Source: Alphaproteobacteria bacterium
GTDB lineage: Bacteria; Pseudomonadota; Alphaproteobacteria; Rickettsiales; UBA3002
Length of the DNA: 64,000 nucleotides
Direction of reading: 5' to 3'
Assembly: GCA_033763655.1 (NCBI GenBank)
Contig: JANRKD010000026.1
Span: 25,922 to 89,921 of the forward strand
The first letter of the stretch is position 1, and every line of letters begins with the position of its first letter. The translations under genes and the position numbers were made by a program. The notes beneath the pieces are model-generated. The model saw only the letters and a program-made list of their open reading frames with translations. It was not told the DNA's origin and made no database searches. This document shows positions 1 through 64,000 of the stretch, in pieces.

Positions 1-1291
1 CGCCTTTGACGGCGGGAGCGAACACATTGCCATCGACCTCGGGCGCGTCGCCGCGTGTACGGCAAATGAGCCTGCCCTGCGCCACACCATCGACCATCAC
101 CAACTGCCGGCTACCGATTTTTTTCTGTAACTTCGCGGCCGAAATCGCCTGCGCCTTTTCCATGAAGCGGGCGAAACGCTCCTGCTTGATTTCTGCAGGC
201 ACGTGTCCATCCAGCGCTTGCGCCGTTGCACCGGTCACATTTTCGTATTCGAAACAGCCGACGCGGTCGAGCTGCACTTCCTCCATCCAATCGAGCAGGA
301 AGGTAAAATCTTCTTCCGTCTCCCCCGGGAATCCAACAATGAAGGTCGAGCGGAGGGTGAGATCGGGCACCTGCGCACGCCATTGCGCGATACGTGCAGC
401 GGTTTTTTCCTGATTGGCCGGGCGACGCATGGCCTTGAGCACACGGGGCGACGCATGCTGGAAGGGAATATCGAGATAGGGCAGGATTTTTCCCTCCGCC
501 ATCAACGGCAACACATCGTTTACACTCGGGTAGGGATAAACATATTGCAGCCGCACCCAGATGCCCAGTTCCGCCAGCGCTTCCGCGAGGCCAAACATGC
601 TGGTTTTCACTGCACGGTCGCGCCATGTATCGGGAGCATATTTTACATCCACGCCGTAGGCGCTGGTGTCTTGCGAAATGACCAGAAGTTCTTTTACACC
701 CGCTTTGGCAAGGGTTTCTGCTTCCCGCAGCACTTCGCCGACCGGACGGCTGACCAGATCGCCGCGCATCGACGGGATGATACAGAAGGCGCAGCGGTTG
801 TTGCAGCCCTCGGAGATTTTGAGATAGGCATAATGGCGTGGGGTGAGCTTCACGCCGCCGGGAGGTAATAAATCCATGAACGGTGCATGCGCTGCAGGCA
901 GCGCCGTGTGCACGGCCTCCATCACCGCTTCGTAATGCTGCGGGCCTGTCACCGCCAACACGTTGGGGTATTTCGCGGTGATAACCTCCGGCTCGGCGCC
1001 AAGGCAGCCGGTGACAATCACCTTACCGTTATCGTTCAGCGCCTCGCCAATCGCCGCCAGCGACTCCTCACGCGCGGAATCGAGAAAGCCGCAGGTGTTG
1101 ACAATCACCAGGTCGGATCCGGCATAATCCGGCGCGATCTCATAGCCCTCGGCGCGCAGTCGGGTGAGGATGCGCTCGGAATCAACCAGTGCCTTGGCGC
1201 AGCCGAGCGACACAAATCCCACGCGCGGCGCATGGGGTTTCAGGGGGCCGGAAGCGGCGGTGGTTTTTTTGGCGGCAGCGGCGCGGGCCAT
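1..1291 (-). CDS. rimO: Ribosomal protein S12 methylthiotransferase RimO (radical SAM, MiaB family); 3' end runs off the window start
   Basis: Absent from the supplied ORF track because there is no in-window stop. My translation of the minus strand from the ATG at 1291..1289 reads [50 protein letters not shown]. It contains the radical-SAM motif [13 protein letters not shown] and [20 protein letters not shown] lies 7 nt upstream of the ATG. Confidence 0.9.
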
Positions 1292-1362
1292 CGGGCTATT
1301 CCTCATTTTTTGTGAGGCTTAGAGCATAGCCGCCGCGCAGATGCAAGCCCGGGCGCGCCGCC

Positions 1363-1938
1363 TCACGAGCCATGAAAGCCAAATACCGGCTCCAACCGCT
1401 CGAACGTGCGCGACATCGCCTGCGCCTTCGTCCACCAGAAGGGAAACTCGGTGAGGTGGCCATAGCGCATCGAAAGCTGATCTTCCGCCGCCTCCTCGCC
1501 CCGTTTGGCGATGGCGGCAACATAAATCGCGGCGGCAAGGCCGGTACGATCCGCCCCCGCGTGGCAGTGGATGAGCGCCGGCTTGGGCGCGTCTTTCATC
1601 GCAGCGATCAAATCACTCACCTGCGCATCCGTCAGCTCGCGCGAGGATTTTATCCGAAAATCAATGTGGGTGATGCCCAGGGCCTTGCTGGCCGCGACTT
1701 CGTTATCATACCACGAGGAGCCGGTATTATCGCCGCGCAGGTTGATGACCGATTTAATGCCGTGATCGCGGGCGACTTCGGCCATCTGCTGCGGCGTAAG
1801 CTGCGCCGAGCGGTACAGCTCGCCCTCGACCACCGCATGGATATTACCAAACACATATTGCTGGATGCCGATGGCCGAAAAATACAGCGCCGCCACCAAC
1901 ACCACACCGGAAAAAATACGCAGAATCGTTTTTTTCAT
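1363..1938 (-). CDS. Membrane-anchored protein-tyrosine/dual-specificity phosphatase family protein
   Basis: ORF 1363..2082. The likely start is the internal MKKTILRIFSGVVLVAALYF (ATG at 1938), which forms an N-terminal TM/signal anchor. The CX5R P-loop is present as IHCHAGADRTG. Confidence 0.75.
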   Translation of the reverse strand: MKKTILRIFSGVVLVAALYFSAIGIQQYVFGNIHAVVEGELYRSAQLTPQQMAEVARDHGIKSVINLRGDNTGSSWYDNEVAASKALGITHIDFRIKSSRELTDAQVSDLIAAMKDAPKPALIHCHAGADRTGLAAAIYVAAIAKRGEEAAEDQLSMRYGHLTEFPFWWTKAQAMSRTFERLEPVFGFHGS

Positions 1939-2208
1939 AAGCCCCAGAGTAGGTGCAAGAGATTCCCGGTGTCCGTCAGCGGGCCAAAAACCGCCCACAC
2001 CACGGCCCTTTCCGGGCATTTTTCCTCTATACTGCCGGGGGCGCAAAAACTCAATGACAAAATGGGTTGAGATTGTCGGCAACAGTTGCTACACCTGCCC
2101 ACCTCGCGGACGAAACCTATCGTCAGCCGGAGGCGGGCGCAAGCTACGGCGCGCGGCGCGTGAGTGAATAAACATCGGCCCCCCGGCCATTCGGGCGGCA
2201 GATGGTGC

Positions 2209-2301
2209 GGAGGGGTGGCCGAGTGGCTGAAGGCGGCAGTTTGCTAAACTGTTGTAGGGGGTAAACCCCTACCGTGAGTTCGAATCTCATCTCCTCCGCC
2301 A
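2209..2301 (+). tRNA. tRNA-Ser (anticodon GCU), class II with long variable arm, CCA encoded
   Basis: GGAGGGGTGGCCGAGTGG...CAGTTTGCTAAACTG...GAGTTCGAATCTCATCTCCTCCGCCA. The 7-bp acceptor stem includes one G-U pair. The anticodon loop is TT-GCT-AA, the variable arm is GTAGGGGGTAAACCCCTAC, and the T-loop is GTTCGAATC. Confidence 0.95.
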
Positions 2302-2453
2302 TTAACCAAAGGCCACCACTGCGTGGCCTTTGGTTAATGAGGAGAATGATAGGTTTGCTCACGGTACGTGCGTTCGATTATTTACTTAGCGAGCATCGCG
2401 AGCTTAGGAAATAACGCGAAGCCCTTGCTGAGCATATCTCATCTCCTCCGCCA
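2296..2453 (+). repeat. 158-bp direct repeat, copy 1 (last 6 nt of tRNA-Ser + 15-bp-stem hairpin + spacer + 18-bp duplicate of the tRNA 3' end)
   Basis: CCGCCATTAACCAAAGGCCACCACTGCGTGGCCTTTGGTTAATGAGGAG...GCTGAGCATATCTCATCTCCTCCGCCA. ATCTCATCTCCTCCGCCA at 2436..2453 is identical to tRNA positions 2284..2301. A perfect hairpin lies at 2302..2337. Confidence 0.9.
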
Positions 2454-2820
2454 TTTTACAGCGAACCGCTGAAGTTCGCATAAGACCTCATTTGCAAGGT
2501 TCGAAAACAAAACCTGATCGGGCAAAAGCTATCAAAGAGGCTATGGATTTCCTTATGTTTTTAGGTTCGAATCTCAGTTTCAGAAATCAGAGAAATTTTG
2601 GTTTCATCGCGCAATTGACTTTTTCTTGTATTGAGGTATTGTGGTTTTGCTTTTGGAAAATAGTTTTCCGAAAGTGATATTACTGAAGAAACAAATTTGG
2701 TGTAGAGCACATCGAATTAGGAGAGATACCTTTTTCATATTAGCGCGTTTGCGCAGCTTTTCCCCTTACCAGTTTTGACAGTTTTATCTTTGTATAATTC
2801 ATTATATGGAGAGAAAAACC

Positions 2821-4398
2821 ATGTCTAACATTGCACTAGCTAACAATACCTCATCTTCTTACAGCTATAACAGCTCCCCCAATCCAGCAAAACTTATCGA
2901 GTCTCTACGTCACCTTGGCTACGATAATTACTCTGCGCTGGCAGACATAATCGACAACTCTTTTGATGCCGAAGCCAGTCACATCAAAGTGCTTATCCGC
3001 CAGAAGAATAAGCAGCAAGAAATCATTATCGCCGATAATGGCCACGGCATGGATGCCCATATTCTTGGTCAGGCTATTAGGTTGGGCTCTAACACTGAAA
3101 AAAATGCTGAAAGTGATTTAGGCAAATTTGGCATGGGGCTTTGCACTGCAAGCCTTTCTATCTGTCGCCAGACAACTGTAATTACAAAAACGGCTGATGG
3201 CAAAATGCTGAAAGCGGTGAATGATGTCGACGAAGTAATCCGACAAAATGCGTTCGTCAGCTATCTCGGTGAACCGACTTTCGAGGACAAAGCTTTATTT
3301 GAAGAACTTTTAGGAGACTCTGAGAGTGGAACTGTAATTGCCCTTCGTAAATGTGATAACCTCAGCCACAGCAGCAATACTACTAATTTTGCGAATCTGG
3401 CTATCAAGGAATTTGCCAGAATTTTCAGAAATTTCATCAAGGCTGGTATCAAGATTTCTGTAAACGACAAAGAATTATCTGCGATTGATCCATTGGAATG
3501 GGATGACCCGAAAACTGAGCACTATGACGATGGCTTTATCGAAATTGAAGTTGCGAACGAAGATGGAAAAACCGTTACAGAAAAAGTAGCGATTAAACTC
3601 GCTTTCCTAAAACCAAATGAAGAAAAAGGAGAAAAGGAGCGCGACTTTAACCAAAGAACTCAAGGCTTCTATGTGATGAGAAACAATCGCGAAATACTCA
3701 GCGCGAATGCACTTGGCTTGTTCATTAAACACAACTACCTCAACCGCTTTAGGGGCGAAATATCTTTTAGCGGCAATCTTGATAAGTTATTTGGCATCAA
3801 CTTCACAAAGAAGAACGTTGCCATGCATCAGTCGTTATCTGATAAATTAGCAGCTTATATTTCTCCTCAAGTGGCTTCTATTAAAAACAGGGAACAAAAG
3901 AAAACACGAAAAGAAACTCCAGAGAATATTACTGAAATTCATCAAGATGCTGCCAAAGAGATCGGCAAAAAAGCCAAGCTTTTAATGCGGCCTAAAGCCC
4001 CCAAAGAAAAGCGGGAATCTACTGGGGAAACTCCAGAACGCAAATCATCTGCTACTGAACCTAACCGCACCAGAGAGCCTGGTGAAAACAAGCAAGAGGG
4101 TTTTGCCGCTAATTGCGAGTTCAAGGCTGCCAGCATGGGAACTGGTGGCGTTATGTTTGACTCAGAACAGCGTGGTAGAACTACTGTGATTACGTATAAC
4201 TCCGATCATCCTTTCTATCAAAAATTTATTTTGGGTTACGGTGAAACAGATAGGGGTTTAGTTGCTGGCATAGACTATCTTATTTATAGCCTTGCATGCG
4301 CGGAACTAGCTCAGAATCTTGAAGAAGATGATGTGGCACAGCTTGTAAACAACTTCAAAACTATCGTATCTACTAACCTTAGAACACTATTGAGCTAA
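2821..4398 (+). CDS. GHKL-superfamily (MORC/HATPase_c_3-like) ATPase, orphan
   Basis: ORF 2806..4398. ATG 2821 (MSNIALANN) is preferred because GGAGAG lies 8 nt upstream. Bergerat-fold motifs are present: N box ALADIIDNSFDA (2941..2970), G1 DNGHGM (3034..3051) and G2 GKFGMG. A K/E/P-rich linker at about aa 365-440 is followed by a C-terminal domain. The gene is low-GC. Confidence 0.8.
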   Translation: MSNIALANNTSSSYSYNSSPNPAKLIESLRHLGYDNYSALADIIDNSFDAEASHIKVLIRQKNKQQEIIIADNGHGMDAHILGQAIRLGSNTEKNAESDLGKFGMGLCTASLSICRQTTVITKTADGKMLKAVNDVDEVIRQNAFVSYLGEPTFEDKALFEELLGDSESGTVIALRKCDNLSHSSNTTNFANLAIKEFARIFRNFIKAGIKISVNDKELSAIDPLEWDDPKTEHYDDGFIEIEVANEDGKTVTEKVAIKLAFLKPNEEKGEKERDFNQRTQGFYVMRNNREILSANALGLFIKHNYLNRFRGEISFSGNLDKLFGINFTKKNVAMHQSLSDKLAAYISPQVASIKNREQKKTRKETPENITEIHQDAAKEIGKKAKLLMRPKAPKEKRESTGETPERKSSATEPNRTREPGENKQEGFAANCEFKAASMGTGGVMFDSEQRGRTTVITYNSDHPFYQKFILGYGETDRGLVAGIDYLIYSLACAELAQNLEEDDVAQLVNNFKTIVSTNLRTLLS

Positions 4399-4408
4399 TA
4401 AATCTATC

Positions 4409-4435
4409 GAGGGTGGCTTGAAAAAAGTCACCCTC
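4409..4435 (+). terminator. Stem-loop just after the GHKL ATPase stop
   Basis: GAGGGTG-gcttgaaaaaagt-CACCCTC, 11 nt after the TAA. The tail aaatttctt is only weakly U-rich. Confidence 0.35.
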
Positions 4436-4578
4436 AAATTTCTTATGATTTCCGCCAGATAATGTAGTCCAAGGTTTTCTAGAAAGTTAGGGCGCATAAG
4501 CCGATAAACATAGGCCATATTCAACTTTACAATCGCTTGTCTGGTCTGCTCGCAGGTTCGCATAGCGTCTACAGTGTC

Positions 4579-4736
4579 CCGCCATTAACCAAGGGCCACC
4601 ACTGCGTGGCCTTTGGTTAATGAGGAGAATGATAGGTTTGCTCACGGTACGTGCGTTCGATTATTTACTTAGCGAGCATCGCGAGCTTAGGAAATAACGC
4701 GAAGCCCTTGCTGAGCATATCTCGTCTCCTCCGCCA
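4579..4736 (+). repeat. 158-bp direct repeat, copy 2 (att-like)
   Basis: Near-identical to 2296..2453, with a few substitutions (AAAGG->AAGGG in the hairpin, CTCATC->CTCGTC). It ends in ATCTCGTCTCCTCCGCCA (4719..4736). Confidence 0.9.
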
Positions 4737-4824
4737 CGGGGATGGGCGGCCATTTGTAATAATTCTGTAACAATCTCATGCTAGGATAAACATTATTGGA
4801 TAATGCTTAAAATACTGGATAAAT

Positions 4825-5799
4825 ATGGAAGCGACGATTTTAAATCATAATCAAGTCTTCAATACCTACGATGATCGTGAAGAGAAGCAGCTACAGATAT
4901 TTAAAGACTATGGCACGAAGACAGGATTGAGCGATCTGGCTATATTCCTTGGCGGCCGTTTGGGGTTGCCGCTTCGTAACCCAGATAAAACCAGCGATGG
5001 GCAACGCTCGGGTTTTGTCTACACTGCTTCGTCAGCTCGCGCAGAGATGTTCACTGTGCCAATAGGCAAGGTGAGCACAGTAGCCCCAACTGGTCGAGAA
5101 ACTCAAAGTGATTCGCAATCACGAACATGCGGCATACGCCTCGCCTTACCCCCCGAGGTAACATCTTCAATTTTGCCTGATAAAGAAAAAACGCATCCAA
5201 AAAATCAATCGCTAAGAATAGTTGAATACGGGGAATATCCGCAAAGCATAGCTTATGACAGCGAGGCGTTAGAGCATGAATTTCAGAAGCAACCTTTCGT
5301 CAAGACAGGTGCGCAATACACATTTGATGGCGAGGCGGCTGATGCGCACGATAAACCGTTTAACCCAATAAAATACGATGAATACGAGCATGACGACAAA
5401 CGTTATATCCGTGTAGAGGCGCGCCCAACGGTAAGCTATAAAGAGTGTTTGGATGGCCATTTGGAGAGCAACGCTATCCTATCAAACGGCCAGGAAGTGA
5501 AAGAGGGAGACATCGGCTGGATAGAAGTTCAGCCTGTCGAATGGCTCGCTGATCCATCAGGTTGGTGGGTGACAAAGCAAGGGTTGGTCGCTGGTGTTCA
5601 ATATGATGTCAAAAGAAAATATGACGGCAATTTTAATGAAACAAATGCAAATAAGTTCATCAACGAGGTGATGTTGAAAGAAATCCTGCCTGAAAGAGAT
5701 AGAGCCAAGATTGCTGGAACAATTCCACCCACTCGCGCTGATGGCAATAATTGGATTGACTCGCTTGGTGGTAGGTCTGGGCGTAAAATTGGCGAATAG
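4825..5799 (+). CDS. Hypothetical protein, paralog of 8445..9563
   Basis: 324-aa ORF in the second AT-rich segment. It shares multiple conserved blocks with ORF 8445..9563: YGTKTGLSDLA, DGQR.G.V..ASS, CG.R.ALP, VEYGEYPQ, DKPFN, YIRVEA.P, W.EVQP.EWL.DPSG, AGVQ.D, YDG.F..TN. Confidence 0.7.
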   Translation: MEATILNHNQVFNTYDDREEKQLQIFKDYGTKTGLSDLAIFLGGRLGLPLRNPDKTSDGQRSGFVYTASSARAEMFTVPIGKVSTVAPTGRETQSDSQSRTCGIRLALPPEVTSSILPDKEKTHPKNQSLRIVEYGEYPQSIAYDSEALEHEFQKQPFVKTGAQYTFDGEAADAHDKPFNPIKYDEYEHDDKRYIRVEARPTVSYKECLDGHLESNAILSNGQEVKEGDIGWIEVQPVEWLADPSGWWVTKQGLVAGVQYDVKRKYDGNFNETNANKFINEVMLKEILPERDRAKIAGTIPPTRADGNNWIDSLGGRSGRKIGE

Positions 5800-6376
5800 T
5801 TAACAAGCTATACATTAATGCTTAATCCTCATTTTTTACGCTTATTTAGCTGTCAAGAATACCATGCCTAGCGTAGTATTCATGACAGCAAAGTGGGTTT
5901 TGAGAGCCGCAGTTTGCCTCATGCCTTTTTATAACGAGAAGCGAGCGGTGTAACCAACAGACCGCCACCGTACGCCCTGCGGGCTTCGGGGGGCAGAGCG
6001 AGCGGTGTTTTTGGAGATAATAACTTCAAAGAAATTATTACCAAGAGGGTTCAGTCAATTAAGAATCACGCCATGCAGCTATCTCAAGGTGTGAACAACG
6101 TCTCGAGGTGTAACACAAAGATTTCATCGACACATTGCTCACCTAAGAATCAGAATCACACCGCCATAACCCGGCTCGCCGCCCTGCTTGACCTTCCGCC
6201 CGTTATCGGATAGGTTGGTTGCCCTGATGTCGTTGGTATGCTGGCGCGCGGCGCCACACCCTGCCACCGCTCAGCGGGTTCCCTTTCACAGGGTTCCGTT
6301 CCCGAAAGACGACCCTTAAAAAATCAAAAACACTACAGGCTGCCAGAGACAAGACCCCTACTACAGGAGGCACGTC

Positions 6377-7399
6377 ATGCGCGCAAGCAGGATGGTTCAC
6401 GAGATTACGCCGCTGGAAAAATCGGATATGCGCTACCGGCGCCTGTTTGAGACCGCGCGCGACGGCATCCTCATCCTCAGTTGCCCCGAGGGGAGAATCA
6501 GCGATGCCAACCCCTTCCTGACCGAAATGCTCGGCTACACGCTCGACGAACTGATCGGCAAGCGGCTTTGGGAAATCGGCGCGGTGACTGAGCAGAAAGC
6601 CGCGCCCGAAGCGTTTCCCGAGCTTATCACCAAAGGCTATATCCGCTGCGACGATTTGCCCCTGCGTCGCAAAGACGGCACCATCATCCATGTCGAAATG
6701 GTCAGCACCATCTACAATGTCGGCAGCGAGCGCGTCGTGCAATGCAACCTCAGGGATATCGCCGAGCGGAAGCTGGCAGAGAAGCAACTGCAGGAATACC
6801 AGAACTCCTTCGCCATCAGCATGCACGAAATGGTGAACACCCTCTCAACCCTGGTCGATCAGCGCGATCCTTATACGGCGGGGCATCAGGCACGGGTTTC
6901 GGATTTATCGGTGCAGATTGCCACGCAACTCGGCCTGCCCGCCCACACCATCGAGGGGATTCGCATGGGCGCCATGGTGCATGACATCGGCAAGGTCGCC
7001 ATTCCCGCAGAAATCCTGACCAAACCCACAAAATTGAATAGCTTCGAAACCGAAATGCTCAAAAACCATGTGCAGGCGGGCTACGATATCCTGAAGCATA
7101 TCCACTTCCCCTGGCCCGTGGCGCAAATTGTCCTGCAGCATCATGAGCGACTCGATGGCAGCGGCTACCCCAACGGCCTGAAGGGCGACAGCATCTGCGA
7201 GGAAGCCCGCATCATCGCCATCGCCGATTGCGTCGAGGCCATGGCCGGTGACCGGCCCTACCGCACCGCGCCTGGCATGGATGCCGCGCTTGAAATGCTT
7301 GAGGCCGACCGGGGCATCCTGTTTGATTTCGCCGCCGCGCAGGCCTGCCTGAAGCTATTTCGTGAGGAGCATTACGCCTTCAACTACCAGCATAGCTGA
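6377..7399 (+). CDS. PAS-sensor HD-GYP domain protein (putative c-di-GMP phosphodiesterase)
   Basis: AGGAGG lies 6 nt upstream of the ATG. The N-terminal PAS domain reads RYRRLFETARDGILIL...GRISDANPF. HD-GYP motifs are present: MVHDIGKVAIP and HHERLDGSGYPNGL. Confidence 0.9.
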   Translation: MRASRMVHEITPLEKSDMRYRRLFETARDGILILSCPEGRISDANPFLTEMLGYTLDELIGKRLWEIGAVTEQKAAPEAFPELITKGYIRCDDLPLRRKDGTIIHVEMVSTIYNVGSERVVQCNLRDIAERKLAEKQLQEYQNSFAISMHEMVNTLSTLVDQRDPYTAGHQARVSDLSVQIATQLGLPAHTIEGIRMGAMVHDIGKVAIPAEILTKPTKLNSFETEMLKNHVQAGYDILKHIHFPWPVAQIVLQHHERLDGSGYPNGLKGDSICEEARIIAIADCVEAMAGDRPYRTAPGMDAALEMLEADRGILFDFAAAQACLKLFREEHYAFNYQHS

Positions 7400-7427
7400 G
7401 CCGTCACCAGTCGCCAGCCCCTTCCGT

Positions 7428-7615
7428 GTCATGCCGTCTTTCATGACAGCCTACAGCTTTTTTTAAGGTAGGCAGACCCCGCAATCAATGCAGGGAGTGA
7501 AGGCAGGTGGTATCGTTTCGCGATTCTTTAATTCATCAGCTCTTCAGTTTTTCACTTCATCAACGCATCAATTCGCTACTGACTCAATTCGCCATTTCGT
7601 CAATTTCTCAAGTCG
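7428..7615. repeat. Degenerate copy of the modular intergenic repeat family (hairpin GTCATGCCGTCTTTCATGAC, GGTAGGCAGACCCCG, GTGAAGGCAGGTGGTATCG, TTCACTTCA tract, GCTACTGAC)
   Basis: Colinear short matches to 22675..23010: GTCATGCCGTCTTTATGAC, CGGTAGACCCCG, GTGAAGGATAGGTATGG, TTCACTTCC tract and the heptamer array. Confidence 0.55.
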
Positions 7616-7667
7616 CCGCCCGTAAAGAGCCATTTCCATCGGCAGGGGAAACTGTTATGCTCCGGGC

Positions 7668-8411
7668 ATGATTGCTGCCCCCCCTCGCACTTATGCCACG
7701 CTGCGCCACCCGACGATTGAAGCACTGGTCGGCGGGCATTACCGCTACCGCGAGCTGTCTGCGGCCAGGGCACGGTTTGACAGCATTACCGCCCATTTCA
7801 TATGCTCGAAGGATCTGCCGGAACCACCCGCAGAGATTGCCGCCGCCCTCCTTTGGATCAAAGGCTTCGCGGTCGGGGAAAGCGAGGCGCAGGCAGGCTA
7901 TACCGGGCATTTCGCCCGGATGGATATTATCCGCCGCCCGGACGGGCTTTTCACCCTGACCGCCCGCAAGCTTGAGCGCCCGCTCGCCACGCACCCGCAG
8001 AGAAAGCGCGCCGCTGGTAAGCATCCGAACATGGGGCACCCGGTCATGCGCGCGATTAAAAAGCGGAAAATCTACGCTAGCATCGAAGCGGCGCAGGCGG
8101 AGCTCGACCTGTTGCATCTGGATTTCCCGGAAGTGTCCATCCCCGGCGCAGGCAGGCTCTATATCATCCTCTACGAAAAGCGCGCAGGCAGCACGCGGCC
8201 AACGCACAAAATCGCCATCGAGATTGAACCCCATCCGCAAGGCGGCTACTTGCTTGCCATGCGCGACAACGAAAAACCCGCGCCTGCGTCGGCATCACCA
8301 TCCGCCCCGCCGCCGGGCGCCTTTACGGCGAAGGTACTGTTGCGCCAGAAGAAAAAACGTAAGAACCTCGGCCGTCCCGTCACCGGCCACACGCCGGAGG
8401 AGCAGGCGTAG
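7668..8411 (+). CDS. Hypothetical protein
   Basis: 247-aa ORF with backbone-like GC3-rich codon usage and a K/R-rich C-terminus. I recognise no motif. Overlapping ORFs in other frames look like high-GC artefacts. Confidence 0.5.
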   Translation: MIAAPPRTYATLRHPTIEALVGGHYRYRELSAARARFDSITAHFICSKDLPEPPAEIAAALLWIKGFAVGESEAQAGYTGHFARMDIIRRPDGLFTLTARKLERPLATHPQRKRAAGKHPNMGHPVMRAIKKRKIYASIEAAQAELDLLHLDFPEVSIPGAGRLYIILYEKRAGSTRPTHKIAIEIEPHPQGGYLLAMRDNEKPAPASASPSAPPPGAFTAKVLLRQKKKRKNLGRPVTGHTPEEQA

Positions 8412-8444
8412 GGATTGGCCTCCCGCCCCATGCGCCCGTGGTTA

Positions 8445-9563
8445 TCACCGGTTTCTGCCGGTCAAACCAATTCGCGAAAGTTGATCATGGTTGGCGGAGT
8501 CTCTGTTTCTCTGCATTTCAGCCTGACGCATATACCCGCCCCGGTTGAGTATGTTGTCCATACCCTCACCGCCTGTTCTTGCCACACCCAACGTGCGCGC
8601 CAAAATCTCAGGGGTAACACCCGTCACGATGCGCGAAGGCGCTGCGGCCTGTTCACCCACCTCGGCAGCCTGCACTCGCGAAGGCTGCATCTCGTGCCAG
8701 AAAGGGCCATTCAGATAGTTATGCATATTTGTGTTCTCAAAAATTCCATCGTAAAATCTGTCACGGTCGAATTGCACACCAGCAAAGAGTGCCTGCCGCG
8801 CTACGCATATGCCGCTGGGGTCTCTTAACCACTCGATGGGTTGTACTTCTACCCAGTACACTTTACCCGTTTCTGGTTTCTTACCGTTAGAGAGCACGGA
8901 ATGATCTTTGTCGTAGTCGTATGGCTTCGCCTCCACGCGAATATACTTCTTACCCTTATGTTGGTATTCAGCATGCTCCTTCGCGTTGAACGGCTTGTCG
9001 TAAGCGTCGTATTTCTCGGCATCAAACGTATATTTCTTGCCTGTTAAATTTTGCTTCCCCGTCGGTTTATTCTGATCGGCCTGATAGGCTTTCTCCAGTT
9101 CCTGCGTGAGCCGATCTGCCTTCTCAGGTGATTCATTCGCAAAAGCAACGGTCTGCGGATATTCACCATATTCGACGACATCTATTTCAGCATTGTCCAC
9201 CCCAGAAATTTTTCGCGAAGGATTCGCTTCGCTCAGCCCGAGTGAAGATGCAACCGATGATGGCAAAGCGGGGCGCGCCCCACAAAGCCGTATGCTCGGA
9301 TCGTTATAGTTCCGGTCACCGTCGTCATCGACGGCGCGGACAAATTGAGAGACGTTGGAAGAGGCCGACCAAACATAGCCTGCTCGTTGACCATCCCTGG
9401 TTGTATGACTCCCCACATAGCCACCCAGCAAGACAGCCAAGTCGCTCAGGCCGGTCTTGGTGCCGTAGCGCTTTATTACCTCAAGCTGCCCATTGCCTCG
9501 GGCATCGCCCCAGTGCTGCTCTTCCGTTAGTAATGTGACCTTTGACTCTACGGATTTAGACAT
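8445..9563 (-). CDS. Hypothetical protein, paralog of 4825..5799
   Basis: 372-aa ORF with lower GC than its flanks (by eye). Conserved blocks are shared with 4825..5799 (see that feature). AAAGG lies upstream of the ATG. Confidence 0.75.
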   Translation of the reverse strand: MSKSVESKVTLLTEEQHWGDARGNGQLEVIKRYGTKTGLSDLAVLLGGYVGSHTTRDGQRAGYVWSASSNVSQFVRAVDDDGDRNYNDPSIRLCGARPALPSSVASSLGLSEANPSRKISGVDNAEIDVVEYGEYPQTVAFANESPEKADRLTQELEKAYQADQNKPTGKQNLTGKKYTFDAEKYDAYDKPFNAKEHAEYQHKGKKYIRVEAKPYDYDKDHSVLSNGKKPETGKVYWVEVQPIEWLRDPSGICVARQALFAGVQFDRDRFYDGIFENTNMHNYLNGPFWHEMQPSRVQAAEVGEQAAAPSRIVTGVTPEILARTLGVARTGGEGMDNILNRGGYMRQAEMQRNRDSANHDQLSRIGLTGRNR

Positions 9564-9774
9564 GATTCAATACCTTTGCTATGGATTTCTGCGGGGGTGG
9601 CTTCGCCTGCAGAAAGCAGGAGAAACCGAGGCTCAACCCTATCTCTACCCCACCCCCGTGGCATTTGTATGACGGTATGATGAAGATTATGTGACAATTG
9701 GCCCTGCCTTCCACTCGCGATTTCATCATTTTGTCACAAATGGTGTGGGCATTTGCTGCTACAATCCAAAGCTG

Positions 9775-10836
9775 ATGGAAAACACGACCCCACAGTCGGT
9801 TGCGGCGCCCAAACACTTTGTCACCAAGGGTGAGGAGGCGTTCGACAAACGCACTTACGACGACATCGGCTACAAGGCGAATGTCGCCAGCAGCATTGGC
9901 ATGGTCTATGCCGCCGAACGCACGGCCACAGGACGCAACGCGCTGAGCAAAACGGCAGCGTGGATCGCGAAAACAGGTAAATTCAACCCCAAATCCACCC
10001 AGTATTTCCTGACCAAAACCATGTTCCTGACCGGCGGTTTCCTCGTAATGCTGCCGATGAAGTGGATGGAAGATAAAAAGGCTGAATGGGTCCACAAAAA
10101 GAATCAGGAAATTTACGGCGATGCGGCCAATGATGCCGCCATCGTCCAATCGGAAAAAGAAGTCGCCGAAGCGCCAAAACAGGGCTGGGCCTCACTGTTT
10201 GGCGCGCGCGCCATTGCACTGGCGGGGTTCTATACGCTGATGGGTATGCTGTGGGATAACAAAAGCAGCATCGCACGGATGACCAACAAAAACTTCAAAG
10301 GGTTGGACAAAACAGCGCTTGATGCGATGGAAGCGCGCGACCCCTCGGCCTTCGCCAAAACCGCCAGTGAAGGGTTTTATGTCGATAAGCCGCTTGTCAA
10401 GCTATCGCGTGCGCTGGGCAAAGGCTGGAGTAAACTGACCGGCAATGCCGCCGCGCTCGAAAAAGTCGAGGAGATGGGCGCGAAATATCCGGGCATGATG
10501 AAGCAGGCAGGCACGAACGAGCCGCTAAGCAACCGCGACGGCACCGCCACCTCGCTGTTCTACTATGCGTTCAGCGAATTAATTACCTCGAAGTTCGTCG
10601 CGGTGTGGGTCTATATCCTCAGCCGCTTCACCGGGCCGTTCTTCGACCCCAAACCCAAGACTGCCGCGCCGGACATCTACGCCTCCGAGGCGCCACAGTC
10701 CGCGCCTATCGGCCATCACGTCCCCACGCCCGCACGCGCGCTAACGGCGGATGAACCCTCGCCACGCGTGCATGCCGTCACGCACGCCCAGCCGTTGCTG
10801 GATGCGGCACCCGCGCTGGCCGGGCAGCGCGCTTAA
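9775..10836 (+). CDS. Hypothetical membrane protein (about 3 predicted TM segments)
   Basis: ORF 9691..10836; the ATG at 9775 (MENTTPQ) is preferred. Hydrophobic segments: FLTKTMFLTGGFLVMLPM, ASLFGARAIALAGFYTLMGMLW, LFYYAFSELITSKFVAVWVYIL. It is divergent from 8445..9563. Confidence 0.6.
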   Translation: MENTTPQSVAAPKHFVTKGEEAFDKRTYDDIGYKANVASSIGMVYAAERTATGRNALSKTAAWIAKTGKFNPKSTQYFLTKTMFLTGGFLVMLPMKWMEDKKAEWVHKKNQEIYGDAANDAAIVQSEKEVAEAPKQGWASLFGARAIALAGFYTLMGMLWDNKSSIARMTNKNFKGLDKTALDAMEARDPSAFAKTASEGFYVDKPLVKLSRALGKGWSKLTGNAAALEKVEEMGAKYPGMMKQAGTNEPLSNRDGTATSLFYYAFSELITSKFVAVWVYILSRFTGPFFDPKPKTAAPDIYASEAPQSAPIGHHVPTPARALTADEPSPRVHAVTHAQPLLDAAPALAGQRA

Positions 10837-12029
10837 ATCACGCCGAGTTCTTTGCCGACTTTTTCGAAAACGCCCAACGCGAAATCGAGCTGTTCATCGG
10901 TCAGTGAGGCGCACATCTGCATCCGCAGGCGCGCGGTGCCTTCGGGCACGACAGGGTAACCAAAGCCGGTGATGAAGATGCCCTCTTTCAGCAGCGCCTC
11001 GCTCATGCGGATGGCAAAGGAAGTCTCGCCGACGATGATGGGGATAATCGCCGATTCGCCTTCGAGTGGCTTGAAGCCGCGCGCTTGCAGGCCTTTGCGC
11101 ATGCGGTCGGTGATGGCATGCAGGCGCGCCACACGCTCCGGCTCGCGCGTCAGCACTTCGATGGCTTTGAGCGCACTGCCCGCGATGGTCGCCGGGAGTG
11201 CGTTTGAGAAAAGCTGCGGCCGCGAGACCTGCTGCAAATAATCAATCAGCGCCTGCGACCCCGCGACATAGCCACCTGCCGCGCCGCCGAGCGCCTTGCC
11301 GAGCGTGCCGGTGATAATGTGCACCTCCTCCTCGACGCCGAAATGCTCTGCCGTGCCGCGCCCATGCGCGCCCATGACACCGACGCCGTGCGAATCATCG
11401 AGAATCACCGACGCGCCGTATTGCTTCGCCAGCGCGAGGATTTCCGGCAGCTTGGCGATGTCGCCTTCCATGCTGAACACGCCGTCGGTCACGATAAAAA
11501 TGCGGCGCGCGCCTTTGGCTTCCTCAAGCTTTTCCGTCAGCGCCACCATGTCGGAATGCGCATAGACCATCCGCCGAGCCTTCGAGGCGCGGCAGCCATC
11601 GATCAGCGAGGCATGGTTGAGCGCATCGCTGATGAGCACATCCTCAGCTCCGGCGATGGCAGGCATCAGCCCGGTATTGGCTGTCCAGCAGGAGACATAG
11701 GTCAGCGCCGCTTCCTTACGGTGCAACTTCGCCAATGCCGCTTCGATGCGGCTATGGATAGAAAATGTGCCGCAGATAAACCGCACCGAGGCCGTGCCTG
11801 CGCCATATTCCTTCAGCGCGTCGATCCCGGCCTGCACAACTTCGGGGTGGTGCGCCAGCCCAAGGTAATTGTTCGAGGAAAGCACCAGCACTTCGCCGCT
11901 TTTTTCTTCCATCGTCACCTGCGTATCCATCGGCGAGGCAAGGTGGCGGAAGCGTTTGCGCGTGCCAGCTTTCTCCATCGCCAGAAGTTCGCCGCGCAAT
12001 GCATCGTCGAGGGTGGAGGTCGTGGTCAT
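10833..12029 (-). CDS. kbl: Glycine C-acetyltransferase (2-amino-3-ketobutyrate CoA ligase)
   Basis: ORF 10833..12062. The start at MTTTSTLDD (ATG 12029) is preceded by AAGGAAAGGA. Motifs: LVLSSNNYLGLAHHPEV, SVRFICGT, and the PLP-Lys context TGTLGKALGG. Confidence 0.92.
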   Translation of the reverse strand: MTTTSTLDDALRGELLAMEKAGTRKRFRHLASPMDTQVTMEEKSGEVLVLSSNNYLGLAHHPEVVQAGIDALKEYGAGTASVRFICGTFSIHSRIEAALAKLHRKEAALTYVSCWTANTGLMPAIAGAEDVLISDALNHASLIDGCRASKARRMVYAHSDMVALTEKLEEAKGARRIFIVTDGVFSMEGDIAKLPEILALAKQYGASVILDDSHGVGVMGAHGRGTAEHFGVEEEVHIITGTLGKALGGAAGGYVAGSQALIDYLQQVSRPQLFSNALPATIAGSALKAIEVLTREPERVARLHAITDRMRKGLQARGFKPLEGESAIIPIIVGETSFAIRMSEALLKEGIFITGFGYPVVPEGTARLRMQMCASLTDEQLDFALGVFEKVGKELGVI

Positions 12030-12058
12030 AACGTTCCTTTCCTTGTGTAGGGCAGTGC

Positions 12059-13087
12059 TCATAGATCCCAGTCCAATACGACTTTGCCTGATTTCCCTGA
12101 ACGCATGACGTCGAACCCCTGCTGGAAATCGGTATAGGGGAAGCGGTGCGTGATGACGGGCCCGATCTCCATGCCGCTTTGAATCATCGCGGTGAGCTTG
12201 TACCAGGTCTCAAACATCTGGCGGCCATAGATGCCTTTCAGGGTCAGCCCCTTGAACACGACGGCATCCCAGTCGATGCCGGTTTTATCCGGCTGGATAC
12301 CGAGCATCGCGATTTTTCCACCATGCGCCATGGTCTCGATCATCATCGTCAGTGCCGCAGGGTTGCCCGACATTTCCAGCCCGACATCGAACCCCTCTTG
12401 CATGCCAAGCCCGCGCATCACCGTGCGGATATCCTCCTTTGCGACGTTCACCGCCGCACTCGCCCCCATGCTGCGCGCCAAATCGAGCCGGTAGTCGTTA
12501 ATATCGGTGATGACGACGTGCCGCGCCCCCGCGCGCCGCGCCATGGCGACGGCCATAATCCCGATCGGCCCGGCACCGGTAATCAGTACATCCTCACCGA
12601 CCAGATCGAACGACAGCGCCGTATGCGCGGCATTGCCCAGCGGGTCGAAAATGGCGAAATACTCGAGCGGGATGCCGTCCGTACATGACCAGACATTCAC
12701 CGCAGGCACCGCCACATATTCGGCAAAGGCGCCGTTACGGTTGACGCCAACCCCGAGCGTATGGGCGCATAAATGCCGCCGTCCGGCGAGGCAGTTGCGG
12801 CAACGCCCGCAGACAATATGCCCCTCGGCGCTGACCAGATCGCCCTCTTTCAGCCCGCTGACATTGCTGCCCACGGCAACAATTTTTCCGACAAATTCGT
12901 GCCCGGCGACGGTCGGCACTTTGATGGTTTTCTGCGCCCAGCTATCCCAGTTGTAGATGTGCACATCGGTGCCACAAATGCCGGTTTTCATGACCTTAAT
13001 CAGCACATCGTCGATGCCGTATTCCGGCTCTGGCACATCCACCAGCCAGATGCCCTGTTCCGCCTTGGATTTGACTAACGCTTTCAT
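12059..13087 (-). CDS. tdh: L-threonine 3-dehydrogenase (Zn-dependent MDR family)
   Basis: ORF 12059..13270. The true start is [15 protein letters not shown] (ATG 13087). Motifs: [12 protein letters not shown], the structural Zn site [15 protein letters not shown], and ITGAGPIG. It lies directly upstream of kbl. Confidence 0.92.
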
Positions 13088-13199
13088 GATGCCCCTGATT
13101 TTACGGTAAGTGGGAGAGCGTTGCTCTCTACCAGTTACCGGGCATTTTGCAAGCGCGCAGTGGCGAAAGCCGCCCCCTTCCGGAGGCGTTGCGCGCGGG

Positions 13200-14399
13200 C
13201 TACCTCGCCACAATGCGCAGCACCAGCCCGCCCCACAGGATGCATAGCAGCGAGCCGCCGATGACGCCAATTTTGACCATTTCCTGAAGCGGCGCCGCCT
13301 CGAAAGCGAGCATGCCGATGAACAAGCTCATGGTGAAGCCAATGCCCGCCACAATCGACACCGCATAAAGATGCCGCCATTGCGTCGCCTCGGGCATCCG
13401 CACCAGCTTTGTTTTAATCAGCAGCCATGACGTGCCGAAAATACCAATTTGCTTCCCAAGCAGCAGCCCAAGCGCGATGCCCAGCGGCAGCGGTTCGAGC
13501 AGGCTGGCGATACTCAGCCCCGCAAGGCTGACCCCGGCGCTGGTAAACGCAAACACCGGCAGCACCAGAAAGCTCACCCACGGGTGCAGGAAATGCATGC
13601 AGGCATTGAGCGGCGAGTGGCGGTCATCCTCGCCCGCACGCATCGGGATGGCAAAGCCGACAATGACCCCGGCCAGCGTGGTATGAATGCCCGAGTAATA
13701 GAAACAGAACCAGAGGAACACCCCGACCAGCATATAGGGCGTAAGAATCGCGATATTGGCGCGATTAAAAAGGGTCAGCAGGAAAATGCCGCCCGCCGCC
13801 AGCAGAAGCGGCAGCAGCGCAAGGCCGGTGTTATAAAAGGCGGCGATGACGATAATCGCGCCCAGATCGTCGAAAATAGCCACCGCCAGCAGAAAGATTT
13901 TAATCGCCGGCGGCATGCGTTTGCCCAGCAGCGTGAGGATGGCCAGCGCAAAGGCAATATCCGTCGCCGAAGGGATTGCCCAGCCATTGACCGTCTCGGG
14001 GCTGTCATGGTTCAAACCGAAGAAAATCAGCGCAGGCAGCGCCATGCCACCCATTGCGGCGAATAACGGCAGCATGATCTGGTCGCGGCGAGAGAGGAAT
14101 CCCTCTTTCATCTCGCGCTTCAGCTCCAGCCCGATAATCAGGAAGAAAAACACCATCAGGATGTCTTTGACCCAGTTTTTCAGCGGCTCGACGGCAATGC
14201 TGTCGCCGACACCAAACGCCAGCGGCGTGCTGACCAGTGCCTTATAGAGTGCCGCCACCGGCGAATTGGCCGCCAGCACCGCCAGCAGCGCAAACAGAAT
14301 CATCAGCACACCGCTGGCGGATTCTGTTTCCATAAACTCGCGGATATTACGGGGTAAAAGGCCTTTGCGAACGGCGTGTATTTCTGAAGGATGCTGCAT
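13200..14399 (-). CDS. nhaA: Na+/H+ antiporter NhaA
   Basis: ORF 13200..14438 (GTG). The alternative ATG at 14399 (MQHPSEIH) is used here. It is multi-TM, with typical NhaA blocks: [53 protein letters not shown]. Confidence 0.9.
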
Positions 14400-14444
14400 G
14401 ATAGGATTGCTGTTACTGCATTTCCCCTCCCTTGTCACCCCTTG

Positions 14445-14690
14445 CGGGAAATTTTACCACCCAACTCTTCCTTCGCCGCTTCCCTCACCCCAACCCTCTC
14501 CCGCAGGCGGGAGAGGGAGCGACTCCCCTCGTTGGCCACCGTCCTCTATTCACTTCACTTTCTTCACTTCCTTCCTTTCTTTCTTCACTGGCTACTGGCT
14601 ACTGACTACTGGCTACTGGCTACCGGCTACTGACAACCCCTTTTGCCACGCGACTCTAACCGCTCGACTCTTCCCTTCCCTCACGCTATA
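14445..14690. repeat. Modular intergenic repeat, copy C: palindromic Q block (14494..14517), polypyrimidine tract, 6-unit heptamer array (14590..14631), P-like block
   Basis: CCCTCTCCCGCAGGCGGGAGAGGG is followed by TTCACTTCACTTTCTTCACTTCCTTCCTTTCTTTCTTCACT, then GGCTACT GGCTACT GACTACT GGCTACT GGCTACC GGCTACT, then TTTTGCCACGCGACTCT. It lies in the divergent nhaA / ECF-sigma intergenic region. Confidence 0.9.
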
Positions 14691-14698
14691 AACACCGC

Positions 14699-15238
14699 AT
14701 GACCGATGCCCCCGACAGTCTGGAAAGCCTGATGCGCGCGGCGCTGGCTGGCGACCAGAAAGCCTACGCGCAGGCGCTTGAGGCAACCTCGCGGCTGCTG
14801 CGGCCCTACCTCTCGAAGCGCCTGAACCAGCCGAGCGAGGTCGAGGATGTCTTGCAGGAAATCCTGCTTTCCATCCACAAATCGCGGCACAGCTACGACG
14901 GAAAACGCCCCTTCAAACCGTGGATTTATGCCATCGCCAAGTTCCGCCTGCATGATTTCCTGCGCGCGCATTATACCGACACGCTGCGCCACGCTGCTGA
15001 ACTCGATGCCGCCGAGCATCTGGCGCAGCCGAATGTAACCGAAACCGGCATGACCTACGAATCCATCAAAGAGGAAATCGCAAAGTTGCCAGGAAAACAG
15101 CCGAAGATACTGCATCTGCTGCACCATGAGGGGCATACGGCCAGAGAAGTCGCGGGCAAAATGAACATGACGGAAACCGCTGTAAAAGTGGCGGCACACC
15201 GTGCCTACAAAGCATTACGAGGGAGATTATCGGGTTAA
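14699..15238 (+). CDS. ECF-type RNA polymerase sigma-70 family factor
   Basis: 179 aa. Region 2 reads EDVLQEILLSIHKSRHSYDGKRPFKPWIYAIAKFRLHDFLR. Region 4 reads HEGHTAREVAGKMNMTETAVKVAAHRAYKALR. Confidence 0.9.
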   Translation: MTDAPDSLESLMRAALAGDQKAYAQALEATSRLLRPYLSKRLNQPSEVEDVLQEILLSIHKSRHSYDGKRPFKPWIYAIAKFRLHDFLRAHYTDTLRHAAELDAAEHLAQPNVTETGMTYESIKEEIAKLPGKQPKILHLLHHEGHTAREVAGKMNMTETAVKVAAHRAYKALRGRLSG

Positions 15239-15871
15239 ATGGAAACGCATCAACTCATCGAAAAACTCTGTAACGACGCCACCCCCGTCAGGCCCATGAC
15301 AAGCCCGTGGCTGCTGACGGCGCAATGGCTGCTCGGCTTTACCGTCTATTTCGCGCTGCTGATGGCGCTGGTCTCGCCACGGGCCGATCTGTTTGTCAAG
15401 CTGCATGAACCGCTGTTTCTTATGGAAATACTGTCGCTTGTGGCGATTGTTGCCTCCTGCGCATTAAGTGCGGCGCTGCTCTCTTTCCCCGATATTTACC
15501 AGACACGCTGCATCGCCTGCCTGCCGATTGTCTGCTTTCTCGCCTTTGCCATGGTTATCGGTGTTGCCTACCGCAGTCAGGGCGGGGGGATGGAATTTCA
15601 TGTCGAGGATTTCCGCTGCACCTTCTTCATCGGGCTGTATGCGCTACTGCCTGCCATCTGGCTGTTTTATTCCATCCGCCAGTATGCGAGCACGCACTGC
15701 GTTCTGGCGGCCAGCGTCGCCGTGCTGACCTCGTTTGGCATCGGCGCCCTCGCCGAACGCCTGGCCGAGCAGACCGATTCTGTCGCCCATGTGCTGCCCT
15801 ACCACTACCTGCCGATGCTGGTGGTAGCGATTATCGGGCCGATTCTCGGGCGTAAGCTGCTGCGCTGGTAG
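15239..15871 (+). CDS. nrsF: Anti-sigma factor, NrsF/DUF1109 family (6-TM)
   Basis: The ATG directly abuts the sigma gene's TAA. The N-terminus METHQLIEKLCNDATPVRP is typical of DUF1109, and it is followed by multiple TM helices. Confidence 0.75.
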   Translation: METHQLIEKLCNDATPVRPMTSPWLLTAQWLLGFTVYFALLMALVSPRADLFVKLHEPLFLMEILSLVAIVASCALSAALLSFPDIYQTRCIACLPIVCFLAFAMVIGVAYRSQGGGMEFHVEDFRCTFFIGLYALLPAIWLFYSIRQYASTHCVLAASVAVLTSFGIGALAERLAEQTDSVAHVLPYHYLPMLVVAIIGPILGRKLLRW

Positions 15872-16092
15872 CCGCAGCCACCCGGCATCTGCAACCTTTG
15901 GGCGACACCCCGCCGGCAATGATTGACTGCCATGTAGTGGATTCCCTCGCCGGGGTTGACACGCCCCACGCCTGCACCCAGCATAGACGGATACACGCGG
16001 CAACCGTCGGCTATGGCCGTTTTAATTAAGAATGCCCCATCTGCCCCCATGGGGTATTCTTAAGTGAAATGACTCTATTGCAGGCATAATTG

Positions 16093-18594
<2,502 letters not shown>

Positions 18595-18702
18595 CGCACG
18601 GCAATGGTGTGCGCGCCACGCCCTCCTGCGATGACGGAGAAAATCCGCCCCGTTTTTATCATGGCGCTTGCTATCGTCTGCAAATTACCCATCAATAGCC
18701 CC

Positions 18703-19629
18703 ATGGCCCTTTACACCCCCACCATCGCCGTGCTGCTGCCCTGCTATAACGAGGCGACGACCCTCGCGCAGGTGATTGCCGATTTCCGCGCCGCTCTGCC
18801 CGAAGCGCATATCTATGTGTTCGACAACAACTCGACGGATGATTCCGCCGCCATCGCCCGCGCGGCAGGCGCCATCGTCGCCCATGTACCGTTTCAGGGC
18901 AAAGGCAACGTCGTGCGCCGCATGTTCGCGGATGTGGACGCCGATATTTACGTCATGGCGGATGCCGATTCGACCTACGACGCCGCCCGCGCGCGTGAGT
19001 TGGTCACCCCCATCCTCAACGGCACCGCCGATACGGTGGTGGCCGTGCGCGACGGCGCCCGCAGCGCCTTTCCACCCGCACATGTCTTTGGCAACCGGCT
19101 TTTTAACGTCATCGTGCAACGCCTGTTCGGGCGCGGGCTGAAGGATATTTTCTCGGGCTACCGCTCGTTCTCGCGCCGCTTTGTCAAATCCTTCCCCGCG
19201 CATAGCGAGCGCTTCGAAATTGAAACCGAAATGAGCATTTTTATGCTCGAACAACGCATCCCAATGCTTGAAATCCCCATGCATTACGGCGAACGCCCGG
19301 CCGGCTCGTTCAGCAAGCTGCACACCTACCGCGACGGCGCGCGCATCATCGTCACCATCTTCCGCCTGTTCAAGGAGGCGCGCCCGTTTGCATTTTTCTC
19401 TCTCCTCGCCACACTGATGGCGCTGCTGAGCCTGCTGCTCGCCCTGCCCGTCATCCTCACCTGGATGGAAACGGGACTGGTCGAGCGGCAACCCACCCTG
19501 ATTTTATGCACCGGCATCGCCGTGCTCTCCGCCCTCACCTTTCTCGGCGGCATGATGCTTGACAGCCTGGCGCGCACCTACCGCGAAACGCGCCACCTGC
19601 GTTACCTCAACGTCCCGCCGCGCGGCTAA
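18703..19629 (+). CDS. GT2 polyprenyl-phosphate glycosyltransferase (GtrB/DPM1-like, two C-terminal TM helices)
   Basis: ORF 18604..19629. The ATG at 18703 (MALYTPTIAVLLPCYNE) is preferred. Motifs: DNNSTDDS and DADSTYD. C-terminal TM helices: FFSLLATLMALLSLLLALPVIL and LILCTGIAVLSALTFLGGMML. Confidence 0.85.
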   Translation: MALYTPTIAVLLPCYNEATTLAQVIADFRAALPEAHIYVFDNNSTDDSAAIARAAGAIVAHVPFQGKGNVVRRMFADVDADIYVMADADSTYDAARARELVTPILNGTADTVVAVRDGARSAFPPAHVFGNRLFNVIVQRLFGRGLKDIFSGYRSFSRRFVKSFPAHSERFEIETEMSIFMLEQRIPMLEIPMHYGERPAGSFSKLHTYRDGARIIVTIFRLFKEARPFAFFSLLATLMALLSLLLALPVILTWMETGLVERQPTLILCTGIAVLSALTFLGGMMLDSLARTYRETRHLRYLNVPPRG

Positions 19630-19632
19630 AGG

Positions 19633-20040
19633 ATGTCGCCCCTGCGCCATCGCGAATTCCTCCGCTTCTGCATGGTCGGCTTCCTCGCCTTTCTGGTGGA
19701 TTCGAGCCTGCTCGAACTGTTGGTATATACGGGGCTTACCGCCCCCGTCGCACGCGGACTCTCCATCGCAGTAGCGTTACAGTGCTCGTATTTCCTGCAT
19801 GGCGCATTCACTTTCCGCGCCCACGGAGGCTACAGCATCAAGAGCTGGATGAAATTCATGCTCGGCAACCTGATGGGCGCCGCGCTGAATTATGGCGTTT
19901 TCCTGCTCGTCCTCATGGCGCAGGTGGGTGCCGATGCCCGCATCGCGCGCCTTGCCGCGCTGCTGGCGGGCACGGCGGTGGCGCTGCTGTTTAATTACTG
20001 GGCAAGCCGCCGCTTTGTCTTTGCACGTCGGGAGCCATGA
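19633..20040 (+). CDS. GtrA-family small membrane protein
   Basis: 135 aa with 4 TM segments. It reads FLRFCMVGFLAFLVDSSLL near the N-terminus and ends FNYWASRRFVF. Confidence 0.85.
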   Translation: MSPLRHREFLRFCMVGFLAFLVDSSLLELLVYTGLTAPVARGLSIAVALQCSYFLHGAFTFRAHGGYSIKSWMKFMLGNLMGAALNYGVFLLVLMAQVGADARIARLAALLAGTAVALLFNYWASRRFVFARREP

Positions 20041-21956
20041 TGAAACCCATCCTTCGCCGCCTGCCGCCTGCCCTGCTCGCCACGTTGCTGATTAGCGTGC
20101 CGTACCTACTCTATGCGCTGAGCAAATGGCACGCGATGCCGCTGCATGATGGCATCCCCATCGGCCAGACCGACCCAGACACCTGGCTGCGCCTCACCCT
20201 TGTGCGCGACTGGCTGCTCGGCGGCGGCTGGTACAATCACTCCGTCGCCCACAGCAACGCACCGTGGGGCGGCATCAGCAGCCCGTGGACGCGCCCGCTC
20301 GACCTTGTGATTGCGCTGCTTGTACGCGCGCAGCCCGAGTCGGTGGAGCTTTCCGTACGCCTGATGCGCGCGTCACTGCTGCTGCCGGTACTGTGGATGA
20401 CCCTGCTGGTCGTAGGCATCCACCGCGCCATCCGCGCCCTGCTGCCGCTGCCTTCGGCCTACATCATGGCGGGGGCGCTTATCGCCACCCAGCCGATGAT
20501 GTGGAACTATTTCTCGCTCGGCAATGCCGACCACCACGCGCCGCTTTCCGTGCTGTTTATCTGGGTGATGGGCGGCATCCTCACACCACACCCTTCGCGG
20601 CGGCTGATGCTGTTGACCGGAATGCTGCTCGGCCTGCAACTCTGGATCAGCGTCGAGGCGATGGTGCTCATCGCGGCTATCTACCTGTGGGTTGGGCTGG
20701 GCTGGCTGCGCGGCGAGACTGCCAAAGCCGTGGCACTGGCGCAGTTGACAACGGGCGTCGCACTCACCGCCCTACTCGCTGTGATGATTGAACGCCCGGT
20801 CGCGGCATGGCTGACCCCGGTTTACGACAGCATTTCCGTCGTGCATGTCATCGCACTGCTGCTCTGCGCCGTGCTCGCCGCCCTGCTGCATCATGTGCCG
20901 GTGCGCCACCTGCGCGGGCGGCTGGTGCTGGCCGCCACAGGGGGCGGCGCGCTGCTGGGCGGGCTGCTGCTGACCTATCCGCTGCTGCTGCACGGGCCGA
21001 TGGTCGGGGTGGAACCGTTCATCCACAGTGATTTCCTGCCGCATATCAGCGAAGCCAAACCGTTCTACAAAATTTCACCCCTACTGCTGATGGCGGCGAC
21101 GCTAACCCCGCTGCTTGGGATAATCCTCTGCCTCGCGCCATGGATTCGCCCCGACCGCGCCTTCTACCCTCGCGAACATTCCGCCCAACTGGTATTTTTC
21201 CTCGGCGTGACCCTGCTGCTCTATTATTTTCAGCAGCGCTGGAGCTATTATATGCTGCCGCTGGCCGTGGTGGCGCTCGCGCCACTGCTGGGCGCACTGT
21301 TCACGCCCGAGCATCCGCATGTGGCGACGCGCTGGCCGGCCAACCTGCTGGCGGGCCTTCCCCCCACCACTCAGATGAAACGCCGCCTGCCGGTTATCCT
21401 CGCCCTGCTCGGCGCGCCGTTCATGCTGCTGCTACAGGGTGCCGCCCCGAGCGTGACGGATAAATTATCGCCGCTGACGAGCACCGCTTCCCCCACCGCC
21501 GACGCACAGGCGAAACAGCGCGACGCCTGCTACCGCAAAGCCCGCGTCCTCATCCGCAGCGGCGCACTGATGCGCGCCCTGCCCGACACGCCGCTGACCT
21601 TCCTCGCGCCCACCGACCTTGGCGCGGAGCTGCTGTTCTTCACCCCGCAGCGGATTATTGCTTCGAATTACCACCGCGAAGGAGCTGGCATCCGCTATGT
21701 CTGGGAGGCGGATACCATCGCTGAGCCATCCTCTTTACATGCTTATTTAAAGAAACGCACGGTGGAGGCCCTGCTGCTCTGCCCGAAAGTCGGCCCCACG
21801 AAAGATAGCCTGCTGCAGGCCTATGTGCAGGGCGCGCCGCTACCCGCATGGCTGAAGCCGGTGCCCTACACCCTGCCACCCTCTCCCACCACGGAGAAGG
21901 ATGCTTCCGCGCCCCCGGCCCCCGACCCGCTGCTCCTGCGCATCGTGGCTCCGTGA
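20037..21956 (+). CDS. Large polytopic membrane protein, putative GT-C-fold glycosyltransferase
   Basis: The ATGA start/stop overlaps gtrA. 639 aa with more than 10 hydrophobic segments. The first loop carries GQTDPDTWLRLTLVRDW (a DxD-type acidic motif as in STT3/AglB/ArnT first loops). No WWDxG motif is seen. The C-terminal soluble domain is about 170 aa. Confidence 0.55.
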   Translation: MMKPILRRLPPALLATLLISVPYLLYALSKWHAMPLHDGIPIGQTDPDTWLRLTLVRDWLLGGGWYNHSVAHSNAPWGGISSPWTRPLDLVIALLVRAQPESVELSVRLMRASLLLPVLWMTLLVVGIHRAIRALLPLPSAYIMAGALIATQPMMWNYFSLGNADHHAPLSVLFIWVMGGILTPHPSRRLMLLTGMLLGLQLWISVEAMVLIAAIYLWVGLGWLRGETAKAVALAQLTTGVALTALLAVMIERPVAAWLTPVYDSISVVHVIALLLCAVLAALLHHVPVRHLRGRLVLAATGGGALLGGLLLTYPLLLHGPMVGVEPFIHSDFLPHISEAKPFYKISPLLLMAATLTPLLGIILCLAPWIRPDRAFYPREHSAQLVFFLGVTLLLYYFQQRWSYYMLPLAVVALAPLLGALFTPEHPHVATRWPANLLAGLPPTTQMKRRLPVILALLGAPFMLLLQGAAPSVTDKLSPLTSTASPTADAQAKQRDACYRKARVLIRSGALMRALPDTPLTFLAPTDLGAELLFFTPQRIIASNYHREGAGIRYVWEADTIAEPSSLHAYLKKRTVEALLLCPKVGPTKDSLLQAYVQGAPLPAWLKPVPYTLPPSPTTEKDASAPPAPDPLLLRIVAP

Positions 21957-21980
21957 GAATCATTGTGGCTCCGTGAAAGC

Positions 21981-22047
21981 TTGGTGCCTCCTCTTGCCAC
22001 CCGGGGAGAGCGCCCCTCCCGCCTGCGGAAGGGAATGCAGGAAGCGT
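21981..22047. repeat. Degenerate copy of the palindromic Q block of the modular repeat
   Basis: TTGGTGCC..CTCTTGCC..GGGGAGAGCGCCCCTCCCGCCTGCGGAAGGG..GGAAGCG, compared with 22870..22940. The loop dinucleotide is CT rather than AG, which suggests inverted orientation, but orientation stays ambiguous because the core is palindromic. Confidence 0.5.
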
Positions 22048-22068
22048 AGCGAGGACAGTGGAGATTAT

Positions 22069-22473
22069 TTATTTTCCGCGCTTGGCAACAACATCTTTGA
22101 CGGCCCTGCAGCCCGGTGCCTGAAGAGTGCCCATCACAGGGACGTCTTCAAAGACTGCGCACCGTTCTATCGCGAGGTCGTTCACTGGGCCACTGCCAAG
22201 CGCTTCATTGAACTTCGCATCTCCGTAGCCTAGGGCATAACCTACTTTTTCTGGGATGCTGCTATGCGGTTCGCGCGTTGCCAGATAGTCTTTGGTTGCT
22301 GCGCATGAAGGGCCATTGCTATCGCCACAAAGATCCGCATGCGCTTCATTAGCGATATTTAGGCCAAGCGCGTTATTCGCCTTTGCTGCAAGTGCTGTTG
22401 CGTTGTAAATTACTGCATCGGCTGCCATCGAAAGCTTGCTCTCTTCCTCCGGTTTATCGTTCTGATTCGTCAT
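22069..22473 (-). CDS. Hypothetical small protein (134 aa, 4 Cys), low-GC orphan
   Basis: ORF 22069..22491. The ATG at 22473 (MTNQNDKPEE) is preferred because GGAG lies 6 nt upstream. I recognise no motif. Composition differs from the backbone. Confidence 0.45.
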   Translation of the reverse strand: MTNQNDKPEEESKLSMAADAVIYNATALAAKANNALGLNIANEAHADLCGDSNGPSCAATKDYLATREPHSSIPEKVGYALGYGDAKFNEALGSGPVNDLAIERCAVFEDVPVMGTLQAPGCRAVKDVVAKRGK

Positions 22474-22525
22474 AAAAACTCCATCATCCATTGGGTTAAA
22501 TCATTGCTCTAACCCTTTCACTTTA

Positions 22526-22535
22526 CCCCCCCCCC
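22526..22535. repeat. Homopolymeric C10 (G10 on the minus strand) tract upstream of ORF 22069..22473
   Basis: ctttaCCCCCCCCCCgttaaaaatcc, 53-62 nt upstream of the ATG at 22473. Confidence 0.9.
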
Positions 22536-22650
22536 GTTAAAAATCCATTAACGCCATATGAAGTTTTTGTGACAATGAAAAAGGTGGATAATTCAATCCG
22601 CTACGGTGCAAACAATCCACGCCGGAAGCTTGAACGCCGACCATAACCCC

Positions 22651-23100
22651 GGAATTGTCATGACCCCAGGAATTGTCATGCCGTCTTTATGACGGCATCC
22701 ATCTTACGGTAGACCCCGTCATACGACGGGGTGACATGTGAAGGATAGGTATGGGGTTAGGCGCTGTGGGCTGTAGGTTGGGTGTGGAAGCTGTGCGCTG
22801 TGGGCTGTAAGCTGTGGTTGGGGCCACCCACTTTTTTACTACGCGACGCTCGACTCTCGCCACGCGACTCTTCTCTTGCCGCTTCCCTCACCCCAGCCCT
22901 CTCCCGCAGGCGGGAGAGGGAGCGACTCCCCTCGTTGGCACCATCCTCTATTCACTTCCTTCCTTCACTTTCTTTCTTTCTTTCTTCACTTCCTTCGCTG
23001 GCTACTGGCTACTGGCTACTGGTGACTGGCTACTGGCTACTGGTGACTGGCTACTGGTGACTGGTGACTGGCTACTGGCTACTGGCTACCTCTCCACTCA
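22651..23100. repeat. Modular intergenic repeat, copy B (most complete): hairpins, P block (22833..22880), palindromic Q block (22897..22920), polypyrimidine tract (22945..22999), 13-unit heptamer array (23000..23090)
   Basis: GGAATTGTCATGACC/GGAATTGTCATGCC; ATGCCGTC-tttat-GACGGCAT (22678..22698); ACCCCGTC-atac-GACGGGGT; TTTTTTACTACGCGACGCTCGACTCTCGCCACGCGACTCTTCTCTTGC; CCCTCTCCCGCAGGCGGGAGAGGG. The heptamer array is 13 units of GGCTACT (9, the last reading GGCTACC) and GGTGACT (4). Confidence 0.9.
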
Positions 23101-23200
23101 ATTCATAACCCGGGATGTGAATAGGCGTTGCGGGAAGCGGCCCGGCATGCCAGTTTAAGCCACCGATGAATGAACCAACCCGCATCCACAGGGAGCCACC

Positions 23201-23395
23201 ATGCCTATCCTCCACGTCCATATGCTCGCCGGTCGCGATGTCGAAAAGAAGCGCCTGCTGGCCAAACGCCTGACCGAAACCGTGCAGGAAGTGCTTGGCT
23301 CGCCGCCCGAAAAAATCCGCATCATCCTGAGCGATATGCCCCATGACAGCTATGCCGTCGCGGGGGTGCTTTACAGCGACGAGGAAAAATCCTGA
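23201..23395 (+). CDS. 4-oxalocrotonate tautomerase family protein
   Basis: 64 aa. MPILHVHMLAGRDVEKKRLLAKRLTETVQEVLG carries the catalytic Pro1 after Met. GGGAG lies upstream. Confidence 0.85.
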   Translation: MPILHVHMLAGRDVEKKRLLAKRLTETVQEVLGSPPEKIRIILSDMPHDSYAVAGVLYSDEEKS

Positions 23396-23398
23396 CCC

Positions 23399-24430
23399 AT
23401 GAACCCGACCCCGACACTCCTGCCTTCCGGACTTGCCGATGTGCTGCCGCCACTGGCCGCCGCCGAATTCCGGCTCGTGCACCATTTCCTTAAAACCTTC
23501 ATGGCCTTCGGCTACCAGCCGGTTATCCCGCCGCTGGCGGAATATGCAGACAGCCTGCTCGCCGGACAGGGCGAGGCCACCAGCCACCATGTTTTCAAGA
23601 TGCCCGACCCGCTGGCCCCGGAAATGCTGGCCCTGCGCGCCGATATGACCGGGCAGGTCGCGCGGATCGCCGGTGGCGCCTTAGCAGCGATGGCGCGCCC
23701 GCTGCGCCTGTGCTACGCGGGCTACACGCTGCGCACCGCGCCTGAGGCGCTTAAAACCCGCCGCCAGCACACGCAGGTCGGCATCGAGCGTTTCGGCGAT
23801 ATGGACGCGCCATCGGTCGCCGAAGTGCTCGCCATCTCCGCCCATGCGCTCGAAAATAATGGGGTCGATGGGCTGACGATCGACCTGCATTACCCGAGCG
23901 TGCTCGAAGCCTTGCTGAAACGCTACCCCGAGAGCAGACACGCCGCCATCCGCGATGCGGTGCGGCTGAAGGATCACGCGCGCCTGCACGCGCTCGAAGC
24001 GCTCGATATTGCTGAAATGATGCGCCATGCAGGTTCCGCCGCCGGCGTGCTGCAACGCCTGTCTGCCTCCAATCTGCCGGAAGTGGCCAATGCCGCCGCC
24101 GACCTTGCCGCGCTGGTGACGGCACTTGAGGCCGCCAGAGTCAACGCCAGCCTCACCATCGACCTGCTCGACCTTTCGGGCTATGGCTATTACACCGGCG
24201 TCGGCTATGCGATGTTCTGGAACAAAGCCGGCCTCGAAGTGGGCCGTGGCGGCTGCTATGCCACCCGAAACGGCGAGGATGCGGTGGGCTTCACCCTCTA
24301 CATCAACGATGTGCTCGACCACCTGCCGACCGAGGCGGCCGCACCCACCCGAACCATCCCCCATGGCACCCCTGCCGCCGAAGCGGCGAAGCTGCAGGCC
24401 GAGGGTTTTGTCACGGTTTTTGGCTCTTGA
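23399..24430 (+). CDS. hisZ: ATP phosphoribosyltransferase regulatory subunit HisZ (HisRS paralog lacking the anticodon-binding domain)
   Basis: 343 aa with LPSGLADVLPPLAAAEFRLVHHFLKTFMAFGYQPVIPPLAEY. It has class-II aaRS-like core blocks, and its length is too short for HisS. Confidence 0.8.
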   Translation: MNPTPTLLPSGLADVLPPLAAAEFRLVHHFLKTFMAFGYQPVIPPLAEYADSLLAGQGEATSHHVFKMPDPLAPEMLALRADMTGQVARIAGGALAAMARPLRLCYAGYTLRTAPEALKTRRQHTQVGIERFGDMDAPSVAEVLAISAHALENNGVDGLTIDLHYPSVLEALLKRYPESRHAAIRDAVRLKDHARLHALEALDIAEMMRHAGSAAGVLQRLSASNLPEVANAAADLAALVTALEAARVNASLTIDLLDLSGYGYYTGVGYAMFWNKAGLEVGRGGCYATRNGEDAVGFTLYINDVLDHLPTEAAAPTRTIPHGTPAAEAAKLQAEGFVTVFGS

Positions 24431-24539
24431 TGCCACGTGCCGTTTGAACAGCTGCGCGCAGCCTGATTTAATAGGCTCATGCACTTAGGAAGCGCGCTTA
24501 ACCGAAGCATAAATGCAGGCAATCAACACTCAAAAAGCG

Positions 24540-26234
24540 CTACTTTTCAGAGAGCGCCCGGATGCGCCGACTGATTTCTACCACTGCACTGGATGCTTGC
24601 TGGGTATTGGATGAGATTTCCTTAGTGACTGCCGTTTGTTCCTCGATTGCCCCGGCTACACCCGTGACATATTGGCTCAGCTGCCCGGATGCCTCGACAA
24701 TCTCTCCAATACTGCCTGCCACCTCGGAGGAAATCGCCTGAACAGAGGAAATTTCATTGGCGATATCGTCGGTCGCTTTAGAGGTTTGAGTGGCCAAACT
24801 TTTTACTTCACTGGCAACAACGGCAAACCCCTTACCAGCTTCGCCAGCCCTTGCCGCTTCAATGGTTGCATTCAGTGCCAGCAAATTCACTTGCCCTGCA
24901 ATACTGCGGATTAAATCCACGATATTTCCCATAGAAACCATTGTAGCAGACAAGCGGTCACTGGCAGCCCCCGACGACTGCGACTTCTGCATAATATTGG
25001 TCGTCGCCTGCTGCGATAACGACATATTCTTGCTGATTTCACCTACCGAGGCAGTCATTTCCTCCGTGGCTGCAGCCACGTTTTGCACCTGCTGGCTGGT
25101 CACATCCGCAAGCTCAACCGTTTTCATGAGCTCCGTCATATCCGTGGCAAACTTCACAACTTTAAAGGGAGTGCCGTTCATATCGAGGATAGGATTGTAC
25201 GAAGCCTGAATATAGACTTCCCTCCCCCCCTTACCAATGCGCTTGTATACGCGTGAGTCAAACTCACCACGGTTGAGCCTTGCCCAGAATTCTTTATACT
25301 CGGAACTCTGCGCGTAAGCAGGCTCCGCGAACATGCTGTGATGCTTTCCTCGCACCTCAGGCAAAGTGTACCCCATCACCTTGAGGAAATTCTCGTTGGC
25401 CGTGATAATCGAGCCATCAAGGTTAAACTCTATCACCCCCTGAACTTTGCCGATAGCATCAAGCTGCCCCCGAACATCCGCATTGGCTAATTTCTGCGCC
25501 GTCACATCCGTCGCGTATTTTACAACTTTGAAAGGCTTGCCATCCATATCGAGAATGGGGTTATAGGAAGCCCGAAGCCAGACTTCTTTGCCACCTTTGC
25601 CCAGACGCTTATATTCCCGCGAGTCAAACTCACCACGGTTGAGCTTTGCCCAGAATTCTTTATACTCGGCACTCTGCGCGTAAGCAGGCTCCGCAAACAT
25701 ACTATGATGTTTTCCCTGAATTTCTGCAAGGCTATACCCGATAGTCTTCAGGAAGTTTTCATTGGCGGTAATGATAGTTCCATCCATGTTAAACTCAATC
25801 ACCGCCTGCGATCTGCCGATGGCCTTGACTTGCCCAAGGGCGTCGGCATCCATCAGTTTTTTCTTCGTGATATCTGTGGCGATTTTTATGACTTCGTAAG
25901 GCTCGCCATTGCGATTAAGAACGGGATTATAGGAAGCCTGAAGCCAGACTTCCTTGCCGCCTTTACCAAAGCGCTTATATTCCCGTGAATCGAACTCTCC
26001 GCGGCGGAGCTTTTCCCAAAACTGGCGATATTCTGCGCTCTGCGCATAGGCAGAGTCGACAAAAATGCTGTGATGTTTCCCGCGAATCTCGTCGAGCGTG
26101 TAGCCGATCACCTTTAGGAAGTTTTCATTGGCGGTAATGATGCTTCCGTCCATGTTGAACTGAATCACCGCCTGCGATTGCTCGATTGCATCGAGCATTG
26201 CCACACATTTAGCATTGGAGGAAAAAGGAAACAT
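24540..26234 (-). CDS. Soluble methyl-accepting chemotaxis protein with three tandem PAS domains
   Basis: 564 aa with no TM segment. Three repeats of about 122 aa read [25 protein letters not shown]......S.EY..FW..L.RGEF. The signalling domain contains [33 protein letters not shown] is lower than the flanks (by eye). Confidence 0.9.
25105..26202. repeat. Three tandem 366-bp units inside the MCP gene (the PAS triplication)
   Basis: CACCACGGTTGAGC(C/T)TTGCCCAGAATTCTTTATACTCGG.ACTCTGCGCGTAAGCAGGCTCCGC occurs at 25265 and 25631 (offset 366 bp). A third, more diverged unit lies near 25997. Confidence 0.75.
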
Positions 26235-26642
26235 ACAGCTACCATACTCCCGCTAGAGTTGTCCCATGATTTATACCCAGAACCATAGGTTTTTCGAGCG
26301 GGATTATGCCTGCCCCCCCGCCCTTTACAACCATGAAGGTTATTCCATTTAGCTAATGTCAGGCTATGTAGCATATGCGCAACAGGCACATCCTGCGCCC
26401 CTCACCAAACATGCCACATAGACCGTTAAAGAAATGGCTATGCCAGATTGTCCATTAAAAAAACATGTTTCTGGCTACGAATAGGCACTCTTCAAATACC
26501 TAGTAATCATAAGAATCAGCCACAGGTTTTTTTTGCCACCATTCTTCCCGATTTTATACGCATTCTATCCCCCGCTTAAGGTAACTGGACAACCCCTCCC
26601 ATCTATGCCAAAAGGCAACCTCGCAAAAACGTGAGGTTTCGC

Positions 26643-27938
26643 ATGCAATCGGTCGTAGTTGTCGGCTCCCAGTGGGGCGATGAAGGCAAAGGCAAAGTCG
26701 TTGACTGGCTCTCCGAACGGGCGGATGTCATCGTGCGCTTTCAGGGCGGCCATAATGCGGGCCATACGCTGGTGATCGACGGCGTGACGTACAAACTCAG
26801 CCTGCTGCCCTCGGGCGTGGTGCGCAAAGGCAAAACCAGTATCATCGGCAACGGCGTGGTCATCGACCCCTGGGCCTTGTTCGCTGAAATCGACAAAGTG
26901 CAGAAACAAGGCGTCGAAGTCTCGCCTGATACCTTAAAGATCGCCGAGAACGCCCCGTTAATCCTGCCCATTCACCAGATGCTCGACGCCGCCTCCGAAG
27001 CCCTACGCGGCACCAACAAAATCGGCACCACCGGGCGCGGCATCGGCCCAGCCTATGAGGACAAGGTGGGACGTCGCGCCATTCGCGTCTGCGATCTGGC
27101 CAACCCCGACACGCTGAAAGGCAAGCTGGCCGATCTGGTCGCGCACCACACGCCGATCCTCAAAGCCTCGGGTGGGGCGGATGCCGATATGGACGCGATG
27201 CTGGCCTCGCTGCGCGACGTGGCCGAAAAAATCCTGCCCTATGCAACGCCCGTGTGGCGCCTGCTGGCCGAATACCGCGAACAGGGCAAACGCATCCTCT
27301 ATGAGGGCGCGCAAGGCATGATGCTTGATGTCGATTATGGCACCTACCCGTTCGTGACCTCGAGCAACACGCTGGCAGGCGCGGCCACGCTTGGCTCCGG
27401 CTCGGGCATCCATTCCATCGGCTATGTGCTGGGCATCACCAAGGCCTACACTACCCGCGTTGGCAGCGGGCCGTTCCCGAGCGAACTGACCGATGCCACC
27501 GGCGAACATATCGGCGAGCGCGGGCACGAATTCGGCACCGTCACCGGGCGCAAACGCCGCTGCGGCTGGTTCGATGCGGTGCTGGTGAAACAGGCGGTCA
27601 CCGTCGGCGGTATTAACGGCATTGCCCTGACCAAGCTCGACGTGCTCGACGGGCTGGCGGAGCTGAAACTCTGCATTGGCTACGACATCAACGGCACGAA
27701 ATACGACTATCTGCCCGCCGCAAGCGAGCTTCAGGCCGCAGCAAAACCGATTTATGAATCCATCGAAGGCTGGAGTGAATCGACCCGCGGCGCACGCAGC
27801 TGGGCCGAACTTCCGGCCACGGCCATTAAATACATTCGCCGCATCGAAGAGTTAATCGGCTGCCCGGTCGCACTGCTTTCGACCAGCCCCGACCGCGAAG
27901 ATACCATCCTGGTGAAAGACCCGTTTTTAGGGCTTTAG
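26643..27938 (+). CDS. purA: Adenylosuccinate synthetase
   Basis: ORF 26631 (GTG). The ATG at 26643 ([18 protein letters not shown]) is preferred because GAGG lies 6 nt upstream. Motifs: [33 protein letters not shown]. Confidence 0.95.
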
Positions 27939-28076
27939 CAGCGCCACATAAAGGCGGCTTAACCAATGCACGGTTGAGAATGGCATGAAGTTTGCCTATA
28001 ACAGGTGTGGATTATACTATTCCGTTTAAGAACACGCCTGTCCAGAAGTTGGAGGGCGCTACGCGTACAGGAACCT

Positions 28077-30173
28077 ATGGCCAAGGCCCAGCAGATAACC
28101 GATGTCGAGATTCCGCTGATCGAAGAACAGGTCGATACCGGCCTGCAGCCGCTGCTTGAGAGTTACCAGACGAGCTATGTCCCCGGCGGTGAGAAGAAAG
28201 ATGACCTGCTGGGCCGTTTCACCCTCTACCCCACGCGCCCCCTGCCCGAATTCAGCCACACCTATGCCACCGCCTACGAAGCGCGCGACGACTTCAACCC
28301 CAACCGGCTCGCCTATGCCATGGTGTGCGACAACAACATGCCCACACGCCTGCAGGCGATTACAGAACTCAACACCTTCACCCACGCGCACCTGACGCCG
28401 CTGCTCGGCTCGGGCACCGTCAACTGCTCGCATCTGGGCGAGGCGCGCACAGTGCTGTTCCTCGAACGCCCGCGCGGTGTTCGCCTGTCAGATAGCATCA
28501 AAAACCAATTGCGCCTGCATGAACACAAAGTGATTGATTATGTGCTGCAGCCCGCCCTGAAAGCGCTGCTGGCCATGCGCGAGAAAAAAATCAGCCACGG
28601 CCATATTCACCCCGGCAATTTCTTTGTCAGCGAAACGCCGCAGCTGGGCGAGTGCTTCTCGGCCCCCTGCGGCACACAGGGCCACTATCTCTACGAACCG
28701 CTGGAACGGCTGATGGCCACCCCGCTCGGGCGCGGCGAAGCGACCGAAAAATCCGACATCTATGCGCTGGGCATCCTCGCCTTCGAGCTGATGTATGGGC
28801 TGGAGCGCATCAAATCCATCCCGAGGGACGCCTTCATCGAGCGCATTATCAGCCTTGGCACCTACCATTTATTTGCCACCAACCGCGAATTTTCCGACAC
28901 ATTCCAGGATTTTTTCCGTGGCATCCTGAATGACAACCCCACCGAACGCTGGGGGCTTGACCAGCTCGCGCAGTGGATTAGCGGCAAACGCTTCAATATG
29001 ATTGCACCGAGCGTACCCAAGGAGGCTTCCCGCCCGATCGACTTTGTCGGCCAGAACTTTTTCTCGCGCCGGATGCTGGCCCACGCCATGCACACCCATT
29101 GGCGCGAGGCCCTCAAGGATGTTAAATCCATGCGCGTCGATCGCTGGTGCGAAATGAGCCTGCACCGCCCCGAGCTGGGCAGCAAACTCGAGCGGCTGAT
29201 GCGCCTTTCGGGCAATGCCTCGACCGATGCGCAGATGCACGACACCATGACGCGGGTGATTACGATTCTCGACCCGAGCGGTCCCTTGCGTTCACGCACG
29301 CTATCCCTCCGGCCCGATGCGATCGGCCCATCACTGGCAGAGGCCATGCAGCATGAAGGCCCCGAGCTGTCGCAATTATTGAGCTTTATCGAAGGCGATC
29401 TCGGCAATTTCTGGGCCGAACAGGCCGACAGCAACAAAAGCCCCGAGATTTCCATTGCCGTGTGGCGCCTGCAACGCGCCCGCTCGCAGTTGAAAAACCC
29501 GGCCCTTGGCTTCGGGCTGGAGCGGGTGCGCTACGAGCTAAACCCTTCGCTCAGTTGCCAGAGCCCCCTGCTCAAACCCTACCATGTGATGAACGCACTC
29601 GATGTCTTAAAGACGCTGGATGCGCTGGCGCCCACCCTTGGCCCCGACACCAGCCTGGTGGATCGCGACATTGCCGCTTTCCTCGCCAGCCGGATTGATA
29701 TGGGCAAGGAAATCCGCATCCTCGATCTGGCCAGCATCCCCGCCCTCGCCGGCAACGAAGAGCTTATCATGCTCAAGCTGCTGGCCAAGGCGCAGCAGAA
29801 ACATCCACGGATGCCGCTGGTCGGCCTGTGCACCTGGGCCGCCATGCGCATCGAGAAAATGATCGACACCATCCATAACCGCATCATCCGCAAGCGCCTG
29901 AAACTGCAACTGAAGAAACTGGCGCAGACCGGCAGCCTGCACGAGGTGATGGGCGCCATCATCAATATCGACGTGTCCCTCCACGATTACGATGGATTTA
30001 TCAAGGCCATCGCCCTGCACCAGATTAACCACGAACGCATGAAACACCTGCAGAGCGAGGATATCCTCAACTACAAGGCCCGCCGCGCCGGCGGGAAAAT
30101 GGCGATGATTATCAGCTATATCGCTCTGGCGGTTACCTTCTACATCAGCCTCACCGACATTGTGGGATATTAA
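28077..30173 (+). CDS. Protein-kinase-fold protein with degenerate catalytic motifs (putative pseudokinase), large helical middle region, C-terminal TM anchor
   Basis: ORF 28005..30173. The ATG at 28077 (MAKAQQITD) is preferred because AGGA lies 5 nt upstream. The kinase subdomains are recognisable: HGHIHPGNFF (28596..28619) in place of HRDLKPxN, no DFG (LGECF), YEPLE for APE, SDIYALGILAFELMYG, and NPTERW. The C-terminal helix reads MAMIISYIALAVTFYISL. Confidence 0.75.
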   Translation: MAKAQQITDVEIPLIEEQVDTGLQPLLESYQTSYVPGGEKKDDLLGRFTLYPTRPLPEFSHTYATAYEARDDFNPNRLAYAMVCDNNMPTRLQAITELNTFTHAHLTPLLGSGTVNCSHLGEARTVLFLERPRGVRLSDSIKNQLRLHEHKVIDYVLQPALKALLAMREKKISHGHIHPGNFFVSETPQLGECFSAPCGTQGHYLYEPLERLMATPLGRGEATEKSDIYALGILAFELMYGLERIKSIPRDAFIERIISLGTYHLFATNREFSDTFQDFFRGILNDNPTERWGLDQLAQWISGKRFNMIAPSVPKEASRPIDFVGQNFFSRRMLAHAMHTHWREALKDVKSMRVDRWCEMSLHRPELGSKLERLMRLSGNASTDAQMHDTMTRVITILDPSGPLRSRTLSLRPDAIGPSLAEAMQHEGPELSQLLSFIEGDLGNFWAEQADSNKSPEISIAVWRLQRARSQLKNPALGFGLERVRYELNPSLSCQSPLLKPYHVMNALDVLKTLDALAPTLGPDTSLVDRDIAAFLASRIDMGKEIRILDLASIPALAGNEELIMLKLLAKAQQKHPRMPLVGLCTWAAMRIEKMIDTIHNRIIRKRLKLQLKKLAQTGSLHEVMGAIINIDVSLHDYDGFIKAIALHQINHERMKHLQSEDILNYKARRAGGKMAMIISYIALAVTFYISLTDIVGY

Positions 30174-30175
30174 TC

Positions 30176-30700
30176 ATGAGCGACGACGCCGGGGCCGATA
30201 AAAAAGAGAAGAAAAAAGGCACGCTCTCCACCGCCGGCGGACGAGGGAAAATGCGTGGCAAAAACAAGCTGCTGCTCATTCTCTTCAGCCTGATGATGAT
30301 GGGGCTGCTGCGCACGGGCTTCGTGTTCTTCGTCATCGGCATGCTGCCTTGCATTGTCGCCTATTATATGGATGTCTCCAAGCACCAGTACACATTCAAG
30401 AGCGTCTTTGCGGCCAATCTTGCAGGCATGATGCCGTTCATTACCCGCATCATCCATGCAGGCCCGTCGAGCAGCCTGCTGCAGGAAATTATGGGTAACA
30501 GCACCAGCTGGATTATCATTTATGGCTCGGCGCTGATCGGCTGGCTGCTGGTCAAAGCCTGCCCGGTGCTGGCGCAGATACTGGTCACCGGCGTCCACCA
30601 GACACAATTTTCGCGCTACGACCGGCTACAGAAAAAGCTGGAGAGCGAATGGGGCGACGAGGTGAAGCAATTCAGCGGCGACCACCACGCCGAGCATTAG
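30176..30700 (+). CDS. Hypothetical small membrane protein (about 4 TM), translationally coupled to the kinase-like gene
   Basis: The ATG lies 2 nt after the TAA of the upstream gene. A basic N-terminus (KKEKKKG..RGKMRGKNK) is followed by LLLILFSLMMMGLL, FVFFVIGMLPCIVAYY, FAANLAGMMPFI and WIIIYGSALIGWLLV. Confidence 0.65.
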   Translation: MSDDAGADKKEKKKGTLSTAGGRGKMRGKNKLLLILFSLMMMGLLRTGFVFFVIGMLPCIVAYYMDVSKHQYTFKSVFAANLAGMMPFITRIIHAGPSSSLLQEIMGNSTSWIIIYGSALIGWLLVKACPVLAQILVTGVHQTQFSRYDRLQKKLESEWGDEVKQFSGDHHAEH

Positions 30701-30789
30701 CGCATTGTTTTTGGGGTTAAGCCTCTCCATTTTTCGTCATGGCGAGCGAGTGCGCGGCAATCCGGTTGGCCACACAGATCGTTCCTTTG

Positions 30790-30951
30790 CTCCCCCCTTG
30801 CGGGGGAGCGGGCGTTGCACTTCGCAACGCCGTGGGGGGCAATTGCACGACCGCCCGGTTATGCAACTTTTACCATGCCTAGCGCGTCGCTGAAAATCCC
30901 CCCACCGAAACGCTTGAAGAGAGCGTTTCGACTCCCCCGCGAGGGGGGAGT
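30790..30951. repeat. Cluster of four GC-rich stem-loops (REP-like) in the 370-bp gap before mnmA
   Basis: CTCCCCCC-ttg-CGGGGGAG (30790..30808); GCGTTGC-acttc-GCAACGC (30812..30830); CGAAACGCT-tgaagag-AGCGTTTCG (30906..30930); ACTCCCCC-gcga-GGGGGGAGT (30931..30951). Confidence 0.8.
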
Positions 30952-31078
30952 GGGCGGGAGTGCCTCAGGCGCGGGCGCTGGAAGTGAAGGCGAGATGGCT
31001 TCCGCCTTTCAGCGTGCGCGGCGCGGCACCGCCAGCGCCTCGCAATTAATGACGGGAAATGCCTGAACGTAAAATGCG

Positions 31079-32176
31079 CTAATCCACTGCAATCCAGCCG
31101 CCGCCAAGTACGCGATCGCCCGCATAGACCACGCAAGCCTGCCCCGGGGCAATCCCCTCGTAGGGCTGCTCAAGCTCGATAGTCGCCCGCTCCTTCGAGG
31201 ATGGGGTAATCGACGCCGTCACCGGCGGTTGCGCCGAGCGTACTTTAACCCGAATACCCGCGCGCGCGCCGGGCACATCGAGCCAGTTGAGTTCTTTGAT
31301 GCTAAAAGCGTTGCGCGCCAGCGCCTCGCGCGGGCCGACGATGACCCGCCGGTTCGGCGCGTCGAGCCTGACCACATACAGCGGCTCGCCCGCACCACCG
31401 CCAAGGCCCTTACGCTGCCCGATCGTGTAATGGATAATGCCTGCATGCGCGCCGAGCACGCGGCCATCGACATGCATGATTTCGCCCGGCTCCGCCGCGC
31501 CGGGGCGGATTTTCTCGATGACGGCGGCATAGCCGCCCGTAGGCACAAAACAAATATCCTGCGAGTCGGGTTTATCGGCGACCGCAAGGCCGAAGCGATC
31601 GGCGAGGGCGCGGGTTTCCTCTTTACGCAATCCACCGAGCGGAAAGCGCAGGAAATCGAGCTGTTCCTGCGTGGTCGCAAACAGGAAATAGCTCTGGTCT
31701 TTGTCGGGATCGACGCCACGATGCAGCTCCGCCTGCCCGCTTTCGCCCAGCACCCGCTGCACGTAGTGGCCGGTTGCCATGCAATCGGCGCCAAGGTCGC
31801 GCGCGGTGGCGAGTAAATCCTTGAATTTCACGCTCTGGTTACAGCGCACGCAGGGGATGGGGGTTGCCCCGGCGAGGTAGGTGTCGGCGAAATCTTCCAT
31901 CACCGCGTCGCGGAACTTACTTTCGTAGTTGAGCACATAATGCGGGATGCCGAGCGAATCTGCGACGCGGCGCGCATCGTGAATATCCTGCCCCGCGCAG
32001 CAGGCGCCCTTCTTGCCGACCATCGCGCCGTGGTCGTACAGCTGGAGCGTGATGCCAATGACTTCGTAGCCCTGATTATGCAGCAGCGCCGCGACGACGG
32101 ACGAATCGACCCCGCCGCTCATGGCCACCACCACGCGCGTCTGAGATTCCGGTTTGTTGAAGCCAAGGCTGTTCAT
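31079..32176 (-). CDS. mnmA: tRNA 2-thiouridine(34) synthase MnmA
   Basis: ORF 31079..32392. The true start is [32 protein letters not shown] (ATG 32176), which carries the PP-loop SGGVDSS. Also present: [14 protein letters not shown] and [10 protein letters not shown]. Confidence 0.92.
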
Positions 32177-32285
32177 GGGCGGGGATATAGCGCCACCACC
32201 CTCTGCGGTCAATGTCCGCCACGACTTTCGCCACTTCTCTCGGCGGCCACCGCTTACTTCTCCACACTGCCCTTCACCCAGCCAC

Positions 32286-32404
32286 GTCATGCCGAACTTG
32301 TTTCGGCATCCATCAAAGGCGCGGTTAGCGCCGGCATGACTACTGAAAGATTCTTTCCGCGCCAGACAGCGCTTCGATGGATCCTGAAACAAGTTCAGGA
32401 TGAC
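32286..32404. mobile_element. 119-bp MITE-like element with 29-bp imperfect terminal inverted repeats, each arm itself a hairpin
   Basis: The left arm is GTCATGCCGAACTTGTTTCGGCATCCATC (32286..32314). The right arm is GATGGATCCTGAAACAAGTTCAGGATGAC (32376..32404). The arms are 25/29 identical after reverse-complementing, and the 4 differences form two compensatory pairs that keep each arm's stem. The element abuts the prfB stop codon. Confidence 0.6.
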
Positions 32405-32406
32405 AT

Positions 32407-33520
32407 TTACCGTTCCACACTCCCCTTCACCCGCGCGGCGAGGCTGGCGCCCACGAACATATCGAGGTCGCCGTCGAGCACGCCCTGCGTGTTGCTGGTT
32501 TCCACACCGGTGCGCAAATCCTTCACCATCTGGTAGGGATGGAGCACATAGGAGCGAATCTGGTTGCCCCAGCTATTGTCGGTCTTGTGCGCATTCAGGG
32601 CATCCGTCGCCGCTTCCTGCTTGCGCAGCTCGTGCTCATACAGCCGCGCGCGCAGCATGTTCCATGCCTCCTCGCGGTTCTGGTGCTGGCTGCGCTGGTT
32701 CTGGCAGGCGACGACGATGCCGGTCGGCACATGCGTCAGCCGCACGGCGGATTCGACCTTGTTGACATTCTGCCCGCCCGCGCCGCTGGAGCGGAACGTA
32801 TCGACCTTCACATCTTTTTCCTCGATATTAATCGTAATGTTTTCGTCAACCACGGGGTAAACCCACGCACTCGCAAAGCTGGTATGCCGCCGCGCGTTGG
32901 AATCGAACGGTGAAATACGCACAAGGCGGTGGACGCCCGATTCGGTTTTCGCCCAGCCATAGGCGTTATGGCCGGAAAGGCGGATGGTGGCGGATTTGAT
33001 GCCCGCCTCGTCGCCCGTTTGCTCGTCGACAATCTCGACCTTGAAGCCGCGCCGCTCGCCCCAACGCAGATACATACGGTAGAGCATGAACGCCCAGTCC
33101 TGCGACTCGGTGCCACCTGCGCCCGGGTGAATCTCGATAAAGCAGTCGTTCGCATCGGCCTCGCCGTTGAGCAGGGCTTCGAGTTCGAGCTGGCCAATCT
33201 CTTTGACGAGCGCTTCCATGCTTGCCTGCGCCTCGGCGCGCATCGGCTCATCGCCCTCGGCTTCGGCCATCTCGTGCAGTTCGAGCGCGTCGACAAACCC
33301 GGTGGTGACGCGCCTGAACCCTGCGATGGTATTCTCGACCCGCGTCCGCTCGCGCATTGTTTTTTGCGCCTGCTCCTGATTGTTCCAAAGGTTCGGGTCT
33401 TCCGCCGCTGCGTTTAATTCAACGAGCTGTTTTTCCAGATGCGCAACGTCAAAGACACCTCGCAAGCAGAGCCTTTGAGGCGTCGAATTGTTCTTTCAGC
33501 GTGATAATTTCTGCGCGCAT
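32407..33520 (-). CDS. prfB: Peptide chain release factor 2, with programmed +1 ribosomal frameshift
   Basis: The main frame is ORF 32407..33465 (SPF motif RISPFDS; GGQ motif [16 protein letters not shown]). The upstream frame starts at ATG 33520 and reads [23 protein letters not shown], then TGA. The shift site CTT TGA C lies at 33448..33454. Confidence 0.93.
33448..33454 (-). promoter_or_regulatory. prfB: prfB autoregulatory +1 frameshift site CTT-TGA-C with upstream SD-like AGGTG
   Basis: The minus strand reads GCG AGG TGT CTT TGA CGT TGC. Reading CTT then GAC restores [12 protein letters not shown], which continues into the RF2 body. Confidence 0.9.
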
Positions 33521-33573
33521 AAGTATTTTTCACCATTGACTGATGGAGCTCCAGAGTTTTTCATACGCATCGT

Positions 33574-34395
33574 ATGAGCATGTCGCAACCCCTATATCAG
33601 GTGGACGCCTTTGCGTCCAAAGTCTTCGAAGGTAACCCCGCCGCCGTTTGTCCGCTTTCTGCATGGCTCCCCGACCGGCTGATGCAACGCATGGCACAGG
33701 AAAACAACCTCTCGGAAACTGCTTTTTTTGTGCCCTCCACCAGGGATGGCTATGATTTCGACCTGCGCTGGTTCACCCCGACGGAAGAAGTCGATCTATG
33801 TGGCCACGCGACGCTGGCAAGCGCATTCGTTGCTTTCAACATCCTTCACTTTACGAATGACATCATTCGCTTCCACAGCGCGTCGGGCTTACTGAACGTG
33901 ACACGTAACGGCAATCTGCTGACGCTTGATTTCCCCGCATGGCCGCTCGAAAAAACAGGCCATCATCCGGCAATCGAAGCGGCCATCGGCATCACGCCGC
34001 TTGAAATCTACCAGTCCCATGACTGGCTGGTGATACTGGATTCAGCGCAGGCCGTGCGCAATTTGAAACTCGATTTCGCCGCGCTGAAACTGCTCGATGC
34101 ACGAGGACTGATTGTGACTGCGCCGGCAGATACAGGTAGTGGCTTTGATTTTGTCTCACGCGCTTTCTTCCCGAAACTTGGAATCGAGGAAGACCCGGTC
34201 ACCGGTTCCGCCCATTGCGCCCTTACCCCCTACTGGGCCGGAATTCTGAGAAAACCAACGCTTAAAGCCGAACAGGGCGGCGCGCGCAAAGGCCAGCTTA
34301 CCTGCGAACTGGCCGCCAATGGGCGCATCCTGATTTCCGGTCAGGCACAGCTTTATATGGAGGGCGCCTGCTATCTCCCCGGCTCCGCCGCCTAA
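33574..34395 (+). CDS. PhzF-family isomerase-like protein
   Basis: 273 aa. LYQVDAFASKVFEGNPAAVCPL..NLSETAFFVP..LRWFTPTEEVDLCGHATLA..DPVTGSAHCAL. Confidence 0.85.
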   Translation: MSMSQPLYQVDAFASKVFEGNPAAVCPLSAWLPDRLMQRMAQENNLSETAFFVPSTRDGYDFDLRWFTPTEEVDLCGHATLASAFVAFNILHFTNDIIRFHSASGLLNVTRNGNLLTLDFPAWPLEKTGHHPAIEAAIGITPLEIYQSHDWLVILDSAQAVRNLKLDFAALKLLDARGLIVTAPADTGSGFDFVSRAFFPKLGIEEDPVTGSAHCALTPYWAGILRKPTLKAEQGGARKGQLTCELAANGRILISGQAQLYMEGACYLPGSAA

Positions 34396-36986
34396 TACAA
34401 CCCACCCGTGCCGACACCCGCCCCGGCGTTTGGGTTGAAGCCCTGCGGATCGACGGGGCGCTGGTAGGGCGCCAGTTCACCCGCTTTAGGCTGGGCGAAG
34501 CCATTGCCCCCCTCGGCGGGAACATCCCCACCCTCGACCGGTTCGACGACCGGCCCGGTATAGGCGTCTTTATCCTGCAGTTCCTCCTGCAATTCGTGCA
34601 TCGGCTTGAAGATGGGGCCGCCGGTCAGGAACGCCTCGCGGATCGTCGCGGCGCCGCTCGCATCGCCATCGAAAAGCGGTTGGCCGGTATGCAGGTTAAT
34701 CGCCAGTTCGCGGATGCCCGGCGGCGCGCGGAACTCTTTGACGGGCAGGCTGCCTTCCGCCAGTTGCATGAATTTGACGAAGCCCTGAATGGCAACGCGC
34801 CCGCCGGTTTCCTTATCGCCGAGGGTTTTTGGCGTATCAAACCCGACATAGGTGCCCACCACGAGGTCGGGCGTATAGCCGACAAACCATGCATCGCGCG
34901 AGTCATTCGTCGTGCCGGTTTTCCCAGCGACCGGGCGGCCCAGCCCCTTGGCCGCGCTCCCCGTCCCGCGCTCGACCACGCCTTTGAGGATGGAGGTAAT
35001 CTGGTACGCCACGCGCGGATCGAGCACCCGCTCGCGCTCGTCGGCAAGCGTCGGCGCATCGGTCGAAATCGTGGTGTGCGCGGGTGCCACGCAGGGCTCG
35101 CAGGCGCGCGTATCGCGGCGGAAAATGGTCGCGCCGTTCCTATCATCAATGCGTTCGACAAACCAGGGCGCGACGCGGCGGCCCCCGTTGGCGATCATGC
35201 TGTAACCGTTGACCAGCTTCAGCAGCGTGGTTTCTTTCGCGCCGAGCACCATCGAGAAGTTTTCGGCGATGTCGTCCTCGTAGAGACCGAAGCGCTGCGC
35301 CACCCGCTTGATGCGCTTCAGGCCGATCATCGCGGCGATGCGCACCGTCACCGTGTTGCGCGAATGCTCGAGCGCGGTGCGCAGGGTGATGGGGCCGATG
35401 TAATCGCCCTCGTAGTTCTGCGGCGTCCACATCGGCAAGCCCGGCCCCTGCGGTAGCGAAATCGGCTCATCGACAATCACCGAGGTGGGGCTGAAGCCGC
35501 TTTCGAGCGCGGTGAGGTAGACAAACGGCTTGAAGGCCGAGCCGGGCTGGCGTTTCGCCTGCGTCGCGCGGTTGAACTCCGACCCGCTATAGGCATAGCC
35601 GCCACTCATCGCAAGCACCTTGCCCGTATGCGGATCCATCACCACCACCGCGCCGTTGACCGCCGGAATCTGCAACAGGCGGTAGGTGCCTTTGGCCGCG
35701 CCGCCCATCGGCTCGATGAGCACCACATCGCCCACTGCGAACTGCGGCTTTGCCCAGCGCATCCCCTCGGGCGCGAGGCTGCCACGGCTGCCATCGAGCG
35801 TGAGCAACTCGACCTTCGGCGTCACCCGCTCGATCACGCCGAGCGTCTGTGCCTCGTAGAGCGGCACCGCGCGCTCGCGGCGCACCCGTTCGAGGGCGAC
35901 GGGCAAATCGCCCTCCTCGTCCTTAAGCGTAGCGATGGGGCCGCGGTAGCCGTGGCGCTGGTCATACATCATCAGCGCATGACGCAAGGCGCGGTCGGCA
36001 TACTCCTGATAGGTCGGGTTCAGGGTCGTTTTCACGAACAGCCCGCCTTCATACAGCACGTTGCTGCCATACATGCCGGCAAGGGCGCGACGCACCTCCT
36101 CGGCGAAGAAATCGGCGCGCGCCACCTCGTCCTTGTTGCGGCTGCGGGTGACCAGTAGCGAAGCCAGCGCCCGTTTTTCCTCCGGCGCGTCGATGGCGCC
36201 GTCCTCGTGCATGCGACTAATGACGTAATTGCGCCGCTCCAGCGCACGCTGGTAATTTTTCGCCGGGTCGAAATAGGCGGGCGCTTTGGGCAATGCGGCG
36301 AGGAACGCGGCCTCCTCGGTGGTCAATTGGTCGAGCGATTTATCGAAATAGGTGATGCTCGCCGCCGCGACGCCATAGGTGCTCTGGCCGAGGTAAATCT
36401 CGTTGAGGTAGAGTTCGAGGATTTTTTCTTTGCTGTAAATTTTGCTGATACGGTAGGCGAGGATGGCCTCCTTGATTTTGCGCTCGAAGGATTTTTCGGA
36501 GCTGAGCAGGAAGTTTTTTACCACCTGCTGCGTGATGGTCGAGCCACCGGCCAGCGAATGGCCCTTGCCGACATTGAGCAGGTTATTTTTCATGGCGCGC
36601 AGCGTGCCGAAAAAATCCACCCCCTGATGGGAGTAGAAATTTTTGTCCTCCGCCGAAATAAACGCCTGCTGCACTGTTTTTGGAATGGCCGAAAGCGGCA
36701 GGAAGAAGCGTTTTTCCTTGGCATATTCCGCCAGCAATTTTCCATCCGCCGCATAAAGCCGCGTCACCACCGCCGGGTTATAATTGGCCAGTTGATCGGT
36801 CGAAGGCAGACTCGCGCTGTAATGCTGCACCACCAGCGCCACCGCAACCACCGAAAACACGAACCCGAGAAATACCATCGCCGCCAGCCATTGCACCAGA
36901 CGCAGCAGACGCGGCATAGACCGCCCTGCCCGCCGCGCGGAAGGCTCGGTAGTAGCGGTATCGTCGATGGGCGCGGGCTGTGTCAT
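34392..36986 (-). CDS. mrcA: Penicillin-binding protein 1A (bifunctional glycosyltransferase/transpeptidase)
   Basis: 864 aa. GT51 motifs: EDKNFYSHQGVD and RKIKEA. Transpeptidase motifs: SAFKPF, HSRN and KTGTT. Confidence 0.92.
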   Translation of the reverse strand: MTQPAPIDDTATTEPSARRAGRSMPRLLRLVQWLAAMVFLGFVFSVVAVALVVQHYSASLPSTDQLANYNPAVVTRLYAADGKLLAEYAKEKRFFLPLSAIPKTVQQAFISAEDKNFYSHQGVDFFGTLRAMKNNLLNVGKGHSLAGGSTITQQVVKNFLLSSEKSFERKIKEAILAYRISKIYSKEKILELYLNEIYLGQSTYGVAAASITYFDKSLDQLTTEEAAFLAALPKAPAYFDPAKNYQRALERRNYVISRMHEDGAIDAPEEKRALASLLVTRSRNKDEVARADFFAEEVRRALAGMYGSNVLYEGGLFVKTTLNPTYQEYADRALRHALMMYDQRHGYRGPIATLKDEEGDLPVALERVRRERAVPLYEAQTLGVIERVTPKVELLTLDGSRGSLAPEGMRWAKPQFAVGDVVLIEPMGGAAKGTYRLLQIPAVNGAVVVMDPHTGKVLAMSGGYAYSGSEFNRATQAKRQPGSAFKPFVYLTALESGFSPTSVIVDEPISLPQGPGLPMWTPQNYEGDYIGPITLRTALEHSRNTVTVRIAAMIGLKRIKRVAQRFGLYEDDIAENFSMVLGAKETTLLKLVNGYSMIANGGRRVAPWFVERIDDRNGATIFRRDTRACEPCVAPAHTTISTDAPTLADERERVLDPRVAYQITSILKGVVERGTGSAAKGLGRPVAGKTGTTNDSRDAWFVGYTPDLVVGTYVGFDTPKTLGDKETGGRVAIQGFVKFMQLAEGSLPVKEFRAPPGIRELAINLHTGQPLFDGDASGAATIREAFLTGGPIFKPMHELQEELQDKDAYTGPVVEPVEGGDVPAEGGNGFAQPKAGELAPYQRPVDPQGFNPNAGAGVGTGGLY

Positions 36987-37001
36987 AACGAGGGGTTGGT
37001 G

Positions 37002-46188: not shown

Positions 46189-48030
46189 CTATTGCACCTG
46201 TGTGCGTGCCGGAGTGGTCGCCACCCGCGAGGCCTTGGCGCTCGGCGCAACAAATACCGGCAGGCCATGCGCCAGCTTATCGCGCAGGGCGGAAGCCGCC
46301 TGTGGGTCGGGCTTGAAGGCCAGTGCCCGCTCCCACTGGAAGCGCGCTTCCGTGGTGCGGCCAACACGCCAATACGCATCCCCCAGATGGTCGTTGACGG
46401 TCGCATCGTCGGGCATCATCTCAATCGCGCGCTCGAAGTTCCTGACCGCCGGATTAAAATCCCCCGCCAGGTAATAAGCCCAGCCGACAGAATCGAGGAT
46501 ATGCGCATCATCGGGCCGCTGCGAGGCGGCGCTCTCGAGATATTCACGCGCCTGCACAAGGTTGCGGTTCATGCTCAGCCAGCTATAGGCGAGGTAATTC
46601 AGCACATCCGGCTGTTCCGGCTGCAAGGTCAGCGCCCGCATGAAATCGGCCTCGGCGCTGTCCCAATCGCCGGCGCGCTCGTAGCTGATGCCGCGCGCAT
46701 AAAGCAGCGGCCAATCGTTCGCCGCGAGCGGCTCGGTCCGGGCGATGGCCACCCCATAGCTTTCCGCCGCCGCCGCGTAGTGTTTTGCATCGCGCTCCAT
46801 ATCGCCTTTGGTGATGAGGGCGGTGGCATCGTCCGGGTAGTTGCTGGCAAGCGCTTCGAGCAGATCCATCGCTTTGGATTTTTGCCCGAGCGCCTCATAA
46901 TTCAGGGATTTCCGCACCTGCGCGCGGCGATAGAACACGCTGCCTTCGGGAATGGCATCGTAGGTGGCAATCGCCCGTTTATAATCCCCGACCTGCTCGT
47001 AAAGATTCGCGAGCATCAGCTGCGCGGGGGGCAGGTTCGGGCGCAATTCGAGCGCAATGCGCAAATAGAGGAAAGTATCCTGCGTCGCGTTTTCGCCAAA
47101 GAGAATGCTCGCGGTGGTAAAAAACAGCTCAGCAAGGCCTTGCTTGGCATCACCCACCAGCGGTTTGGGTGGGCTGCCTGCTACCCGTTTGGGCGGGATC
47201 AGGGTCGATTGCGGGTTGGCTTTAACATAGGCATCGAAGAGGGCCTGCGCCTCCTCGACGCGGCCATGGCGCTCGGCGAAATTGGCCATCGCCTCGATCA
47301 CGCGGTAGGGTGTCGCCGCCGCATCGGCCCCCGCCTTGGCATAGGCCGCTTTGGCCGCCGCTTCGTTGCCCAGCACATCGTTCATCAGCGCCGTGTGGTA
47401 ATTGATAAACGGCGCGAAGAACCCGGCCTTATCAATAGCGGCGCGCAAATCGACCGTGTGTTTGCGGTTTTCTTCCGCCACCGCAATCCACTCCAGCATG
47501 ACCGGGCGGATAAGCCCGAACAGCCCCGCCCCCGGCGCCTGTTCGAGCGTGGCACGGGCGGCGGCAAAATCATTCGCCTTCACGCTTTCAAGCATCAGCA
47601 GGCTGGCGACCAGCGGGTCGGTGTTTTTGTTCTGCGCGAGTTTTCGTGCCAGTTTGGTGGCGGTTTCGATATTGCCTGCCAGCAATTGCACCCGCATGGT
47701 TTCCTGCTGCAAGCCTTCGTTCTGCGGGTCATGCGCGAGGGTCGCGCTCAAATAGCGGGCGGCTTCCTGCAGATCCTGATTATGCTTGGCAAAACGGCCC
47801 GAAAGAAAGCTCCCCGCAAGGCCCGGACGTATCTCGGCACTGGGTCTGGCCAGCGCCTCCCCCGCCGCCGAGGCGCGGCGCTCCTTCTCGGGTTTGTGGC
47901 GCAAATCGTCGCCATAGGCGGGATTTACCCCGAATGCGAGGCAGGCCGCCGCCAGCAGGCACTGCCGAAACCCAAGACTTTTGGCCGGTTTCGTCACCAT
48001 CCGACACTTTCGAAGGAAAACTGCTTGCAT
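46189..48030 (-). CDS. Tetratricopeptide-repeat protein (secreted/periplasmic)
   Basis: 613 aa. The alternative start at ATG 48000 (MVTKPAKSLGFRQCLLAAACLAFGVNPAYG) gives a signal peptide. TPR-like A/Y/L periodicity runs throughout, and the stop abuts the ispE start. Confidence 0.8.
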   Translation of the reverse strand: MQAVFLRKCRMVTKPAKSLGFRQCLLAAACLAFGVNPAYGDDLRHKPEKERRASAAGEALARPSAEIRPGLAGSFLSGRFAKHNQDLQEAARYLSATLAHDPQNEGLQQETMRVQLLAGNIETATKLARKLAQNKNTDPLVASLLMLESVKANDFAAARATLEQAPGAGLFGLIRPVMLEWIAVAEENRKHTVDLRAAIDKAGFFAPFINYHTALMNDVLGNEAAAKAAYAKAGADAAATPYRVIEAMANFAERHGRVEEAQALFDAYVKANPQSTLIPPKRVAGSPPKPLVGDAKQGLAELFFTTASILFGENATQDTFLYLRIALELRPNLPPAQLMLANLYEQVGDYKRAIATYDAIPEGSVFYRRAQVRKSLNYEALGQKSKAMDLLEALASNYPDDATALITKGDMERDAKHYAAAAESYGVAIARTEPLAANDWPLLYARGISYERAGDWDSAEADFMRALTLQPEQPDVLNYLAYSWLSMNRNLVQAREYLESAASQRPDDAHILDSVGWAYYLAGDFNPAVRNFERAIEMMPDDATVNDHLGDAYWRVGRTTEARFQWERALAFKPDPQAASALRDKLAHGLPVFVAPSAKASRVATTPARTQVQ

Positions 48031-48103
48031 GAACGCATCTTTACATTATATTGCCGCGCCTATCAAATGAAATGCGCGCCCAGCGTGCGAACACGAGGAA
48101 GCC

Positions 48104-48301
48104 ATGAGCAGTAAGAACAACCCAGAACTACGCGGCGCGATTACCGAACTGCGCAAATACAAAGGCAAGACGGTGAAACCCTGCCGTGTGATTGACCCCG
48201 CGCGCGGGATTGATTTCATCGGCGCGGCGTTTGAATCCGGCGAGATCGTGATCGATGCCATCACCAAACGCCCCATCCCCTACAAGGCGATTTACGGCTA
48301 A
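48104..48301 (+). CDS. Small hypothetical protein (65 aa)
   Basis: GAGGAA lies 3 nt upstream of the ATG. Codon usage is backbone-like. I recognise no motif. Confidence 0.5.
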   Translation: MSSKNNPELRGAITELRKYKGKTVKPCRVIDPARGIDFIGAAFESGEIVIDAITKRPIPYKAIYG

Positions 48302-48424
48302 GCAAAAAATCCTGGGATTCTGGCCTTCTCGGTCAGACTTTCTTGCAGACACACAGGGGGCACAATGATTGATGGTGCCCCCTTTTTTTGCGCGTCTTCA
48401 TGACGGGGCGGGAATGACGTGGGG

Positions 48425-48487
48425 TGAGGTTGGCACCATTTTTTACCACGCGACTCTCGACTCTCGCCACGCGACGCTTCTCTTGCT
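48425..48487. repeat. Partial copy D of the modular repeat (right arm of Q palindrome + TTGGCACCA + P block)
   Basis: GGGGTGAGGTTGGCACCATTTTTTACCACGCGACTCTCGACTCTCGCCACGCGACGCTTCTCTTGC, compared with 22833..22880. Confidence 0.85.
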
Positions 48488-48490
48488 ACC

Positions 48491-50095
48491 CTACATATTC
48501 CCGTAATTCGGCCCGCCGCCACCTTCGGGCGTGGTCCAGACGATATTCTGCGTCGGGTCTTTAATGTCGCAGGTTTTGCAATGCACGCAATTCTGTGCGT
48601 TAATCTGCAAGCGGGTAGCGCCGCCCTCACCCACCATTTCGTATACCCCCGCCGGGCAATAACGCTGCTCGGGCGCGTCATAAACCGGCAGGTTATATGC
48701 CACCGGCACCTGCGCATCCTTCAGCGTCAGGTGTGTGGGCTGGTCTTCCTCGTGGTTGGTATTTGACAGATACACCGACGAAAGCCGGTCGAAACTGACC
48801 ACCCCATCGGGCGGCGGATAGTGGATTTTCCGGCAGGAAGCAGCCGGTTTCAGCGCCGCATGGTCGGCATGGTGGTTCAACGTCCACGGCGCACGGCCAC
48901 GGAAAAGATAGGTATCGAGCGCCGAAAGCAGCAGCCCCGCCCACAGCCCGAAACGGAATGCCGGACGCACGTTGCGCACGGCATACAGCTCTTTGCCCAC
49001 CCACGACGCCCGCAAGGCCGGTTCGTAGGCAGCCATCTCATGGGTGCCGTTCGCCAATGCTTCTGCCGCTGTATCGGCTGCCAACATACCCGATTTCATC
49101 GCGGTGTGGCTGCCTTTGATGCGCGGCACGTTCAGAAACCCCGCCGCACAGCCAATCAGCGCACCGCCCGGAAACGTGAGCTTGGGAATCGACTGCCAGC
49201 CGCCTTCGTTCAGCGCCCGTGCACCATAGGCCAGCCGCTTGCCACCTTCAAACAGTGGGCGGACTTTCGGATGGGTTTTAAAACGCTGGAACTCCCTGAA
49301 CGGGTCGAGATGCGGGTTGCTGTAATCGAGCCCGACCACAAAACCGACCGCGACCTGATGGTCGTCGAGATGGTAAATAAACGAACCGCCGTAGGTCGCG
49401 GCATCCATCGGCCAACCGATGCTATGCTCAACCCGACCCGGCTGATGTTTTTCGGGCGCCACCTGCCAGATTTCCTTGATGCCGATGCCGTACGTCTGCG
49501 GCGACACTCCCTCGCGCAGGGCGAATTCGTCCATCAATTTCTGCGACAATGAACCACGGCAGCCCTCGGCAAAAAGCGTCAACTTCGCGCGCAGCTCCAT
49601 CGGTGGCTGGTAGGTGGCTTTGTGCTCGCCCTGTTTGCCAACCCCAAATGCGCCGGTGCGGACGCCTTTGACGGCGCCGTCCTCGATAATCGCCTCAGCG
49701 CCGGTGAAGCCAGGGAAAATCTGTACGCCCAACCCTTCCGCCTGCCCGGCCAGCCAGCGGCAGAGATTGGCCAGCGAGATAATGTAATTCCCGTGGTTTT
49801 TCATCTGCGGTGGCGTCGGCAGGCGGAACTTACCTGCCCGCGTGAGCAGGTGAAAAGCATCGCTTGTCACCGGCACGTTCAGCGGCGCACCGCGTTCCTT
49901 CCAATCAGGCAGCAATTCGTTGAGGGCGATGGGGTCGAACACCGCGCCCGAGAGAATATGTGCCCCCACCTCGGAGCCTTTTTCGATGAGGATAACCGTA
50001 CTGTCGGGTGCCCGTTGCTTGAGGCGGATTGCAGCGGATAACCCGGCAGGCCCAGCCCCCACAATCACTACGTCGCATTCCATGATATCGGTCAT
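48491..50095 (-). CDS. Electron-transfer flavoprotein:ubiquinone oxidoreductase (ETF-QO)
   Basis: 534 aa. The FAD motif is [18 protein letters not shown], and the C-terminal 4Fe-4S ferredoxin-like motif is [20 protein letters not shown]. Confidence 0.93.
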
Positions 50096-50149
50096 GGCGC
50101 TAATCTAACATGATTAAAAGAGCGGTGAAAGTGCCAAGATGGCAACAGG

Positions 50150-50380
50150 TTAGCGCATAGGCACCTTGGGCTTCTCTTGCCTGACGTCGCCACCCGCATG
50201 ACTGCGATCCGGGGGCAATTGCGTATTATCACCATCATGGCGTATGCCCGTCCCGCCAAGATCAACACCGAACAATTTATCGGCGAGCAGCTTCGCTATC
50301 ACATGCCCATCCACCACCTGAACAAACCCGGCAGCCGCGGCGGTTGCCGCCTCACTGAGAATCAGCCCTTCCCTAGCCAT
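50150..50380 (-). CDS. Small hypothetical protein (76 aa)
   Basis: Its start overlaps the stop of 50373..50666 (ATGGCTAG). No motif is recognised, so it may not be real. Confidence 0.3.
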   Translation of the reverse strand: MAREGLILSEAATAAAAGFVQVVDGHVIAKLLADKLFGVDLGGTGIRHDGDNTQLPPDRSHAGGDVRQEKPKVPMR

Positions 50381-50666
50381 ATTTCACCCCCTGCTGCTCC
50401 ATATCGAGGGAATCGAGAAACTCAATCGCGCGGCGCTGCGATTCGAGGGTCGGCAGGCTCAGCGCCACCAGCTCCTTCGCCTGCTTGACCTTGCGCATAT
50501 TCACCCCGCACGAAGCCAGATGCCCGCGGTTGCTGCTCATGCGCGGGTCGGACATCAGCGCCTTGGCATATTCGACATCGGCATAGGCGTCGAGCGCAGA
50601 CGTCAGCTCGACCACCGCGCGGGCGGCGATATCTGGTGCATAAAATTGCTGTTCGACTAGCTGCAT
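50373..50666 (-). CDS. Small hypothetical protein (97 aa)
   Basis: GC3-rich, backbone-like codon usage with predicted helical content. No motif is recognised. Confidence 0.45.
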   Translation of the reverse strand: MQLVEQQFYAPDIAARAVVELTSALDAYADVEYAKALMSDPRMSSNRGHLASCGVNMRKVKQAKELVALSLPTLESQRRAIEFLDSLDMEQQGVKYG

Positions 50667-50740
50667 GGGGTCCTAAGGTGTAGTTAAACTGCTCACCTTC
50701 TCATTATTAGCCGCAATTGATTAATTTTTCGTTAGTGCCC

Positions 50741-51619
50741 ATGAATCCGCAGGAAAATACCGCCCATGCCCTTGATTCCCTCCGCTGGTATGCGGAGATG
50801 GGGGTGGATGTGTGCGTCGAAGCCACACCGCAACCGGTAAAAAAGGAACGCGCTGAAGCCATCCTGCCACCACCTGCCGCTGGGGGCGCAACCCACGCCC
50901 TTTCCCGTGATTCACTGGCGGAAGCTCGCACCGGAAGGGCGACGCGTACCCCTGATGGCGCCCCTCTCCCGCTTACGCAGGGTGGCGGGACGACGCCACC
51001 ACCTTCCCTCGCCGCCGCCGTGGCCGAAGCCCGCCAACTGGCCGATGCCGCGCACGACCTGACAGCGCTTGAAGAAGCGGTGCGCGGCTTTACAGGCTGC
51101 GCCCTCAAAAAAACCGCGACCACCACCGTTTTTGCCCAAGGCGTAGCCGCAAGCCGCGTGATGTTTATCGGCGAGGCACCGGGCGCGGAGGAGGATCGCA
51201 ACGGCGTGCCGTTCTGCGGCCCAAGCGGCCAGTTGCTCGACCGTATGCTCGGATTCATCGGCCTCACCCGCACCGAAAATTTCTACATCACCAACGCGCT
51301 GTTCTGGCGGCCACCGGGAAACCGGCAACCAAGCAAAGAGGAACTGGCTATCTGCAGGCCGTTTGTCGAAAAGCACATCGCGCTCATCAACCCCAGGCTG
51401 CTGGTGCTGGTCGGCGGCACTGCGACGTCAGCTATCCTTGGCGACACACGCGGCATCACCCGCCTGAGGGGGCAGGTCTTTACCTATCGGAACGATTACA
51501 TGCCCGCCGAAGTGCCGGTGCATGTCCTCTATCATCCCTCGTATCTTCTGCGCCAACCTTTGGCCAAAAAGCAGGCCTGGGCGGACATTTTGAAACTGAA
51601 AATGGCTCTAACCCACTGA
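50741..51619 (+). CDS. Uracil-DNA glycosylase, family 4, with N-terminal extension
   Basis: ORF 50717 (TTG); ATG at 50741. Motifs: VMFIGEAPGAEEDRNGVPFCGPSGQLLDRML and HPSYLLR. Confidence 0.85.
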   Translation: MNPQENTAHALDSLRWYAEMGVDVCVEATPQPVKKERAEAILPPPAAGGATHALSRDSLAEARTGRATRTPDGAPLPLTQGGGTTPPPSLAAAVAEARQLADAAHDLTALEEAVRGFTGCALKKTATTTVFAQGVAASRVMFIGEAPGAEEDRNGVPFCGPSGQLLDRMLGFIGLTRTENFYITNALFWRPPGNRQPSKEELAICRPFVEKHIALINPRLLVLVGGTATSAILGDTRGITRLRGQVFTYRNDYMPAEVPVHVLYHPSYLLRQPLAKKQAWADILKLKMALTH

Positions 51620-51781
51620 TTTTTGCAGACGGCGCCGTTTAACCCTATTGAATTACAACATTATTATCTTTATTGGTTGCGCGTTAACGATTTACCCTTT
51701 ATTAGGGCTGCCCGGCCAAGGCCGAACGCTGTAACAAAACAGTAACTGTCAATAACAATCATCACCAGCCATAATCACCCT

Positions 51782-53335
51782 ATGACGACGCTATTACGCA
51801 GAATTTCCGGCCTGATCGACACGCGGCATATGCCTGCGGTTTCTCGCCTGTGGGTGGCGGCGGCGCTGGCAGTGGGCGTCATTGCGCTGCTTAACCTCTC
51901 CCATCCGACCTCGTATGGCGCGCCCGCATCCTCGGTGGCAGCGGTGGCGGCGACCGCCAACCCGCGCACGCTTTCAGCAGCCGACCGCAGCCGTTACACC
52001 ACCCTCCGCGAGGCGCAGGCTCACGGCGATTTTGCCCGCGCCAACGCGCTGCTGGGGCAGGTGGAAAACCGCCTGCTGGTCGGCCATGTGCTGGCGGCGC
52101 GCTACCTCGACACCGCCTACCCGGCCAGCCATGCCGAGCTTGCGGACTGGCTCAGCCGTTACAGCGATCACCCTGAAACAGCGCGGATGGCCGAACTCGC
52201 AGCGCGGCGTGGTCTGGCGGTGCATTTGCCAAAAACCGTCCTCCCCCTGCGTGGCGAAGGCTACACCGACCACGAGGGCCGCAACGCCATGCCCGACCAC
52301 TGGTTCACGGCGCTGGGCCTGTGGCGCGACGGGAATTATGCGCAGGCGCGGCCTATTTTCGCCCGTGTCAGTGCCGATGAATCCCTCTCGCAATGGCAGC
52401 GCGCGGCGGCCTATTACTGGGTTTACCGCGCCGATAAAAAACTCAAAAATATGCGCGATGCCCGCACCGCACTGGCGCAGGCCGCAAGCTACCAGACCAC
52501 CTTCTACGGCCTGCTCGCCCGCGCCCAGATGGGGATGCCCATCCTGACGCCGCAAGCGCCGGAAGTGCCGAATAACCTGCGCGACGACCCGCGCGCCATC
52601 CGTGCGGCGCTGCTGGTGCAACTGGGCGACACCGCCGCCGCCGAGGAAGAACTGCGCGCCCTCTACAGCGCACTCGACAAAGGCGCGCGCGGCGGCATCG
52701 TCACCCTCGCCAGTGAGCTTGGCCTTTCAAACCTGCAGATGCGCCTCGCGCGCACAGCGGGCCTGAGCAACGCCGAGCAACTGTTCGCGCAATACCCCGC
52801 GCCACACTACATGCTCGACCTGCATTCGGTGATGGATGCAGCCCTGCTGCTGGCCGTCGCACGCAACGAATCGGGCTTCCGCGAAATCGCGCATAGCCCC
52901 TCGGGCGCCGTCGGCATGATGCAGATGCTGCCTTCGACCGCCCGCGCCGTCGAGCGCCATGTCGGCGAGGCGCTGCTGCGTACGGCGGATGCTTCGGGCA
53001 GCACCGCGCCGATTGCCGAACGCCTGAGCAACCCGGCCTTAAGCGCCCGCTATGGCGCGGAATACCTGAAGCTGCTGACGGCGCAACCGGCGATTGGCCG
53101 CGATTTGATTCATCTGCTGGTCGGCTACAATGCCGGCCCCGGCACGGTGGCCAACTGGAAAGCCGCCGCCCGCACCCTGCGCGACCCGCTGCTTTATATC
53201 GAGTCGATTCCCTACGCCGAAACCCGCAACTATGTGATGCAGGTCGCGGCGCAATACTGGGTCTACCAGCGCATGATGGATGAAACGCCGACCTCGCTTT
53301 ATGCCCTCGCCAAAAGCGAATGGCCGCAGGTTTAG
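51782..53335 (+). CDS. Soluble lytic murein transglycosylase (SLT domain)
   Basis: 517 aa with a signal-like N-terminus and a superhelical repeat region. The catalytic block is ARNESGFREIAHSPSGAVGMMQMLPSTA..YNAGPG. Confidence 0.85.
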   Translation: MTTLLRRISGLIDTRHMPAVSRLWVAAALAVGVIALLNLSHPTSYGAPASSVAAVAATANPRTLSAADRSRYTTLREAQAHGDFARANALLGQVENRLLVGHVLAARYLDTAYPASHAELADWLSRYSDHPETARMAELAARRGLAVHLPKTVLPLRGEGYTDHEGRNAMPDHWFTALGLWRDGNYAQARPIFARVSADESLSQWQRAAAYYWVYRADKKLKNMRDARTALAQAASYQTTFYGLLARAQMGMPILTPQAPEVPNNLRDDPRAIRAALLVQLGDTAAAEEELRALYSALDKGARGGIVTLASELGLSNLQMRLARTAGLSNAEQLFAQYPAPHYMLDLHSVMDAALLLAVARNESGFREIAHSPSGAVGMMQMLPSTARAVERHVGEALLRTADASGSTAPIAERLSNPALSARYGAEYLKLLTAQPAIGRDLIHLLVGYNAGPGTVANWKAAARTLRDPLLYIESIPYAETRNYVMQVAAQYWVYQRMMDETPTSLYALAKSEWPQV

Positions 53336-53413
53336 TGCCACGCCTTGCGCGTTGCATCCCTTCGCCTTATGCGTTACCTGAAACGTAAGCCATCCTCCTT
53401 TCAGGGCAGCCTC

Positions 53414-54028
53414 ATGCCGCATCTTGCCATCGAACAGGAATATCTCCCCGCGCGCGTCTGCGGGGTCGATGAGGCCGGGCGCGGGCCGTGGGCCGGGCCG
53501 GTGGTGGCCGCCGCCGTGCTGTTCCAGCCGCACGATCTTATCCCCCGGGGGCTTAACGACAGCAAAAAACTCAGCCGCCGCACGCGTGAGCGCCTCTTTG
53601 CGCAGATCACGCAGGCCGGGATTATCCACGGTATCGGCATCGCCACGGCGGAGGAGATCGACCAGCGCAACATCTGGGGGGCGACGCAGCTCGCCATGGG
53701 CCGCGCTGTGGCCGCACTGGCCATCGCCCCGGATATGGCGCTGATTGACGGCAACCTGAAACCCGCCGGATTCCCTTGCCCGACCCGCCCCATCGTCGGC
53801 GGCGATGGCATTTCGCTCTCGATTGCTGCTGCGTCGATTATTGCCAAAGTCACCCGCGATCGCCTGATGGATGCGCTGGCGCATACCTACCCCGCCTATG
53901 GGTTCGAGCGCCACGCGGGCTATGGCACAAAACAGCACCGCGAGGCGCTGGCCGCACATGGCCCCTGCCCGGCGCACCGCCGCAGCTATGCACCCATCCG
54001 CGCCCTGCTTGAGGAGATGGCGGCATGA
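53414..54028 (+). CDS. rnhB: Ribonuclease HII
   Basis: ORF 53345..54028; the ATG at 53414 (MPHLAIEQEY) is preferred. Motifs: GVDEAGRGPWAGPVVAAAV, DSKKLS, and HRRSYAP near the C-terminus. Confidence 0.9.
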   Translation: MPHLAIEQEYLPARVCGVDEAGRGPWAGPVVAAAVLFQPHDLIPRGLNDSKKLSRRTRERLFAQITQAGIIHGIGIATAEEIDQRNIWGATQLAMGRAVAALAIAPDMALIDGNLKPAGFPCPTRPIVGGDGISLSIAAASIIAKVTRDRLMDALAHTYPAYGFERHAGYGTKQHREALAAHGPCPAHRRSYAPIRALLEEMAA

Positions 54029-54525
54029 ACGCCGCCGCAAAAAAACCCTTCCGCAAGCGCCGCTTGTTTGCCCGCAGCGTCAGCGAGGTGGTGAAAGAAG
54101 CCACCCAACCCCTGATGCACAAGCAAGGCAAACTCTACAGCGCGCTGCTGAGCGACTGGCCGCAGATTGTCGGCGCTGAACGCGCGCGCGTCACCCGTCC
54201 CGAGCGCCTGCAATTCCCGACGAACGAGGCCAGCGGCGCAACCTTGCATCTGAGTGCCCGTCCCGCCGCCGCGCCGGAACTGGTCTACGCGCAGGAACAG
54301 ATGCTCGAACAATGCGCGCGTTATTTCGGCTACCGCGCGATTACCCGCCTTATCATCCACGCCACGCATGAGGGGTTTGCCGCCACCGATGCCACCCCCA
54401 CGCCGCCGCCGCGCACGGCTGAGGCACCGGCCCTCACGCTGCCGGGCAGCCTGCCTGCGGATATGCGGCAGGCGCTGGAGCGTCTTTCCACCCATCTCGC
54501 ATCGGCTAGTGACAAGAAATCCTGA
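54025..54525 (+). CDS. dciA: DUF721 (DciA-like) protein
   Basis: The ATGA overlaps the rnhB stop. 166 aa with a basic N-terminus. WPQIVGAERARVTRPERLQF...LHLSARPAAAPELVYAQEQMLEQCARYFGYRAITRLII is typical of DUF721. Confidence 0.65.
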   Translation: MNAAAKKPFRKRRLFARSVSEVVKEATQPLMHKQGKLYSALLSDWPQIVGAERARVTRPERLQFPTNEASGATLHLSARPAAAPELVYAQEQMLEQCARYFGYRAITRLIIHATHEGFAATDATPTPPPRTAEAPALTLPGSLPADMRQALERLSTHLASASDKKS

Positions 54526-54578
54526 GTGCGTTACACCCGTTGCCAACCCCACGATGACCCCCAACCAAGGAGCGCCCC

Positions 54579-55289
54579 ATGGCCACCTCAAAAAACAGCG
54601 GAAAACTCTTTCTTTTTGCCATGGTCGCCCTCATCGGCGGCGCGATGGGCTACGGCTATTTCGCGCAGAGCAGCAAATTATCGGCAGAAAGCGGCACCGC
54701 CGCTGCAAATCCGCAACTCAGCACCGAACAGCGCGCCCTCCTCACCCCCAAACCGAGCGATATTATTCTGGGCGACAGCAACGCGCTCGTCACCATCGTC
54801 GAGTATTCCTCGCTCTCATGCCCGCATTGCGCCCATTTCCACGAAAAAGTGCTGCCGGGCCTCGAGAAGGAGTTTATCGACACGGGCAAAGTAAAGCTGG
54901 TAATGCGCCATTTCCCGCTCAACGAACCGGCGCTCGCGGCAGCGAAAATTGTCGAATGCGCTGGGCGCAACGGCCTTGAGCGCAACAACTTCATGAAGGT
55001 TTTCTTTAACCTGCAGGCGCAATGGGCCTTTGGCGAAAGCTTCCTTAAGGACCTGAAACAGATTGCCCTCGTCGGCGGCATCGACAGCGCCGCGTTCGAT
55101 AGCTGCGCCACCGACAAAACCATCGAAACCCGCATCCTCACCATGCGTCAGGCGGCAGCCGAAAAACTGGGCGTGAACTCCACCCCGAGCTTTTTTGTCC
55201 ATGGCACAAAATTCGTCGGCGAACCTTCACTGGCCGGGCTGCGCGCGGCGATTGCCGCCGCCGGACCTGGAACACCCACCGCAAAATAA
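54579..55289 (+). CDS. DsbA-family thioredoxin-fold protein
   Basis: An N-terminal TM/signal segment (LFLFAMVALIGGAMGYGYF) is followed by the active site SLSCPHCAHF. Confidence 0.85.
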   Translation: MATSKNSGKLFLFAMVALIGGAMGYGYFAQSSKLSAESGTAAANPQLSTEQRALLTPKPSDIILGDSNALVTIVEYSSLSCPHCAHFHEKVLPGLEKEFIDTGKVKLVMRHFPLNEPALAAAKIVECAGRNGLERNNFMKVFFNLQAQWAFGESFLKDLKQIALVGGIDSAAFDSCATDKTIETRILTMRQAAAEKLGVNSTPSFFVHGTKFVGEPSLAGLRAAIAAAGPGTPTAK

Positions 55290-55343
55290 CGCACCACCCT
55301 ATTGGCCGCCTGCGCAGACTGTGAACAATCCGGAACTCGCCGC

Positions 55344-55372
55344 TTGACAGGGCATGGGGCAATCCATAGATT
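55344..55372 (+). promoter_or_regulatory. Candidate sigma-70 promoter of the atp F0 operon
   Basis: TTGACA (55344..55349)-N17-TAGATT (55367..55372). The -10 element ends only 9 nt before the atpI ATG at 55382. Confidence 0.35.
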
Positions 55373-55381
55373 GCGCGCGCC

Positions 55382-55702
55382 ATGCGCAAGGACGAAGAAA
55401 AACCGCCTGTCACGCTCGAGACGCTCACCCAGCGCCTCGATGAAGTGAAGCGGTTGCAGCCGGAATCCTCCGCGCCGAAGAAATTATCAGGGGACGCCGC
55501 GCGTTCCGCGATTGATTTTGCCTCGGCAACCGCCGTAGGCACCGTGCTCGGTTACGGGTTCGATACCTGGCAGGAAACAACGCCGTGGGGGCTGTTGGTG
55601 GGCTTGCTCATCGGCACCGCTGCGGGCCTGAAGCTTATGTTCGCCGAGGAGGCGCGCGCAGCAAAACGCGCGACCCGCGCGGCGAAGACGGATAACGACT
55701 AA
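55382..55702 (+). CDS. atpI: ATP synthase protein I (AtpI/AtpR-like)
   Basis: 106 aa with two C-terminal hydrophobic helices (IDFASATAVGTVLGYGF, GLLVGLLIGTAAGLKLMF). It is the first gene of the F0 operon. Confidence 0.7.
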   Translation: MRKDEEKPPVTLETLTQRLDEVKRLQPESSAPKKLSGDAARSAIDFASATAVGTVLGYGFDTWQETTPWGLLVGLLIGTAAGLKLMFAEEARAAKRATRAAKTDND

Positions 55703-55719
55703 CCGAATGGGACTGAACC

Positions 55720-56469
55720 TTGGCCGCTGAACACGCACACCACGGACCGCTCGACCAGTTTTCGGTCGCGCCGATTTATGAATTGCCGGCACTGTTTGGC
55801 ATCGACGCCAGCATCACCAACTCGGCATTATTCATGCTGCTGGCGGTATTGCTGACAGTGGTGCTGTTTCTCGTCGCCATGCGCAAACGCGCGACGGTGC
55901 CGGGCCGCGCCCAGTCGCTTGCCGAGATCACCTACCAGTTCGTTGAAGGTATTGTGGACGAAAACGCCGGGCATGACGGCAAAAAATACTTTCCCTTCAT
56001 CTTCACGCTGTTCCTTTTCATCCTGTCCGTCAATTTGCTTGGACTGGTGCCTTATTCCTTCGCGCCGACCAGCCATATCATTGTCACGTTCGGCATGGGC
56101 GCCTTTGTTTTCCTTGGGATTACGCTCATCGCGCTGGTGAAAAAAGGGCCGATCGGCTTTTTCAAGCACTTCATTCCCGAAGGGCTGCCGCTGGTAATGG
56201 CGCCGCTGATGCTGGTCATCGAGCTGGTGTCGTACCTGTCGCGCCCGTTCAGCCTCGGCATTCGTCTGGCCGCCAACATCGCGGCCGGTCACACACTGAT
56301 GAAAGTCATCGCTGCCTTTGTTTTTCCACTGGGGCTATTTGGTGTCTTGCCAATCGCGTTTCTCATGTTTATGACGGGCCTCGAAATTTTTGTCGCGATC
56401 CTGCAGGCGTATGTCTTTACCTTGCTGTCCTGCATGTATCTTGGCGAAGCGCTTTCGGATCACCACTAA
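55720..56469 (+). CDS. atpB: F0F1 ATP synthase subunit a
   Basis: TTG start. MAAEHAHHGPLDQFSV..., with the essential Arg context LSRPFSLGIRLAANIAAGH. Confidence 0.93.
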   Translation: MAAEHAHHGPLDQFSVAPIYELPALFGIDASITNSALFMLLAVLLTVVLFLVAMRKRATVPGRAQSLAEITYQFVEGIVDENAGHDGKKYFPFIFTLFLFILSVNLLGLVPYSFAPTSHIIVTFGMGAFVFLGITLIALVKKGPIGFFKHFIPEGLPLVMAPLMLVIELVSYLSRPFSLGIRLAANIAAGHTLMKVIAAFVFPLGLFGVLPIAFLMFMTGLEIFVAILQAYVFTLLSCMYLGEALSDHH

Positions 56470-56511
56470 CCTTTTTACCTTAATTTATTTCGTTCACTTT
56501 TGGAGTTAATC

Positions 56512-64000: not shown

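Follow-up and report, generated by a model that had tools for sequence, protein, structure and literature searches.

Paralogs A and B

The question raised by this locus is what two related proteins without annotation are, and why both should be present in one stretch of 64,000 nucleotides of alphaproteobacterial DNA (the window). An earlier note on this DNA had described the two ORFs, called A and B here (Table 1), as members of an uncharacterised family that align block for block at low nucleotide identity, lack signal peptides, and lie 2.6 kb apart on opposite strands in separate low-GC patches. This description held throughout. In a BLASTP alignment of 326 columns the two proteins are 40% identical at E=4e-69, which is significant, and all the blocks quoted in the note were recovered; at the nucleotide level, short blastn segments of 65-78% identity and a codon alignment of 52% identity were obtained. 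The gap between A and B is 2,646 bp, and neither N-terminus, when read from the sequence, has a hydrophobic signal-like segment. The GC3 is 0.44 in A and 0.56 in B as compared to 0.70-0.76 in the neighbouring backbone genes, in a window whose overall GC is 58.9%. No curated model in Pfam, NCBIfam, PHROGs or PADLOC and no PDB sequence matched A or B, and the family did not turn out to be a housekeeping enzyme, the outcome that the note had named against itself. A and B are the only two copies found by tblastn over the window, and no further family fragments were detected there with the family HMM, filters off.

The low identity had been ascribed either to an old duplication or to independent acquisition. 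A is carried on a tRNA-Ser island and B forms an insertion of one gene, and the two genes do not agree in GC3, so that separate acquisition is probable. A and B are diverged paralogs, compositionally foreign, that probably entered this genome separately. B had also been described as divergently paired with a membrane-protein ORF. The orientation is as described but the pairing looks incidental because the ORF has a backbone-like GC3 and was never found beside family members among the related loci L001-L091. A functional tie of B to this membrane protein or to the ORF at 7668..8411 was rejected because neither co-occurs with the family in related loci. When the neighbourhoods of homologs were checked, as the note had proposed, it was the reverse transcriptase (RT), template repeat (TR), and accessory protein Avd of a diversity-generating retroelement (DGR) that were found beside some relatives and not the membrane protein.

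Table 1. Features in the window, with positions counted from its first letter, and an example of a TR-type sequence.
Feature	Position	Strand	Size or sequence	Basis or remark
tRNA-Ser(GCT)	2209..2301	+		ARAGORN; integration site opening the low-GC island with A
Two direct repeats	2296-2453, 4579-4736	+	158 nt	99% identical; a copy of the tRNA 3' end closes each repeat
Lone GHKL ATPase gene	2806..4398			HATPase_c_3 match; bracketed by the 158-nt repeats
Paralog A	4825..5799	+	324 aa	ORF coordinates of the earlier note
VR-equivalent segment of A	5011..5151	+	residues 63-109	degenerate
Paralog B	8445..9563	-	372 aa	ORF coordinates of the earlier note; intact VR
Paralog B, database entry			NCBI protein MDX2095838.1	locus tag SFW64_07885; Alphaproteobacteria MAG
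VR of B	9263..9379	-	117 nt, residues 62-100	TR comparison and family entropy peak
VR of B, protein			YVWSASS NVSQF VRAV DDD GDR NYND P SI R LC GARPAL	
GC-rich palindromic 3' end of B VR	9263..9281	-	GGGGCGCGCCCCGCTTTGC	IMH-like; VR-specific C
Inverted repeat	9215..9232	-	GCGAAG-CGAATC-CTTCGC	putative DGR target hairpin, 30 nt downstream of VR
Membrane-protein ORF	9691/9775..10836			divergent to B; GC3 0.70, backbone-like
TR-type sequence, example			TGTTTGGTCGGCCTCTTCC ... GGGGCGCGCCCCGATTTGC	

A large family with one hypervariable stretch

The family to which A and B belong comprises 783 clusters at 90% identity; at 50% identity there are at least 2,328 representatives with E<=1e-3, and 770 with E<=1e-30. 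It is mostly alphaproteobacterial, with members in Alphaproteobacteria of freshwater and soil as well as in lineages of the human gut. No relatives were found in IMG/VR or among GenBank phages, which weakens a purely phage-structural reading, and the label 'phage tail fibre' was dropped since the databases give it no support. The AF2 model of B (pLDDT 85, pTM 0.81) is confident over residues 10-300 and is mixed alpha/beta after residue 105 with helices at the C-terminus. With Foldseek, neither Mtd, TvpA, and TaqVP nor any other structure in PDB or BFVD was matched, and no neighbour of lectin fold was found.

The variability of the family is concentrated in one stretch of about 30 residues between the motifs VWSASS and GARPALP. 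The entropy maximum corresponds to residues 70-95 of B, where invariant scaffold residues are interspersed. In eight distinct related loci that have a complete RT (L001, L008, L010, L012, L018, L022, L049, and L053) this stretch is the variable region (VR) of a DGR. The earlier note had seen a likeness to DUF6273 in the segment Y.W.ASS...G.RPALP and had missed that it is a VR. The cassettes in these relatives are made up of Avd, TR, RT, and target: L001 has a bAvd-like protein, a TR, an RVT_1 RT, and two targets, the accessory protein of L008 matches the PHROG 'Avd protein of DGR' (2.5e-15), and in the others the RT adjoins the family gene. Across the eight loci the TR/VR mismatches that fall on TR adenines number 12/12, 14/14, 10/10, 10/11, 8/8, 15/17, 20/24, 14/17, 18/19, and 16/19, and true cognate pairs are 0.95-1.00 identical at non-adenine positions. 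At the positions of the 11 AAY codons of the L001 TR, 96% of the residues in 75 homologs are NNY-encodable as compared to 75% elsewhere in the protein. The reading that we favour, and think quite likely to be right, places A and B in a large and mostly alphaproteobacterial family without annotation whose members are the target proteins of a DGR clade, B being a stand-alone chromosomal copy with a VR and A a sibling of fixed specificity.

The variable region of B

The VR of B was compared with the TR of L001, which is a foreign element. Roughly 31 positions of this VR correspond to TR adenines. There are 18 mismatches, 15 of them on TR adenines (P=5e-8), while 83/86 non-adenine positions and all the non-adenine third-codon positions (36/36) are identical. 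The remainder of the B gene, by comparison, is 67-71% identical (Fisher about 1e-8). Thus, a VR paired with a TR from which it differs at adenines, which is the mark of a DGR target, is found at the level of the family and, with 15/18, in B; A has no similarity to a TR. The non-adenine identity of the B VR falls within the range of the cognate pairs. The three non-adenine differences, among them a change of GG to CA, can be explained either by a slightly different cognate TR or by the beginning of decay.

The 3' end of the B VR, GGGGCGCGCCCCGCTTTGC, is identical to that of both VRs of the active L001 element, and the listed TRs that reach this site all read ...CGATTTGC, with A at the discriminating position where the VRs have C. 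By analogy with the published DGR mechanism, this end probably acts as the IMH. The inverted repeat downstream has the same position in the two L001 targets, and nucleotides 241-400 of B are 87-92% identical to these targets as against 69% overall; this hairpin may function in DGR targeting. B has both a GC-rich IMH-type VR end that differs from the TR and a candidate hairpin beyond it. Scanning the contigs of genomes for the adenine-free 19-mer returned a sibling MAG and three stretches without a family HMM match, and nothing else.

Is B still addressed by a DGR? Copies far from an RT are known from the related loci: L038, L009, L037, and L085 have no RT within 10 kb, yet the match to a sampled TR at non-adenine positions is 0.97-1.00, and remote DGR targets are common in the family. 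A VR that matches a TR, differences biased to adenines, and an intact IMH-like end and hairpin all point to B being a remote DGR target that is live or was orphaned recently, and it may be undergoing diversification at present. The cassette that would serve it is not in the window: an HMM search with filters off (best E>6) and a YxDD search gave no RT there, and no TR copy, no Avd, and none of the prophage-module proteins of L001 and L008 were found. Among the best 120 RT homologs none could be assigned to the source MAG. The same MAG has a third copy, P0002, whose VR is two residues longer than that of B, so one TR cannot serve both.

These absences would be expected if B were a fossil, that is, a target left behind by a prophage or GTA-like DGR element that has decayed or been excised, in which case it would no longer be diversified and both copies would now be fixed paralogs. 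The three non-adenine positions at which B departs from the closest of the sampled TRs fit this as well, and A illustrates what a decayed VR looks like. On the other hand, the distance from an RT is shared with the remote targets of the family, and MAGs often lose prophage contigs in binning. At all its non-adenine third-codon positions the VR still agrees with a foreign TR, with the IMH-like end and the hairpin both intact, in a gene whose body is about 69% identical; because of this, if B has been orphaned at all it was very recently. We regard a fossil B as possible but not probable, and keep to B as a live or recently orphaned target.

Relation to DUF6273

The mention of DUF6273 in the earlier note was a useful lead. 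It pointed the right way because DUF6273 is itself a lectin domain known from DGR targets, in which the VR forms the C-terminal end of the domain (PMC11792537, PMC10743442). There is also a likeness in the VR scaffold. Membership in the domain family did not follow from this, since neither A nor B matches PF19789 at E<=1. Could they still be C-type-lectin-like members of DUF6273, possibly circularly permuted so that the half with the VR comes first? P0058 matches PF19789 positions 21-58 with its residues 241-280 (E=0.003), hhalign places the VR scaffold of the family on the VR end of DUF6273 in the correct register, and the two resemblances occur in an order reversed relative to DUF6273, as a permutation would have it. 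However, matches were seen in 2/77 family members, both below threshold, the best being 17.9 bits over profile positions 21-58 when the gathering score is 23.5. The hhalign comparison, against a DUF6273 profile of 27 sequences built from tentaclin homologs, covered the VR scaffold and never the whole domain (60-64 columns, probability 15-34%, pairwise E=4e-4 to 2e-3). Constructs permuted in silico scored 14.7-17 bits against DUF6273, which is no gain, and the VR half added nothing; the lack of a lectin-fold neighbour in Foldseek also counts against membership. Circular permutation is not supported by the permuted sequences or by hhalign beyond local likeness, and A and B are unlikely to be members of DUF6273.

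Paralog A and the tRNA-Ser island

A belongs to a divergent subfamily and has kept 16/16 of the family-invariant residues; the nearest relative found, P0264, is 51% identical. Its VR-equivalent segment is 7 residues longer, contains K, E, Q, and M, and has GIRLALP in place of GARPALP. No similarity was found between this segment and 8 sampled TRs, the best alignment being 31 nt long with 0.62 non-adenine identity. A most likely acts as the same kind of binding protein as B, but with its specificity fixed.

The setting of A is an island, at about 2300 to 6150, where the GC is down to 0.39-0.48 from values of 0.55-0.62. There are three copies of the tRNA 3' end, when none is expected by chance, and no right-hand att site was found when up to 3 mismatches were allowed. 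A starts 89 nt past the second 158-nt repeat and 427 bp downstream of the ATPase gene, which resembles MzaB and, in its N-terminal part, restriction enzymes. This raises the possibility that A is cargo of an anti-phage defence island and acts with the adjacent MzaB-like GHKL ATPase. We consider this very improbable because the ATPase reaches 120 bits against the MzaB equivalog, whose cutoff is 850, with the N-terminal GHKL part alone, and neither A nor B matches PADLOC. None of the partner genes MzaA, MzaC, MzaD, and MzaE is present within the 2.3-kb repeat-bounded cassette, which does not qualify as MZA. A functional link between A and the ATPase was rejected since the repeats bracket the ATPase cassette separately with A outside it, and no ATPase homolog is found beside the family genes in L001-L091.

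Lastly, proteins of phages and of surfaces often have hypervariable loops that are under positive selection, and the window has no RT, but ordinary selection for diversity, or recombination, acting on a surface loop without any retroelement is almost certainly not the explanation since it is refuted at the level of the family by non-coding template copies beside RT and Avd in eight loci with mismatches nearly all on template adenines, by synonymous non-adenine positions that are frozen, and by a residue spectrum restricted to NNY.

Proposed mechanism and its significance

The mechanism that we propose for the complete elements is the one published for DGRs: Avd and reverse transcriptase copy the non-coding TR into cDNA, adenines are misread on copying, and the VR, of about 117 nt, in the target gene is replaced by the cDNA. 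Because the AAY (Asn) codons of the TR are rewritten in this way, about a dozen surface positions are randomised in an N-terminal beta-hairpin-rich domain, which is presumably a ligand-binding face. The template for the VR of B was evidently a TR that hardly differs from the one in a related DGR carried by a prophage, and B is a remote target that either depends in trans on a DGR at another site in the genome or was orphaned recently. In A, the VR-equivalent has drifted and gained an insertion, and no sampled TR can address it. The family probably has a role in ligand binding, and it may be linked to phage or GTA-like particles. A broader proposal is put forward tentatively: this could be an undescribed family of DGR variable proteins, with more than 2,300 clusters at 50% identity, a VR near the N-terminus, and a scaffold that either is no recognisable lectin fold of the Mtd/TvpA type or is a circularly permuted one; one Avd-TR-RT cassette would serve some of several scattered single-gene copies in trans, and A-type copies would have escaped and become fixed in specificity.

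Two 'hypothetical proteins' thus become a target of programmed hypervariation and its frozen sibling, and a functional handle is provided on thousands of unannotated proteins that have no curated model, including abundant copies in human-gut Alphaproteobacteria. Since no structural neighbour is detectable, the family lends itself to testing how widely massive variation relies on the C-type-lectin solution. One genome can contain paralogs that are addressable alongside others that are not, contigs such as OJOY01000003.1 and OGHC01000002.1 carry several copies, and many targets stand alone at a distance from any RT. This makes the family well suited to studies of trans-targeting and of how DGR targets arise and are lost. 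For annotation pipelines, stand-alone genes with a VR can be recognised by means of TRs from other genomes.

Comparison with known DGR targets

In general DGR variable proteins, such as Mtd of Bordetella phage BPP-1, TvpA, and TaqVP, the features seen here are familiar: a VR of about 117 nt with a non-coding TR, an RVT_1 RT, and Avd in the relatives; mismatches restricted to TR adenines in a TR rich in Asn (AAY) codons; a fixed TR/VR difference in a VR whose 3' end is rich in GC; loci with two targets; and remote targets. The family differs from them in that its VR is in the N-terminal third and not at the C-terminus, its gene order is TR-RT-target, and the copies in the window have no cassette nearby. 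Nor did Foldseek match it to Mtd, TvpA, or TaqVP. A 5'-proximal VR in a DGR target has been described as rare (PMC10743442), and the family adds such a target. Tentaclins (PMC10743442) also occur in two-target cassettes, but they consist of an N-terminal lectin domain followed by 1-4 Ig-like domains with a C-terminal Ig consensus, whereas no Ig or Fn3 match was found among 77 family members.

The DUF6273 targets of gut phages (target 2 of nd4/nd12, and those of the Faecalibacterium phages Lelie, Roos, and Pioen) differ from the family in host, which is Firmicutes phages there and Alphaproteobacteria here. All the family scores are below the Pfam threshold, and the two resemblances are reversed with an insertion of about 125 residues between them. 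One of these is a weak likeness of the C-terminal ALFAGVQFD...YDG.F..T.M..YL of the family to profile positions 21-63. The other is the pattern W-x-[SR]-S ... VR-x-V ... G ... G-x-RPA, which the family shares with these targets, and in both the VR is a beta-hairpin region that ends in RPA, the VRs being in register by hhalign.

Two compositionally foreign paralogs

It had been proposed from sequence inspection that the ORFs A and B are paralogs that align block for block, and BLASTP recovered every listed block (40% identity, E=4e-69). As the earlier note also stated, nucleotide identity is low, just short segments being alike at 65-78%, and both genes lie in low-GC DNA, GC3 being 0.44 in A and 0.56 in B against 0.70-0.76 in the adjoining backbone genes. 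Thus, A and B are compositionally foreign, and it is plausible that they were acquired independently. Searches with tblastn and the family HMM found no third family copy in the window; a third copy in the metagenome-assembled genome (MAG) of B, P0002 (73% identity), is on another contig.

The low-GC island that carries A opens at a tRNA-Ser(GCT) gene, and no integrase was found on it. A begins just past the second copy of a direct repeat that encloses a GHKL ATPase gene. The ATPase has only a distant likeness to MzaB (120 bits; cutoff, 850), and its cassette looks like a very recent one-gene insertion, either Campbell-type or site-specific. B is a single-gene insertion between genes of backbone GC, and neither flanking ORF had a match in Pfam, NCBIfam, PHROGs or PADLOC. 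The divergent membrane-protein ORF with which B had been paired is present, but in the related loci L001-L091 neither the neighbors of B nor the ATPase co-occurs with family genes.

Features of the two paralogs and their surroundings
Feature	Position	Strand	Remarks
A	4825..5799	+	ORF, 324 aa
VR-equivalent of A	5011..5151	+	7 residues longer than that of B
B	8445..9563	-	ORF, 372 aa; MDX2095838.1, locus tag SFW64_07885, Alphaproteobacteria MAG
VR of B	9379..9263	-	117 nt
GC-rich palindromic VR end of B, GGGGCGCGCCCCGCTTTGC	9281..9263	-	Candidate cis-element
Small inverted repeat of B	9232..9215	-	30 nt downstream of VR; candidate cis-element
tRNA-Ser(GCT)	2209..2301		
tRNA 3' end, three copies	2284-2301, 2436-2453, 4719-4736		
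158-nt direct repeat, 99% identical	2296-2453 and 4579-4736		Brackets a 2.3-kb one-gene cassette
GHKL ATPase	2806..4398		Sole gene inside the direct repeats; BbrUII/HgiDII-like N-terminus
ORF flanking B, 247 aa	7668-8411	+	Backbone GC
ORF flanking B, 381-aa membrane protein	9691-10836	+	About 3 TM segments; backbone GC

The family was rightly called uncharacterised, as neither paralog had a curated match in Pfam (including DUF6273), NCBIfam, PHROGs, PADLOC or PDB sequences at permissive thresholds. A search with B retrieved 783 clusters (90% identity), all of them "hypothetical" and the named ones mostly from Alphaproteobacteria MAGs. At 50% identity, an exhaustive profile search yielded 2,328 representatives with E<=1e-3, or 770 with E<=1e-30, and some of them consist of two or three modules in tandem. 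Family genes also occur in tandem arrays of 3-4, and as fusions of two or three modules in proteins of 705-1005 aa (L065, L073, L077; P0250, P0252, P0253, P0266). Family genes have about 50-53% GC and GC3 of 0.51-0.60 (B and the genes of L001, L007, L008 and L009) in loci of 45%, 49%, 53% and 59% GC, the hosts having 45 to 59% GC, which is consistent with recent mobility. This steadiness suggests either that the genes moved recently or that their composition is constrained, perhaps by the matching of template and variable repeats at the nucleotide level.

Relatives are targets of diversity-generating retroelements

Close homologs are near-identical end to end except in the interval from VWSASS to GARPALP. 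Column entropy over 121 sequences is maximal at B residues 70-95, where invariant G, R, P and R are interspersed, and the variable positions hold NNY-encodable residues (D, G, Y, N, S, H, C, F, V, L, R, I, A, T, P), whose share is 96% there against 75% in the remaining protein. An NNY-limited stretch of this kind is how a diversity-generating retroelement (DGR) shows itself at the protein level. In DGRs, a complex of the accessory protein Avd and a reverse transcriptase (RT) copies the RNA of a template repeat (TR) into cDNA, misincorporating at adenines, and the cDNA takes the place of the variable region (VR), directed by the IMH, the GC-rich element at the 3' end of the VR.

Such elements adjoin relatives of A and B. 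In L001, where the homolog P0016 lies inside a prophage-like region, target 1 is followed in turn by a VWA protein of 900 aa, a bAvd-like protein, a non-coding repeat of 117 nt, an RVT_1 RT, target 2, lysozyme and tail-fibre-like genes. Between the non-coding repeat, which is the TR, and the two copies inside genes there are 12 and 14 differences, all on TR adenines. The TR encodes FVWSASSNENGNVRAVNNNGDRNYNNPNKRNCGARPDL, a template of the classic Asn-rich type. L008 has the same architecture, its accessory protein matching the PHROG "Avd protein of DGR" at 2.5e-15, and so do L010/L078, L012, L018, L022, L049 and L053. At loci besides L001, the mismatches on TR adenines were 10/10, 10/11, 8/8, 15/17, 20/24, 14/17, 18/19 and 16/19. 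Since the cassettes recur and the TR/VR mismatches fall overwhelmingly on TR adenines across loci, the family is a DGR variable-protein family. It is unusual in having the VR in the N-terminal third of the protein and, commonly, the gene order TR-RT-target; 5'-proximal VRs are rare according to the literature (PMC10743442).

Several cassettes have further peculiarities. Upstream of Avd-TR-RT, L001 (7147-13614) and L008 (360-6746) share a conserved module of four genes. It encodes an AAA-like protein of 823-844 aa, a protein of 104 aa, the DGR target and a protein of 894-904 aa that weakly matches VWA_2; this module had no PHROG match. In L010 a DUF2201 (VWA-like) protein follows the target. 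In the human-gut-type DGRs L022 and L049, the TR upstream of the RT holds an in-frame TAA (…GTCAACTAAAACGGC…), and because an unmutated copy would truncate the target, full-length protein would come only from adenine-mutated cDNAs. In L017 (5057-6924) and L015 (1-962) an RT match of only about 170 aa abuts or overlaps a long ORF matching the family HMM; the TR/VR test was not significant in either, and they may be rearranged or decaying cassettes.

The variable region of B carries a retrohoming footprint

DGR components and adenine-specific rewriting are thus found in relatives, and the footprint of retrohoming is found in B itself. The VR of B differs from the L001 TR, which is from another sample, at 18 positions, of which 15 are TR adenines (hypergeometric P=5e-8), and 83 of 86 non-adenine positions are identical, as are all 36 non-adenine third-codon positions. 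In contrast, outside the VR the upstream coding sequence and gene body of B are 67-71% identical to the L001 targets (Fisher, ~1e-8). When every family gene was compared with eight TRs, the non-adenine identity of B was 0.97, true cognate pairs having 0.95-1.00. This is the pattern that retrohoming off an L001/L012-type TR, long after the gene bodies diverged, would be expected to leave.

The segment that holds both candidate cis-elements of B is 87-92% identical to active targets, and GGGGCGCGCCCCGCTTTGC carries a VR-specific C where all listed TRs extending this far have A. The TRs of L001, L008, L010, L012, L018 and L053 all finish …CCCCGATTTGC (encoding RPDL); the VRs of B and of the two L001 targets, the ones examined at the nucleotide level, have …CCCCGCTTTGC instead, and RPAL is near-invariant family-wide. 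It is probably by this fixed A-to-C difference that IMH* and IMH are told apart and homing is given a direction.

In the window, no RT (HMM run without filters, best E>6), TR copy, Avd or prophage-module gene was found, and none of the 120 closest RT homologs is assignable to the MAG of B. In this family it is common to find solitary copies that have no RT within 10 kb and yet match a TR perfectly at non-adenine positions (L038, L009, L037, L085). The reading that suits B best is therefore a remote target, one that is still served in trans or else was orphaned only recently; the two are about equally probable. The VR of P0002 is two residues longer, so one TR cannot serve both P0002 and B. Several gut-metagenome contigs have 2-3 dispersed family copies, only some of which match a TR.

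Copy A is degenerate in the same interval

The VR-equivalent of A contains K, E, Q and M and has GIRLALP in place of GARPALP, and none of the eight sampled TRs resembles it. Its nearest relative, P0264 (51% identity), diverges from it most strongly in this segment, where the composition of P0264 is more DGR-like. A is one of a large class of paralogs without a match among the sampled TRs, such as those in the gut-metagenome loci L056-L064 and L076-L084. A is probably functional, because all 16 family-invariant residues are kept. The paralog pair is real, and its nature is more specific than had been thought: A and B each stand alone, as members of a DGR target family that has no annotation, B still addressable and A frozen.

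Function and relation to known DGR targets

The variable positions would form a ligand-binding surface. In complete elements the targets adjoin tail-fibre-like, lysozyme and GTA/phage-tail genes, which suggests that they bind receptors as part of a phage or GTA-like particle; against this, no family members were found in IMG/VR or GenBank phages, and many solitary copies are chromosomal and have no signal peptides.

DGRs are already well known and the window has no cassette; what makes the family interesting is that it is large and unannotated, has a 5'-proximal VR and has no structural neighbor that could be detected. The interest would be higher if the scaffold proves new or a trans-targeting network is demonstrated within one genome. 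An AlphaFold2 model of B built on a 77-sequence alignment (pLDDT 85, pTM 0.81) is confident for residues 10-300 and places the VR in strands and loops at residues 64-100.

The earlier note had pointed to DUF6273. This domain is known as a C-type-lectin-like DGR target, the VR of which lies C-terminally (PMC11792537); the phage nd4 tentaclin matches it at 3e-40 and has an adjoining RT. Membership of the family in DUF6273 is not supported, the only matches being sub-threshold ones in 2 of 77 members, of which the best (17.9 bits, threshold 23.5) places the C-terminal segment of the family on profile positions 21-58; sequences permuted in silico gained no score. Tentaclin identity is not supported either, as the family lacks the defining Ig domains. 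With the real DUF6273 profile, hhalign aligned nothing beyond the VR scaffold, which was in the correct register, at 15-34% probability. The family works in the same way as the DUF6273/CLec targets, to which it may be related distantly or by permutation.

Follow-up and report, generated by a model that had tools for sequence, protein, structure and literature searches.

Layout of the repeat and its genomic setting

The region at 22651-23100 of the window (the whole 64-kb stretch of DNA that was analysed) lies between an orphan gene for a 134-aa protein and the tautomerase-hisZ genes, and holds one of two full copies of a modular intergenic repeat (copy B). The other full copy (copy A) is located between the divergent nhaA gene and the pair formed by an ECF sigma factor (sigF) and nrsF. 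Both are placed between divergent genes and share the orientation of the downstream plus-strand gene, from which they are separated by 67 nt (sigF-nrsF at 14699) and 112 nt (tautomerase-hisZ at 23201). Among the shorter pieces, the end of locus C lies 4 nt from the stop of a convergent gene for electron-transfer flavoprotein:ubiquinone oxidoreductase (ETF-QO), and locus E is situated between the convergent genes 20037-21956 and 22069-22473. The orphan gene is flanked by the inverted Q copies of loci E and B; in a set of 1.8 billion cluster representatives, its product had eight homologues (E <= 0.001). All five loci were intergenic (5/5 between ORFs), in agreement with the original prediction. 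The features recognised were the following, in window coordinates.

22642-22735, plus strand: hairpin module of copy B (fold motifs, TRF and an excess of GTCATGCCG)
22642-22680: 18-nt tandem duplication in the hairpin module of copy B
22675-22700: hairpin ATGCCGTC/GACGGCAT in the same module
22714-22731: hairpin CCCCGTC/GACGGGG in the same module
22755-22831, plus strand: decayed heptamer tract of GCTGTRG units (22755-22815), then GGTTGGGGCCACCCAC (TRF period 7; lag-7 identity 0.52)
22832-22879, plus strand: P block in its full form (94% identity to 48439-48486; nhmmer E = 1.5e-15)
22885-22920, minus strand: TMECO/BoxC-type intrastrand triplex/G4-hairpin motif (TM) of copy B, CCCTCTCCC-GCCTGC-GGGAGAGGG-CTG-GGGTGAGGG (exact pattern match)
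22897-22920: Q hairpin CCCTCTCCCGC-AG-GCGGGAGAGGG
22921-22944, plus strand: linker AGCGACTCCCCTCGTTGGCACCA, the same in copy A up to GTTGGC
22945-22997, plus strand: CT-rich tract of CTTC, CTTT and TTCAC units
22998-23089, plus strand: heptamer array of 13 units, CTGGCTA with four CTGGTGA variants and a 21-nt higher-order period (TRF score 128-150, CTGGCTA x13.1)
23113-23141, minus strand: inverted, condensed echo of the element without TM, reverse complement GCCGCTTCCC-GCAACGC-CTATTCACATCC (two collinear 12-nt matches)
14452-14481, plus strand: short P form of copy A, one unit, TTTTACCACCCAACTCTTCCTTCGCCGCTT (alignment)
14482-14517, minus strand: TM of copy A, CCCTCTCCC-GCCTGC-GGGAGAGGG-TTG-GGGTGAGGG (exact pattern match)
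14518-14586, plus strand: linker (14518-14541) and CT tract (14542-14586) of copy A
14587-14632, plus strand: heptamer array of copy A, 6.6 units, CTGGCTA with the private variants CTGACTA and CCGGCTA (TRF)
14637-14685, plus strand: second, degenerate P block of copy A, running into CTTCCCTCAC (nhmmer E = 1.3e-8; alignment)
48421-48486, plus strand: locus C, GGGGTGAGG and TTGGCACCA followed by a full P block (alignment z = 26.5; P 94% identical to copy B)
21995-22031, minus strand: locus E, a diverged, inverted Q hairpin with linker (local alignment z = 7.3; nhmmer E = 0.064)
7427-7459, plus strand: locus D, the hairpin module only (TGTCATGCCGTCTTTCATGAC...), 33 nt (z = 8.6)

The six parts that had been assigned to the full copy were all present at 22651-23100. 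GTCATGCCG occurred six times in the window against 0.98 expected. For the P core, the Q hairpin, the hairpin GTCATGCCG...CGGCATCC and the heptamer pattern alike, the window count was reached in none of 100 dinucleotide-shuffled versions. The P block consisted of a T6 run followed by CYACGCGAC 9-mers spaced 21 nt apart, with CGACTCT repeats in between, and lag analysis revealed a weak 7/14-nt periodicity in it. A residue of the same periodicity in the tract at 22755-22831 gives both it and the P block the look of decayed heptamer arrays. By alignment, GGTTGGGGCCACCCAC of copy B is the counterpart of GGTTGGCACCA at locus C. A tRNA-like origin of GTTGGCACCA was rejected, the 9-mer being no commoner than chance (17 occurrences vs. 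18 expected).

The CT tract had been described as a pure pyrimidine strand that could form H-DNA. Its pyrimidine content was 87% in copy B and 83% in copy A, with interruptions by A residues and a longest pure run of 20 nt in each (22968-22987 in copy B), and its mirror repeats had arms of 8-10 nt only. The tract of copy B was the sole 50-nt stretch of the window reaching at least 90% pyrimidine. The H-DNA idea was thus premised on a pure strand that is actually interrupted.

In a blastn comparison of the region with the window, copies A (14457-14632) and B (22860-23035) shared 88% identity over 178 nt (E = 1e-54). This composite comprised the P end, Q block, linker, CT tract and CTGGCTA heptamer array, and the outer flanks and neighbouring genes of the two copies were unrelated. 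Copy A amounts to about 1.2 tandem units. The Q, CT tract, heptamers and P-like piece predicted at 14445-14690 were all recovered, but the P-like piece, whose 3' end lies 14 nt ahead of the ECF sigma-factor ATG, continues into a second Q, with CTTCCCTCAC as the start of the Q of a second, truncated unit. CTGGTGA was found four times in copy B and never in copy A, CTGACTA and CCGGCTA were confined to copy A, and the CT tracts of the two copies differed by unit-sized indels. The different heptamer unit numbers (13 vs. about 6.6), taken with the private variant units, indicate expansion in place; the private variants and the unit-sized indels of the CT tract likewise indicate turnover in place after duplication of the unit.

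Local alignments between loci were calibrated by shuffling. At locus C, predicted at 48425-48487, the P block was borne out, whereas the sequence preceding it (48421-48438) is not the right arm of Q but GGGGTGAGG and TTGGCACCA, an inverted third-strand-like motif plus linker. The piece at 21981-22047, taken for Q only, is indeed related to Q, in the form of the diverged, inverted Q plus linker of locus E. Of the copy proposed at 7428-7615, the 33-nt hairpin of locus D was retained, but the tract downstream of it (7500-7615) is a distinct repeat whose period is 8 nt. A further hairpin of the same type as locus D was seen at 32286-32314 (z = 4.3). A profile search of the 64-kb window gave no copies beyond those listed. 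Only two full copies plus two or three fragments are present in these 64 kb. The predicted figure of five or more loci thus holds in part: three loci share modules at high identity, but 21995-22031 is a diverged inverted piece and 7427-7459 a hairpin alone.

The ORFs crossing the repeats had been regarded as translation artefacts, and we concur, as neither Pfam nor the databases supported them, other than through the 'LATGYW' repeats that the heptamers encode. Searched against 5.8 billion proteins, these spurious ORFs gave three matches, all via the heptamer-encoded peptide alone. One of the matches, a TARA scaffold crowded with satellite arrays of unrelated sequence, was set aside as not comparable. 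The three supplied ORFs are accordingly flagged as artefacts.

Identity of the Q block

The Q block had been presented as a perfect palindrome. Its arms are 11 nt long, with a non-palindromic AG centre and two mismatches on the opposite strand, and in copy B the DNA fold was a 10-bp hairpin (z = -2.9). The window was scanned with the TMECO pattern of Holder et al. 2015 (CCCTCNCCC-N3-6-GGGNGAGGG-N3-GGGNGAGGG; PMC4666352), yielding two exact matches, both on the minus strand (14482-14517 and 22885-22920), and none in 100 shuffles. In copy B, the matching segment is composed of the Q block and the CCCTCACCC upstream of it. Judged by sequence, then, the Q block together with CCCTCACCC is the known BoxC/PIT/TMECO intrastrand-triplex motif, of which the 64 kb hold two exact copies and one degenerate copy. 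The original prediction, which contrasted the element with a simple REP, had not recognised this identity. With it, the most conspicuous part of the observation is explained.

The motif was first named BoxC and later PIT element (PMC4666352). A count over 262 proteobacterial genomes gave 3610 TMECO occurrences; the motif is always intergenic in E. coli K-12, and its number varies strongly between strains (PMC4666352). Holder et al. report that it marks unusually rearranged regions and found no association of PIT/BoxC/TMECO with promoters, terminators or mobile elements (PMC4666352). The same G-rich part was described as a G-quadruplex-hairpin-duplex switch by Kaplan et al. 2016 (PMC5100583).

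When the 461-nt sequence 22640-23100 was compared by blastn with 72,556 plasmids and chromids, it matched only through its TM part. Such matches were found at 58 places in 24 records from seven genera (Pantoea, Azospirillum, Cupriavidus, Variovorax, Sinorhizobium, Methylobacterium and Mitsuaria), with 87-98% identity over 36-55 nt, and all were in unannotated intergenic DNA. Azospirillum, Cupriavidus, Variovorax, Pantoea and others had intergenic copies with about 90% identity to the TM core, and E. coli sequences matched TM at 87% over 39 nt. In the alignment with Azospirillum, Mitsuaria and Cupriavidus, conservation extended over the core with the GCCGCT that precedes and the AGC that follows it, and the flanks were unrelated.

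As single-stranded DNA, the arrangement CCCTCTCCC-loop-GGGAGAGGG-loop-GGGTGAGGG may adopt a hairpin, a purine-motif intrastrand triplex or a (G3N3)3G3 quadruplex; our structure prediction on TM covered the Watson-Crick hairpin alone. The GC skew of the plus strand was uniformly negative across the window, so the minus strand, which is G-rich in both full copies, would be the lagging-strand template, an arrangement that with n = 2 copies carries no statistical weight.

Distribution of the accessory modules

As modules, P, the linker, the CT tract and the heptamers were not detected in any search beyond this genome. The linker 20-mer GAGCGACTCCCCTCGTTGGC had no match in 185,579 species genomes, and the P 20-mer had none in IMG/VR. 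A single JGI metagenome match of the linker 20-mer was dismissed as chance, as it lay inside an actinobacterial ABC-transporter gene. The heptamer units CTGGCTA/CTGGTGA, for their part, form arrays at 27 viral-contig loci.

Comparison with relatives was made at the orthologous tautomerase-hisZ loci of 12 MAGs from related organisms, whose records read Alphaproteobacteria, 'uncultured Azospirillum' or Rickettsiales. P, linker, CT tract and heptamers were absent from about 140 kb around these loci. HisZ identity at the 12 loci was 69-90% at the amino-acid level; after one identical NCBI MAG protein, the next-best HisZ match was only 88% identical, too distant for a strain-level comparison of presence or absence. 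The spacer upstream of the tautomerase gene in relatives was about 65-140 nt (three loci read). The absence of the modules from the 12 orthologous upstream regions agrees with the prediction of a modular, non-coding, multi-copy intergenic repeat as opposed to locus-specific conserved regulatory DNA.

Gene content differed as well. In relatives, the interval between the orthologue of the gene starting at 20037 and the tautomerase gene is occupied by a gene for a methyl-accepting chemotaxis protein (MCP), in some cases accompanied by one for a small membrane protein; in the window, the orphan 134-aa gene takes its place. The interval containing loci E and B differs in gene content from every relative. 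We read the surroundings of TM as a lineage-specific patchwork of short tandem repeats that spread by copying to a few intergenic regions. The only other contig with the copy B locus (L001) breaks inside the heptamer array, and the element explains the short-read assembly breaks of this organism at the position of copy B.

Probable origin of the mosaic repeat and comparison with known repeats

We consider it probable that the region holds a mosaic intergenic repeat specific to this lineage, with one copy of the widespread BoxC/PIT/TMECO motif as its nucleus. Short-period tandem arrays in varying states of decay flank the core, namely the GCTGTRG tract, P with its CGACTCT and CCACGCG units, the CT tract and the array of CTGGCTA. 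Within 8.4 kb, the complete P-TM-linker-CT-heptamer unit has been copied at least once (copies A and B, 88% identity), and fragments of it are found at two more intergenic sites, one with P alone and one with inverted Q and linker. Copying may have occurred via recombination or template switching at a structure-prone site, with no dedicated transposase. Thereafter, the arrays may have grown and shrunk in place by replication slippage and small duplications, which would produce the 13 vs. 6.6 units, the private variants and the 21-nt supra-repeat of copy B. This growth would have taken place at a site able to form a hairpin, triplex or G4 when single-stranded.

The several intergenic copies with unrelated flanks might also be explained by a non-autonomous transposable element of the MITE/REPIN kind, with the hairpin of TM or the small hairpins of GTCATGCCG serving as recognition sites for a transposase encoded elsewhere. 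The modules do come very close to gene ends (4 nt between P and a stop codon, 14 nt between P'', the second P of copy A, and a start codon), and the inverted echo without TM (23113-23141) might mark a site left empty or vacated by excision. However, A, B and C showed neither inverted repeats at their termini nor flanking target-site duplications, module subsets vary among the copies with no fixed unit, and Pfam/NCBIfam searches of 21 window proteins detected no transposase, RAYT (REP-associated tyrosine transposase) or IS200/IS605 gene. In addition, Holder et al. report no link between TMECO and mobile elements (PMC4666352), and the P and linker 20-mers were absent from viral, genome and metagenome collections apart from the chance match. 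We assign this explanation a low probability. The mobile element of the original prediction is thus not supported by any terminal inverted repeats, target-site duplications, transposase or RAYT in the window.

A contingency or rheostat locus is likewise unlikely in our judgement. By analogy with hmw1A, the heptamer array, CT tract and G-rich TM arm would lie in a promoter or 5'-UTR, and the number of units would tune downstream expression. In H. influenzae hmw1A, (ATCTTTC)n repeats pair with a G-rich 5'-UTR segment, with RNase III processing (PMC12721329). An architecture of pyrimidine-rich heptamers with a G-rich partner is thus documented for hmw (PMC12721329), both full copies here lie upstream of, and co-oriented with, a plus-strand gene, and their unit numbers differ. 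Against this, the same module stands upstream of functionally unrelated housekeeping and stress genes, at loci C and E parts of the element are found downstream of convergent genes, and the orthologues in relatives are without the element. Furthermore, the RNA fold of the putative 5'-UTR was no more stable than shuffles (z = -0.6), and promoter and terminator scans of the region gave nothing above shuffle expectation, with no sigma-70-like promoter, including upstream of the arrays, and no convincing terminator.

The echo at 23113-23141 calls for separate consideration. Its two collinear 12-nt inverted matches compare with 0.15 expected (at most one in 40 shuffles), and they correspond to the sequences on either side of TM plus linker. 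The backbone GCCGCTTCCC...CTATTCAC is hence present with the 60-nt TM and linker at 22878-22959, and in inverted form with only 7 nt at 23113-23141. The echo could be an excised or never-filled site, or a local inverted duplication. A bolder proposal, which we regard as quite improbable, is that the window has kept both a filled and an 'empty' BoxC/TMECO site and that, coupled to this, the CTGGCTA/CTGGTGA arrays are an undescribed, widely distributed STRR-like heptamer class common to high-GC proteobacteria and their phages, seeded at structure-prone sites. If precise insertion or excision were true, it would offer the first sequence-level handle on the spread of these cross-phylum motifs, which the literature leaves open.

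A transcribed structural RNA module (a terminator, attenuator or mRNA-stabilising hairpin, as reported for REP/BIME and boxC in E. coli) would fit the strong 10-11-bp GC hairpin, the placement of loci E and C between convergent genes, where terminators are expected, the small hairpin and T6 motifs preceding P in B and C, and the transcription of BIME and boxC elements (PMC3738161), but is highly unlikely, given that a terminator would serve no purpose between divergent genes, where both full copies are placed, that no T-run follows the TM hairpin, that Rfam returned no match in the region at the gathering threshold or even at E = 1, and that PIT/BoxC acted neither as promoter nor as terminator in the tests that Holder et al. 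summarise (PMC4666352).

Returning to the mosaic repeat nucleated on BoxC/TMECO, the element is probably neutral or selfish DNA whose main effect would be local structural instability. A regulatory role would also fit, given that both full copies have the same orientation and lie 67-112 nt upstream of a plus-strand gene; the expression of sigF-nrsF and tautomerase-hisZ might be affected as a by-product. A purely neutral model does not account for the extreme conservation of the TM core across phyla, and the small number of copies in the 64 kb also counts against the mosaic reading. The element is of an ordinary kind among bacterial mosaic repeats and represents no new class, and the finding opens no new mechanism. 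What is new is the composite unit, a mosaic intergenic repeat restricted to this lineage; the TM core had been described before.

Several known systems resemble parts of this repeat. With MITEs and REPINs it has in common that it is short, non-coding, structured, multi-copy intergenic DNA, and it differs in having no terminal inverted repeats, target-site duplications or, in the window, cognate transposase. With hmw it shares a pyrimidine-rich heptamer array of variable unit number upstream of a gene and near a G-rich segment, whereas the downstream genes here are of housekeeping or stress function and not surface antigens, and the present case is known from sequence alone. Like the BIMEs of E. 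coli and the RIMEs and Sm-repeats of rhizobia, it is intergenic and combines a palindromic unit with a few short motifs in combinations that vary by locus. Unlike BIMEs, it lacks the REP/PU consensus and REP pairs of alternating orientation, with a single TM per unit, and its accessory modules are tandem arrays where those of BIME/RIME are fixed motifs; no similarity to RIME sequences was seen in the plasmid search. The STRR heptamers of cyanobacteria are intergenic 7-bp units, sometimes in hairpin-forming inverted arrays, of unknown function (PMC2670836), and genomes carrying them are also rich in G/C triplex motifs (PMC4666352). Tandem 7-bp units in non-coding DNA at several loci are common to both; the phylum and the unit sequences differ, and here the array (CTGGCTA, CTGGTGA) is coupled to TM and a CT tract.

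The closest parallel is BoxC/TMECO itself. Both 36-nt cores fit the published pattern exactly, and they are likewise intergenic, multi-copy, located in a rearranged region and without a fixed tie to gene function. The G-rich part, GGGAGAGGG(C/T)TGGGGTGAGGG, differs from both E. coli G4 motifs of Kaplan et al. only in the middle loop. The host is distinct, being an uncultured alphaproteobacterium, as is the first loop, GCCTGC. The finding agrees with the reported link of BoxC/TMECO motifs to local genome instability, of which it is one more example. Compared with the 56-bp BoxC of E. coli, TM sits here in a unit of about 250 nt with P, linker, CT tract and heptamers, a unit that does not adjoin the TM copies of Azospirillum, Mitsuaria or Cupriavidus. 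The BoxC/TMECO motif is thereby extended to an uncultured alphaproteobacterial lineage, where it is found within a larger unit with slippage-prone arrays.

Heptamer arrays in viral contigs, a Logan assembly and a related MAG

The two heptamer units of the window, CTGGCTA and CTGGTGA, recur as exact arrays among IMG/VR viral contigs (loci L020-L029 and L033-L049). We detected (CTGGCTA)3 at 10 loci and (CTGGTGA)3 at 17 loci, compared with one, zero and two loci for three composition-matched control heptamers. Most of the viral arrays lay where open frames meet; some of them formed inverted pairs. With three consecutive units, each of the three frames contains a stop codon, which is TAG for the TAGCCAG strand and TGA for the CTGGTGA strand. 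Examples from individual IMG/VR contigs were as follows.

L025, 1772-1851: heptamer array
L024, 2080-2135 and 7972-8027: two heptamer arrays
L043: three heptamer arrays

The locus of copy B, the fullest mosaic repeat of the window (22651-23100), was found in just one other public contig, L001 (Logan assembly, run DRR729082; 100% identical). As this contig starts within the heptamer array (L001 1-43), short-read assembly breaks at the heptamer repeat.

Heptamer arrays other than those of the window were observed in the related MAG L005, whose HisZ is 85% identical.

L005, 5600-5675 and 7507-7552: heptamer/14-nt arrays

Here, a 437-aa ORF contains an inverted pair, (GCTGGGT)~5 and (CCAGGAC)~3, and a 14-nt array separates two convergent ORFs. 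Heptamer arrays may be characteristic of this clade in general.

Sequences around copy B and hisZ

At 23113-23141 there is an inverted echo of the copy B sequences that flank the TM triplex motif and its linker, itself TM-less, recognized by two collinear 12-nt inverted matches (0.15 expected). A C10 homopolymer at 22526-22535, which reads as G10 in the direction of the orphan 134-aa gene 22069-22473, lies upstream of this gene, approximately 50 nt from its start, and could be prone to slippage. At 21938-21975, the sequence GTGGCTCCGTGA(G/A)A forms a short direct duplication with its two copies 21 nt apart; the first copy and the stop codon of gene 20037-21956 overlap.

At 24540-26234 (minus strand), a 366-nt tandem repeat (2.7 copies, 69-77% identical) codes for three PAS domains in a chemotaxis receptor. 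The receptor gene separates hisZ from the next conserved gene; the two are neighbours in most relatives examined.

Low-GC island and a separate hairpin family

A low-GC island (2209-5800; 41-47% versus approximately 60% elsewhere) adjoins tRNA-Ser(GCT). Its first gene, encoding a 530-aa HATPase_c_3 protein, is flanked on both sides by direct repeats.

2296-2453 and 4579-4736: 158-nt direct repeats, 99% identical

The 324-aa protein encoded immediately past the second repeat had no Pfam matches. The island resembles an integrated element carrying att-like repeats.

The window also contains a separate hairpin family, GTCATGCCG...CGGCATCC / GGATCCTGAAACAAGTTCAGGATGAC.

32286-32311 and 32375-32404: hairpin family members
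22675-22700 and 7428-7451: further members

The 30-nt arm at 32375-32404 had matches, falling in unannotated DNA, that were 100% identical in seven plasmids of Sphingobium, Novosphingobium and Sphingomonas.

Follow-up and report, generated by a model that had tools for sequence, protein, structure and literature searches.

A gene for a kinase-like protein of 698 aa, followed after 2 nt by a gene for a small membrane protein, raises the question of what a kinase fold with replaced catalytic residues does at the membrane and whether the two products act together. The pair was analysed in its window (the whole stretch of 64,000 nucleotides under study) and in related loci from other genomes. A sequence-only reading had described the pair as a two-gene unit without assigned function, which agrees with the present search: the databases give generic names for its products, Pfam and NCBIfam have no entry for the C-terminal domain of the large protein or for the small protein, and no published bacterial pseudokinase family matches. 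The answer favoured here, and regarded as probable, is that the pair codes for a conserved inner-membrane complex, one subunit per gene, in which the kinase domain is non-catalytic.

The features of the locus are summarized in Table 1. The large open reading frame can be extended upstream to a GTG (28005-30173). The ATG at 28077, which yields 698 aa, was chosen as the start on the basis of about 120 relatives, essentially all close relatives, with a length of about 698 aa. The N-terminal extension is kept in the close clade only and is missing from Azospirillaceae-type relatives in the alignments; tblastn matches to distant relatives begin at about residue 43 of the pseudokinase.

Table 1. Features of the pseudokinase-partner locus (positions of the window)
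Feature	Position	Strand	Basis
Pseudokinase gene, 698 aa, tail-anchored	28077..30173	+	ORF listing; stop codon counted in
Partner membrane protein gene, 174 aa	30176..30700	+	ORF listing
Stop-start junction TAATCATG, TAA stop, 2-nt gap	30171..30178	+	sequence
N-terminal extension, aa 1-45 (PLIEEQVDTGL...)	28077..28211	+	family alignments
Degenerate Hanks-type kinase domain, aa ~46-300	28212..28976	+	Pfam, PDB profile, column counts of 369 members
Catalytic-loop remnant HGHIHPGN, aa 174-181	28596..28619	+	alignment to twitchin IVHLDIKPEN
LGECF in place of DFG, aa 190-194	28644..28658	+	twitchin alignment
P+1/APE-like YEPLE (aa 206-210, Glu210) to subdomain IX SDIYALG (aa 226-232, Asp227)	28692..28772	+	
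Subdomain XI NPTERW, aa 287-292 (Arg291, Trp292)	28935..28952	+	
All-helical C-terminal domain, aa 301-671	28977..30089	+	AF2 model, conservation
C-terminal transmembrane tail anchor, aa 672-697	30090..30167	+	Kyte-Doolittle scan, AF2 helix, alignments
Terminator-like hairpin followed by T-run, 12 nt past partner stop	30712..30729	+	consensus scan only
purA (adenylosuccinate synthetase), upstream neighbour	26631..27938	+	ORF listing; Pfam Adenylsucc_synt in related loci

The kinase homology of the large protein, already recognized as a Hanks-type fold in the sequence-only reading, is far above chance when judged by profile comparison. The Pfam profile Pkinase (PF00069) matched aa 122-299 over profile positions 70-259 with 39.9 bits (gathering score 31.7, E=4e-10), and a family profile compared with the PDB had the kinases of twitchin and titin as its best matches (E=5e-13), with PknB following at 2e-10. 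The protein was assigned to the Hanks-type superfamily on the gathering score, which is passed, and on the C-lobe landmarks, which are present (His174, Glu210, Asp227, Arg291). The C-lobe is canonical in the alignment, with an activation segment of normal length and a preserved P+1 loop, and the subdomain IX, APE-like YEPLE and NPTERW motifs named earlier were located within it (Table 1).

Most of the losses described earlier were found again in the alignments. Positions 1-69 of the Pfam Pkinase profile are unaligned to the window protein, and the stretch corresponding to the Gly-rich loop GxGxxG, PLPEFSHTYATAYEA, contains no Gly. The beta3 Lys (VAIK) position, said to lack its Lys, is occupied by Val83 within AYAMVCD (aa 79-85). 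The catalytic loop of the family aligns on twitchin IVHLDIKPEN, which places His176 at the Asp position, His178 at the Lys position and Asn181 at the position of the Asn, so that the claim that both Asp and Lys are replaced by His holds true; the HRD His and the Asn are kept. The claim that DFG is absent needs a correction: the motif is degenerate (LGECF), as was said, yet it seems to have kept its acid, since twitchin aligns its DFG Asp with Glu192 (the titin alignment shifts the position by 2 residues). Of the elements expected in a competent Ser/Thr kinase, the beta3 Lys, the HRD Asp with the loop Lys, and the Gly-rich loop are all missing.

The part behind the kinase domain had been predicted to be a helical region with a single C-terminal transmembrane helix, and the AF2 model of aa 296-698 (pLDDT 83.6, pTM 0.69) is indeed all-helical between the kinase domain and the anchor; its last helix covers residues 366-401 of the 403-residue model. 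The Kyte-Doolittle scan gave one hydrophobic segment in the entire protein, followed by a single residue, and its position at the extreme C-terminus indicates that the pseudokinase is tail-anchored. A hydrophobic tail was seen in all aligned relatives and is preceded by a conserved GG(K/R)xA motif.

The strongest family invariants of the C-terminal domain are W357 (100%) and R483, Y486, C494 and D529 (each >99%); D399, R405, GFGxER (478-483, including E482), Q573, G619 and D637 are conserved as well. As the most conserved part of the protein, the domain may be its functional core and not a linker. No known relative was recovered: Foldseek of the AF2 model against the PDB gave nothing below E=0.9, comparison of the domain profile with PDB sequences gave just a weak coiled-coil-type match to HP0242 (E=0.004), and Pfam scans of 22 members gave no recurrent match in the domain. 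Neither Pfam nor NCBIfam holds a family for this domain or for the partner protein. It is conceivable, and judged rather unlikely, that the C-terminal domain is a new enzyme or a small-molecule or metal sensor acting through Cys494, Asp529, Glu482-Arg483 and Tyr486, with the dead kinase as a regulatory or docking appendage. Such a role would suit the concentration of the highest conservation of the entire protein in this domain, the confident model with no known fold match, and the domain's fusion behind the kinase-like part: among the best-scoring 150 of 1332 profile hits, those of full length (~700 aa) have the domain at about residues 300-700, and about 16 shorter entries resemble fragments. 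However, invariant polar residues in all-helical domains equally fit protein-protein interfaces, and a classical Cys-His-Asp triad is made doubtful by His531, which is conserved in only ~90% of the family. This explanation overlaps with the favoured one and places the function in the other domain.

The favoured complex with a non-catalytic kinase domain draws on residue counts across 369 family members. A pseudokinase is defined by sequence as lacking at least one of the VAIK Lys, the HRD Asp and the DFG Asp (PMC12599244, atlas preprint), and two of these three residues are lost family-wide. A check of the catalytic positions by alignment had been proposed with the sequence-only reading; in the resulting columns, the beta3 Lys position holds V, I or L in 357 of the 369 members (97%) and never K or R, and the HRD Asp is found in just 8. 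The Arenibaculum/Skermanella subclade carries the Asp as HGD. The position of this catalytic base otherwise varies freely between A, N, H, R, S, G and C, which is unlike an active site, and the loop Lys is replaced by R, N or H, most commonly Arg, as seen in the loop variants HGHIHPGN, HGAIRPTN and HRAIRPDN. The structural residues are well kept (HRD His174 86%, APE Glu210 88%, Asp227 99.7%, Arg291 97%, Trp292 98%). Position 192, the probable equivalent of the DFG Asp, holds Glu in 292 members and Asp in a further 70 (98% acidic), and position 193 is Cys in 297 of the 369. Asn181 is retained in 70%, and together with the acid at position 192 it might still permit residual metal or nucleotide binding. 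The gene family is not decaying, as can be seen from the intact full-length ORFs in 77 or more loci and from its size, the profile hits amounting to 1332 or more 50%-identity clusters.

Several of these counts could also belong to an active unconventional kinase, or to a kinase-fold enzyme of the AMPylating (SelO) or glutamylating (SidJ) kind, in which relocated residues replace the Lys and Asp; we consider this improbable. WNK, SelO and SidJ are kinases that were judged dead by motif and later proved active. Two of these precedents appear in a recent review (PMC12599244). The acid at the DFG position, the retained loop Asn, a near-invariant Arg91 at the start of helix C (93%), the frequent Arg in place of the loop Lys, the preserved P+1 loop and the HGD subclade would all suit such an enzyme. 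The missing Gly-rich loop and the unmatched Pfam positions 1-69, the hydrophobic V, I or L that replaces the beta3 Lys in 97% of the family and the unconstrained catalytic base speak against it. SelO and SidJ themselves, moreover, keep the ATP-binding Lys, in the motifs WHLK and VAVK. Both motifs are given in the review (PMC12599244).

The second subunit proposed for the inner-membrane complex is the partner protein, described earlier as a four-helix protein with a basic N-terminus starting 2 nt after the stop codon. This description was borne out. The N-terminus is basic and disordered, with a net charge of +5 over the first 30 residues, and the AF2 model (pLDDT 74.5) has four long helices (28-45, 48-65, 72-95 and 109-159), of which the third is weakly hydrophobic. 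The fourth is predicted to extend into the cytosol, where it would end in an invariant (E)WG motif. P58, D66, N81, G122, W159 and G160 are invariant among 75 orthologues. No Foldseek, PDB-sequence or Pfam match was found for this protein.

The downstream reading frame proved to be conserved with the pseudokinase, as the sequence-only reading had supposed: the gene that directly follows the pseudokinase gene on its strand encodes a partner homologue in 77 of the 82 related loci, a set that takes in Azospirillum, Nitrospirillum and Thalassobaculum as well as uncultured MAGs. The stop-start gap falls within -4 to +15 nt in about 50 of 78 loci, and in 15 of the 78 the two genes share a 4-nt overlap (ATGA/GTGA); the junction in the window, from its spacing, is consistent with translational coupling of the two genes. 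Partner and pseudokinase diverge in parallel (Spearman 0.77). It is very unlikely that the adjacency is mere conserved gene order with a small protein working independently. Synteny is kept by the order hisZ-purA-pseudokinase even among genes without obvious shared function, as such a reading would have it; but the pair stays together while every other neighbour changes (Nitrospirillum and Niveispirillum lack purA, and elsewhere the flanks are on the opposite strand), abutting or overlapping stop and start codons are conserved, and members of the small-protein family were retrieved from the pseudokinase lineage only, often on the same contigs.

The neighbours of the pair are hisZ, purA, mnmA and prfB, with synteny across families. 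purA is directly upstream of the pseudokinase gene in 46 loci; in the window the gap between the two is 138 nt and contains no terminator-like site on the + strand. Across the related loci, terminator-like hairpins are as rare in this gap (2 of 46) as they are past the end of the partner gene (2 of 75), so that the pair may be co-transcribed with purA; the hairpin downstream of the partner gene in the window (Table 1) is a possible operon end. All-against-all neighbour clustering of 80 loci gave no third conserved gene beyond hisZ, purA and mnmA. Lineage-restricted synteny with prfB and with a 370-aa ORF was observed in the same clustering. A link to hflKC, which adjoins hisZ-purA in other Proteobacteria, was considered and dropped, as hflKC is absent upstream in the window. 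No mobile-element genes flank the pair in the window, and no secretion genes were found near it in the window or in the neighbour clustering. The divergence of the pseudokinase correlates with that of purA (0.85). The pair belongs to the core genome of Azospirillum-/Rhodospirillales-type Alphaproteobacteria and is vertically inherited. A role in anti-phage defence or abortive infection, or as an MLKL-like membrane-disrupting effector, is hardly credible: the combination of pseudokinase, helical domain and membrane partner is somewhat reminiscent of MLKL, and weak matches were obtained to PADLOC mad6 (E=2e-12), MkoA, PD-T4-6 and NCBIfam MAD6 (26.6 bits), but these are limited to the generic kinase core, the MAD6 cut-off is 460 bits, and the locus is a core locus with hisZ/purA/mnmA/prfB synteny across families, a divergence that follows purA, and flanks free of mobile elements. 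Membership in the defence systems MADS (MAD6), PD-T4-6 and MkoA was rejected on the scores far below the cut-offs and on the core synteny.

The analysis establishes the fold, the lost catalytic residues, the topology, the conserved pairing and the core-genome setting, and from these the physical complex, the absence of catalysis and the roles of the domains are inferred. In the two-subunit membrane complex favoured here, the large subunit is wholly cytoplasmic and tethered to the inner membrane by its C-terminal tail anchor. Its kinase domain retains the C-lobe skeleton, including the P+1/APE substrate-binding platform; as three elements of the active site are lost (Gly-rich loop, beta3 Lys, catalytic Asp), its most likely role is binding or switching without phosphotransfer. 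The effector or ligand-binding function probably falls to the helical domain between kinase domain and anchor, which is richest in invariant polar residues. The small subunit would be produced at a fixed ratio through translational coupling; its helices probably pack on the tail anchor, and its invariant cytosolic (E)WG motif would be offered to the large subunit. The only lead to a process is the recurrent place of the pair downstream of the adenine-nucleotide genes hisZ-purA. A bolder version, put forward as speculation that is more apt to fail than to hold, makes the pair the core of an undescribed lineage-wide membrane machine, in which the helical Cys/Asp/Glu-Arg/Tyr domain would be a sensor or enzyme, the dead kinase, on binding a ligand or peptide, would gate it, and the partner, with an invariant membrane-embedded Asn, would transmit or execute the output. 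The gating ligand would possibly be an adenine-nucleotide-related signal, as the persistent hisZ-purA linkage might suggest.

To our knowledge, bacterial pseudokinases are recognised but barely explored, and no more than a handful have been characterised, such as EssB/YukC, the domain in MviN, SidJ and SelO. A 2025 review likewise describes them as largely unexplored experimentally (PMC12599244). The present family is large and undescribed, and extends from uncultured lineages to the tractable, plant-associated Azospirillum and Nitrospirillum. Its members are named "serine/threonine protein kinase" or "non-specific serine/threonine protein kinase" in RefSeq and UniProt, a label that the catalytic residues do not support and that would mislead kinome and phosphoproteome analyses. 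The family adds two orphan components. One is a cytoplasmic helical domain of ~370 aa for which no structural counterpart was recovered; the other is the small membrane protein, its obligate partner. Both genes belong to the core genome in single copy, and they offer a tractable route into new alphaproteobacterial cell biology.

Comparison with known systems gave no described homologue in the literature on pseudokinases of Alphaproteobacteria or Azospirillum or on tail-anchored pseudokinases, and this family has no counterpart among the seven that have been published for bacterial pseudokinases (PMC12599244, atlas preprint). The best-scoring solved structures are those of titin, twitchin and CaMK-like kinases, and titin kinase has Glu for Asp in its DFG motif (EFG), as the family seems to have; these are, however, active eukaryotic kinases with Lys and catalytic Asp intact, and the similarity is that of the generic kinase core without specific relationship. 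The GLW family comprises proteobacterial pseudokinases in which a GLW motif replaces HRD and strand beta3 has a poly-Leu motif (LLLL/W) (PMC12599244). Unlike GLW proteins, by this description, the present family has (S/V)HG or HRA at the HRD position and A-x-V-C (A-M-V-C) in beta3, and seems to keep the acid at the DFG position. In Mycobacterium tuberculosis, ActPs3/MviN (MurJ) carries a dead kinase as a docking module on a membrane protein, and this domain binds no ATP owing to a pocket filled with hydrophobic residues (PMC12599244). The present pseudokinase differs in being not actinobacterial, in the lack of fusion to a 14-helix MurJ flippase, its partner being a separate small protein, and in the normal length of the activation segment, which bears a large deletion in ActPs3.

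With EssB/YukC the family has no significant sequence relation beyond the kinase fold. EssB has its transmembrane helix in the middle of the protein, an extracellular C-terminal domain and a place in a T7SS gene cluster; in the present pseudokinase the helix lies at the extreme C-terminus, the helical domain of ~370 aa is novel and cytoplasmic, and no secretion genes are nearby. The likeness lies in the architecture, both being bacterial Hanks-type pseudokinases with a one-helix membrane anchor. In the T7SSb of Firmicutes, EssB/YukC has all catalytic motifs and the Gly-rich loop degraded and acts as a non-catalytic scaffold with small membrane proteins (PMC12599244).

By profile comparison, the kinase homology of the 698-aa protein is statistically solid. 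Pfam Pkinase matches residues 122-299 (profile positions 70-259) with 39.9 bits and E=4e-10 (gathering score 31.7), and a family profile made from 20 diverse members retrieved the twitchin and titin kinases (E=5e-13) and PknB (2e-10) from the PDB, bearing out the Hanks-type fold claimed in an earlier sequence-only reading. The motifs quoted there were each found where it had placed them. The N-lobe is too divergent for Pfam alignment.

The family catalytic loop aligns with twitchin IVHLDIKPEN, so that in HGHIHPGN the Asp position is taken by His176 and the Lys position by His178, both as previously read, while Asn181 is kept. Residues were counted over 369 full-length members aligned with MAFFT. 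The beta3 (VAIK) Lys position, already noted as lacking its lysine, holds Val, Ile or Leu in 357 members and Lys or Arg in none. Asp occupies the HRD position in 8 members, the rest having Ala, Asn, His, Arg, Ser, Gly or Cys; the catalytic-loop Lys position holds Arg, Asn or His, and the catalytic-loop Asn is present in 70%. The DFG motif, described as absent, is indeed degenerate, but the position that the twitchin alignment matches to its Asp (the titin alignment is shifted by 2 residues) remains acidic in 98% (Glu in 292, Asp in 70), with a conserved Cys as the next residue. The stretch of the window protein where a Gly-rich loop is expected reads PLPEFSHTYATAYEA. Conservation in the kinase domain falls on residues that shape the C-lobe: the HRD His (86%), the APE Glu (88%), helix-F Asp227 (99.7%) and Arg291/Trp292 (97-98%). 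Judged from sequence, the protein keeps the kinase fold but lacks both the Lys and the catalytic base, and pseudokinase status, as first proposed for the window protein, extends to the entire family. The database names "serine/threonine protein kinase" and "non-specific serine/threonine protein kinase" thus find no support in the predicted catalytic residues. The 8 members with Asp form an HGDIRPTN subclade (Arenibaculum pallidiluteum, L044; Skermanella, P0406 and P0411; and relatives) in which the beta3 Lys is still missing; their Asp is either a relic of an active ancestor or a reversion.

The region between the kinase domain and the membrane helix, read earlier as helical, consists entirely of helices (about 22) in a model of residues 296-698 built with a 22-sequence alignment (pLDDT 83.6, pTM 0.69), the last continuing into the membrane anchor. 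A Foldseek search of the PDB with the helical domain model gave no match better than E=0.97, and neither a sequence profile search of the PDB nor scanning each of the 22 aligned members with Pfam gave a meaningful match. Against 1.84 billion representative proteins the domain profile gave 1332 hits, of which 762 fell under 1e-30. In the full-length proteins (~700 aa) among the 150 hits listed, the domain lies at about residues 300-700, and therefore appears tied to the pseudokinase; about 16 shorter entries among these 150 resemble fragments. The most invariant residues of the pseudokinase sit here rather than in the kinase domain: W357 (100%), R483, Y486, C494 and D529 (each >99% of the 369), followed by D399, R405, E482, Q573, G619 and D637. 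This conservation points to a novel domain under strong purifying selection. A Kyte-Doolittle scan found one hydrophobic segment, residues 672-697, one residue beyond which the protein ends, in agreement with the single C-terminal helix reported before; the protein is predicted to be tail-anchored, with the remainder cytoplasmic. Nearly all relatives (~120 listed) are likewise 698 aa long.

The junction with the partner gene reads TAATCATG, confirming the 2-nt spacing. The partner has, as described, a basic N-terminus (disordered, net +5 over 30 residues) and four helices (28-45, 48-65, 72-95 and 109-159), the fourth of which is modelled to reach well into the cytosol. Searches of Pfam, PDB sequences and Foldseek gave no match. 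Invariant in 75 orthologues are P58, D66, G122, N81, which lies in helix 3, and W159-G160, where the cytosolic helix ends.

A total of 82 loci were collected, from MAGs of uncultured bacteria that carry the label Rickettsiales or Alphaproteobacteria (47-78% identity) and from cultured Rhodospirillales (26-30%: Nitrospirillum, Niveispirillum irakense, Oleisolibacter, Arenibaculum, Rhodocista, Thalassobaculum, Dongia, Magnetovibrio); an additional search found the family in many Azospirillum species and Skermanella. The suggested co-occurrence analysis showed that in 77 of these 82 loci the next gene downstream, on the same strand, is a partner homologue. Two exceptions (L024, L066) reach a contig edge; in L054, L059 and L075 downstream sequence is present and no partner homologue was detected. 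In 15 loci the two genes overlap by 4 nt (ATGA/GTGA), and for about 50 of 78 the stop-to-start distance falls in the range -4 to +15 nt; the pair is maintained where every other neighbour differs. The partner is, on this evidence, obligately co-encoded and probably co-translated with the pseudokinase. Contigs labelled Anaerolineae (L040, with hisZ and purA also upstream) and Candidatus Symbiobacter (L069) bear the alphaproteobacterial pair; they are probably mis-binned, not proof of the family beyond Alphaproteobacteria.

Features of the window
Feature	Position	Strand	Remarks
tRNA-Ser(GCT)	2209-2301		
tRNA and low-GC stretch	2209-6000		GC 0.44-0.46 vs about 0.60
GHKL ATPase	2806-4398		530 aa; HATPase_c_3
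Unannotated protein	4825-5799		324 aa; no Pfam match
Glycosyltransferase pair	18604-21956	+	family 2, then ~590-640-aa protein without Pfam match
Chemoreceptor	24540-26234	-	three near-identical tandem PAS-type repeats
Pseudokinase ORF	28005-30173	+	ATG at 28077; 698 aa
Partner ORF	30176-30700	+	174 aa; starts two bases past TAA stop
Hairpin region	30787-30956		intergenic, between partner and mnmA stops
Hairpin copies	30790-30808, 30932-30950		CTCCCCC-(4 nt)-GGGGGAG, palindromic, GC-rich
mnmA stop	31079		
Second low-GC stretch	38001-40000		GC 0.47 vs ~0.60 elsewhere

Directly upstream of the pseudokinase lies purA in 46 loci (median gap about 90 nt). Terminator scans found hairpins of this kind just as seldom in that gap (2 of 46) as behind the partner gene (2 of 75). 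Clustering of neighbouring ORFs found no recurrent family beyond purA, hisZ and mnmA (opposite strand, in the close clade), save for prfB and one 370-aa ORF, whose synteny is confined to particular lineages. The higher the identity of a pseudokinase to the window copy, the higher also tends to be that of purA (Spearman 0.85) and that of the partner (0.77), as expected if the pair is inherited vertically along with the core genome; its setting is core, single-locus and vertically inherited. The repeated order hisZ-purA-pseudokinase is the sole functional hint, in the direction of adenine-nucleotide metabolism. In most related loci hisZ directly adjoins purA, unlike the window, where the chemoreceptor lies between them. 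The glycosyltransferase pair, which the close clade retains upstream of hisZ, also occurs at L001 (355-3152) and L004 (1-2400). The hairpin copies, sub-threshold matches to Rfam whalefall-1 on opposite strands (21-24 bits; gathering score 37), are probably a REP-like intergenic element. The region at 2209-6000 resembles a genomic island associated with a tRNA gene and may be a defence module.

We somewhat favour a general picture in which pseudokinase and partner would form a stoichiometric, non-catalytic inner-membrane complex. The kinase domain would act as a binding or switch module without catalysis, because its P+1/APE platform is intact, and the helical domain would bind a ligand or serve as effector. 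Proposals for a specific client or signal carry far less confidence. That the helical domain is a new enzyme or sensor, which overlaps this picture, seems rather unlikely. An unconventional active kinase or other kinase-fold enzyme is more doubtful still: the retained Asn, the acid at the DFG position and conserved Arg91 speak for it, whereas the Gly loop is missing, the Lys position is hydrophobic and the base position is unconstrained. A defence module is unlikely, the PADLOC and NCBIfam hits being generic kinase-core matches far under cut-offs and the locus belonging to the core genome.

The pseudokinase finding is real and its earlier interpretation is supported, including the statement that the two-gene unit has no assigned function: database names are generic, and searches of the literature turned up no paper on the family. 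Seven bacterial pseudokinase families are catalogued, ActPs1-3, GLW, CP1, DYD and DLHK (2025 review PMC12599244; bacterial STK atlas). Compared by description, GLW is the nearest (proteobacterial, with a C-terminal transmembrane region), but the present family lacks the GLW and poly-Leu motifs that define it. The closest functional analogue is EssB/YukC, a membrane pseudokinase scaffold, although topology and gene context are unlike. The present proteins make up a widespread and so far undescribed family of bacterial Hanks-type pseudokinases, itself a known class, set apart by a novel cytoplasmic domain and an apparently obligate membrane partner.
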